Source of the DNA: Octopus sinensis
Lineage: Eukaryota
DNA length: 64,000 nucleotides
Assembly (NCBI RefSeq): GCF_006345805.1
Contig: NC_042997.1
Span: 151,962,001-152,026,000, forward strand
Direction of reading: 5' to 3'
Position 1 is the stretch's first letter, and each line of letters opens with the position of its first letter. The translations under genes and the position numbers were made by a program. The notes beneath the pieces were generated by a model. It was not told the origin of the DNA, made no database searches, and saw only the letters and a program-made list of their open reading frames with translations. Of the stretch, positions 1-64,000 are shown in pieces.

Positions 1-341
1 CGAGAAAGAACAAGAGAGAGCGAGATGGTCATTACTGGATTGTCATCGAGTCTAGGATCGTCTCGATCAGAACTCTATTTATCTTATTACCATTGTTGCC
101 TATATCGTTGTTGTTGTAATGAGGTTGCAAGGGTACGACACATTTCAATGATATGTGCTGGGTGTTTATGATGGTCGTAGTTTTCCTTAGAAAATAAAAC
201 ATTTAAACCAGGTACAGTATTTATATTTTGACGATATTTAAAAAAACCTTTTTGACACGATTAGGATATGTGAAGGGCATTGTATTACAAGACAGCCAAA
301 ATAAAAGATGGTTATGAAGAACTGTTTGAAGCAACTTGCCC

Positions 342-572
342 ATGTCATTAAGAAGCTAGCTTTCCAGCCACGTAGTTCCGAGTTCAGTCCAACTCCGCGG
401 CGCTAAAGTCACTACACAAGACTGCTTTTTTTACTATAGCCCTTGATTAACAAAGGTCTTGTGAGTGAATCTGTTTAACAGAAACTGTGAGGAACCTGGT
501 CGTACATATGTGTGTATGTGTGTGTGTGCATGATGTGTGTGTGTGTGTGCATGATGTGTGTGTGTGTGTGTG

Positions 573-603
<31 letters not shown>

Positions 604-835
604 TGTGTGTGTGTGCTTGTGTTGTGTATATCTTTGTGCCTATAGTTGTCCTCGCACACACTTGACAATCGGTGGTGGTTTATTTGCGAATCTGCAACTT
701 AGCGGTTTAGCAATGAGATTCGATAGAATAAGTACCAGATTTTTGAAAAGTAGCACTGAAGTCGATTTGTTTGGCTAAAATCCTTCCGAGAGGTGCTTGA
801 GCATTGTTGCTGTTTAACGACTGAAACAAGCAAAA
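342..835 (+). mobile_element. tRNA-derived SINE, family A (CORE-like box, internal (TG)n microsatellite), degenerate copy
   Basis: B-box-like gttccgagttcagtcc, body 'cttgtgagtgaatctg...gaaactg', internal (TG)n, 3' part 'cttagcggtt...gatagaataagtacc...gactgaaacaag'. Colinear with copies at 18548, 27329 and 41599. Confidence 0.8.
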
Positions 836-1003
836 TAGGTACATGTTTACAAAAAGGGTATGTTTACATGCGACGATGTAAACAACTCGACGGTAATTGA
901 ACCAGAGGACTAGCTAAACAGTTTTTCTATGTGCTAGGAGTTATGATAAGCATTAGAGTTAAACTATGAAACATATGTAGCCTTTACTTCCCTTTCCAAT
1001 ACC

Positions 1004-1560
1004 TTGGATTGTCCGGAAAGTTCGTGCCGAATTTTAAAGGAAAGAAAAAGGTCAATAAATGCTTGCATTATATTTTTAATCAACCAAATATGAACCATTT
1101 TGTTGCACAATGCGTCTCTATCTTTCCTTTAACTTGAAAATACCCTCTTCCCAGAATTGAGGTGATTTCATGGCAAAGAATTCATCAAGGTATCTTTTTA
1201 CGTCATCCGAGGAATTGAAATTTTTACCGTTAAGACTATTCCGCAGAGACCTGGAAATCCGAAGGAGCAATATCTGGTGAATATGGAGGGTAGGGTAACA
1301 CATCCCAACCGAGCTGCAGCAATTTTTGCCTGGCCCCCAAAGCTTCAAGTGCCGAAAATCAACTATCTTATCTTCCATTTTAAAGGGTTACAGAATTAAC
1401 ACAGGTTATAGGAACATAAATCTTCTTCCACGAAAAGATAGCTTAAACTGTGCTCTAAATGGAGGTGTAGTCAAATCCTTTTTTATGGACTCAACCACGT
1501 TCTAAAATAAGTCGAAAGGTAAGCTACTATAAATCGGTACGAAGTTTCTGGACAACCCGA
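1004..1560 (-). mobile_element. Internally deleted mariner element with TIRs
   Basis: TIRs ttggattgtccggaaagttcgtgccgaattt (1004) and aaatcggtacgaagtttctggacaacccga (1531-1560), followed by TA. Minus strand encodes ...KLLQLGWDVLPYPPYSPDIAPSDF, then a frameshift, then RSLRNSLNGKNFNSSDDVKRYLDEFFAMKSPQFWEEGIFKL (mariner YSPDL motif and C-terminus). Confidence 0.93.
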
Positions 1561-1877
1561 TATATATGGAAGGAAGTAATGTTGATGTAGTCGGTATTTC
1601 CTTTCCTTTCTCATGTCTGGTTCTGAAAGAGTTCAGCTTAGCATTTAAACCGTTACAGCTAAGCAACGAAGTGAATTGCAAATATGTAAAATCGGAAATT
1701 TAAAGCTCCGAGAAATATCGTTATCTCATATTTTCAAATTTTAAATACATTTTAAATGAGCAAAATTAACAAAATCTCATCAAGCGCAAGGCAGTCATTA
1801 GCTATTTCTTAATTATTAACTATAGTTTGGGAGCTATAATGATTCGTTCAATATCTTAATCTATTTTACATTAGTAT

Positions 1878-1953
1878 TTGTGGCTGATTTTATATTTTAA
1901 ATGTAACCAAAAACAGATATCTGTGTTTGAGTCACAAGTACGAGTAATAAAGT
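1878..1953 (+). repeat. ~75-bp direct repeat, copy 1 (copy 2 at 4856-4932)
   Basis: tgtggctg-ttttatattttaaatgtaaccaaaaacagatat-tg-gtttgagtcacaagtacgagtaataaagt occurs twice with about 3 substitutions. Confidence 0.9.
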
Positions 1954-2114
1954 TAATAACATTTTATTCAAAATTTAAATTTTAATGTTCTTTCTTGTAA
2001 TTTTTCTGCTTTAAGTGAACAAATATTCTAAACCTGTTGTATAAATATTTTACTTGTTTCAGTCAGTTGGAAGTGGTCATACTGTGGCCATGAAATAATT
2101 GGAGTAACTCACTC

Positions 2115-2230
2115 TGGTGGTGGTGGTGGTTGTGGTGGTGGTTAAAGGAGAAGAAGAGGAGAATGAGAGAGAGAGAAATAGAAGAAGAGATAAGAAGGAA
2201 AAAAAAGAAGCTCGCAAGCAAAGAAGCAAC

Positions 2231-2283
<53 letters not shown>

Positions 2284-2294
2284 ATAGTAGTAGT

Positions 2295-2354
<60 letters not shown>

Positions 2355-2580
2355 TGTTGTTGTTGTTGTTGTTGTTGTTAGGCGTTTCTTGTATTAATTT
2401 ACATGTTCTTGTCGTTTCTGATGTTGTTGCTGTCGTTGTTGATGCTGATCATGATCATGATGGTCATGATGATGACGATGACGATGATGAAGATGACGGT
2501 GATGGTGACGACGACGACGACAATCATGATAATAATGATGATGATGGTGGTGGTGATGGTGACGTCGTCGTCGTCGTTCT
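2115..2580. repeat. Compound trinucleotide microsatellite (TGG, AGT/AGC, TGT, GAT/GAC)
   Basis: Seen directly; explains the poly-S, poly-D and poly-L ORFs. Confidence 0.95.
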
Positions 2581-3449
2581 TATTGTTATTCCACCAAGGC
2601 TTCAGCGCTGGTCAAACACCGATCGAGCAGAACAAACTTTAAGCGTATTTCTGTCGTAAGCAATCTGTCGTTCTAAGACAGAAAAATCAACGATTTACAT
2701 TTCAATAATGTTACATAATTTCAGAAGGCAAAGTATGATTTTAAGAGAAGATTTTTACTGTAACATATATGACTTCTGTACCTTTCTTTATTTGACTTGT
2801 ATGCATTCTTCGTTTCGTATTCTTTGCACAACTATATTTTCTATGGCGTAAGATTGTAGTGGTTGTCGTAGTCGTCAAAATCATTGTTGCTGTTGTCGTA
2901 ACTTTTGTATATTTTGTGCTGTTTATTTTATGTACTTATTTGTTTTGTCGTTGTTTGGTTTCCTTTCGTTTTAGTACACCTGCCTATCAAGATGAAGGTT
3001 GCGAGAGAAAAGGTTAAGTGGCAGGTGGTTGGTGGATGAAGAAATAGTGTTTTACACACTCTATCTTACATAAAATATTTTGTTTTATTTCTTCAAGTTT
3101 TGTTAGAGATCTGATTAACATCAGCGTCTTCATCAGCTATTTTACCCACTACTATCATCATTGTTGTCGTCGTCATCATCATCATTGTCTTCAACATAAC
3201 TGACATCTTCACCAATATCGCCATCGCAATTTCGGCACCATATTTGCTATCATTGTGACCATACCTGCTGGTACACACGCATACAAACACACGCATGCAC
3301 ACACACACACACACGCACACGCACACACACACACACACCACACACACACCACACACACACACACACACACTCACACGCACAACACACAAACTCAGCACAC
3401 ACTCGGGCACCCGCATGCATGTATATATATGTATGTGTATATATATATA

Positions 3450-4395
3450 TGTCCCATTTTTGTATCACCTAACTGTCCGGATGGTGTGCGATCTTGTCCT
3501 CATTCTACATTGAGAGAAGGACGAGATGGACGCTTCATTTTTATGCTGTTGCCGCATTATGTCGTACGCGAATGAGAGGATTTGCATTCCCAACGTAGAA
3601 TTTTTGATGTAATACATGTCCTTGAGGTAGTAGTTGTGCGCGGCTGAAGAAGGCCACACTTTGGTCTCTTATATGTAAGTATACATTTTTCTAAATCTTG
3701 TGTACGACTCTATTTCTGTCTATCAGCCCGTTCACGCTTATTCGTTCATTCCACTCTTCGTTCTTTTGTTTCTCCTCTCTCACATTTCTTTGCCTTCTCG
3801 TCTCTCTCATGTTCCCTCCACTTTTCACTTCACTTTGCCCCTGTCATTTTTTCTCGCCCCTCCTTAATTCTTCTGTCCCTCTGCCTCTATATCTCTCTCT
3901 TCTCTTCCCACGTGACCGGCGTTCTACCAAGCATGATTTTTCTTTTTTGGTCTGGCCGTTGTCCGTGCAACATCGATATTCCTCTCTGTGTCTGTGAAAT
4001 CTTGTATCCCTGCTGTAAGGCTTCATTTCCACACACGCTAGCTTAATTTAATTCGACCTTTGTCGAAAAACATCTGTTGTTATGCCCTGTTATTATTTTT
4101 ATTGTATTTGTGTAACATTATCCGTTTTTTTCCATCCTTGTTTTTGTATACATTCGCTTCTTTCTTCCAAGGAATCTAATGCGCTTAGCTTAGTTTTTCC
4201 TTTGGGCTGGCCAGATTGGAGCAATCTCGAGTAAAATCAGCCGAAATTGCGATGCTAATCTGGTACTCGACTGAGGAAAGAAAGCTTCGAATGACTCGTC
4301 CTTGTTTTCTTGGTATCGTCTATCTGGATGTTTTGTTGTTCCATTTTTGTATCACCTAACTGTCCAGATGGTTTACGTTCTTGTTCTATTTTGTG

Positions 4396-4400
<5 letters not shown>
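3450..4400 (+). mobile_element. Non-coding dispersed repeat with ~50-bp terminal direct repeat (Penelope-like pseudo-LTR architecture, tentative)
   Basis: ccatttttgtatcacctaactgtcc(g/a)gatggt at ~3454 and ~4341. Segment 3552-3625 recurs inverted at 60238-60311. Flanked by (TA)n. Confidence 0.55.
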
Positions 4401-4452
<52 letters not shown>

Positions 4453-4559
4453 CCTCGTCAAGTCTAACGACCATGCATGTTTATTTTCGTTCGATTTCCT
4501 TGTATGTCTCCACTGTCCTGTTTTTGTTCCCTCCTTTGACCCTCCATAAATCGCAAATT

Positions 4560-4779
4560 TTATTTTGTATTTGTGGGAGCAACTGCCATCGAAGACTCAT
4601 ATTGTCGTTCAATGCTCGAAATGAGGAGTAGATAGGCGACCGACAACTGATGACGGTTCGTTTTTTATGTTACTTGTCCTATTTTCCATTTGTTTCTCTC
4701 GTTGTTTGCATATTCAACTCAATTTTTGTTTTTGCATTTCATGTTGTTTACTGTTTGTGACGTCCTGTACCCATATATG

Positions 4780-4782
<3 letters not shown>
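4560..4782 (+). repeat. Dispersed repeat (same family as 13997-14200)
   Basis: gctcgaaatgaggagtagatag...ccgacaactgatga...ttacttgtcc...gtgacgtcctgtacccatatatgca is shared with 14000-14200. Confidence 0.75.
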
Positions 4783-4856
<74 letters not shown>

Positions 4857-4940
4857 TGTGGCTGCTTTTATATTTTAAATGTAACCAAAAAACAGATATA
4901 TGCGTTTGAGTCACAAGTACGAGTAATAAAGTCGGTATGC

Positions 4941-5013
<73 letters not shown>

Positions 5014-5089
5014 CCCAACAACAACGATAATACCAGGATAGAATTCATAAATATTTAATTCATCGCTACGTAAGTTTCCACAGATTAGA

Positions 5090-6405
5090 TGATTTGGGGA
5101 TTAGTGCAGTATAGCACTATTATCCATGGGCATCAGCATTAATTCATTTCATCAGGTGATACTGTATAATCTGCATGTACTTGGTAGGGGAAGGTACGTA
5201 ATGGCAGTGGAATAAGGAACGGTTGTAATATGGAGATGGTGGTGTTTGTGGTGACGTTGGATTTATTTGCTATTCATTCTGCAGGTTTTAAGGATGGTCA
5301 TTCATTTAGCAGATTTAAGGATGGTAGGATATTTCTTTGTTCTATTTCGCTCAGTACCTGACTCTCCTTAATACATTCTGAACCTAACTGTTAATCAGTT
5401 GTTATATAGTGAGGTTTGTTGACTGCATCGATTAATACCACCATTCTTACCGTGACTTTTTCACTGTTTCTATTGTTGTGATAGTGTTTGTCAACATTGG
5501 GATTTTCAATTATTTGTTTGGGTTCCTTCATTATTATATGATTTGTTACTTGTTTTTCAAAATAATTTATTTTTTCAAATCCCTTAAACAAAATAGCAAA
5601 GAAACAAAATATCATTCATGAGATTTGAAAAGAATATATTTTGAAAACAAGTAACAAATCTTAGAATAATGAAGGAACCCAAACAAATAATTGAAAATAC
5701 CAATGTTGACGCACACTACTACAACGGAAACAGTGAACAAGTCACTATAAGAGGGGTTCGTATTAAATCAATGTAGTCAACAAATCTCACGATATAGCAG
5801 CTGAACACCTGTTGGGTTCAGAATATATTGCTGAATGAATGACCATCCTTAAAATCTGCAGAATGAATAGCAAACAAATCCAGCACCACCACAGGGCAGC
5901 GGACTCGCGGTCGTAAGAATGCGGTTTCGATTCCCAGACCGGGCATTGTGGGTGTTTATTGAGCAAAAACACCTAAGCTCCACGAGGCTCCGGCGAGGGT
6001 GGGGTGAACCCCGCTGTACTCTTTCACCACAACTTTCCCTACTTCTGCCACAAAGCAGAGGAACCATGGTGTAAACCACTATGGTGTGGTAAAATTTCAG
6101 AACCTAGTCTAGACTGCGAATCCTCTGTACCCCAGGATGGTTCAGCTCTCCACCCGTTAAAAGCCACCGTTTACGGAATGAGGATAACAACGTAGCTTTC
6201 GTGCCCTTGCAACCGCCAGTCTATCGCGTGTGGTGGGTGGATATTCAAGTTGCCACACGCATTCTTAGTAGCTTAGAGCAGTCTCGAATTAGAGATTATA
6301 CTCTGTGGCTAATGGCGTGAGTCCTGATTGGAAGAAGAAGAAGAAGAAGAAGAAGAAGAAGAAGAAGAAGAAGAAGAAGAAGAAGAAGAAGAAGAAAACA
6401 ACAAC

Positions 6406-6437
<32 letters not shown>

Positions 6438-6722
6438 AACAACAACAACAACAACAACAACAAGAAAAATAAGAAGAACAAGAACAAGAACAAGAACAAG
6501 AAGAACAAGAAGAAAATACCACAAACACCAACATCCCCGTATTGCTACCACTCCTTCCTCTACTCCCATCACGTACATACAGAAGTAGAAAGCTGGATTG
6601 GCCTTCATATGACAAGAAAGGATAAACGTCCCTCTGAGATTCATCCAATTATACAGTATCGTCTGATGAAATGGATCAATGATGCCCACAGATAATACGG
6701 ACTATACTGTAGTAACCCCAAA
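5090..6722. repeat. Large imperfect inverted duplication: left arm ~5090-5582, right arm 5621-5893 plus 6518-6722, interrupted by an insertion
   Basis: ttatttgtttgggttccttcattatt vs aataatgaaggaacccaaacaaataa; ctgcaggttttaaggatggtcattcatt vs aatgaatgaccatccttaaaatctgcag; catttcatcaggtgatactgtataat vs attatacagtatcgtctgatgaaatg. Confidence 0.88.
5894..6517 (+). mobile_element. Chimeric retroposon: tRNA-derived SINE head, unrelated body, (GAA)/(AAC)/(AAGAAC) tail, accaca TSD
   Basis: B-box ggtttcgattcc; 'aaacacctaagctccacg' shared with the SINE at 12737-13023; simple-repeat tail; accaca at 5888-5893 and 6518-6523. Confidence 0.7.
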
Positions 6723-6837
6723 GATACCGACTCTGATGTGAAGGTCATCTGATCTATGGCAACATACGTAGCGATGTATTAAATATTTATAAATTCCATC
6801 CTGGTATTATTGTTATTATTATATTTATCTTATTTAT

Positions 6838-7090
6838 ATTGACTGCAGCCATGATAGAGCACTGCCTTTAGTCGAACAAATCGACCCCAGGACTTATATT
6901 CTTTGCAAGCCTAGTATTTATTCTATCGGTATTTTTTTCCGAACCGCTAAGTTACGGGGACGTAAACACACCAACATCGGTTGCCAAGCGATGATGGGGA
7001 ACAAACACAGACACACAAACATACACACGCACGCACGCACGCACACACGCACACATGCACACACACATACACACACACATACACACACAC
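6838..7090 (-). mobile_element. SINE family A, 3' half
   Basis: Close match to 41640-41830 (gactgcagccatg...gaaccgctaagttacggggacgtaaacacacc...). Confidence 0.85.
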
Positions 7091-7412
7091 TGCGTTTCAG
7101 ATCATTATAAACTACGTAATATATTTTTATTTTATTTAAAAACTGTTCATTGGAATTCAACGGAAATTTTTACAGAATGTTGGCAACGTTTATATGCGCG
7201 TGGTGAGTAAAAAACGCGAGATTCTGTAAAGCAACACGATAACTACGGCCATTTACCCAATTTACGTACACTTTCACAGTTTCGAATTATTAAAGTGGTA
7301 TAATTAAGACCCATGTAAACAAGAAAATACCAATCTAATTTTTTGATGTGCACACTGAAATGAATACATACAGTCATAATCTTGAAAGAAATAGAAATAA
7401 ACAAATAAACTG

Positions 7413-7492
7413 CGTTATTTACATTGTTTACATTTGACGGATATTGGTCCTCATCTTGTTTGTTGTTAACACAACGTTTCGGCTGATATACT
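7413..7492 (-). repeat. Truncated copy of the hammerhead-bearing repeat found at 54692/55078
   Basis: Reverse complement tatatcagccGAAAcgttgtgttaacaacaaacaagatgagg matches 55150-55190; the CUGA half is missing. Confidence 0.8.
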
Positions 7493-8486
7493 TCATAAGG
7501 AGCCGACAATGCAACAAGATCTTCCGTAGGTTTTGATAACGGTCATTTATTTGGCCGATCAAGTGAACAGACAACTCGTTAAATGAATGTGCAAGTTGCT
7601 GAATATTCCACAGGCACATGTATTCATAGCCTAATTCCCAAACCTAATCGGCATGATATATTATACGTATGGCAAAGTTTGGTCTTTTGAATTGCCAGTA
7701 AATTTTATCTGGTGAGTTTCCACAAAGTTATCTTCGACTAAATTTCACTCACAAGGATTTGGTCTACCCGAGATAATAGTAAAGATAATTGCCTTTCATG
7801 CCTCACCATGGGACCTGGCGGAGTCCTCATGATTTAAATTTAATTAACCATTCAACCTTTCCCATATTCAACAAACTCGCTTCCATATGTATGAAGTATG
7901 TTTGAAGAGTATCAAATGCCGAAAGAAGACTTATAAATTATCTGCCGGTTGATTCATTACTAAAATAAATACCAATAAGAGACACTTCCCGCTTAACAAA
8001 CACAGTAATTAACTTAATGTTGACCATTTTTGATGTAGTAACAACAGTCTAATTAAACACACTTATACCTTGAAGAGAAGTCTAGATTAGCTTAAATACT
8101 AATCTATAATATAAATTGGACATGGGCGATCGTTCTATTCTTTCTTGTCTTGAGTTTCACAGCCAAACGGCTGGGTGGATTCGCGTCAAAAATGGCACAC
8201 ATGTGGAGACAGGTGCATAGAGTGGAATGCAGTTTGTATTTTTTTCCTAACCCCCATACTTACCGAGAAAATCGATTAAAACCTTTTCTCATGGAGTTTC
8301 CCTCTTTCTTCTGCCATTAAAACAACCAGTTGCTTAGATGCTGTTTTCTGACGGGATGGGGTCAGGAACTTTTTTCACATAGCTGGAGGCTCCAATCGAA
8401 ATACGGGAACCCGAAATGATAAGGTTGAGAAACGCTGTCATAGATTATGCCTAACCGAAAACGATCACAGCCACATCATCCAAACA

Positions 8487-8516
8487 GACCGGGTGAAACC
8501 GGGCTTAGCTGCTAGT
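8487..8516 (+). mobile_element. Helitron-like 3' terminus
   Basis: GC hairpin ccgg-gtgaaa-ccgg followed ~9 nt later by CTAG then T (gaccgggtgaaaccgggcttagctgCTAGt). 5' end not located. Confidence 0.55.
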
Positions 8517-9328
8517 ATTATATATGTCATTTCAGTTACATATTTTTTGCATGTCTATGTATGTACGACATTGTACATTTTGTAAGGCATTCTCTCATGC
8601 TTGTACATTCTCTCCGTGCTCCAGCATATGCAAAGAAATCTATACCTCACTGAGGATACCTAATAATATAATTTCAGTTCTGGAAAACCACGCTTTCCAT
8701 ACAAAAGTCTCGTGGTCTTGGTGTCACCATGATCTAGTAGTTTCGCAAAAAGATTTGATACCATAAATACTAGATTTAAAATATTAGCACTGGTGTTAAT
8801 TTACTTTCCGTTAAACTTTCAGGGCAATGCCCCATAATGGCTGCAGTCGAAAGTTGGAAACATCTAAATAATAGAAGAATAATTGATATTTCTATTTCTC
8901 TTGCTGATGGACAAACAAAACAATAAACATAGCGGCATTTCGGTTAAAGAATCTTGTAAAAAAGGGTAGACAATTTCAAGAAGGGAAAAGCTAATTTATC
9001 AACTTACAAGCTCATAGAAAGAGCAGTCTGATCTTTATAAGCTAAGGCAAATTATTTTCGGTCTATTAGCACAATCTTGCGAATAGCACAATCTTGCAAA
9101 ACACGTCAAATCAGTTGACAGATTTTTAGATACAGAAAAGTAGTTACGCCCATTTTTGTTTTTGTTTTTTTTTAGTCCAAACTTATTTGAATTGTTAAAG
9201 CTATAAGCGTAGATACTGTTGGTGGTGGAGACGGTGGTAGTTTATGGTGGTGGTAGGAAGGGGATCTCTCGAACCCGTGATAGATTCTTCCGAAATTTGT
9301 TGTTGAACGACCTGTACGGATGACTTGT

Positions 9329-9441
9329 TTATGGGGACGAAACATGAGGGCCGTGCATTGCCTCACTCCCTCCATCAAAGCGACACTGCCTGTTGTAGAT
9401 GTGCAGTGTGCCATCCTTCAGATGTCTAAGTGATCGCAAGA
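9329..9441 (-). CDS. Candidate terminal coding exon, unknown product
   Basis: Strong minus-strand acceptor ctcccttcacctattaCAG|, then an open frame xLRSLRHLKDGTLHIYNRQCRFDGGSEAMHGPHVSSP* in locally GC-richer, non-repetitive sequence. No homolog recognised. Confidence 0.35.
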
Positions 9442-10329
9442 CTGTAATAGGTGAAGGGAGATAATCCTAATTGCCCAAAGACATGAATTCCAATAATTAA
9501 TTCAACGTCTGATGCACTGAATGCGCTATACGTTAAAAAATCCTCTCTCCAATATCATGGTATGTTTTCAGTGATATAGGCAATAGCAAGACTGTGAAGT
9601 GTACGAATGAATTAGTGCTCTAGAGAGAAGCTAATAATAATAGATTTTGTTATATTGATGCCAACAGTGAGAAAGTACGCACAAAGCGACTGAATGGAGC
9701 TCGATAGCATTGATTTAAATTTAAATTTTCGTTTGAAATAAGAAATAAATCATACTTTATTTGTGTTATTTCAATTCCATTATTAATATTACTATCATTG
9801 TTATGTTATTAATTTTCTGGGTTTTATTGTTGTTAACATTGTTGCTGTTGTTATTACCACTATCATCATCATCATCATCATCATCATTATTATCATTATT
9901 ATGATTATTGAAATATTTGATTCTTTGCATTTGTTTATTCATTTACTGTTTTTCTTGTATATTGTTATTTATTTATTTATTTGTTAATTAATTATTCTTT
10001 CTTTGTTTAACATCATAAGTTACTTCTTGGATATCTCTATCTTTTGGTGTGATTTATACATTTTATTTAATTTCACTTCTATCTGATATGAAAATAATTT
10101 ATTCGTCTATATCAGAGTCACTTGCTAATTTTTTTTTCTTCTCAACTCCTTTCATTCTTTCAATCTTTCATTCTTTTATTCTTCTATTCTTTTATTCTTG
10201 CATTCCTTCTTTCTCCCGGGTATGATACTAATGATAAACATCATATAAAGCTGTAATGAAATCAGAAGCGCAAGTTCTTTTAGTTCTTTCCTTTTGTTTT
10301 CTTTTCTCTTTGTAGGTTATTTTCTCACG

Positions 10330-10413
10330 TGGATGTGCATGCACGTACGCACACACGCGCACGCGCGCACCACACTCACAACACGTATATGCATATGTGA
10401 GTATGAATGTATG

Positions 10414-10467
<54 letters not shown>

Positions 10468-10578
10468 AAATATATACATACACACATACATACACACACA
10501 TACATACAACATACATACATTCATACATAACATACATACATACAACATACATACATACAACATACATACATACATACA

Positions 10579-10641
<63 letters not shown>

Positions 10642-11310
10642 GCTCATTTGCATATATAGAGTATGTTTCTACGTAGGTTTCCAGATATTTATGTATACAT
10701 GCGTATAAATATGTCTTTGTGCGTGCATCTGTGTTTATACAAACATACATACATACATACATACATACATACATACATACATACATACATACATACATAC
10801 ATACATACATACATACATACATACATACATTCATACATACATATATATATATCATACGTACATACATATAAGTATATATATATATATATATATATACATA
10901 TACATACATATACACACACACATACACATATATATATATTATGTATGTATATATGTATGTGTGTATATATGTATATGTGTATGTATGTATGTAAGCAAAC
11001 ATTCACATATTTCTTATTGTCATACTGCTTAACAAAAACATTTGATTTATGGAATTTTGATTGTTGCCTCGTCGGTAGTATGTATGATAGTAAATCATGA
11101 ATTGTACAATTCTCTCTAGATACTAATTGCAGAAACCTAACTCAGCACAAATATTATCAAACTCTTGCACAAATGTAGGTGAATGTGAACACAAAAATTT
11201 TAATAGATCTAGATCTAGAAGCATCCATAATGTTCTTCAGTCTCCACACCAAGCTGCATAATACGAAAAGTGGTATTAAATACATACATACGCACAATAT
11301 GTATGCATAG

Positions 11311-11351
<41 letters not shown>

Positions 11352-11385
11352 CATATACGCACAAACACATACACATTCATACACA

Positions 11386-11460
<75 letters not shown>
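10330..11460. repeat. Compound (TA)n/(TACA)n/(CA)n microsatellite field
   Basis: Seen directly. Confidence 0.95.
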
Positions 11461-11465
<5 letters not shown>

Positions 11466-11721
11466 TTAGGGAATAAATCCAAACTTACAGGGGAAAATCA
11501 GATTTAGGATTGAATCCAATTTTATAGTAAAATATTATATTATATTAAATTAGAGACAAAACCACTATTAGGCAAATCAAACAATGAAAAACTTAAGCCA
11601 ATACATAAGATTATTTAATTTATATTATTTAAATATATAACAAAATTATTAAAAAAATATAATTAATATCACACTACGATCGTTTCATGGCTGCTAACTT
11701 CTTCAAATTGTCCCTAATTTA

Positions 11722-11787
<66 letters not shown>

Positions 11788-11797
11788 CACATATATA

Positions 11798-12085
11798 TGA
11801 CCAATTTTATTGGAGCTTAATCTCAAGGTACAGGAATCTTATATGTATACCATTCTGCCTAAATAATGGAACTACATACAATATCCCTGCATATCTTTAT
11901 TTTCATTCTTTCACTCACTCTTTGTTTCATATCTTATCTAGAATACCTATTGCTTAACCATTTTCTCACACCGTCTCCGATGAAGGGATATATAAAATAT
12001 CCCGGAAACAGCTGTAAGACCTATTTATAAATGTTCTGAAATCTTTACAGTCTTGGATCTTTATCTCATTCTGTAAAATTTAGTA
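11798..12085 (+). mobile_element. Non-coding repeat family carrying a hammerhead ribozyme (Penelope-like element remnant)
   Basis: Colinear with the reverse complement of 40122-40400 over ~280 bp. Confidence 0.7.
11973..12020 (+). ncRNA. Minimal type-I hammerhead ribozyme (CCGAUGA core variant)
   Basis: gtct-CCGATGA-a-gggata(tataaaa)tatccc-g-GAAA-cagctGTA-agac. Stem I gtct/agac, stem II gggata/tatccc, palindromic stem III cagctg, GUA cleavage triplet. Confidence 0.75.
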
Positions 12086-12736
12086 GTCATATGTGAGCAT
12101 ATAGATACAAAAATATATATGCACGAGTATAAGTATATAATTAGTATATACATACATATAATTATATGTATATATGTATATACATACATATTAGTATATA
12201 CATACATATCTATGCGTATCCAGACACAGAAACACGCGCACACATACACACACAAGCATATATGTATATATAATTTGATATGTTTGTGAGAGAGTGCGTG
12301 TAGATCGTTGTGTGTATTCGTGTATATGCGTTATGTACATGATACGTGCTTAATTAGTAGAGTGTAAGTCTATCACACTGCACTTCTATGCATGTTCGTC
12401 TTTCGTTGCGTGAAGTATGTGCATGATCCTGCATATGTGCGTGTGATTGAGAGGTGTACGCGAATGTGGGAGAGCTAGATAGGTTGCATGTTCGTGTACC
12501 AGTGTTTGTGTGTTTGCGTTAATAAACATATGTCGGCAAAAATTGTTAAAACAAAGTAGACGAAATTGAAATTAAAATTACATTTATATATTTTTTTAAA
12601 GATCATCGTGCATTTCATAGTTCATTCATGTCATACATACACAGCTTAGGGAACCAACCTAATACAAGTGCCTGTGCTCCTTTGCTCAGGTTTAGTGGAT
12701 AATTATAGCAATTCTTGAACTAATACAATTAACTTA

Positions 12737-13023
12737 TTTGTTCCTTCTCGAGCCGCGCCTGGCTCATAAGGGCCGGTTTCCCAGTTTCCTTGGCGTATAA
12801 TTTCCCCACCTGGATGGGACGCCGGTCTGTCGCAGGTGAGCTGCAAGTTGCAGGAGGAAAGAGTGAGAGAAAGTTGTTGCGAGTGAGTCAGCAGAAGTTC
12901 GCCATTGCCTTCTGCCGGAGCTGCGTGGAGCTTAGGTGTTTCGCTCATAAAAACACACACCACCCTGTCTGAGATTCGAACCCGCCATTCCGATGCTCTA
13001 ACCACTAGGCCATGTACCTCCAC
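12737..13023 (-). mobile_element. tRNA-derived SINE with a Meta/V-domain-like central box
   Basis: A-box tggcctagtggttagagc, B-box gggttcgaatctc, and cctgcgacagaccggcgtcccatccagg...gaaaccggcc resembling the MetaSINE/V-SINE domain. Confidence 0.8.
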
Positions 13024-13996
13024 ACATTTTACTTAGGTCCAAACAATTTTCAATTTGGATAGTAGTGATCGTTGTGGTTTTATCGCTTTATGCAACCATT
13101 TAAAGAAGTGCAGTCGGCTTTCACATTAGTCATAGCGCAAATATTTAAGTAAGACTGACGCTTTCCGCCCGAAGCAACAGTAAAAGCTGACTTCAGTCGC
13201 GAAGTTCCTCTTGTTGCTATTTCATAATGCCGCTATCGCAGGTGTACGAATGCTAGGTGACATTGAGTAATGAGAGAAGACACAGTATATCAAGTGGACT
13301 AGTGTCTTACAAGCTTCAAACTGCCCGAGATCATAAACGTTTTAACTTTTTTTTTTTGTAAGTCAAGGTATCTCATCTGATGGAGTCAAGATGGGTAAGT
13401 TGCTATAGATATAACACCTATTGAGGAAGAAACACCTGTCAATTCTTATTCTATTTTAAGCTGACAATCAGACTACTTTCTCTTTTTCTGCAAATGTAAA
13501 TCAATTTTGGAAAACGCTAAATTCTAGAGTTGATTGCTTCTCACTTGAATTTGGTTGCAATTGCCACATGACCTTTCTTTTTGTCTATTTTCGAAGAAAA
13601 TATAATTTCTATAGATAAAAGTTTATCTTGCATTGTTCTTCATATACATTTGTTCGTCCTTATGGTCTAGTTTCATGCTAGCGGTTATTCTGATATCGCT
13701 TAGTTCATTTCGGCTTTATGCTTGCATGCATGTATGTGTGAATGTATGTATGTATGTATGTATGTATGTATGTATGTATGTATGTATGTATGTATGTATG
13801 TATGTGATGGTAGTGGTGGTGGTGTGGTGTGCTTGCGTATATGTATGTATGAGTGCATGTGTAACTGGAAACGGAAACTTCATGAATCGTAAATACATAC
13901 GAACAAACATTTAACGAATGACTCAACGTAAGGCACATGTTACGCAAACAACAACGCTGCGATCGTCACAACAACGACAGACAACATATACGCATA

Positions 13997-14334
<338 letters not shown>

Positions 14335-14447
14335 GATAGATAGATAGATAGAGAAATAGATATAGATATATATGTACATATATATGTATATATATATACA
14401 TATTATATACTTTTGTATATGTATATATACATACATACATACATACA

Positions 14448-14479
<32 letters not shown>

Positions 14480-15180
14480 CTAATTGCTTGCAACGGAAGC
14501 TGTATTAGTACCAACAGGCAATTTTTACACTCAGCTTAACTTGGATGACTTATTAGAACACCGAATTCTGCGAAAGAAACTTTGACACAAGCGCTTGATG
14601 CATAAAAACAATCATAGTTTGTAGTAGAAGAGAACCTTCTGTCTGTTATGGTCACCCCTCCCCCATATCATTGGACATCATCAGTACCAGCATCGGGTCA
14701 CTGCATGCCAAACAAATCTTGCTTCTAAGGTATATAGGATACAGCATTTTTACAGCTACTGATGTCGCAAATAGCCTGATGGTTCGTTAAAATTTAATTA
14801 TGAGCGACTAAAGAAGTGTGAGTACAAGAAAACAATCTTTAAATTCCTGGAATGCGGTGACTGGACTCCTGCCGCTGATAATGTCTAGTAGAATGAAATA
14901 CCGTAATTTAGAAATTCCGGGGCCCATAACTGACAATTCTCGTCTGCTACGTTCTAGATGTGTCATTTTGTGCACCACGAGCCTAAAAACACAGTATTCG
15001 GTGTTCTTCCAGTGTATATAAAATATGTTTGTATACGTGTATGTATGTATGTATGTATATATTTGTATACATGTATGTATATATGTATATGTTTGTATGC
15101 ATATGTAAGGCTTCGAATGATTTGTCTGTGTTCCGTGTTTGTCCCTTCCTGTATTTCTCGTTCTTTATATATAAACATTT

Positions 15181-15219
<39 letters not shown>

Positions 15220-15908
15220 GCGTTTATAAATACACCATCAAGTATACATATATATATATGTAAAAAGAAGAGAAAGATAGAAGAGGTATACATAATCGGA
15301 ATTAATGTCCCTATAAATAAAATTTTGCCTCTGTGGCTGTGCGTGTTTGTGTGTGCGTATGCTTCTGTGTGTCTCTGTAGAAATGCGCATTATATAATGC
15401 ATAAATATACAGACAAATTTATTCATATGCATACAAGTATGTATATGAATACAAAATTCAATATAAGAAATTTTGTATGTAGGTATAGCTATTCATATCA
15501 TATGCTTAAACACATTTATATATTTATATATCTTCTCCTTTGCATGTTGATGTATTTACAATTACCGTTATGCACACATTGATATCAAAGTGTCTATGTT
15601 TCCTGCGAAATCAACAATATTTTTTTACACGCCAAGTCGCAGTCTATATATTGATATACTGTATCTTGTCTCATTACTCAATGTCAGCTAGCATTCTTAC
15701 ACTGGCGACAGCGGTATTATAAAATGGCATCGAGAGATATGTATAATATAAATTCTAAAAATATTAAATGCCTTTACAAATTATCATTCTCCTTAAATAT
15801 CTAGAGTATATTTTCATTTTATACTCTGTTATTATTTCACGTGATACTTGCAGCCTTTAAATTTACCCACTTCGGTACATATGTACATGCACATATCTTT
15901 TGTTTTCC

Positions 15909-15989
15909 ACTTGTTTTATATATTTGACTGCGGCTTTGCTGGGGCACCACCATTTAAAATGATGGAGTTCAACTGTATCGAAAAGATTA
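15909..15989 (-). mobile_element. SINE family A 3' tail fused downstream of the 7SL-like sequence
   Basis: Minus strand ggtggtgccccagcaaagccgcagtcaaatatataaaacaag vs family A end ggcggtgctccagcatggccgcagtcaaatgactgaaacaag (41626-41667). Confidence 0.75.
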
Positions 15990-16217
15990 CCAGTGGACGA
16001 CTATTCATAGGTGCGATTTTACCAGCTACTTTTCCGCCTTGGGCCGAATCGATCCTGCTTAGACAACCTGGTCCTGATAAGCACCATATAGATGCCGAGC
16101 TTAGCGCGGACACATCCGATCGCCAAAGAAAACCGACTGCCGGGATTCCCATCCTCAAACCGGCCAACCAACCAAGCCTCAGAGTAGCTGGATTACAGGA
16201 TCACTCCACAACTCCCC
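15990..16217 (-). ncRNA. 7SL (SRP) RNA-derived sequence with internal deletions (pseudogene or SINE head)
   Basis: Minus strand: cctgtaatccagctactctgaggct ... gcgatcggatgtgtccgcgctaagctcggcatctatatggtg ... accaggttgtctaagcaggatcgattcggcccaaggcggaaaagtagctggtaaaa ... atcgcacctatgaatag. Colinear with metazoan 7SL (CCTGTAGTCCCAGCTACTC; CCGATCGGGTGTCCGCACTAAGTTCGGCATCAATATGGTG; CCAGGTTGCCTAAGGAGG; GGCCCAGGTCGGAAACGGAGCAGGTCAAAA; ATCGCGCCTGTGAATAG). Confidence 0.9.
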
Positions 16218-16240
16218 TGTATATATATATATATATATTA

Positions 16241-16325
16241 AGTAGCATTCACCAACTTAAACAAGGAGACAGTCCAGAAGAGTTACAGGAGATTCCGAAA
16301 TCGTCTGGAGGCCGTGATCGAAACC
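16241..16325 (+). pseudogene. Tc1/mariner-superfamily transposase C-terminal fragment
   Basis: [27 protein letters not shown] resembles the terminal 'F..RLEAV..A.G' motif of IS630/Tc1/mariner transposases. Confidence 0.65.
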
Positions 16326-16326
16326 A

Positions 16327-16398
<72 letters not shown>

Positions 16399-18547
16399 CG
16401 TCTGTGTGTGTGTGTGCAAATGTGTATGTGTCTGTGTCTGTGTGTGTGTTTGTGTGTGTTTGCATGTGTGTAACAAATAGGTAAACTGTCGCGTAGATCC
16501 TGTGAAATATTGAGTAGTCTGAATCCTATCCCTCAAGTGTTAGATATACTTAACGTTTCCTCGTGACCCATAAGTTAATTGGCAGATTAGTATTAAATAC
16601 GCGCACACTTTCGCGCGCGCGCACGGATACACACAAACACACGGACGTAAACAAACACACAAGTATATACACACATACAGCCACCAACGTGCAACAACAC
16701 TTGTCTGCGTATGGTGGGGACAAATACATTCGACAGTTAGCAATTAAGTAATTATAAAAGATAACAACTATAAAAAACACTCCCTTTGAGGAAGAATTTT
16801 ATTTGATATGACATAAAGACTTCAATGTGAAATTTATGGGAAACAAATAATTTTAGGTAGTAATTTAAGCATTTTTAATTCACTGACTTCTACTTAACTG
16901 TATTTGACACATCAAAACTACCTAACTATATTAATGACATTATCACGTTACGGTTTTGTATACGCAGCGTGTCTTTCCATAGCTATAAACACCCTTATAT
17001 AAAATTTATCATATTTACAGACGTATCAGAACAGAATCTAACTTGCTTGTATGGACTCGCTGAAAAAAAAAAACTATGTTAGTTTAATACACATTCATAA
17101 ACAGTATTTCGCACTTCTATGAATGCACCTACCCGCTCATCACATCTTCTGTTTATTCATCTAATCAAATAGAAAAATAGAGAATCGATTGAAACTGCTA
17201 TCAGTCCATTACCATTCAGAGATAAAAACGAGAGCTTCATGACATCAATTATCTTGTGTGATTGTTTTCTTTAAATTACTCGCTTATTAGAAAGATTATC
17301 TCGGAAAGTGGGGTTATAACGTACTTAGGTACTTAGCAGAAGTTATTGCTGCTGAAAGGTTTTGTATGGACGCCTATTTGCTTCGTTGCTATCCCAGTTT
17401 TCTATAATGAAAGAAAATCATTCGCTAGAAATGATATAGGAAAAGATAGGAAAAGTAATGATGAAGGCGAGAAACTGAACATTAGCGCCAAGATTTCTCT
17501 CCTTTATCAAGTTTTCGTTGAAATGTTATCACTGACTTTGATTTGCGATAAAATAGTAGTGGTGACAGCAATAATAACTACAACAACAATATCTCAACAT
17601 TTATAATCCAATAATATATATATTAGCGAGTAATAATTACAGAACGTCGTTTTTCGACTTTGATAGCAAATTGGTTACTTCAGTGAAGAACTACAATAAT
17701 CTTGAAAGCCAAATTCTTAAATTGGAGATTTTGCAAAGAAGAAAATATATTGGTATATGTAAATGGCATATGGCAAACAGCTTAGCTAGCCCTATCGTTT
17801 CGTGATAAAGAAAACATTTCGCTTTGTCACTAAACAACAGAAGTGGGAGATAATTAACTAGCGAAAGAAACGAAATAAAAAAAAAAGTAGTCACCGAGTT
17901 TATCTAGGTTTTAGGCAATACTGATTGTTAAACCTACAATCATGACAAAACAAAACTAATAAGGAAATCATCACTTCCTGCAGTAATTTTAGAACTAATC
18001 TTCTAATCTCTTCTCATAATCAATATTCCTTCATACTGACTTATAAAGCAAAATTTAATTTCATAGTTTGGCACAAATATCACAAATTTCAGGGCTATAT
18101 TCGTTTGAATAAACCCTACCATATTTGATCGACCTTGAAGCACAGCATTTTCTGCTAAAGTAATTTTTGCAGATTAACTTTCTAATCTCTCTTGGAGTTT
18201 GGAAGATTAAACAAAGTTAACCCTGCTGAGATTCCACCTTACACTGTTAAGCAACATTAATAAATAATGTATAGCATGCATTACATTTCCTAACTAAAAT
18301 ATTGAGCAAGAGAACCTTTATGCAGTCTTGAAATATCGCCCTAAATCACACCTCACCTTGAATAAGCAAAGTTTACCAACTACTAAAAGGTGGGTTAATC
18401 ACGGATGGAATGCTTTTAATCAAAGGTTTTCTGTCAGAGTTGCCCACCAAAATAACAGTTTTAATATAGTAAATTTTTTTTTCTGTATTTTTGTTAAAAG
18501 TTAATTCACTGTTCTGACAGCAATTTATCAACCATGCTTGAACAGGT

Positions 18548-18680
18548 TTGGTTGTGTGGTAAGAAGCTTGCTTCCCAACCCACCGGATTCAATCCAACTG
18601 AGTGGCACCTTGGGCAAATGTCCTTGGGCTGACCAAAGCTTGTGAGTAGATTTGGCAGACGGACACTGACAGAAAATCTT

Positions 18681-18711
<31 letters not shown>

Positions 18712-18922
18712 TTGTACCTGCGATTGTCCTCCCACCCACCGCCTGACAACCGGTGTAGGTGTGTTTATGTCCCTGTAACTAGCGGCTAGGAAAAAGAGAT
18801 CGATAGAATAAGTACCAGACTTTTAAAAAATATAGGTACCAGAGTCGATGCATTCGACTAAAAATTCTTCAAGGCAGTGCCCCAGCATGGCTGCAGTCTA
18901 ATGACTGAAACAACCAAAAGAT
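18548..18922 (+). mobile_element. SINE family A
   Basis: tgtgtggtaagaagcttgcttcccaacc head, ggcaccttgggcaa CORE-like box, internal (TG)n, 3' end gtgccccagcatggctgcagtctaatgactgaaac. Confidence 0.88.
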
Positions 18923-19420
18923 GTTGAAATACAAAAAATATCAAGAAATAAGATCATGATTAGGATGTACTTTATAGGGATCTCTTACACTGGCAAAAGG
19001 AACTTACATGTTGTAAGTATTGGTATTCATCCTCTGGACTCTGGTTAGCCCTGATAAAATCAGCCAAATGTTTCAGCAACCAGTTATTCTCGAATCACAT
19101 TGAAACCAATGTAGCATTCGTTTCTAAGTCAGAGAGATTTGAGTGACATTCAGCTGCTATTTTTAGTTGGTATAGTTACCACTTAGAAAGTATGTTGTTG
19201 GATCAGAGACAAAACACAAAAGTATATATTACTTGTACTTATTTTATCAGTTCCCGACGGAGGAAAACAAAAGTCTCTGGTAAAGAATTTCATCCCCGGA
19301 CCTCGATGCACGAAGCTAAGCGCTGCCAAGCCTTTAGTCCACTGCTCCACTCTGTTTCTCTTTCATTCTGTATGGAAAGGAAAAAATAATAGTCTGTTAG
19401 AATAGTGTTCAGTCCTCTAG

Positions 19421-19466
19421 TGCATTAGGTTTCACACAAGCGAAGTGGAATTTCTAAAGTGGCTGG
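19421..19466 (+). CDS. Possible micro-exon
   Basis: tcctcTAG| CIRFHTSEVEFLKWL g |GTAAGT. Consensus donor, modest acceptor, no homolog recognised. Confidence 0.2.
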
Positions 19467-19669
19467 GTAAGTATCTCTTTCTGTTTTATAGTTCACAATC
19501 TGACATCAGTTATAACCATTCTAAAGCATCTTAGCTAATAATTATCTGGAAGCAATTTGATTAACTCTACCAGATTTAATGTGTACATTACGTCAAATAA
19601 ATATATGCAAACAATATAGAATATGAAGTTAAATTATCCATCTTGTTAAAGTATTCCTACATATTGTTT

Positions 19670-20097
19670 AGATCTTTTCCGTTTGAACGGTAGTTTTTCC
19701 AGCGGTGTCATATGAAATTGTCACCCATAATTATGACCCTAGTATCGATCTATTGCATTTCAATCTGTTTTAGGGTTAGGGTTAGTTAGGGTTAGGGGTG
19801 GGGGAAGGGTATCTTTTTTTCTTCACAAATGTAAATAAACACCAATCTGTTTCTTAAACGAGGGATATATTCATACGGCACAGAATGTTTTTTTTTACCT
19901 CAATAGACGTCAGTGATTGGTTGAAATTGCAGAAATTGAAGAAAAAAAACAACAAATATCTTACAAACTATAGAATTTTCTCAATAAAGCCAAGAGAAAA
20001 AGATGTTTATAAATACATTCTACCGGTATACGAAGTTTAAAACTTTTTAGTTACCTAGAAATTATGTTAAAAACTGCCGTTCAAACCGAAAAGATCC
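19670..20097. mobile_element. Non-autonomous TIR DNA transposon (MITE), 8-bp TSD, possibly Merlin-like, with internal TTAGGG repeats
   Basis: TIRs agatcttttccgtttgaacggtagtttt / aaaactgccgttcaaaccgaaaagatcc; TSD tattgttt at 19662-19669 and 20098-20105; ttagggttagggttagttagggttagggg at ~19770-19798. Confidence 0.9.
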
Positions 20098-23000
20098 TAT
20101 TGTTTCACTCATTTTCTTTCACAAATATTCTACTTGACCTACTCTTGATTTAAAATGGTTAAAAGTTTCCTTTAAAAAATTATGATTGAAACCAGTTTTG
20201 ATGTTCATAAACATTTTAAAACTTTGAAAATTATTTCATACACACTCTTTATGATTCTTCCTTTTCTTATTTTTCATTCCACCCACTCCCCATTTTTTTC
20301 TTCTTTTCCTGGTGAATGATATCACCTAGTAGGCCGCATTAGTCAATGTCAAATACATAAAGTAGCGATGAAATTAATGAGAATTTGATTAATCACTTGA
20401 AACGTTTCTTTCGCCAAGCGAGTATTTCAAGACATGATGACTAACGGCCTATTTGAAAATGGGTTAAAACAAATTTTTGCAGCCAACAAGTTTATGATAA
20501 ATTATTTTGCTTAATATGACTGACAGATATAATCATACAGTCGTAGAATTAATAATCTTTTATATGAAAAAAAAATTATAACAAAATGTTGTTGACGCCG
20601 ATGTCAGTTGGGTCTGTAATATAACCAACTTGTGCTTCCGATCAATTTTAAGGTTTGGGGGAAAGTGTATGAAAGGAAATCAATACGGAGAGTATATTAG
20701 ACTTATGACATACAGATATTACTTAACTAGTATGCTTTGCTAATATAAAAATCATCATTTAATAATCTTCAAACATCTTGAGATAACGATTTCGACATAT
20801 TTCATCTATATAAAGGCATTATTCGAGAAGACAGGTTTTTCTTCCTTGTCATATCCTTTTAACTTATATTAACAATATTTGAATACTAAAAAGATCTCAT
20901 AAATAATCGACATAGAATGGAACGATAGATATCATCCGTGGAAATATAATCCTGATTTGTGATGAGCGTAGCTCAGTAAATTTTAACATCTTGTCATAAA
21001 ACTTCAGTTTAATTTTTGTCTTATAATTTATTCAAGTGATGACTGACAGCCTAGAATATATATTGACATAAGATTTACTCCTTTTAGATAACATCAATTA
21101 TACAATATTCTCGGTATATAATATAAAGTAAGGAGAATATGCTAAAATAAGAGCGACCAGTGAAACATGAATCATGGTATTTTTAATTTGAAATTATGTT
21201 GCAGAGTCAAGACCTTCGTCGTTGTCATCATGATCATGATGATCATCATCATCATCAGTTGTAGCAGAAGCAATATTGTCACCATCACCGTTGTAAATCA
21301 TTTAGGCCTGAAATTACTGTAGGCTATTGTCGGCAATCTTTAAGTGACCATCGCCTATTGATAATTTTCGTTTATGTGTCTGGCACCTTTTTTTCAAGGT
21401 CTTTTGGATTATTTCCAGTTAAGGTTTTTATAGTTTCTATAAATGAAGTTAGAGATGCTTTGTGTTGCAGTTTGAATAGGAACATTAAATGGTTCAATCG
21501 ATTTTCTTAATCATTCTAGCATAACACTACTTTTGTATCAAAATGGCCGTCGTGCAAAAGGATATTCATAGAATATGACCCACCACAGACTCCTCATTCT
21601 CGATACTCTGAAGAATTCACGAACAAGTAATTATCCACACTAGTCTGCAGTAAAGCCCACTATTCGGGAGTGCAAAGTTATACCACTCTTAAATAGCGCA
21701 ATGCCGATTTAGGGATGGTGTGTAATATTCTATTATTTTCTGTAATGTTACTTCTTTGGCACTGCACCTGTTTCTGATAATGGATCGAATATTACAACGT
21801 ACCATTTCTTTCGCTAATAATATTAATACATGAGACATTTTACAAAAAAAAAAAAATCAACAGGTTAACAATTTCAGCAGATGTTGCAAGAATAAAGATA
21901 GAGAACTGTTTACAGTCTACATCTACGAAAGACATCGTTGTCAAATCGTGTCAGTGGTACATCTGTGCTCGTGGTCAATATATACGGCTATCAACAGACA
22001 ACTCTATTTACATGTGTATATGAAGTTTCCATTTACATATGAAAATGAGGTTTGTAAGCATCGTTTGTACTATAAATACAGTTTGTTGGTTACGATACAG
22101 TGATAGGTAATTTCCACGAGATAGGCAAATTCCACAAGAACGACACCTGAGATAGATCAGTTGTACTATCACCTACGTGACGCAACGGAAATCGGTGATA
22201 AGTATCGGCTCTAGTATTTTGGTGGGGGAGGGGATCTAAAAAGATGTGAACTACGTTCACAGTACAGGAATGAGAGCAATTAGAAAATATTGTTTGTGAG
22301 TCTTATACAGTAATAAGATAATCTATCGCAGAATAAAATAAAATAGGGAATCATACTTGTTTATTTGCACAGGATTTTAATTACCAGCAAAAGAAATTAA
22401 AATTTGAGTCACATTTTTAAACAGTTTTAGGGAGACAAGTAGGAATAGCAAAAAGTTTAGATTGCAACAACGTGATTCTGGATTTGACTCCACTGGGGAT
22501 ATGTCGTCTGCCATAGCCTTGTGGTGGAAATTTCTCAGAGAGTAATAGTGCTGAAGATATGGATGCCTGCAAAGGAAGAAAATAACGTCGAGAAAACCGA
22601 ACAAAATCATATTTTTGAACCAAGTTACTCGCTACATTTTTTTCGGAATCTTGTCACTCATGCCCTCCTAAATACAGTGAACCAGTGACAGGTCTGTTTA
22701 AATCCTGTAACGGTATTCTTCATTTATTGGCATATAAAATATAATTACTCATAAGATTCGACTAAAGGAGTACTTATTTCGAATAAAGCACGCCGTTCAC
22801 CAACTGTTTGATCGACACAATGGCACATATATTAGGAGAAGAATATAATCCATTACTAATACTTAATTACATCAAAGTAGGTTGATGAATGAAGGCCAAA
22901 GTAGATAGGATGGGATTCGAATCCAGAACGTTAAAATCCTGACTAAATATGGCATCCCTCTATTCTTTTTACTATATTACCACTCTTGATTATTAAAACG

Positions 23001-23229
23001 GAACTTATTTATATTTGGTAGTAAAGTTTATGAGCATATTTTATTGCTTTATATCGATTTCTAATTGTTTAATCATAACGGTATTTCAAAGCTTCGGTTC
23101 AACCAGCTTCCATTAGACAAGATACAAATAACAATAATATTTTCCCTTCATCTACTCAGAAAATGTTGTTGTTTTTTCTTTTATTTAGAAGAAGTATTTA
23201 TTCGCAGGAGTAAATGAGTCACAAATATT

Positions 23230-23546
23230 GGTTTCAGACTTTGGCAAAAGGCCAGTAATATCGGCGGAGGGACTAAATCGGTTAGAGCGATGCCAGTGCT
23301 TAAATGGCAAACTCAGAACGCAAAGACTGGCGGAATACCGCTAAGCATTTTACCCGACGCACTAACGGTTCTGCCAGCTCTCCACTTTAAATGAGTCACA
23401 AATATTTCAAATTTTGGCAGAAGGCCAGGAATTTCAAGGGCTAAATCGATTGCTTCGACCCCAGGGCGAACGGAAAGTGGACCCCGGTAGAATTTGAACT
23501 CGGACTTTTTGCGTGGAGTGCTAACCATTCTGCCAGCTTGCTGCCT
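23230..23546 (-). mobile_element. Two tandem deleted copies of SINE family B
   Basis: Two ggc(g/a)agctggcagaa heads on the minus strand; taaatga(g/a)tcacaaatatt at 23211, 23388 and 23547. Confidence 0.8.
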
Positions 23547-25051
23547 TAAATGAATCACAAATATTAACGACTATTTAATCCCTATAGATGCAAGTAATGG
23601 TAATCTTACTATCACCACTAAGTGAATTTAAATAGTAATTAAAAATTTTATTGCTCAGCTTATGTTGTTGGTTTTTTTTACGTTAGGAAAAGTTATTATT
23701 GTAAAGTGTTTGAAATTACATTCATTGTTTCCTAAAGAAAAATAAATGTACAGCCAATGCGGTGGTAGGGGAATTGATACATGAGAAGAAAATTACGGCT
23801 AAAATAGTTAAGCCACCCATTAAACTCCTTTTGATGAACCGAGTTCATGACTTCTACCTCCATTGGCTCCGATCCATGTGTATAATGTTATTTTAGCTGT
23901 AAGTACAAAATTGTGTTTAAACTCTCCGACCATTACGTGTATGCAAGTGTACAGTGGTGTGCATACATATAGATACTTACATTCGCTTTCTTTTTCTACA
24001 AATTTCAGTTTTGTCTCTCTATCCTCAGACTGTCTAATAGTTAGTCAGATCTGGAGAAAAAGAAAGAGTTGGAAATAAATGAAAAACACAAGCAGAAGTA
24101 TGTGCACAAGTTATTGTGTGAGTCTTTGTATTTGAGTGTATGAGTAAATTTGCGTAGGCACTTTCCAACGATATAACACATCATAAAAAGCTAAGACAGC
24201 AAAATTATGAGTCTATGAGGTCGTGATTGAAGTGTGTAGGTGCGATAAAAGTAATAACTACAGTTACTAGAAATTCGCTATGCTTTGTGAAGCAGTGAAA
24301 CAAAATATCGTGCAAAAGGCGATATATCAGATAATTTTGATTTTACAAAATTCTATAATATTAAATACATCGCTGAATGTCTCAAAAAAACAAGCAAGAT
24401 TATGCATTTTAGGATCGCTTTTAAATGAGACGGTTAAGGTAACTCGGTACTATATGAGTGAAATAGTTAAAGTTACAAAAGTGAGAAACTTTTAGATTAA
24501 TGTGTTTTAGATTTACATAATGAATTGGACATGCATATACACAAATATATGCTTACACTTAGTTACTATTAACTCCAGGCCACAACGGACAGAGAAGATT
24601 CTCTTGAAGCCATGAATTCGAGGTTACGGAGACAATAATTACATATCGCCTGAGGAAACACAACTATATTTCATAGTGCAAGGAAACGGTTGCATAATCA
24701 AGTACCTGCATGCCTGGAGAACTGCGTTACATAGAAGCAATCGTTGTGATTGAAAATAAATGTCTAACCGTTGGAAGCAGAGGGTGAAACCTGAAGGTAG
24801 ACGACCTTTATACTGTACTCGACTATGTTCTTAACAGAATATACCATAACTACATTACGTGTGTGTATGCGTTTGTGCATGTGTGTGTGAATGTATGCAT
24901 GAAGGCACGAGGTCTAGCGGTTAGAGTGTTGCACTGACAATTTGAAATTCGTGGAGGCCTTTCTCTGATTGCATAGGCAGCTAAAACAACGAAAGCATAG
25001 GCATATTACCAATTCATGCTCGCATGCGGTTTGACGGCTATGACTTGCTCT

Positions 25052-25089
<38 letters not shown>

Positions 25090-26029
25090 CGTGTGTACAT
25101 GTACATATATATATATATATTTATACATACATACATACATACATATTCACCATAAACACACACACGCATATATGTGTATACATACATGAAGGAGCGGACA
25201 AACGAAAGACAACGGTATTCAGCATATTTGGTGGGAATTTCATGTATTATTTAATAATTGCGAATCCATGCGACTTAATGTTTCGTACTCTCGTAAAACA
25301 AAGCTAGCTTTTTGAGCTTCTAGAAATCGAATAACATTATAAGCAAATTCAAGCTGGCTTCTAGATGTTAAGCCATGTTCATCTCGGGTCACATGTTTTG
25401 GAAGTGACATCTGTTCTCATCTTTCTTCTTTGATCCACGTTGTCAAACAGGGTGTTTGTATGTAGTTGTAGCTCCTATATTTGAAAACTGCGGTATGGTT
25501 TATTTAGCGACATCGGTTCATTGCATTTGCCGCAACACTTAGCAGAGCGGATTGCTGTCGTAAATTAGTGAAGAACTTACACAATAACTGCGACATCCTT
25601 TTCGCATGAGTAACCAAATTTACTGCTTTTGGATAAAAACTGTGCATTGCTACGATAACTGACAACATAAATGTGACTGTAGTCTGTATGGGCACCATGA
25701 ATGTTTTAGTACTATGCCTTTGAGTAATGGGGTAGGAAAACCTAAGGTGGTGTATGTGGATAATCGGTTGCTAGTGCTTGAAGTCCATTAAAATTGCGTA
25801 CCACTGGTGGCAAAAATAAGATAATTCATTCTTTTTTTTGGTGGATACTGCACGGGTTACCGGTGTACATGCAAATTTTTTGCGAAGATATTCATGCACA
25901 GAACATTGCCCCTCGGAGATCTCTGCCCATGTCTTTTCTACAGCTAGTGGCCTGCAACAGTTGAAATAGCACTAGTCTTGGACGAACTTTTTGTGTTATA
26001 TCCTATCCTACATACTAAGCAATAAACAC

Positions 26030-26520
26030 ACACACATGCACAATGGATTCGGACGAAAATTTCAAATTAAAGGAGTACTGGCGTAACTTCACGATCGCAA
26101 CGTGCCTGTCAATCATCCTCGTTACTCTTAAAGGCACGAAAAACGAAACTCTCATCACATGCTGGAAGAAGGTGCGGCCAGAGTGTGTCCAGGACTATGA
26201 GGGCTTCTCACCTGAAGATATTCATCACGAGGCTGTCAAGAATGCAGTGAAACTGGCAAAGGTACTTGGTGGCGAAGGCTTTGACGACATCACGCAAGAT
26301 GAGGTCAACGACCTCATCGATGCCCACTCTGAAACACTGTCAGACGAAGATTTGTTGGAGTTAAGTAAGTCTGCCAGCAAAGAGAAGGAGGAAGCGCCAG
26401 ATCCAGAGGAAGAGGAAGTTGAGGTGGGCCTGGCAATCGAACTTCTATACACCTTTTAAAAATAGCAGAGGGATTGCAAGGGAAGGCGGAAGCAGGGGAT
26501 CCCTATATAGTTCGGTCTCT
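26030..26520 (+). pseudogene. Tigger/pogo (TIGD1-like) transposase C-terminal fragment
   Basis: LKEYWRNFTIATCLSII...TLITCWKKVRPECVQDYEGF...VKLAKVLGGEGFDDITQDEVNDLIDAHSETLSDEDLLEL matches the post-DDE region of Tigger1-like proteins. 5' truncated. Confidence 0.85.
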
Positions 26521-26763
26521 CCTGTAAAACACCTGAAAAAAGGGGCGTCACCTGCAGAACTTTAAATCTTCTTTACTGTGCAGCCATTACCTTCATCGTT
26601 TTCATCATCATCGTCTTAAATCAATATCATTCATTATTGGTCAGTAACCGCACATTTAACTTCAACTTTTATTAAATTATCATTATGTGTGTGTGTACTC
26701 ACTATACTCACTATACCGATGAGTTTGAATGAACCTGTTTTGATCTCACTATCTATCTGTCTA

Positions 26764-26803
<40 letters not shown>

Positions 26804-27328
26804 ATAAAACTTACTTGGAAGAGGATGTGTGGCGTTCAATCATATAATAATATAAATTATATATATATATATATATTATATATATATATATAAGCAAAGG
26901 ACCACTGATGAGGTTACAAAAGTGTGACGAAAGAACTCTGACCGAAATACAATTAATATAAAATAAAGCTGAAGCAAGTGAACACCAAATATATAGTGCG
27001 TGTGCTTTTATTGGCAACATGACCGTCCCCACGTACAGCAATGCCTAATGATATTATTTTCTGTCTACTACTCCAAGTTTTCTCAACGATTTTTTATGCA
27101 TAAATTTATTTTTGCCTCCAAAAGTTCGTTCTCAGTTTAGACATGCATACATATGTACATGCACATACACACACATGTGTATGTGTGCCTGTGTCTGAGT
27201 GTATGTATATGTGTCTGAGGGTGTGTTTGTGAGCCTATGTGTATGTATGTGTGCTTATGTGCTTGTGTGCAAGTGTGTGTAAGTGTGAGCATCACGCATG
27301 TATGTATCTATGTATTGTTTATCGTTTA

Positions 27329-27753
27329 TCTTTTGCTTATTTCAGTCTGTTGGCTGTGGTCATGCTGGGGCACCACATTCAAGGAGAAATCAAAACCTCA
27401 GTGCTTATTTTTCAAGCCCGGTTCTTATTCTATCAGTCTTTTTTGCCGAACCATTAGTTTAGGGGACGTAAACAAACCAGTACCGGTTGCCAAGTGGTGG
27501 TGGGGAACAAACACAGACGTATGCACAGATATATACATACGGACATACATATAGATATGCAAACACAAACATACCTACATGCACAAACATACACACACAC
27601 ACTAATACACATAGATGGGCTTCTTTCTATTTCTGCCTACCAAACACATTCACAAGGCTTCAGTGGGCCTAGATCTATAGATACACTTGCCCAAAGTGCC
27701 ACGTAGTTTGAATTAACCCGGAACTATATGGTATGGAACAAACTTTTAACCAC
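27329..27753 (-). mobile_element. SINE family A
   Basis: Colinear with 41599-42038, including acacttgcccaaagtgccacg. Confidence 0.85.
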
Positions 27754-27780
27754 CTACATTTTAAGAAGGCGAAAAGTATT

Positions 27781-28360
27781 CTTCTCTAGGGACAAAACCC
27801 AAATTTTGTGGGGAGAGGAGGCAATCGATTAGATCGACCCCAGTACACAACTAGTTCTTAATTTATCGACCCCGAAAGGATGAAAGGCAAAGTCGAACTT
27901 GGCGGAATTTGAACTCAGAACGTAGCGGCAGACGAAATGCCTATTTCTTTACTGCCCACATGGGGCTACACACAGAAAGGACAAACAAGGACAGACAAAC
28001 GAATGAAGTCAATTATATTGACCCCAGGGTGTAACTGGTACTTATTTAATCGACTCCGAAAGGATGAAAGGCAAAGTCGACCTCGGCGGAATTTGAACTC
28101 AGAACGTAGCGGCAGACGAAATACCTATTTTTTTAATACCCACAAGGGGCTAAACACAGAGGAGACAAACAAGGACAGACAAACAGATTAAGTCGATTAT
28201 ATCGACCCCAGTGCGTAACTGGTACTTAATTTATCGACCCCTATAGGATGAAAAGCAAAGTCGACCTCGGCGGAATTTGAACTCAGAACGCAGCGGCGGA
28301 CGAAATACCACAAAGCATTTCGCCCGGCGTGCTAACGTTTCTGGCAGCTCGCCGCCTTGC
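27781..28360 (-). mobile_element. SINE family B (tRNA-like head, Deu/Nin-like box) with three ~183-bp internal units and a 16-bp TSD
   Basis: Head ggcggcgagctgccagaaacgttagcacgccgggcg; box gcctttcatcctttcggggtcgataaattaagtacc three times; TSD gaaggcgaaaa(g/a)tatt at 27765-27780 and 28361-28376. Confidence 0.9.
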
Positions 28361-30639
28361 GAAGGCGAAAAATATTGTAGGAATAAATATTGATTGTTTC
28401 TATAGTCATATATTGGTAATGTTTGTTTTCAAAGAATCTTGCTTGCCATACTAAAGGAAATCGTTTCAAAATTTTTGCAGAAATAACAGTGGATATTAGT
28501 AAATAACGTTGTTAGGTATAATTTATTCCTCAATTTTCTATCTTTCTCTCTAACTTCAAACTGAATGTCTCTCTAACTTCACGCTCTATGGCTCTCTCAC
28601 TTACACTCTCCCTCATTTTATTCGTTCTCTCCCTCTCTTTCTCCCGCTTCCTCTCAATTTTGCTATGTGTGTGTTTCACTCACTCACTCTCTCCCACCGT
28701 CTCTCCTCTTTCTCTCTTTCTTTGTAGCTCACCGTCACTCCTATGCATTTACTGTGTCTTTGTCCCCTGTCTCCCACTCTCTGACTTACTCTCTGTCCGT
28801 CTCTTTCGCTCCTGATAATGATTTTGAGAAAGACGATGAAGTTTAGAATGATAAATATGACGGTGAAAGGAAAACGGTAATGATATCACCAGGTAATGAT
28901 GATGATGATGATGATAGTAGTGGTGGCGGTGATGGCAGTGGGGGTGACGCTGCTGTCGCTGAACTGCTGCTGCTACAGGTTGTCGGAGTTACAGTCGTCG
29001 TGGTTGTTATGATGATGATGATGATGTTGATGATGATGATGATGATGATGTTGTTGATGATGATGATGATGATGATGAAGTCGATTGATCCCTGAGTAAG
29101 GAAGACAATAGCATTATTTGAAGCGAGTGTTGTTTTCTTTTAATCTTAGTTTCTTTGAAATATGATATTTTGTTTTTTCTTTTTGTCAGTTATTACAATT
29201 CCTAAACGTTATTAGGAGAGTGCACATGTTGCTGGCAACGAGAGAATGCCGCACTAAATTCTGGCACACTATCAACTCCGATGCCTTTATGTTTAAATTC
29301 TAATCCCATTGCAGTCGACTTTAACTGCTTTCATCTTTCAGGATTCAATAAATATACTGAGTGTGTTGCGTTTTTTTTTCTTCTTTTTTTTTCTTTCTGC
29401 CTTTTCTTCCATCTGCGAATATGGTGTGGGGCCTGTTCAATAACCTCTCGACTTACAAAAGCAATCTTGAGACCAGTTAAGGAAAAATGTGAACAATAAT
29501 AATGATAATAATAATAATATAATAATAATAATAATATAATAATAATAATAATAATAATAACAACAACAACAGCAGCAGCAGCAACAGCAGCAGCAATAAC
29601 AACAACATTCAAGTATCCTCAGCGGTAATATCCTCTCAGACTTATAAAAAAATTATAAATGAATAACTAAAATCAAAGATCTTACGGCCTTCTAACTAAT
29701 AAATGCGAATCATTTTTAAATGTTTGTTGTCGATTTAATGATTGCAGATCAAATTTATGGAAGGTACTTTGAAACTCAAATTTTTTTTCTATTTTTCTGA
29801 TCATCAAAACATCTTTCATCTCAACATAATATCTGTACATCTCCACCTTCATTATTATTTTTTGTTCCTTCGTCATCCGTTCTTTGCCTCACTTTTCCCC
29901 TACATTTATCTTTGTTTTTGTTGAGGGGTTTTTTTTTTCGATGGAAGGCAGCATTATTTGCTTTTGCCTTTTGTTTTGTTTTATTCCTCATTTCTTTCTG
30001 CTCGCTAAACAATATATTGTCTTCACCTAAAAATGTTAAGACCTCATATAACTGTACTAACATTTCGCTAACCACTCTAATCTCCTAATTCAACGATGGC
30101 GTCTCGACATTGTCGGTCAATTTCCCATAAATAGTTGCTAAATCACCCTTTAATTTTATCGATCTGTAGGATAAAATCAAAGTCTACTTTATAAGAGATT
30201 TGTATTGTGATGTATTGTAGAGAATGTTATCCCTGGTCAAAATGTTTACTTTTAAACCAAAGTGTAATCCTTTTATATTTTTTTCAGTTGAGTTCAATAC
30301 CTTATTAGATATTGTAATCGCATATATCGTTAAAATATGACAAGATTATCATGCCTGGAACTTATTTGATCAGAGGTCTTCTCAATCAGTGTTGCCCTGA
30401 AGCTAAACAACACTAAATCTCTAGCTCCACTTGTACATCAACTTGTTGTGCTAACGTCAGGAGCCATTTTGACTCTTATTCATCCTCTCTGAGACCTTAT
30501 AAACAGAACACTCCTCGTTATTCCATATATCTAATAGAAAAATAAATATTGTTATGATTAAAATACTTCATAGGATATATTAATCCATATAATTTCTGCT
30601 GAGAAAGTTGGTTTGTAGAAAATCGAACAAAGGAACTTT

Positions 30640-31400
30640 TAGTTTTTAATCATTCATCTTACATTCTGAGTTCGAAATCCAGTACGACTAACTTTGCATG
30701 TTATCCCCCCAGTTTAGAAAAAAATAAGTACTCGTCAGGAACTGGAGTTAGTGGTTATAGATTATATATTATCTGAAAATTTGGAGTCTTTACGACTATG
30801 CAAAATCAATGTACGGTGGTAGATAGGCGGAATCGGTAGAGCGTCAGATATAATGCTTGACGCTTATAAGCTACATCCCTGTAACTTATGAAGTCACATC
30901 CTGCTGAAGTCAACTTTGCCATTAATCTTCCCGAAAATCAACTAAACAAAGCGCCATTAAAAATACTTGTCGAATTCAATGACTACTCCCTCCCTGAAAT
31001 TTCTGGTCTTGTATCTATGTTAAAGGCAGTGGGTTGATAGAACAGTTGAGCGTCGGAAAAGTGCATTGTGGCAGTTTTTCTGGCTCTCAGTATTTTAAAT
31101 TCAAAATCTTGCTGTTTCACTCTTCTGGGGTCAATAAAATTCTAGTCAATTACTGAGTCCGATTAAATTGGCTAAACCCTCCTCCCCAGTATGTGACATT
31201 GTTCTCATGTTAGAAACAATTATTTCCAGGGTTGTGGAGTGGGAAAGGCATTATTTCAAGGGACAAAATACCTGACGCTATTTTAATATGTTCCTTTAAT
31301 TTCTAAGTTTTAATCTCATCGGGGCAGCCTTTTCCTTTTATTCTAAGGATATCGATAAAATAATGTGTCACTTAAGCATTTAGAATTGATCTAAGCGACC
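30640..31400 (+). mobile_element. Cluster of about 4 degenerate family B SINE copies
   Basis: Recurrent degraded motifs ttctgagttc(g/a)aa, gtcaactttgcc, gtc(g/a)ataaaat and tatgttagaaac at ~190-bp spacing. Confidence 0.55.
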
Positions 31401-32014
31401 CAATTCTCATCGTTTAGATGTAAACAGCCCTTTGGAATAACCCTACGTTTTACAAAAATCAATATCGTTTCCAAGCAAAAGCGAGGAAATATCTTCATCG
31501 GTAATGCACCCAGTAAACACCGTATGCTACTGATGTATATTTTTTTTCACGCACTCCAGGTTCCAATTTCAAAATCTAGCTTGGGGGTTAACATTTAAAT
31601 TTCATTCTTCTGAAGTTGTTTAATTTTTTTAGCTAGATTTCGAAGAAGAAATTGGGTTCGAAATAATCGAATATTCTATCCACCGTAATGTTCACTTTCA
31701 CTATAAATCAATACCTTATTTTGCATTATTTAAATATATACTTCATTCTTTGTAGTAAATCCTTCATATATTAATCGCTGCAGACAATGAAGACAAGCAA
31801 AAATTCAGATCCCACGAGAAAATACTGTAAAAACGGTAGTATAAACAGAATTTGTATACAGATATCTGTTTGAAAATGAACTAAACTGTTAAGTGATCGG
31901 ATTAATATGTCAAACACTACATTTTGTAATAGATTATGGTTAATGAACTAACATAATCGCAATGTGATTGAAATGAGAAAGTCAAGTATCTCCATTGTAC
32001 CAAATAAATAATGA

Positions 32015-32560
32015 ATTTGATGAAACTATTGTTCATATTGTAAATGAATAGCTTGATTTGCCCAAAGCCAGTATAAGTTGTGATGTCATGATTAAATAGT
32101 AAAAGCTCTGCATTGGAAACTGTGAAATATGGAGGTTAGACTATAAACCGTTGAGAGTGACTGAGTTGGAAACTTGGAAAATCTTGTAGGATTTCCCAGT
32201 TCAAACAAACCTGGTGCTTGAAAACAAGAAACCGGTCTTAGTGGTGGTGGACGAAGTAAACTTTGTAACTGATGCTGCCTGCCTATTTATCTCTTGAATA
32301 GTTAAGAAGGAAGACGAAAAGGGAGACGCGTACCATCTGCTTAAATATGAAAAGCCAGATTGTGGAAGATGAAAAAAATAAAGATAGTGCCCATTATCGT
32401 CGGGGCCTTGGGGACAGTATCATAAGATATTGAGAATAACGTAAAGAAAATGGAAACATAATGTCAAGCAGAGCAGTTGCAAGAAGTTTGCCTCTTTGGC
32501 AAGACTAGAATTATCAGGGCTAGATATTTGCAGAGAACAAATAGCATAGAACCGTAAGCT
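32015..32560 (+). pseudogene. Degenerate 3' part of an R4/Dong-like non-LTR retrotransposon (zinc-knuckle region and restriction-like endonuclease)
   Basis: ETIVHIV...HD..KALHWKL...KIL*DFPVQTNLVLENKKPVLVVVD...TDAAC...KKEDEKGDAYHLLKYE / RLWKMKKIKIVPIIVGALGTV, with stops and frameshifts. Confidence 0.8.
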
Positions 32561-32635
32561 ACAGGTGGTAAGCCAGCTACTAATGTAAGATTCTTGGAGT
32601 TTCAAAGGAACGTGAGTTAAAAGAATATTAAGAAG

Positions 32636-32810
32636 AATAGTTTCAACTTTTGGCACAAGGCCAGCCTTTTCGAGGTAGGGCATAAGTTGATTACATCGAG
32701 CCTAGTAGTCAACTAGTACTTATTTTATCGAACCCAAAAGCATGTAAGACGAATTCAACCGCGGCAGAATTTGAATTCATAACGTAAAGATGAACGAAAT
32801 GCTTCCAAGT
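32636..32810 (-). mobile_element. SINE family B, partial
   Basis: ttttggcacaaggccagc...tacttattttatcga...cggcagaatttgaa...gaaatgc. Confidence 0.75.
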
Positions 32811-32846
32811 AATAATAATAATAACAACAACAACAACAACAACAAC

Positions 32847-32896
<50 letters not shown>

Positions 32897-32898
<2 letters not shown>

Positions 32899-33180
32899 TT
32901 TCTTTAATGGCTGAAAGGGCCTTCATAAAGATGTACAAAAGACATAGGTACAAAAACAGAACACGAACTAACAGAACAAAACACGAGCTAGAAATAAAAT
33001 GAAAATTCCACAATACGGCGGAGACCTCTAAGAGCTTCCCTTGGAAACCCTACAAAAATCACGATCTCCCTGACCGCTTAAATAAGTTCACTCCTATTTC
33101 AACCAGAAAGCGCATCCACAGAGTAAGCCCGTTCAAGCCGCCCATGAAATTTTGGAAGTTACCAAGCGACTCATCAACAG
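32897..33180 (-). mobile_element. Possible 3' end of a LINE (short ORF end, pyrimidine-rich UTR, ATTAAA, (TAT)n tail)
   Basis: Minus strand ...GLTLWMRFLVEIGVNLFKRSGRS*, then a T-rich UTR and ccattaaagaaa(tat)n. Family not recognised. Confidence 0.35.
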
Positions 33181-36100
33181 TTATATACATGCATACATAC
33201 ATACATTCACACATATATACATACATATATACGTACGTACATATATACATACACACACATATATATATATTCATATATATATAGAGAGAGAAGAAAGAGA
33301 GAGAGAGAGGTATTAATGCGAATAAACACAAGTAAGCTTGTCACTTATATACGTACATATATATATATATAGAAAAAATAAGACGAATGGGGTTTAAAAT
33401 TTAATACACCTGTTTCGATAGAATTTTATTGATACATTCATAGACTATATCATAACATAAATTCACCATCTTCAGGTAAAATTTTAAACATATAAACAAG
33501 GCAAGGTAAAATCGTTTTACCATTCTTCAGACATACGACGATTGAATGCCGAATAGAGAAAAAAAAACAACGAATTTATCTGACGACCCAATGCATGGCG
33601 TGGAAATATATTTTTATGAGAACATAAATGGTGTTTGTAATATTCATGGCTTTCCGAAAAGGATTTGTAGTATAAATTAAATATACTTGTATCAAGCGAG
33701 AATCGAAACTGCGTAATTTCATGCATGCCAGTAGCTTACATCCGACTGAACTTTGCTCAGAGTGGAAAAAAGATAAACTTAAAAACTCCTAAAAATGTCA
33801 GGGGATTTGATCAACAAGTTTTGTGTCACTTCATTATAAAATACCCACGAGACTTAATATGAGGCCGGTTTAGGAAAGCATCCATAACAGAATAGAATCA
33901 AAACTGTCATTACTATCTTAATATTGGATGTATGATGGATGTATGAAGGGTTTCTATCATCTAACCTTATTCAATGTCTCTAATAATGCTATTTGCCAAC
34001 GGCAATTAATCAGTAATTCCTTTTTCCGTCTAAAGCCCGAGTGTAACCTCAGTAACTTGCTTTGTGGATTTGACTGCAAGATAGATCTCTTAGTGATTCA
34101 CTGTCTAAGGTTATCGCCAAATTGACTTCATTCTTTCAGACTTCTAGTGAGAGAGGAAAATATGCAACAATTTTGGCATCTGACCAGCATTCAGCAGTAG
34201 AAACGAACTTTTGTCCGACCAACGAATCCCTTGTAATTTCCAGAGTTTAAGCTATTATTCTATGGCTTCTATCCAAACAAGTCTTCATGCTAGCCTTCGT
34301 GCAACATTAGAAGCCCTCCAACAATGTAAACATTACTTTTATTCATTTAAAGGTCCCTATTAACATCTAGCCTCTAGGGCCTATTGGCTCATCTAGAATG
34401 TCCCAGTCTTAATAAAGCATTTATTTCCTATAAACTCTATATCTCATTTTAGCGAATAATTTCATTATGTATCTGTAAACAATAATCAACGTGTTTTGCC
34501 TAATTCACTAAAAGCTTCATAAACTGGTCATAAAAATTAACGCTTGTTAAGGATTTTATTATTTTAGAGTTTGTCTCATTCCGTTAATACAATCCTTTAA
34601 TGCAAAGGAGAACAAATAATTATTCTAATATGAATAGTTTACATTACGCTAAAATTATTGTCCATAATCACATGAATTCAAATTACAAATTTTTATTAAC
34701 ATTTTAGGACGACTTTAGGCAGGTTCTACATTCCATTATTTTACATATGTTAACACAAGTTACATGTGAATGTGTACAGACCTGTTATTCGTTATACATA
34801 CACCTTGTTGAAGCAGCTTGTAATAATGTCTTGACATTATATGCAGTATAGTGCAGAGAATTTCAAACTGTGTATCCCGATACTTTAATGCGTCACTGAT
34901 GATCTCTAGTTGTGTGGCTATATTGTATGTGATCATATTAATTATCACAAATATTTAACCCTGAAATATATTTCAGTTCTCATTATTATGCATATTATTT
35001 GACATCTGACTGGTAACGCGATATCTTAACTAATTTATGAGAAAGCGTAATTAACGTATAACGAGTATATTATTTTCAAAAAGTGACATCACGGCGAAAA
35101 CTGTGGAAAGCTCAAGAATAGCATGTTATTTTAGTGGCACTTGCGTCAAATTACATAAGGGGAAACCTTTGTTCGGGTCAGCTGATTTTCACATTATCAT
35201 ATTCTATACGATCATGATATTTTGTTCCAAAAAGAAGATAGCAAGCTTGCAAAATCGTTAGCTTTATATTCTGCGTTCAAATTCCACCGCGGCTGGTTTT
35301 TGCCTTTTATCCTTCCGTAACCGAGAGAATAAATACCAGGTCGGTAGTAGGGTTGATGTAATCGACTTAATTCTCCTCTAAAATTGCTAACCTTATCTGA
35401 AAAAAAAAGAAAGAATTACACTTTAGTTTAAAAGTAAACATTTTGACCAGGGATAACATTCTCTACAATACATCAGAGTACAAATCTCTCCTAAAGTAGA
35501 CTTTGCTTTTTATCCTACAGATCGATAAAATTAAAACTAGCCAATAATTGGTTAAACCTTCAAATGCGGTTCAGAGTATGGTTAAAGCCCAATGACTGAA
35601 ACCAGTAAAACAATAAAAGAAATATTCGTGGTTTAATTCTAAAATTAACCAACAATAAGCTTAATTTAATTTTCGAATGCATAGACCATAAATTTAAAAA
35701 AAGAAATGAAACCGGATGACTTGAATGAGATACTGCCATTGTTAGAATTACATAAAATAATACTAGAGATGTGAGCCACGAACTGCGCATGTCAAAGAAT
35801 TCGAAACGATCTGCTAATATAAAGAAAAGTGAAGATGAGAGCTAAAGTACTATTGTTTTTCATTTTTTGTTTTATTTTATCTTCTTTTTTTTTAGCTTTT
35901 TCTTCCATAGCTGCAGTTCTTTATTCTTTATATCTGCACGTTTCGTTTTGTTTTAAATATAACACATTGACACACAGACACACACACACATATGCATGCA
36001 CACACATGTGAGCGTGTATTGAGATAGCGAGAGACAAAGAAAAAAGAGCTATCATCATAGAGTAATAGTAGGTGAGCTCCTGGCCGACTGCGTTGCATTT

Positions 36101-36279
36101 TCAGATCACAGTTGAAGCCAATTAATTTCCTCAATGCTCTTGGGGAAATTTAGAACGTCACAGCACTCTATATCACCTTCTTTTTCTTTCATTCTCTTTC
36201 TCTCCCTCTACCTCTCTCCCTGTTTCCTTTATATCTCTCTATCACTCCCACGATATGCTATCTTCTTCTTTCTCATCAC

Positions 36280-36476
36280 ACACGCACGTACATACACTCA
36301 CACACACATATATATATATAACGCGCACATACAAATACTCTCCCATACCTAGTTATATACGTATACATGTATGCGTGCGTATGCATGTTGCGCTTATATA
36401 TGCATGTATATATATATATATATATATGAATATATATATATATATATTCATATATATATATATTCATATATATATA

Positions 36477-36520
<44 letters not shown>

Positions 36521-36827
36521 ATATATGCATATATATATATATAAAATCATATATATTATACTTAGGTATATATACATATACGTACATATACATATATGCA
36601 TATAAACATCTACGTTGATATACATATATATACGTATATATATATACATATACATACATATACATATATGTGTATGTATATGCATATATAAATATATATG
36701 TAAAATATATATGTGTATATATATATGTGTATATATATGTGCATATATGCATATGTATGTATATATATAATCATGATGATATCTAATGATCATCGTATTA
36801 TTCATATATATGTACGTACACACACAG

Positions 36828-36926
<99 letters not shown>

Positions 36927-37120
36927 TGTGTCTAGGAGGGTAACTTTCTAGGTGCAATCCCATGGTCATTCATGACCGAAGGGGGTCTTTATATATATAT
37001 ATATATATATAATATATATATATATATATGTGTGTGTGGTGTGTGTGTGTGTTTGTATGTATATATGGATGTACGTACGTACGTGTGTGTCTAAGTATGT
37101 ATGTATGTATGTATGTATAA
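36280..37120. repeat. Degenerate (TA)n/(TACA)n microsatellite field
   Basis: Seen directly. Confidence 0.95.
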
Positions 37121-37618
37121 CTCGATGATCATTAGAATTATAATCACTCAAGTACTATTTTGCATTTTAGAAATTACTTATAAATTTAGTGTATCTTATT
37201 ATATTTCATTATGTCGAAGAATTCTCTTCAGGCAACAAAACAAAGAAGAAAAAAAAATTTAATCCTTTGGTTTATGAATGAAACCAACAACTATCCATTC
37301 ATGGCAACATTTAAAGATAATATTTAAAGATAGCTGCAAGTTCTGAACATCCAAAACAACTCTCAAGTGTTAGATATAATGAATGTACACTATTGCAGCG
37401 TCTTTTGAGATCAGCTGTCATATACCTACATGAAGAAAGAAAAAAAAAGCACAAATTCTCGTTTTAATGAAGCTCCTTTCCAAAAATAATAAAGTATCTC
37501 AAGGTTTGGTTTCTGAGGATTGAAACTATGGAAACGGCAGAGAACTACACGATGAATATCTGTTATACACACGAAATATTATCGTGTGAAGGCAATGTTA
37601 TTTTTTTCGTATTTTGTT

Positions 37619-37665
<47 letters not shown>

Positions 37666-38137
37666 GAATCTGATTAATGGTATACAATATTCGTATTTGC
37701 CTTTGAAAAGAAATCCAAGTTTTTGGAGAATATGCATCTGCAGTTCTAACTCAGAACAAATTCTATTCGGTACATTTTTCTATAACGTAAGAATCTGCAT
37801 TATTTATGACTGCAAATGAGGGCAATGTAGATTTCTAGATCTTACTCATTTACACTAGTATTTGGAAATAGAGGCTATGTATTCTGAAAAACACACTCCG
37901 CTTAAGGATAAGTTCAAATTGCATTTAAACTGTAATCTTTTAATCAAAATAATTTCGTTTCATATTTTCTTGTGCTTTATTATTAACTGTAAATTATTAT
38001 TAATTGTAAACTAAGTACTGACCAACTGATTCACCACACATTTTGACTTTATGACTATGCTATAAAAATATACGTATATTTGTACTGGTTGTGTGCTTAC
38101 AACTACTACTTAGGATACATATGCATGTGTGTGTGTG

Positions 38138-38193
<56 letters not shown>

Positions 38194-38663
38194 CAAGTGT
38201 TTGTAATTGCTAGCTCCAAGGATCTAGGTGTAGGAAGTTAGTAAGCTTCGAGCAGTAATCCGTTGTAGGTATAAAAAACAACATCCTGGAACAATAATAA
38301 TTTATTGACGTAGAAAGTTGTAGGCTTTTCCCATTATATGTATGTAGGTATGTAAGTTTGTACGTATGTATTTATGTATATATGTATCTATCTATCTATC
38401 TATCTATCTAGGCGTGCATGCGTGCATGAATGTATGTTTATATATATATGTGTGAGTGTGTATTTGTGTGCGTATCCATGGAGATAAAATGGCTGTTATA
38501 TTCCTAAGAACGTCATCAACATTCTGCTTGTTACACTGTGTTGCCAGAATACGATAGAGTTGTTTACCACGTCTACATTAAATACCAGTTCAAGAGTATT
38601 TTAATATATTGCGGGCGTTTCTTTGTATTTTTGGATAGATTATTTTTCTATCACTCTCTTATT

Positions 38664-38697
<34 letters not shown>

Positions 38698-40186
38698 ATA
38701 TATATTATATATATATATATATATATAATATATATATATATATATGTATATATAAGGTGTCGCGAAATGGAACTGAACATGAATCCGCTGTGATTGCAAG
38801 CCAAACTTCTTAATCCCTGTTATGAACTGTAAGTTACTAATCGAATGGCGTTGATTTCCTCTGAAATTTTTACTTTAGAAATGTATTCTTCATTTCAAAC
38901 ACGAATCTAGGTTTATGCACCAAACTACAAAATCTTAGAGATAACTCTCATTGATAGACATTCTGAACGTTATGTAAAAAAATTAAGTAATGTCTAAACA
39001 GACATGACACTTCAAATATAATATTTCAACAAAAACAAAAATGGCTTTCCTAATTGGCAGCTGAAATAATTAAAGGGTTAACATGAAAAGCTTTATATAT
39101 GATGAATGTCTTCTTTTCCTGATCGTATTATTTCATGTCATATGATTTCCTTTATCGTCTACTTTCGAATAGTTCCACCTGTTTCATGAACTGTATATTT
39201 ATATATTTGTGCACGTTTTGTATTCTTCTATTCATCTTTCGGGTCATTTACGTTGTTAATGAGTAGAAGGCTATCGTTTTGCGACTTCTTATCCTGTTTA
39301 CATTCATATTGAATTTCTTTTGTGTACTACTAAGTAGCAAACCAGAAGGTAGAGTAATATATTGTATGTGTGTGTGTGTGTGTGTAGATAGATATACACA
39401 CGCATATATATGGACATGCGCATATATATTTAAGAGTATATAGATTTAAATACATACATATATACATACATACGTTCATTGTGATACACGCACATATGTA
39501 TGTGTCATAAATATGTGTGTACGCGTGCGCGTATTTATATACATATATATATGCATGTGTGCATGTATGTATATATATATATATATATGCACACATATAC
39601 ATATATATATGCATATATATATGTATATATATATATATATTTGTATGTATGCGTGAATATATTTATATGTGTATATATATATATACATACACATATAGAT
39701 ATGTGTGTATATGTGTGTGCCTGTGTGTGTATGTATGTGAGTATGTATGAGATATGTGTGTGTGCGTGTTTGTGTGTGGGTGTGCGTGTGCGTGTTTGTG
39801 TGTGGGTGTGCGTGTGCGTGTTTTCCACTGTTTGTCCTTTCGTAAGTTGGAAAACGAGCTGATTAAGTCATTGCAAGTTATTACGTTTGAAAAGAAAACT
39901 CATCTTGCACTATATTTGGAAATGGGCTTCGAATCAATACTAAAAATCTTATTATGCAGAATGTATATAATTGGGGCCATAACAATTCTTATAGACAATC
40001 TATCACTCATCTGCTTTAACAAGGGCACATTCAGTCAGACATGACAATCATCCACTCAAACATACATAGACGAGTATGCGTTTATATGAGTACATATATA
40101 TGTATGTATATATATATAAGAATTTTTGGCGTAATGAGATAAAAAGACCAAGGCTGTGTAGATATTAGAACATTTATAGATAAATG

Positions 40187-40238
40187 GTCTTACAGCTGTT
40201 TCTAGGATATTTATTAATTTTATCCCTTCATCGGAGAC
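40187..40238 (-). ncRNA. Minimal type-I hammerhead ribozyme (second copy of the 11973 family)
   Basis: Minus strand gtct-CCGATGA-a-gggata(aaattaataaa)tatcct-a-GAAA-cagctGTA-agac. Stems and core conserved while the stem II loop differs. Confidence 0.75.
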
Positions 40239-40854
40239 GATGTGAAAGAATAGTTAAGTCATAGTTAGTTTAGATGTGATACAAAATAGAGAGTGAGGTG
40301 GAGGGAGGGAAATAGATGCAAGATATGTAGGGATATTGAAGTTGTAGATCCATTTTTTAGGTATATATGTAATATTCCAATACCCTATGAGTAAAGTCCA
40401 ATGCACGCACACACACTCATATTTATACGTTATACATGTGTTTATGTATGTATATAATGTGTATATATAGATAGATACGCATATATAGCTAAGCATGTAC
40501 GTATACACACTCACAAATACACACATGCACGCACACACACACATAGACACAAGCGCGCGCATGCCCACACAAAGCCATTAATGGTTGCTTGAGCCAATTT
40601 TTTATGCAAGGTAAAAAGTGGGAAAAGTGAATAGAAATTAGCATTAAATTTATTTCAATTTTAGAATCGTTAGAACCTCGAAGAAACTACTTTGTAGGAA
40701 TCTGTTCCGACTTTTTCTGAATTATCATCTCTAGTTCCTCCAGATTAGCTTTTAAAGGTCAATAAATAAGGAACCAGTCAAATATTGGGATCGGTGCAAC
40801 TAATTGCCATCATACCGCAACATTGCTGTACTATCATTCGAAAGCAACATATTC

Positions 40855-41047
40855 TTTTCTATTCCAGGCACAAGGCCCGAGAATTTTGGGGAAGGGGACA
40901 GTCGATTACATCGATCCCAGTACGCAACTGGTACTTAATTTATCAACCCCGAAAAGATAAGAGGCAAAGTCGACCTCGGCAGAATTTGAACTTAGAACGT
41001 AAAGACAGACGAAATACCGCTAAATATTTCACCCAGCGTGCTAATGT
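40855..41047 (-). mobile_element. SINE family B
   Basis: ggcacaaggcccg...aactggtacttaatttatc...gcaaagtcgacctcggcagaatttgaac...cagcgtgctaa. Confidence 0.85.
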
Positions 41048-41168
41048 TTTTTTATTCTTTATTGCCAACATAGAGGGGACAACACATCACGTGTGGGGAC
41101 ATAGAACGACAAATAAAAAAACAAATGCATGACAAAGATGAATAATAACATGAAATATATATATATTT

Positions 41169-41204
<36 letters not shown>

Positions 41205-41208
41205 GTAT

Positions 41209-41311
<103 letters not shown>

Positions 41312-41598
41312 TACACCACACGTGTTGTTTCTTAGTAAACGGCTAATATAGAGGAGGCTATCATTTCTTCATAGTATTTGGTGCGATTCAAAGTTTGAAT
41401 TTGAAATTAAGGAATAAGGAAAAATAGGCAAAGAATATTTCTTGTTCCCTATTATGAAGCTCTTTAAATTTCTGTATATGTATATGCATATCGATATGTG
41501 TGTGTATATATATATATATATATATGCGTGCATATATATATGTATATATGTATATATATAGGTATATGTATATATGTATATATGTGTGTGTGTATATA

Positions 41599-41842
41599 TT
41601 ACTCTTTTACTCTTTTACTCTTTTACTTGTTTCAGTCATTTGACTGCGGCCATGCTGGAGCACCGCCTTTAGTCGAACAAATCGACCCCGGGATTTATTC
41701 TTTGTAAGCCCAGTACTTATTCTATCGGTCTCTTTTTGGCGAACCGCTAAGTGACGGGGACGTAAACACACCAGCATCGGTTGTCAAGCAATGCTAGGGG
41801 GACAAAACACAGACACACAAACACACACATACATATATATAT

Positions 41843-41888
<46 letters not shown>

Positions 41889-42038
41889 GACAGGCTTCTT
41901 TCAGTTTCCGTCTACCAAATCCACTCACAAGGCATTGGTTGGCCCGGGGCTATAGCAGAAGACACTTGCCCAAGGTGCCACGCAGTGGGACTGAACCCGG
42001 AACCATGAGGTTGGTTAGCAAGCTACTTACCACACAGC
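41599..42038 (-). mobile_element. SINE family A, best-preserved copy, with (AAAAGAGT)n tail
   Basis: Head gctgtgtggtaagtagcttgctaaccaacc...ggttccgggttcagtccc, CORE-like ggcaccttgggcaagtgtcttc, internal (TA)n/(TG)n, end gactgaaacaagtaaaagagtaaaagagt. Confidence 0.92.
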
Positions 42039-42899
42039 ATGTATATGCATATATTTACGTATATATATATATACGAATAGACACATAGATTGATACATAC
42101 ATACATACCTACATTTGAGTCTCTGTAGGTAAACATCTATGGAAGTACTAGTTACGAGAACAATTCGCTTATATTTTCTTTGAAGTCTTTGTATGAATTT
42201 ACGCGGGTGCAGTTACATAAGCAAACAGATGGAGTAACCATAAGTCATCAGTTACGTCCCCTCCCATTTACCCAACTTCCGGAGGTGGGATTTGAATAAC
42301 AATATTTTTACAATCTAACAATAATACCGCAAGCACCGAAATGATAAGTTGATCTGCCGTTTGCAGTTGCCAAACACATTAAGCACAGGGCGAAACAATT
42401 TACGAAACAGATGCTAATAAGACAGCGTTTGCATAGATTTCGAGATGTACTCGGAAGCATATTCAATACTCGCATTCAAGGATGTTATACGGGTGATACT
42501 TTCTATCTAGAGAAAAAATTTTCCACTCAGATCCTTTCCACACTTGCTAAAAATTTGAGACCGACCTTAATTTTGTATACCACATCATGTCAATTAGTTT
42601 GTGTAAACAGAAGTGTTGTAAAAAAACATTACACTGTAAGACGTCTGAAAGTTTACAGAAACCTCCATTGTCATCACTGTAGTGTAGTTGAAAAACAGAA
42701 AATAAAAGAATGCATATATTCTCCAAATTGCTCAAAGCACTGTTTCTTTAAAATTCATTTGTAACAATGATAATTGCCAAGAATAACAACGCTAATTTTA
42801 TGAGATACAATAACACACTCTCCAACACCGATTTGAACTTTATTCACCTGTATTGTTGTAACTATTATTATTTTAATATTATTGTAGTCATTGCCGCTG

Positions 42900-42901
42900 T
42901 T

Positions 42902-42951
<50 letters not shown>

Positions 42952-43228
42952 GTTATTGTTATTGTTATTGTTGTTGTTGTTGTTGTTGTTCTTTTTCTTC
43001 TTCTTCTTCTTCTTCTTCTTCTTCTTCTTCATATTCTTGTTCTTGTTCTTGTTGTTCTTGTTCATATTCTTGTTGTTTTACTTCTCAGAACGTTCGGTCT
43101 TGTTTGTTCTGGTACATTCTGTGAGAGCGGATATTACTATTATTATTATTAGTAGTAGTAGTAGTAGTTGTAGTAGTAGTAGTAGTAGTAGCAGCAGCAG
43201 CAGTAGTAGTAGTAGTAGTAGTAGTAGT

Positions 43229-43269
<41 letters not shown>

Positions 43270-43350
43270 TAGTAGTAGTAGTTGCAGCAGCAGCAGTAGT
43301 AGTTGTAGTATATTATAATTATTATTGTTGTTGTTGTTGTTGTTGTTTTT
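42900..43350. repeat. Compound trinucleotide microsatellite (TAT, TGT, TCT, AGT/AGC)
   Basis: Seen directly. Confidence 0.95.
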
Positions 43351-43777
43351 ATTATGATTATATTCGTCTATGCACAGCAGTGTGCGTGCATGTATATATA
43401 TGTACATGTGGAGCTCTACAGGAAAAAATATAGTGTCTCACAACGTTGTTTACGATGTATAAATTCATGCGTATATGCATATACATGTTTTATATTTAAA
43501 TCCATTTACATACATATACGCATACACACATACATTCATACTACATATACCTAAACATATAATATGAATATGTGCATATATATATATATATATTTGAGGA
43601 TTTTATGTTCATGTGTAGATATATGTGTTATTCTTCTATCTAATAACCACACAGACGTATATATATATATATATAGTTAATCCAAACATGACAACAGAAA
43701 GGGAAAACACCACAACGCGAGGACGTGGAACAAGTATAGTATTATTGGACGCTCAGGAAAGGAAAGAAAGAAGGAGG

Positions 43778-43812
43778 ATTTAACGTTTCGAGCAGAGCTC
43801 TTTGTCAGAAAC
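43778..43812 (-). ncRNA. Minimal hammerhead ribozyme-like motif, G8 mutated, in a third repeat family (~43676-43845)
   Basis: Minus strand gttt-CTGACAA-a-gagc(tct)gctc-GAAA-cGTT-aaat. Palindromic aacgtt stem III; the core reads CUGACAA instead of CUGACGA. Confidence 0.55.
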
Positions 43813-43875
43813 ATAGGAAAAGGAAAGATCCAAGGAAGGGAATTTTGAATATATATAATTATATATATATATAAT

Positions 43876-43918
<43 letters not shown>

Positions 43919-43949
43919 ATATATATATATATAAACATACATACATACA

Positions 43950-44512
43950 ATGCATATAATGATTTGGGATAGAGAAGAGAAACTATCCAGGGCTGTGGAA
44001 ATTAGCTGCCCAGCGGATATTAACATAAAGCTGAAGATCAGGGAAAAAGAGGACACCTATGCTGAACTGTTGAGAAATCTGCAGTTACTCTATTCATATT
44101 ACAAATTAAGGTTTGTACCAGTAATTATTGGGACCCTGGGATATGTAACGCGTCTCCTAAATACCAATCTTGAGAAATTAGGCTTCTCAAAACCAGAAAG
44201 GAGAAAGCTAATTCGAAGACTACAGATTCAATGCATCACTGGAACTGTAAATATCTGTAGAACTTTCCAAAAGTTTATCATTTAAATATATATGAGCATG
44301 TCATGATATGGAACTATATGCATGGGAATACACACATAAAACATACGAATCTGCACGTACATGCATACATACATACATACATACATACATACATACATAC
44401 ACACAAAGAAAAATACCCCGTTATTGATGTTGAAATTCCAGTGCAGGAGCCTTGGATCTAGGTTAGAATTCTCTTCTTTATTAGCAAGAAATCTTGAAAT
44501 AAACTGAATAAT
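43950..44512 (+). mobile_element. 5'-truncated R4/Dong-like non-LTR retrotransposon: RLE domain ORF end (43950-44285) plus 3' UTR
   Basis: IMIWDREEKLSRAVEISCPADINIKLKIREKEDTYAELLRNLQ...FVPVIIGTLG...GTVNICRTF is an uninterrupted restriction-like endonuclease C-terminus; bounded by (ACAT)n on both sides. Confidence 0.85.
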
Positions 44513-44709
44513 GACATACACGCATATATACATACATAAATACATACATACATAAATAAATACATACATACATAAATAAATACATACATACATACATACA
44601 TACATACATACACATACATACATACATACATACATACATACATACTTACTTACTTACATACATCATACATACATACATACATACATACATACATACATAC
44701 ATACATACA

Positions 44710-44741
<32 letters not shown>

Positions 44742-45984
44742 GATGAGTATGTGATCCTGTATTTACATAAAAATGGAATTCTGAGTTCAGAAACTTATAT
44801 CTTCTTCCGATTGTTATCCATCCTTCACCACTGTTAATTATAAAGAAATGAATAAATAAAACAATTCAATAAAAACTATATCATCTTCTAACCCAGATAG
44901 CGTATAAACACTTGGCGTGCTCCTTCTCCTTCCTTGTGACACGTAAGTTAAAATCTAATTCGATAGACTCCCTTTTAACTCTATGTATCCATGGTGCCCT
45001 CCAGACTTGCACAAACAATATCAATTTCTCCTGGGACATCTTTAGTAAATTTGCAATGAATTTGACACCCAATATCATAAGTTTTCTTTACAGATGATCT
45101 ATTTACCATAGGGTAATTTCTAAGGTGTGCTACGTTCGAGTGTTTTGTAGATATTGAATCTCCTCTTATGAGAACGAAGCGAATATAGAATCCCATTATA
45201 GACGTAAGGGTGTCCCTTTTCCAAGGAGTTACAATATCTTGTGATTATACCAGATGTCATAATTATCAAGAGATATGTGTAATATTTATTTTCTTTCTGT
45301 TTGTTTCTGTTTTCTTTAGCTTTTTTGTATTGATGGAAAAATTTGTAGTGCGCGTATCACTTGAAGATGATCCTACTTTGTCAATGCGGTGTAGTATAGA
45401 ACTTGCAATGTTAGAGAAGTTATCTCTGTTGTGAAGATAAACATGACCACTCCGCTTTCAGGAAATTGTCAACGGCTTGTATTATATTTCGAAATTATGC
45501 CTGTGTGCGTGTTTGTGTATGTACTGTGCTGTGTGTGTGTGTGTGAATGTGTTTTGTATGAGTGAAGGTTTGAGAAGGACAATGAGAAAGTGTATGTGCG
45601 TGGAGGCGTAGGCATGTCTATGTGATTAAGCAATTACTTTCATAATCGCCTGCGATTGGGCTCGGTCCACTGTGAGGCACCTTGGGTATGTGTCTCCTGC
45701 AATGACCTACGATCGACAGATGCTTTATGATTCAGTTTTTAATACAGAGACTACGGGGAAACGTAGTTTCTACGTAACACAAGTATATACACACACTCAC
45801 ATATGTATACATGCATATCTACACACATATATGCATACAAAGCGTCGAGTGTTAAAACACTTGAAATTCATAAACAGGAGAGACCACTCACCTCGGATCC
45901 CATCGAGAGACATCAATGTTTCGCTATTTTTTGTGGCTTCAACATCACGTACCCGAACCAAAATGGAGGTGAACTGAATTTCTT

Positions 45985-46150
45985 CATCAAACGTCCAATC
46001 AAGCAGTCCAAATGTTGGTATGAGTACTGGCACTGCAAACACATTGTGGATCATTGTTTTATTGAATGCAGAGAGTTATGAGGTCGAAATTTTCTTTATA
46101 CGGATGTAATATTCTTTAGTGACACGCATTTTGTTACAGGTGCCATTTTG
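45985..46150 (-). pseudogene. R4/Dong-like non-LTR fragment (region just after the RT domain)
   Basis: Minus strand NKMRVTKEYYIRIKKISTS*LSAFNKTMIHNVFAVPVLIPTFGLLDWT resembles the 'R..KIL.S.L...NK..A.N..AVPVL.Y.FG...W' block of R4-clade elements. Confidence 0.7.
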
Positions 46151-46175
46151 TTACTGTTGCATTGTTACGGGTGCC

Positions 46176-46206
<31 letters not shown>

Positions 46207-46834
46207 TGTATGTATGTATGTATGTATGTATGCATGCATGCATGCATGCATGCATGTATGTATGTATGTATGTATGTATGTATGTATGTATGTTATGTAT
46301 GTATGTGTGGGTATCTATAAGGGTGTATGTAAACAACGAAAGAACGTAGTCCTCCACACATTCATTTGGAGTTGCAAGTATTTAGTAACAGGTTGACTCA
46401 ACTCCACATTACTCAGAGTTTCGCAAGCGCAGAACAATTCCACGTCATGAGTCGTACACCGTCAGAGTAGAGAAAATTTTCAAGAAATTATTTTAACATG
46501 GCTTCTGTGTGAGAGTTTTTAAGTTTGTATTTTTTATTTTATTTATTGCCCACAGTGCATAAATATACTCACACAGGCACACATACATATATGTATGTGT
46601 GTATTTATGTATATATATATAATATATATATTATATATAATATATATATAATATATATTATATATATATATATATTGTGTGTGTGTATATATGTTATATA
46701 TATATATGCATGCATGTATATGTGTGTGCGTGTACATGTATGTGCATGTTTATGTATGTGTATGTATGTGTGTATATGTATATATTATATATATTTCTGC
46801 TGAATTCTTTTGCCACCCTATATTGATTAATTAT

Positions 46835-46899
<65 letters not shown>

Positions 46900-47692
46900 A
46901 TGATGTGTGGTGTGTGTGTGTGTGTATGTATATATATATATGTTGTATGTGTGTGTGTATGTATATATATATATATATATATACGTCTTATGTGAATATG
47001 TATTCTTTTATTTTATTTTACTTGTTTGTATCTTCCCTTACACTTGCACACTCGTATGCACTTGTGTGAGTCTATGCACGTATGTGTGTCTGTGTGTGTA
47101 TGTGTATGTGTTTATGTGTTTATGTATGCATATATGTATGACTGTATATTCTTATGTGTTAAGTGTATACGTTTTTCTTATCACTTGTAAATTTATATTT
47201 TTCTCTTTCATATATTCGTTTTGTTCCTATTCTTTTTTAATTGTCTCCCCTACCACGGGCTAATTTTTGAGTGAGGTAACTCTCTTGAATACACCGACCG
47301 GTCCTGTCTGTAATCGTTGCTTTCTCTTTGTTAAATTCTTTTTGTTTTTTGTTTTTTTTCTGCTTGTATGTACATTTATACTTAAATATCGTATCTTTTA
47401 CAAACATAGCCTTGCCTATCAGCTTTAAGCCTCTTGTAATATTCATATGTATACGTATAATTCTCTATGGCTTATTTTTCTACTAGTGAACCTGTTGCCT
47501 TATAATCTACTATACACACGTGGCCTTGTTTGCATTATACTTCGTCTCGACCTATTACTATTTCTTTAAACATATCCGTTAGATTTCTTATTTTTATGTT
47601 ATAGTTTACTGCACATATAGACTTGCATACACATTGATATGTCTTTCTTTTCTATTTCGTCTCTCTCACTATTATTATTATTATTATTATTA

Positions 47693-47739
<47 letters not shown>

Positions 47740-48040
47740 CTTTTTAGAACTTGTTTGTAAATATCCGATTTGTCCGTATTCCCCATTATTTTATTTTATT
47801 TTATTTTATTCAACCATTTTTAATGTTTTTCCCAAAATTCCTGACACTGATGAGAATGACAATGCTTACATTTAATTATAATTACTATGATTATAATGTT
47901 TTCCTTACATATTTGTATTGTCTTTCGAAACGTGCGTATGTATTGAATCCAATTTGGTATTAAATCTAATTTTGATTCAACATCTTTTTCTCCTCCACTT
48001 TTTTATACTTGGTTATGCTATACCTATAACGAAATTTTTC

Positions 48041-48102
<62 letters not shown>

Positions 48103-48661
48103 AAGGAAAATGATGACTACTTTAGAAAGGTAGTGTAAAATAACTTACAAGTGTTCTCTTCACCATTGTGTGTGTATGTTTGTGTATGTGTGTCTGTGTT
48201 TGTATTTGCGGACGTGTGTATGTGTTTGTGTGAGTATGTGCACCAAACGTAAACAGCCACGTGACTTTTGAAATACAGAAAAACATTGCTAATAATGAGA
48301 GATAATGTATATTATAAATAAATATCAGATACAATTAAAATACGTAATATATATTTCATTTGCATGTGTATACAATAAATAGCAATAAATAGTAAAAAGA
48401 ATATTCGCTGTTTTAGGAAATAAATCAGATTAATATTATAATCCCATAGATAGATTCTACTGATATCCTGACATGTATTACGTTTATAATAAATATAAAG
48501 AAACAAATGCCAAGTTTGTCATGATGACATTTATAAATTGAATAAAAAGTAATTTATTGATACTTTCGGTATACGACATATCATTTTCAAATATAAACTG
48601 AAGTATATATTTTGAAATTATAAGATTTATTTATTGATACATACATACGTACAAACATAGA

Positions 48662-48695
<34 letters not shown>

Positions 48696-48709
48696 CATAC
48701 ATACATACA

Positions 48710-48743
<34 letters not shown>

Positions 48744-50899
48744 CATACATACATACATATATATTTATTTATTTATTTTTATTTTTAAAATCGTTTTGCA
48801 GTTTGAAATTTTGAAGCCTTAATCAACAGGGACAAGAATAATTTTCATATTATTTCTTTATGTGTTCAAAATTAAAAGGGACCTTAGTTAAACTTTGAAG
48901 ATATCAACAATGTATTTACGCTACAAAGATCGGTTACTGGTGTTTCAGTAAACATTAGGAAAACTCAAAAATTGTAGTAGACAACGTCAGCAATTAGTAG
49001 GAATTAAAAGTTGTAATTAGTGTTTATAAGGTGTTCAGATGTGAAATAAATCGATATTTTTATCGCTTTGTTAGGATATAAGGTAGTGTCAACAAACTTT
49101 TTAGGGTTTCTTACTCTAATAATGGGTATGGAGGTAAATTTCAGCAAATCTGAGTTCTGATCGAAATACTTACAACAGAATGAACTTTGTAAAGACATTC
49201 AAGGACCAGATCGTGCTATTGAACTGAGTAACGATTAAATTTACCGTCCATCCGAGAGGAGGATAAGAGAAAGAGTGCAATATTTCGAAATCCCCCTTTA
49301 AATTTTTTTTATTAGAAATGAAATAACAACCCGCTAGAACAAGAGATGGTACACATGAACACGTTAAAATTTTCGTCTTCTCAAATCAATTTATCACAAT
49401 TTGTCTCTTAAGAGCAACGTCCGAGTTGAAACTGGTGCCAAGCTTTTTTGAACTGAGTCTGTAGATTCAAAGGAAACAATGCGAACATTGGCTACTTTCG
49501 TTCTATTTTCTTTCTTTCTTCTTTTTCATTTATTGGTTTTACTTAATGGAGTCCATGTAATGCTTGGGTAATATTTTCATGGGTTGTAGTATATCATATC
49601 AGCCTCCGCTGCTGTGTTATTTATTTCATCAGTCTTATAACATACAAAATGTAAAGTAGATACAAAAGTAAAGGGAAATAACTTGATCGGAGTAAATACC
49701 TGAAAGTATTTCTCTTCCAAAGTGTTGTGTTTGTGAAAGCATGTACTTACCTATGCATGTGTGTGTGTGTGTGTGTGTGTGAATACGTATATGTATTACG
49801 CATGTATACATGGATAGATAGATAGATAGATACGACTAGATTTCATGCAATTTCCGTTTTCAAAATTTCATTTACAATATATGCATTAATTCATTTAAGG
49901 CACTTGCCCAACGCGCAACCAAATAGTAGCCAAACGAACTTCATCAGCAAACAGTCAAGCGGGCGTCTTTTAAGAGTGAGAATTACAACAAAGGAGTAGT
50001 TCACTGAGACCCCAAGTAGGACAGGATAAACTCAAATCTTCAAATTCAGAGCTCTGGATTTTGAAAATTTCAAATTCTTGATATGATCGTTATCCCTTAT
50101 ACCCATAAAAGAACGGAAGTACTTCTCAATTTATATATTGTTCTCATGAGAAAATGAGGGGGTTACAGCCAATGAAGGAAATTCAATCGCAAAATGATAG
50201 TCGGCAAATGTTGAACAAAAAAAAAATCACGGTCATAAATCTACCGCAAAATTTAAAGCATTTGTGATTCAGCTTGACCATAGTATCCAATTATACATGA
50301 AAGAAATGAATGACATAAAGAATGAATCTGTGAACTTATTCTATATCACCTGGTTTTGAATTTCGAAGATTCCAAACATTTTCCAAAACTTAAGTTTCAC
50401 CTAAGAAAATTTATAGTGACTATATGATGAGCTGGAACGTTTTTTACATCGTTCGAGATCACGAGCGAGCGAGGGAAGCCCGTGTATGGTCGCTCGACCC
50501 ATTAAATACAGCAGAACAAAATCAGCCACCGAAGCTACACCTTAATGTCTAGAGAAATTATGATACACTTGCCTCTGTCGCTCTATGTACGCTAAGTCTG
50601 AAAAACAAATCATGTTAGTTATGGCTAAAACACCTTTGATCACAAGTTTGATTGGTCATAGTTAATCTAAGAGTACATTACAGCAGCAGCAACAACAACA
50701 ATATCCATTTCCTAGATTTCGAACCTGTGAAGTATCCTTTACGTAGCCGCTGGACCTGCTAGAAATAGTAGATGATTGTCCCTCAAGTCAAACTGTCATC
50801 TTGAAAAATAAATATTGAAATATTATAATCCTAGATACATCATGTATTGCCGCCATGACAATGCGTTCTGTCATACATATAATTCCTCAGAGCAAATTT

Positions 50900-51260
50900 G
50901 GGTCTATAAGGTCAATAACGTACAATATATATGAGCATTATCAATCATGTGGAGAAGTACTGCCTGGGAGGGAAAGAAACATACTAAAAAACTACATGCT
51001 AAAACGACCAGTGCCAATCGAAATAAAGGGAGGATCCTCATAAATGAGTTGGACAATGCTTCAGAAGTTGAAAGAAGCAGGAATCGAGGTTCTGCATCAT
51101 CCATTTTATTCCACGTACTTTTTCCTGGCAGATTTTCAAATTTCAGACAGACAGAAACTAAAGTTTCAAAGAATTCATTGACCCTAAAAATATCGATTTT
51201 TACGAGAATCTATAGAATCATTTCACAAAATAAAAAGTGTTCTGTGACAAATAGAAATTA
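50900..51260 (+). pseudogene. Highly degenerate mariner transposase fragment
   Basis: TMLQKLKEAGIEVLHHPFYST at ~51054-51116 corresponds to 'KL.ELG.EVL.HPPYSPD'. Confidence 0.6.
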
Positions 51261-51774
51261 GATTGATTAAAGCATGCTTTTTAACTATGTTTGCTTTCCT
51301 TTAAAACTTCATTCCTCAAATCCGTCGGCAATTTCTTTACAGGTCTCCAATATGGTAAAGTCAATGCGTTTGATGTTTAGCTTGAACTTCTATTGGTCAC
51401 AGTCTCGGTGGGGTAGAATATGGTCAGGTTTGGAATGCAATTGAGTTGTGCGATTTTAGATAGAAAGAGAAAAGTCACTAAGAGAATGTTACTGATGGAT
51501 GCTGCCGGATGGTTGTTAAAAAGAGGACAAATGATGATAATACTCCTTTATCTAACAAGTTGTGCGGGATTCCAGTAGGATTTGTTACATAATGGTACGC
51601 AGCTAGCTAGTTTAGAGGAGAAGGAACATATTTCATAATAATGATTGATAAACTGAGGCAGTCAGACTGACAGCCGTATAAACAGGCAGACAGAGAGAAA
51701 AAAAACAGCTGTAGAACATAGGAAACGAAAGTATATCTATAGGCGTATCGGTGAGTTAATATAGATTGAATGTA

Positions 51775-51987
51775 AAGGTGGCGAGCTGGCAGAAACGTTA
51801 GCACGCCGGTCGAAATGGTTAGCAGTATTTCATCTGTCTTTACACACTGAGTTCAAATTCCGCCGAGGCCGACTTAGTCTTTCATCCCTTCGGGGTCGGT
51901 AAATTAAGTACCAACTGCGTACTGGGATCCATCTAATCGACTGCCCCTCCCCCCAAAATTTAGGGCCTTGTGCTTAGAGTAGAAACG
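51775..51987 (+). mobile_element. Full-length SINE family B with 17-bp TSD
   Basis: TSD aatatagattgaatgta at 51758-51774 and 51988-52004; head ggtggcgagctggcagaaacgttagcacg, B-box gagttcaaattc, Deu/Nin-like box. Confidence 0.93.
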
Positions 51988-52169
51988 AATATAGATTGAA
52001 TGTACATAATGCCGAACACGTGTTTAATCAGAGAACACATTCATATAAAATCAAAAACGAATTGTAACAAGTGACATACATTTAAATTATTGTAGCTAAA
52101 TTCGGGAATAAATTAAATATATGTCTCTTTACGAAAACAAGGAAATAACTTTAAAACATTTTTCTTTGC

Positions 52170-52279
52170 GTCCTTCATATTTTAGCCCTTGTTACAAGAA
52201 GGTCCTTCCATATTTTAGCCCTTGTTAGAAGAAGGTCCTTCCATATTTTAGCCCTTGTTACAAGAAGGTCCTTCCATAT
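52170..52279. repeat. 33-bp minisatellite, ~3.3 copies
   Basis: ggtccttccatattttagcccttgtta(c/g)aagaa repeated head-to-tail without spacers. Confidence 0.92.
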
Positions 52280-53552
52280 ATTACTTCTAAACTATCGTCA
52301 ACTCAACAATCCGGATACTTTTGTAAGCAGACTATGGCAGGTATCAAGGCGTTGCATCGTTATTGAATTATGGCTTAGTAATATGAGTAGTTTCTTCAAA
52401 TTGAACACTGAAATATTTCCAGTCACTTGCAACATATAGATGTCTAGACATTTGGGTTTTCTTCCGTTTTCATCCTTGAATTTTCACTCGTTCTATGAAA
52501 ACAACATAAGGCATGTTTCTATTGATCCTCATTGCATTGGCGCTGCTACCTTACTGTTTTGTTATATCATCAAGGATAGCCAATACTTGGCTATGCCGCT
52601 AAGTGTACATTGCGAAGGATGATTTACATGTTACCAGAGCATACGTCGACGATATATAACTTTTGCACTAATGCATTTACTAACGTGACTGAAGCCGCTC
52701 TATAGATGATCACATTCTGATTTGTTTCTTTTTCCTCAGCATGCTTTATGGCAACTTCTACCGTCTGCTGAGTAATACGCTGTCAATGCACGTTACTTTC
52801 TTAAATCTGGTGACTTAGTCGCACACATGTCTGTCAGTATATCGAATTTCTCTTGTTCAGTCTTGTCCTATTATCATCAGAACTAAAAGTGATTTGACTC
52901 GGTATCAACAACAGGTATCTCGAGATAAAGATCTTTGTGAGATTCTGCAGAATATCTTGGAAATATCAAGTGCTAGAAAAGTAAGCTACTTTATTTCGGT
53001 TATATATATACAATAGTGACATTCATGTACATACATACACATATGTACATATATAATGTACATACAAAGATATATAAATATATATAAACATGTATATAGA
53101 TAAATAAATAGACAGACGGATAGATATGTATGGGTGCGTGTGTGTGTGCGTGTGTGTGTGGTCTTGATTATTTTGTAGTACAAATTCATAAAACTGCTCC
53201 ATAGAACATTGTTACACGCGTGTAAAATTTAACACATCCAAGTCATAAACCCCTCTTCTCGCATAAATTATCATGCACGTACACATGAATGGACACATAT
53301 ACACACACTTTATTATATATTATCCTTGTCTTGGTTGGTTTTCTGCTATTTTTGTTTACTTTAATCATGTATTTTTCTTCTTTTTTAATTCCATTGTTTG
53401 ATGGTTTAATAAGTCGTCATAGAACTTCAAAGAGGTGGTGGAATGCTTCATAAAATGTAACAGAGACAGAGAGAAAGAGGGCTGGGAATATTAGAGAGCT
53501 CTTTTGTTGAAATTCATAGGGATACCTACATATGTGCCCACTTACAGTAATA

Positions 53553-53607
<55 letters not shown>

Positions 53608-54691
53608 AATGTATAAATGTGTGTGTTTATATATATTCATATACATGTACATACACAACTATGTGTGTTTCTAAAATATATTCATAAATAACAACCACAA
53701 CATCATCATCAACAACAACAACAACAACAACAACAACAAAAATAACAATAATAATAATAATAATAATGATAATAATAATAATAATAATAATAATGATCAT
53801 GATCATGATGACGATGATGATGATCATGATTAAAAGTCAGGAAGTGCTGTACAGAAGCTTGTACATTCAAAGTGTGTCGCGGAATGTATGTTGAATGGCT
53901 TCAGGAAGCGATGAATAGTTAATAGTCCTTGGAAGATATGGTTTATTGCTTCTTGCTTCATATTCAGCTTCCTTTTTTTTTATATATATGTATAAAGTTT
54001 TACTTGTTTTTGTTATTTCGTTTCTTGTCGCTTGATTTTTTTTTTTTTTTGTCGTATTTTTCGTCATTATTATTTTGTTGATTTTAAAGAATGTAAAACT
54101 CACTTTTGTTTTGTCCTTTGTTACTCCATTTCTGAAATTTAATTCGATTCTTTTCCATTTTTTTCTCCCCTGGTAAACAATGTAAGATGATTTTGAACGA
54201 TTTATTTTGTTTTTGGAGGTTTTTTTTTTTCATGCAACAATTTTTCAGAAAAGGATCTAACGGAAAAGAAAAGTTAAACAAAATTAAATGTGTAGAACAC
54301 ACACACACAAAGAAAAATAATCTATATTTTTTACATCTATGTTTACATGGCATTGTTTTCTATTCGCTTAACACATCAAAGATACCATTGGTTGAAACAG
54401 AATCTCAAACACAAAAGACGTTTCTATCAACAACTGGTATGTTTGTTTGGGAAAATAACGATACTTGACACAAACGTCAGCAATGTAGCTGAGGTAAAAC
54501 TCCTCAGAGAAGCATTCTGCATATTAAATACAAATGCGTTAAAATAACACATACATAAATAGATGTGAAAAACTTCTGTAAACTGACATTTCCCACACAA
54601 GTAGTACGCAAAAATACCTTCAAAAGTTGGTCAATATCCGGGAACAGGGAACTTAGGTAATTCCAGTTCTATATTTAAGAGATGAGGAATT

Positions 54692-54853
54692 ATGTACATT
54701 CTTTACATTATTTACATTATTTACACTCGACGGACATTTGTTCTAATCTTGTTTGTTGTTATCACAATTTTTCGGCTGATATATCCTCCAGCCTTCTTCA
54801 GGTGGCTTGGGGAAATTTCGAACCTGGATTCTCATTCCTAAAGTATTTTTCGA

Positions 54854-54855
<2 letters not shown>
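54692..54855 (-). mobile_element. Hammerhead-bearing repeat, left copy (ribozyme 54763-54804)
   Basis: Minus strand cac-CTGAAGA-a-ggctg(gaggatatat)cagcc-GAAA-aATT-gtg. Inverted homolog of 55078-55232. Confidence 0.75.
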
Positions 54856-54913
<58 letters not shown>

Positions 54914-54929
54914 TCTTATTATTATGCCC

Positions 54930-55021
54930 ATGGGCATATTGCGTAGTAGTTAAGAGTGCGGGCTACTAAACCCAGGATTCCGAGTTCCATTCCAAACAGT
55001 GACCTGAACAATAACAATAAC

Positions 55022-55055
<34 letters not shown>

Positions 55056-55075
55056 TAATAATAATAATAATAATA
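54930..55075 (+). mobile_element. Short tRNA-derived SINE with (AAT)n tail
   Basis: gcgtagtagttaagagtgcgggctactaaacccaggattccgagttccattcc has A/B boxes in tRNA spacing and is followed by (aat)n. Confidence 0.7.
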
Positions 55076-55077
55076 AC

Positions 55078-55232
55078 ATCGAAAAATACCTTAGGAATGA
55101 GAACCCAGGTTCGAAATGTCCCCAATACACCCGAAGAAGGCTGGAGGATATATCAGCCGAAACGTTGTTCTAACAACAAACAAGATGAGTACATATATCC
55201 GTCGAATGTAAATAACGTAAATAATGTAAATA
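55078..55232 (+). mobile_element. Hammerhead-bearing repeat, right copy (ribozyme 55127-55170)
   Basis: acac-CCGAAGA-a-ggctg(gaggatatat)cagcc-GAAA-cGTT-gt; palindromic aacgtt; ends in (aatgtaaat)n. Confidence 0.75.
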
Positions 55233-56143
55233 TTGTTAGGTAATTCCATATATACATGTATGTGTGTGTGTGTGTGTGTGTGTATGTGTGTGTGCGTTTG
55301 GCAGTGAACTTAGGCATGTAGTTCTACTTTGTTTATGTTTAGGTATTGTTCATTGGGCTGGACCAATGCAATAGTAACCCTTTCACATAAAAACATTAAA
55401 TGCTGCTTCAAATGTTCAAAGATAAATCAATGAACACGCGAAGCAGAGATGAGGGAGACAGGCACAAAGTTATCAATAGTCTAATCGCTCTAGCAAATTA
55501 TCCTGGATGACATCTGCAAGAAATACAGTAACAAGTATCTAGCTAGGGGCTTTAGTTTCTTACATATCATTTTAGTTTCTGAAAAACAAATCGCCTTCAG
55601 TGTTGCTACATCGTTTCTTCCTGTACCCAGCTTGTAGGAACATCAATTGTGTTCACTTTCTGCCTTCCTCTACATTTCTTTCCCTTCGGTTTTCCAGTTA
55701 TCGCGAAGTATTTAAAGAAATAAGTCATAATTATTTTACATCATAACACACCAAATGAAAATAATGGATTGGATGATGTGGTTCAAGATAAACGTTTATT
55801 CTAGTTGACCACCTAATGTATAAAAAATGGTGTTTATGTTTACCTCGAAAATTGAATGAAGCCAATTTTCTTTATTAGATGTTGCTGTTATCCTTCTTGA
55901 TGTTGTTTTACTTCGCGTCAGCTCTGATGAAGCAAAAATATTCCAGACATGACTAACTCGTCTCTATTTGTTTTAGAGGCAAAATATATCTAAGACTACA
56001 TTAGTCAATGTATTTTTAAACGACATAATATGATGGTAGAGGTATTTGGTTACTATTTCTAGTGCGTCGAAAGTGCACATAAAAGCCCCCTCGTTTGCTT
56101 AGCATACTGTTGCTAATGTTGATGTTCTTGTTCTTTATACCTA

Positions 56144-56555
56144 AGTGGCGAGCTGGCAGAATTGTTACCGCGCCGGACAAAATGCTTAGCGGTATTTCTC
56201 CGACTTTGCATTCTGAGTTCAAATTCTGCCGAGGTCGAATTTGCTTTTCATCCTTTCGAGGTCGATAAAATAAGTACCAGTAGAATACTGGGGTCGATTT
56301 AATCGACTTATCCCCTCCCCCAAAACTGCTGGCCTTGTACCAAAATTTGTAACCATTATTTATACCCAAGCCAAGGAGGCGAGCTGACAGAATCTTTAGG
56401 ACACCGGACAAAATGCTTAGCGACATTTCTTCCAGATTGACGGTCTGAGGTCAGATTCCGTCGAGGTCGACTATGTCTTTTATTCTTTGGGGTTGATTAA
56501 CTAAGTATACCTCCTCCTAAATTTCGGGCTTTGTGCCTATAGTAGAAAGGATTAT
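56144..56555 (+). mobile_element. Two tandem family B SINEs
   Basis: Heads ggcgagctggcagaa (56147) and ggcgagctgacagaa (56378); ttta(t/c)acc(t/c)aag at ~56134, ~56359 and ~56555. Confidence 0.88.
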
Positions 56556-57658
56556 TTACACCCAAGTCAGCTGTGTCTTGATCGTACACATCCTAAATTT
56601 TATTATTCCGTCTTAGTTCAGATTGTGTATCTTGGACAATATAATCCAATGTGATTTAGCTGCCGTTTGCAAAAGTTCGAAAAGATTGCGTCATTGTCAC
56701 ATCCACTCGATGTAATCAATGTAATGTTTTGTGTCACCAAACCATATTTGCCAAGCCCTCTTTGGTGATGCTGTTTACAGCGGTGAACTACATCACGTAG
56801 TAAATATATTTTCAACTAAGTCGGTTTGTTTATTGACATACAAATACCTAGGCCAAGAACAAAGATGAGGGAAGACCGCTGAATAGGAACCAAGTAAGTT
56901 TTGGATGATTATTCTGGTAATTCAATGATTCCCCCCCCCTCAAGGCTTTTCAATAAGGTGAACAGTAGTGGAGAAAAAAAGAATGAAAGAAAATTATCTA
57001 AATTGACAGATGTCATTAATGTAATTCGAAATCAGGACCATAGAACTCAGATGTTTGTGTTTTGAAGTCACAAATAAGGAAATATCATTAAATGCTAGCA
57101 AGCAAATAGCGCAATGACTGAAGAATCAGATGGTACTGACAAAAAGAGGAGAAGGAAGAGAAAGAAGAAAAAACAAACAGCAATGTGTGTGAGCGTGAAG
57201 AGAGAGGGGGCTGAGAGAAAGGAAAGGAGGGAAAAAGTGAGATTGATATGAAAAGAGAACAAAATTTTTATACATCAGTGTACAGAATTAACAAGCTCCA
57301 CAACCAAATGCCTCAAACAATTAATCAGCTAACCAAAATATCTTAGATTTATGTGTATATGCATGTATGCATATCTATGCATATAAAGACACGTGAACAC
57401 ACACACACACTTATGTATATGCATATGTGTATGTGTATATATATATATAAAACCATTATATTTGTAATTAAATTACTTGGCAGGTAGGTGTCGGTTACAT
57501 GCTTTCTGCTTTCATTAATGTGTGTGTGTGTGTTTGTGTGTATGTATGTGTATATAAGTGTGTGTTAGAATACTATACACATGTGAACATATATTTGAAT
57601 CAAGCATTCAGTCGTGAACTCCTGATCAAATGTATGCATGTATGTGTATAGTGTTCTC

Positions 57659-57694
<36 letters not shown>

Positions 57695-58352
57695 TGCGTG
57701 TGTGTATGCGTGTGTGTGTATGCGTGTGTGCATATATATATATATATATATATGTATGCATGTATGTATGTATGTATATGCGCGTGTGTATGTATGCATT
57801 AATGAATACATATAAACATACATATGCGTGTGCATAAGAAGTGAAAGAGAGAGAGCATACAAGAACGATTGTCTTCTTAATACAAAAACTAATCTATAAA
57901 GAAAATCAAACTGCTGAAGATAAGATCTTAATAAAATATCTAACAGATGAGAAGATTCTGAAGAAGAAAAAAAAAACAATAGTAAGATTTTTGTGTTTTA
58001 TTTGCAAGAACTTTCGTATTTCCAGTAGTTTTTATGAATAGATTCTATTATACATTCCAACAAGAATCGGACTCTACTGCCCATTTGGACTCTGATCCTG
58101 AGAAGCATTCAGATGTGAACGATGACATGAATGATGAGATATTTGGTTCAGTATTTCAAAATATTTCAAAGCTTCTCGGCGGTCTGAAGAAGAATGTCGA
58201 AACAGTTCAACAAATCCTTTTATACAACATCCTTGTTATTCATTAGACATTTCTCTTAAAGAATTTATCAGATTTATATGCCTAATAATTCGATTTATGT
58301 TTATTAAGGAACTGGTGATGAAATTGGGTATGTTGGAGTAGGAAGTGAAATA

Positions 58353-58391
<39 letters not shown>

Positions 58392-59264
58392 CAACAACAA
58401 CAGCAACAATAATAATAATAATAATAATAATAATAGTATTCATAGAAAATAAAAATGGACGATGGCACAAGAGTAAATGTAAACATGACTCGTTTTATTT
58501 CAGAGTTCAGTATGAATAATTAATCTAAACAATTCTCAAGACTTAGCGGAGTGGCGTCTTTTTAAATAGGGTCTATTTGTTTGCCGCAGATAAAAGAGCG
58601 AAGGGCTTGTTAATGGCGCATGCCTAAACTGACAAGTAGGAACATTTATTTTATTCTCTTTTATTATATTCTTACAATTGTCTTTCTTTTCTTTTTTTTG
58701 ATGTCGTAGTGGTAGTGATGTGGGTGGCGGTAAGAGGATTGGTTTCTTTGGAATTCATCATCTTCGAGGACGGATCACTATTGTTCCATTCCTTTGTATG
58801 TTTGACTAAGAAATCATGGAGATTGTTGTGGAATATTTTGTTGGGGAAAGCAACACAAACTGTGATATCAACGTATTATTGTCCATAAAATATCACATAT
58901 CAGAGATTACTACAAATAGTCACTATTGTTAGCATTCACAGATAAATTATACATGTACATATATGTGTGTATGTATGTGTGCATATATGCACGTATATAT
59001 GCATATATGAATATGTGTATGTGCGAGTATGTGTGTTTGGATTGTTACGTTTTGTATATTAATGATGTGGACTGTCGATAAAGTATGTTTCACTGAGTTA
59101 TTCAAAGAACCCTGATGTGTATGCGTATATGTGTATGCTTGTATTGATTTATTGATCAATTGATTGGAAATGATATGATATTCAAGCCGAACATAAGAGC
59201 ATATATGCATATATATATATTATATATATATATATATATTATATATATGATATATATATATGTA

Positions 59265-59360
<96 letters not shown>

Positions 59361-59825
59361 TGCATATGCGTGTACGTGCGTGAGTATACATGTGTGCGTG
59401 TATAAGTGTGTGTAGTGAATAATTTTATCTATAGATATCTGAACACTTTTTGTATGCTTAACACACGTATTACAAAACTGCTCAATTTTCAATTCATATA
59501 CGACTGTTTATTCATGTCTATAAATGTATACGTATTTGGTAACTACAAATTGTATTTATGCATTCATATCAAAACAAAGAATGAATACATGAATAAAATA
59601 AACGAATACACTGAATCTAAGAGAGACTTTGAAGTTTGTCTATACCCTGATATAAAGTTTCCACATATAAGCATATATGTATCTACACACATACATAAGC
59701 ACAAACACACACACACACACATAGGCATAGACACAAACATGCAATGGGGTATGTGTAGGTTTATATATTTAAATATATTTAAATATATGTATATGTATGT
59801 AATATATATATATATATATACATAA

Positions 59826-59857
<32 letters not shown>

Positions 59858-59956
59858 TATATAAAATAATATATATATGAAAGCATAATATGCATATATT
59901 TATAAATAGTGTACACCTATATATAAACATGCATACATACATACTATACATATATA

Positions 59957-59994
<38 letters not shown>

Positions 59995-60134
59995 GTAATA
60001 CATATATATGTATATATATATGATATATATATGTATAGACATATATAATATATATATATATATGTGTGTGTATCTACATACATGTATACATGTATAAATG
60101 CGCGTGTATTGTATATATGCATGTGCGCATATAT

Positions 60135-60234
60135 NNNNNNNNNNNNNNNNNNNNNNNNNNNNNNNNNNNNNNNNNNNNNNNNNNNNNNNNNNNNNNNNNN
60201 NNNNNNNNNNNNNNNNNNNNNNNNNNNNNNNNNN
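60135..60234. other. Assembly gap (100 N)
   Basis: Run of N. Confidence 1.
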
Positions 60235-60384
60235 GATTCAAGGACATGCATTACATCAAAAATTCTACGTTAGGGATGCAAATCCTCTGAGTCGCGTACG
60301 ACATAATGCGGGTACCGCTGAATCCTTGGTATATACAGGTGCTTACAATTATCAAGTACTCACCCTGAATTTATATATATATAA

Positions 60385-60497
60385 AATTGCAGTGTTGAAA
60401 GTGTTTATAAGCCACTTGAAAATACAAAAACCGTTAGATTCTCTTCAACGGTTTTTGTGTTTTTAAATGGCTTATAAACACATTCCACGCTGTAATT
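60385..60497. repeat. Inverted repeat, ~50-bp arms, 11-nt loop
   Basis: gtgtttataagccacttgaaaatacaaaaaccgtt / aacggtttttgtgtttttaaatggcttataaacac. Confidence 0.9.
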
Positions 60498-60563
60498 GTT
60501 TTTTTGTTTCAGCACACGATCTCAGATCATGTCATTTGCTTTGCAAGTACATCTTCGTAATAT

Positions 60564-60666
<103 letters not shown>

Positions 60667-61615
60667 ACATTATTCTGTTAATATATAAGTGTTCATTATG
60701 CATGTATGCATATCTGTGTATGTAGATATGTATGTAGACATATTGATCATATATGGTAAAACAGTACTAATGAACGTTGTGGACTCTTTTAGACTTGTGA
60801 CGACGGAATAACTGATGCTCAGTTTGACCTTCTCTATTTAAAATACATAGGCTGAGTAATATAGCAGAAAGTGAATTCCACAACGATCCAAAGCTGGGGA
60901 TGAACAATTGTGGAGAAATCATTTTTTTTTAAGATTAGGTGCAGTAAATAATGAGAATAGTAGACGAAATGGACGAATCAGTTGGATTTAGACGACGATG
61001 CTGCGGTATTTTTTTATTGGAAAATAAAAAAAAGAATGCGGTATGACAGTCCGTGGACGAGTGGGAGAGGTAGAGGGAGAGAGAAAGAGAAAGAGAGAGA
61101 GGGCAGTGTTCAGAGACAAGGAGATGGGAAGAGAGACACAGACAAACAGAGAAAGACAAAGAGTGATGGTCGTGATGTTCAAACCTTGGCAAAGCTATTT
61201 AACGACGAAGAGTGACAGCGACGAGGTGAGTTTTGGGTATTGTCTAGGATATTAACGAATGCAGCAGCTATACTGTTTGACATATGAGAACAGTTCTAAT
61301 ATGAGTTTTTCTAGAATCAGTAACTTATGAGGACTGAAATATTTTGCCATCACTCGAAGGAAAAAAATCCTTGCGTCTTGGGATGCTGATTGTGTAATGT
61401 TACAGATACGAAGATGACTTGAGGGAGAATGTTAAGTAGGTCTTGCATAAATCCACGAAGAATCAAAATGCCTAAGAGTTTGATGCTGATAGGACCTAGC
61501 TACCGGGGAGTAACAGTAGGGACATCCCTATGGTCAGTCACTTTATTTCATAGGTGAGATTAAAGAAATATGAATTGCCTCTGTGGGTTACAAAATACAT
61601 TATACTCTACAGCAT

Positions 61616-61647
61616 TTATCCCACTACAATATATTGTAGTGGGATAA
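61616..61647. repeat. Perfect 32-bp palindrome
   Basis: ttatcccactacaatatattgtagtgggataa equals its own reverse complement. Confidence 0.95.
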
Positions 61648-61814
61648 CCCGCAATTTTTTTTATAAACATGAACTTTTTTATAAACATGAATTAATACCT
61701 ACATTTGTAACCGTTAATTGACTAGGTAAATAAACACACACACACACACACAAACACACACGCACATACAAACACAAAGAAATTCATACATATATACACA
61801 CATTCATACTTATA

Positions 61815-62424
61815 TTGGGTATCCCATAAATAATGCGGTTTTTAAAATATTTTTTTATTTTTTATACTTATTTTATTTTTCAAAAAAAAGATAAACAAAG
61901 ATCTTTTTTTTTAATCTAAGGTATACTCTACTTCATTTTCTACAATGCTCTTCCATCTATCTGCTAGATTTGCAAGACCCTCTTCTAAAATGCACTTGTC
62001 CGTGACGAAAAATACTCCTCCAGTACTGTTCTGACCTCGTTTACAGATTTCATATTTTTTCCGTCCAAATGATTTTGAAGACTGCGGAATAAATGATAAT
62101 CAGATGGGACAATGTCCGTTGAATATGGTGGGTGATGCATAGTTTCCCATTCAAGCTGCTCCAGCCTTTGGAATGCCATCCTTGCTGTATGAGGCTGATG
62201 GAAGAACAACTTAAGCCGTTCAAGCTGCTCGTAGTAGGTCTTCTTTGTTATCGTTTAGTTTGGATTTAAAAGTTCAGTGTGGACTAAACCTTTCATTTCC
62301 CACGAAACAGATAACAACATTTTACGTGGGTGGTGCTTTTATAGAAATTTGATGCAGGTAGGTTATCTCCTCCGACTTTTAGTTCATGCAATTGAAAAAC
62401 CGCATTATTTATGCGGTGACCCGA
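61815..62424 (-). mobile_element. Internally deleted mariner element with TIRs (family distinct from 1004-1560)
   Basis: TIRs TA|ttgggtatcccataaataatgcggttttt and aaaaaccgcattatttatgcggtgacccga; minus ORF PHTARMAFQRLEQLEWETMHHPPYSTDIVPSDYHLFRSLQNHLDGK. Confidence 0.93.
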
Positions 62425-64000
62425 CATATGTATGTATGTCTATATATATATAGTGGTCTTGCTAACCTGTACTTTCGCTTCTATGCTCATGGGTCTTCGG
62501 GCAAGTTATCACTATTTTATGATATTGATTACTCTTCCCTCTGCCAGTTAACACCGAACGTGTGCATGTATCTGTGTGTGTGTATGAGAGAGAGAAGAAT
62601 ATCCGAATATTTCTTGAGAGCAATATCGACTTCACTCGAGGAATAACATCATGAAGCGATAGTGGTTTCAGCTTTTGTGCAGCTTAGTTATTACTCTCCG
62701 AAGATAGCTGAACTCGAATTTGTATATTGTCTTGTATACATCCAGGTCTTGATTTGTTCAACTAGAGGTATTAGTTATCTAAGAAACCTGTCTGTAATCA
62801 TTCAAAGTGTTAAAAATAGCAGCCAAATTTCTCTCAAAGCCCAATTTTACTGTTTCGCAATGGCTTAGGAGAATTTAGATTACCTAATCCAACATACTAG
62901 GAAAATGGCGCAATTACAACGGTTGAAACTATTTTCATCATAGGTCTACCCGAGCAAAAAAACAAATACCACAACTACTGCCATCACAATCATCATCACC
63001 AACATCAACAACATATAAGAAGCCAACGATGGAACCGTTGTGTAGTCGCATATTCTGTGAGCAATAGCAGCCGATTTCCCTCAAATTTCACCTTATTGTC
63101 ATGGTATAATGTAGTCTTACATACACTATGCTTGAAAAAAAAATCTGTTTTACATTAATTTTATTTGATTTTGTTTTTGTTTATGCTTTTTTTTTTCTGG
63201 TCTGTAATGTCTTTCATCAAAGGTCTGTTGAACCAAGCCTGACCTGAGGCTAAACAACAACGGCCACCATTAAAATTATAGAACTCAACATGTTTCGCAG
63301 TATTAGATTGATATTTCTATCGGCTATAGCGTATTTATACTAAATTCAAATATAGTAAAAATGTATTAACAAACCTAAAAATAGTCTTTTGTTACAGAAA
63401 TAACTTTGGACTCATTGAATTCTTGTTTCGTTTATTTGTTTTTTATGTGCATTTGTGTATCTGTGATGTTTATTTTTTGTTCATTTTTATATACATATTT
63501 TATTCATCTTACTTTTATATGTTGACTATGCAAGCAACGGATTCACCTTTTGTTAAACATATTAATTTTAACTCTAATGTTAAACATTATACCAAAGGTG
63601 GAGATGTCCGTGTATATGAGATTATTTCTGTGCATGTGTATGTGTGCGTGTGTACGAGTGTATATAGATGTGTACACGTTCTAGCATGTTTCAGTGTGTG
63701 TAAGTATTTTGTGCTTGAAAATTTTCAGACTGTGTATGAAAGAGTATTTCAGTGAATGTTTAAATGTCTTTATGTGTTCAAGTGTGGGTTGTATGTATGA
63801 ATACATGTATTGAAATGTCCTTTATATTACATTTGTGTGTCTGTGTTGTGTAGGTGAGTGTAAATATATATAAGCATGTGTATGTATTTGTGTGTATGTA
63901 TGCATTTGCATGTATGTTTCTATGTATATATACATATGTTTATATATATATATATGTGTGTATATGTATATGTACATATATATCTATATATATATATATA

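Follow-up and report, generated by a model that had tools for sequence, protein, structure and literature searches.

A 7SL RNA copy joined to a SINE-type 3' tail in Octopus sinensis: one of dozens of small-RNA chimeras rather than a SINE family

The window analysed here, a 64,000-nt stretch of the Octopus sinensis genome, contains on its minus strand a 7SL (SRP) RNA-like sequence that runs into the 3' tail of a SINE, which raises the question of whether an invertebrate carries a 7SL-derived SINE of the kind represented by Alu. The sequence-only reading had proposed either a 7SL-headed SINE family or a one-off template-switch chimera. Coordinates of the locus and of two comparison copies are collected in Table 1.

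Table 1. Features of the 7SL/tail locus and comparison copies (window coordinates).
Feature	Position	Strand	Basis
Decayed full-length 7SL (SRP) RNA retrocopy, corresponding to gene L003 positions 4-298, 88% identity	15957..16216	-	Rfam match and alignment to gene
Site of 12-nt deletion, tip of helix 6 removed, flanked by 3-nt direct repeats	16082..16083	-	alignment to L003
Site of 25-nt deletion, strand after helix 8 removed	16017..16018	-	alignment to L003
Helix 8 GAAA loop, kept	16031..16034	-	sequence and alignment
T4 run at 7SL 3' end	15956..15959	-	sequence; gene-like copies have T6 to T15
Type-A retroposon 3' tail, 46 nt (~45), starting 13 nt before conserved core	15909..15954	-	alignment
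Tail hairpin 1, common to tails A, B and C	15931..15952	-	fold
Tail hairpin 2, 3' arm decayed in window copy	15917..15930	-	fold
(TA)n tract, 5' flank of window 7SL copy	16220..16238	.	sequence
Near full-length SINE A with the same tail; comparison copy outside the locus	41607..42038	-	alignment
Older SINE-A-like comparison copy, related tail at end	18542..18921	+	alignment

The proposed homology to 7SL on the minus strand was confirmed with the Rfam model Metazoa_SRP, which matched from model position 1 to 299 at 54.9 bits (E 4e-13, 701 nt searched), a significant match whose score nevertheless lies under the gathering score of 70; an Rfam scan of the entire window at gathering level gave no match. 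With the genome's own 7SL gene (L003) as reference, the 7SL part extends over about 260 nt rather than the ~230 nt first estimated, and it reaches gene position 298 before four T's and then the tail, so that the tail has not replaced the 7SL 3' end and oligo-T as had been supposed. The element is a complete 7SL copy plus a tail, not a 7SL 'head'. Relative to L003, the copy has a 2-nt insertion and both deletions noticed earlier, one of 12 nt that removes the tip of helix 6 and one of 25 nt immediately following helix 8; helix 8 with its GAAA loop is kept as described. The 25-nt deletion is private to this copy among 50 aligned 7SL copies, while a 19-mer across the helix-6 deletion junction occurs once genome-wide, at the window locus. 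In the alignment, the same 12-nt deletion is also found in L037, but without the 25-nt deletion and without a tail, and is taken as a recurrence between short repeats. The tail is of the SINE-A type, as recognized before, with 80% identity to a young copy at 41625-41670 and 78% to 18877-18913. No target site duplication (TSD) was found at the locus, in agreement with the earlier observation, and its 5' flank lacks the upstream element known from the 7SL genes. Single-strand folding did not separate the window copy from the gene (z 0.17 and -1.19). Judged by its sequence, with two deletions, 88% identity and no upstream element, the copy would not qualify as a functional 7SL gene; it is probably silent, as it lacks that element, has only T4 at the join and carries a broken S domain.

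Elsewhere in the window, the repeat search was dominated by microsatellites. A pair of 182-nt inverted arms (54696-55236), 90% complementary and 177 nt apart, is MITE-like, and the translation of an open stretch at 26019-26456 (+) is similar to the end of a Tigger/pogo transposase.

A search of the whole genome (2.72 Gb) with the complete element returned 44 matches (87 candidates, 40 scored), of which the best non-self match had 75% identity and did not rank above plain 7SL genes. The exact 7SL 3'-end motif occurs 28 times genome-wide and the 5' motif 33 times, and exact tail matches number 59,196 (tail A), 7,647 (tail B) and 1,557 (tail C), the latter two being sister tails of A; these exact-pattern counts are lower bounds, as old copies escape, and an Alu-like family would be expected to yield thousands of exact matches. 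The stand-alone retroposons that carry the tails thus far outnumber the chimeras, and such an excess is a criterion given in PMC4494074, by whose tests for telling a SINE family from a sum of chimeras the locus falls among the chimeras. The locus is not a SINE family, and the window copy is single and has never multiplied; with a single-copy deletion junction, no sibling above plain genes and 7SL ends counted in tens, the first of the two proposals fails.

Fifty 7SL loci, pooled from several genome searches, were aligned. Eleven of them are gene-like, all located on C5 at 115-125 Mb with T6-T15 after the 7SL end, and eight of these have a common upstream element found in no other copy; the cluster at C5:115.3-125.3 Mb includes L003-L005, L007, L008, L011, L016-L018 and L027. 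Among the 39 non-gene copies, 35 are followed by a same-strand retroposon piece starting within 45 nt, and all dispersed copies with an intact 3' end (33/33) are joined in this way, compared with 0/11 of the gene-like copies, a zero that is partly circular because gene-like status was judged in part by the T-tract. A retroposon piece was present in only 143-281 of 4108 control windows (3.5-6.8%). Three of the 35 joined copies matched library entries cut from themselves, these entries belonging to families with many other copies. The whole-element query carried the tail and could favour tailed copies, whereas the 7SL 3'-end motif search is blind to it; nine of the 28 matches of that search are gene-like, and the other 19 are all joined. 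Of the 33, nine are joined to tail A, seven to tail B, five to tail C, two to tail D, one to a longer SINE-A end and nine to a whole or nearly whole SINE. Four further loci came from the 5'-motif search. In one, 7SL 11-120 is joined to tail B; in another, 7SL 1-56 precedes a LINE-B end of 300 nt; a third has a 7SL without ~124-205 on a whole SINE, and the downstream sequence of the fourth lies outside the partner library. The most Alu-like structure seen is a single 7SL copy (L254:473-1139) without ~124-205, that is, much of the S domain, on a whole SINE A. In addition, most dispersed copies have variants seldom seen in the present gene-like copies, for example at positions 56 and 283, which implies older or unassembled 7SL source genes.

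Whether these joins arose separately was addressed with a tree of 42 7SL parts, from which L043 and L041 were left out as too short. The tree is mostly unresolved; tail labels change almost as often as they occur (rows/changes: A 8/8, C 5/5, whole SINE 9/8, B 7/6), the gene label alone clusters, and one branch with 99/95 support unites gene L016 with chimeras of tail B (three), tail C (two), tail A (one) and a whole SINE (one). The linkers between head and tail also vary among copies, several being A-rich, and because the labels are unclustered and the linkers differ, the chimeras are regarded as independent. Heads that trace to genes and partners that vary point the same way. A-rich linkers, some with interspersed G, stand at the 7SL 3' ends of L019, L024, L026, L034 and L039; they would fit adenylated RNA ends and possibly record RNA 3' tailing. 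Head identity and partner identity are correlated (Spearman 0.50, p 0.005; 30 loci after exclusion of three self matches), with the exception of L026, in which a young 7SL (97.6%) is followed by an A-rich linker and an old SINE piece (73.6%) and which may be a two-step case. A TSD search on the chimeras found repeats of at least 7 nt in 4/32, compared with 9.9% of swapped pairs, and hence no excess.

Similar joins involve other small RNAs. U6 gave 48 matches, of which 27 were examined, the remaining 21 being tandem-array members or a duplicate; 19 of the 27 are joined to the same kinds of partner as 7SL, a count in which two copies matched library entries cut from themselves and two represent one duplicated event. 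The tandem array consists of ~20 near-identical U6 copies spaced 1.1-2.5 kb apart at C1:141.93-141.95 Mb (L060-L078). Among the U2 matches, 10/48 have the same partners, and nearly all of the other 38 run into downstream sequence common to gene-like copies. Dispersed U2 copies L135, L136, L140 and L141 retain a short 3' extension of the kind that follows U2 genes, succeeded in L140 and L141 by a SINE or tail, which suggests that precursor RNAs served as templates. In one U6 chimera (L123), the insertion flanks are reverse complements of each other over ~20 nt. The window locus is therefore one of dozens of independent small-RNA hybrids in this genome, each with a small RNA 5' and a retroposon 3' end joined directly on the same strand; the earlier idea of a template-switch chimera is supported, but neither its being a one-off nor a chance juxtaposition of pseudogene and SINE, since like joins occur by the dozen, with different tails and also with U6 and U2.

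The position at which the tails begin is nearly constant. The junction was mapped in 32 of 35 short-tail chimeras, and in 29 of the 32 the tail starts 13-15 nt ahead of the conserved core, at a point 1-4 nt outside the foot of hairpin 1; this holds for each of the three tails and each of the three heads. These chimeras had been picked as short, so that shortness was selected but tight clustering was not, and adenines at the join may lengthen the distance by 1-3 nt. Unselected tail copies behave similarly: at most 20 nt precede the core in 14/30 and 11/20 tail-B copies and in 12/30 tail-C copies, while only two of these 80 copies, all drawn from the start of contig C1, have 21-100 nt. Such tail-only insertions (25/50 for tail B, 12/30 for tail C; L165-L224, L233-L252) give a strongly bimodal truncation profile for these LINEs. 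One U6-tail chimera was found among the first 30 unselected tail-B copies, and Rfam, applied to 40 tail loci (20 chosen for a short tail and 20 without selection), recognised a single U6 head (L193), its other matches being microsatellite noise, so that most tail-only insertions are without a recognisable RNA head. Behind a SINE at L108:2800-3150, at least five tail-A units follow one another head to tail, each starting at the hairpin foot; this arrangement may reflect either template jumps in series or a tandem duplication.

Tails A, B and C have a common two-hairpin fold, with compensatory change in 3/13 pairs of an eight-sequence alignment; hairpin 2 is broken in the window copy. Unselected tail-B and tail-C copies often continue upstream into a LINE that codes for an APE endonuclease (PF14529) and a reverse transcriptase (RT; PF00078) in an ORF ending ~35 nt before the tail core, as would be expected of a LINE of the CR1/L2 group. 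Full-length relatives of the LINE protein are near 1000 aa; the best named relative is from Argonauta hians (58%), and identity to an unlabelled family that may, from its motifs, be CR1-like is ~28-33%. A CR1-Zenon label, likewise suggested by motifs, was dropped; in cephalopods, this clade is reported to be reduced or lacking (PMC10294476). Among 39 copies, there was no LINE ending in tail A, and none of the 20 RT matches examined among the best 150 ended in tail A, B or C. Most of the best 150 open-frame RT matches sit on unplaced contigs and may be young arrays or foreign DNA, and two ORFs upstream of a LINE-C copy (L225:2568-4366) look like those of a hAT-type transposase. The earlier view of the tail as a site recognised by a LINE finds support in the sister tails B and C, and for tail A we infer that a B/C-like LINE mobilises both SINE A and its tail. 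Tail B also terminates a second, short SINE (L167, ~190 nt before the tail), which accounts for five or six of the first 30 tail-B copies. ARAGORN found no tRNA within the window and the SINE heads in L142, L167 and L113 received no tRNA score from Rfam; a tRNA-headed SINE, suggested by eye only, is not claimed.

Considering these observations, the window locus is likely a dead-on-arrival chimeric retrocopy, produced in one reverse-transcription event by a template jump under a tail-dependent LINE. A LINE protein able to start only on its own kind of 3' tail would have begun target-primed reverse transcription on the RNA of SINE A or of a related LINE, copied ~45 nt spanning both tail hairpins and stopped just past the foot of hairpin 1; with whole-SINE partners, the stop would instead fall at the 5' end of the SINE RNA. 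It would then have jumped to the free 3' end of 7SL RNA, an abundant small RNA, and copied it to the 7SL 5' end, leaving a copy without the upstream element of the gene cluster that later decayed and did not multiply. Against this reading stand the lack of a TSD marking head and tail as one insertion and, among the 39 copies, of a LINE ending in tail A. The missing TSD would also suit a history in two steps, in which an ordinary 7SL retrocopy was later hit by a truncated SINE inserting at its T-rich end by target preference; tails are abundant enough for this, as the exact tail-A matches show, and L026 fits it. Two steps are nevertheless very unlikely, as all 33 joins have the same orientation against the low background in control windows, gene-like copies escaped despite their longer T-tracts, U2 ends and internal 7SL fragments without T-tracts were joined as well, and the ages of head and partner correlate. 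Membership in a 7SL-derived SINE (SINE1) family spread as a unit can hardly be credited. The 5' part is indeed 7SL-derived, a Pol III head with a LINE-type tail has the layout of a SINE, tail A recurs in nine of the 33 chimeras, and fewer than four T's at the join in 13/33 make read-through possible. Many copies with a common junction are lacking, however, as seen in the unique deletion junction and the 28 and 33 exact 7SL ends; internal deletions are small and vary between copies, with no common central deletion leaving the Alu domain; the 7SL tree is not ordered by tail, and no pair has diagnostic common changes beyond those that old copies have across tail types. Moreover, the duplicated chimeras (L079/L080, L114/L115; compared by eye) have the same flanks. 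The SINE1 reading of the locus is largely refuted by these points.

A template jump and a joining of RNAs before copying would leave the same DNA. If a ~50-nt tail RNA were cut at the hairpin-1 foot and ligated to small RNAs, or served as their donor, before or during reverse transcription, the near-constant junction in 29/32 short-tail chimeras with three tails, the commonness of tail-only insertions (14/30 and 11/20 for tail B, 12/30 for tail C) and the head-to-tail repeats of the tail alone in L108 would be expected. It counts against joining, however, that 7SL, U2 (also in a form with a 3' extension) and internal pieces of 7SL all serve as acceptors, as their ends are chemically unlike that of U6. 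Whole SINEs also serve as partners, the variable untemplated linkers suit a jump, and a polymerase halting at the hairpin would account for the fixed point just as an RNA cut does. RNA ligation is one of two routes proposed for U6/L1 (PMC11838501); for the octopus chimeras we consider it unlikely, and the template jump under a tail-dependent LINE is preferred. Within either scheme, the ~50-nt double-hairpin tail might act as a discrete adaptor, a cut or RT stop at the fixed hairpin-foot point giving a short product that licenses any abundant RNA for insertion. This is put forward tentatively, as a possibility less likely than not. If true, it would account for the ~40-50% of tail-only insertions of tails B and C and for the tailing of every intact dispersed 7SL copy, and the genome would amount to a nursery of SINEs where 7SL received a working tail at least 35 times, in some cases without a T4 stop, and yet no Alu-like family arose.

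The claim of an invertebrate Alu analogue fails, and a chimera phenomenon of vertebrates is extended to a mollusc and to 7SL. In SINE1-1_EBu of hagfish (2363 copies, said to have been born as a 7SL/retroposon-tail chimera; PMC7245038), as in Alu, B1, Tu and Urop, 7SL sequence stands 5' of a retroposon-derived tail (PMC7245038, PMC13023118), as it does here. These families, however, have thousands of copies, TSDs and one common ~183-nt central deletion leaving the Alu domain (PMC7245038, PMC13023118), whereas the window locus occurs once, retains the larger part of the S domain and bears deletions of its own. Marsupial P7SL_MD resembles it in consisting of full-length 7SL retrocopies, but these are poly(A)-tailed and number more than 12,000, compared with structured tails and tens of copies in octopus (PMC7245038). 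The proposed first step of SINE birth, in which a Pol III RNA gains a LINE tail, was repeated many times in one genome, which suggests that the rarity of 7SL SINEs does not stem from tail gain; the steps that come after it (central deletion, independence from the upstream element, terminator loss) are likelier to be limiting.

Among chimeras proper, human U6/L1 are known and 7SL/L1 are known but rare, with the same orientation and single-event origin as here; L1, by contrast, has no need of a structured tail and makes TSDs, and its chimeras are a small minority, unlike the 33/33 intact dispersed 7SL copies of octopus (PMC11838501). Mollusc sources (PMC4758252, PMC11481361, PMC10294476) served as background only, and a literature search, with most subscription papers outside its scope, returned no report of such cephalopod chimeras or of the fixed breakpoint, which offers a sharp, testable handle on template release by a tail-dependent reverse transcriptase. 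By analogy, the window locus seems to work like, and is best filed with, the chimeric pseudogenes of platypus (U6-L2, U6-Mon-1) and Anolis (U6 with L2, RTE and AnolisSINE2), for which template switching under a stringent LINE has been invoked (Doucet et al. 2015, PMC4476161). There, as in octopus, a small RNA stands 5' of a short LINE or SINE piece, several partner families occur per genome, and, as in platypus (40/47 analysed), nearly all non-gene copies are chimeric (PMC4476161). The octopus case differs in its invertebrate host, in 7SL and U2 heads besides U6, in heads that are mostly full-length, where the platypus U6 parts are almost all 5'-truncated, in the lack of a TSD excess, and in a breakpoint fixed at nucleotide level at the tail hairpin, which the section on chimeras in PMC4476161 does not describe.
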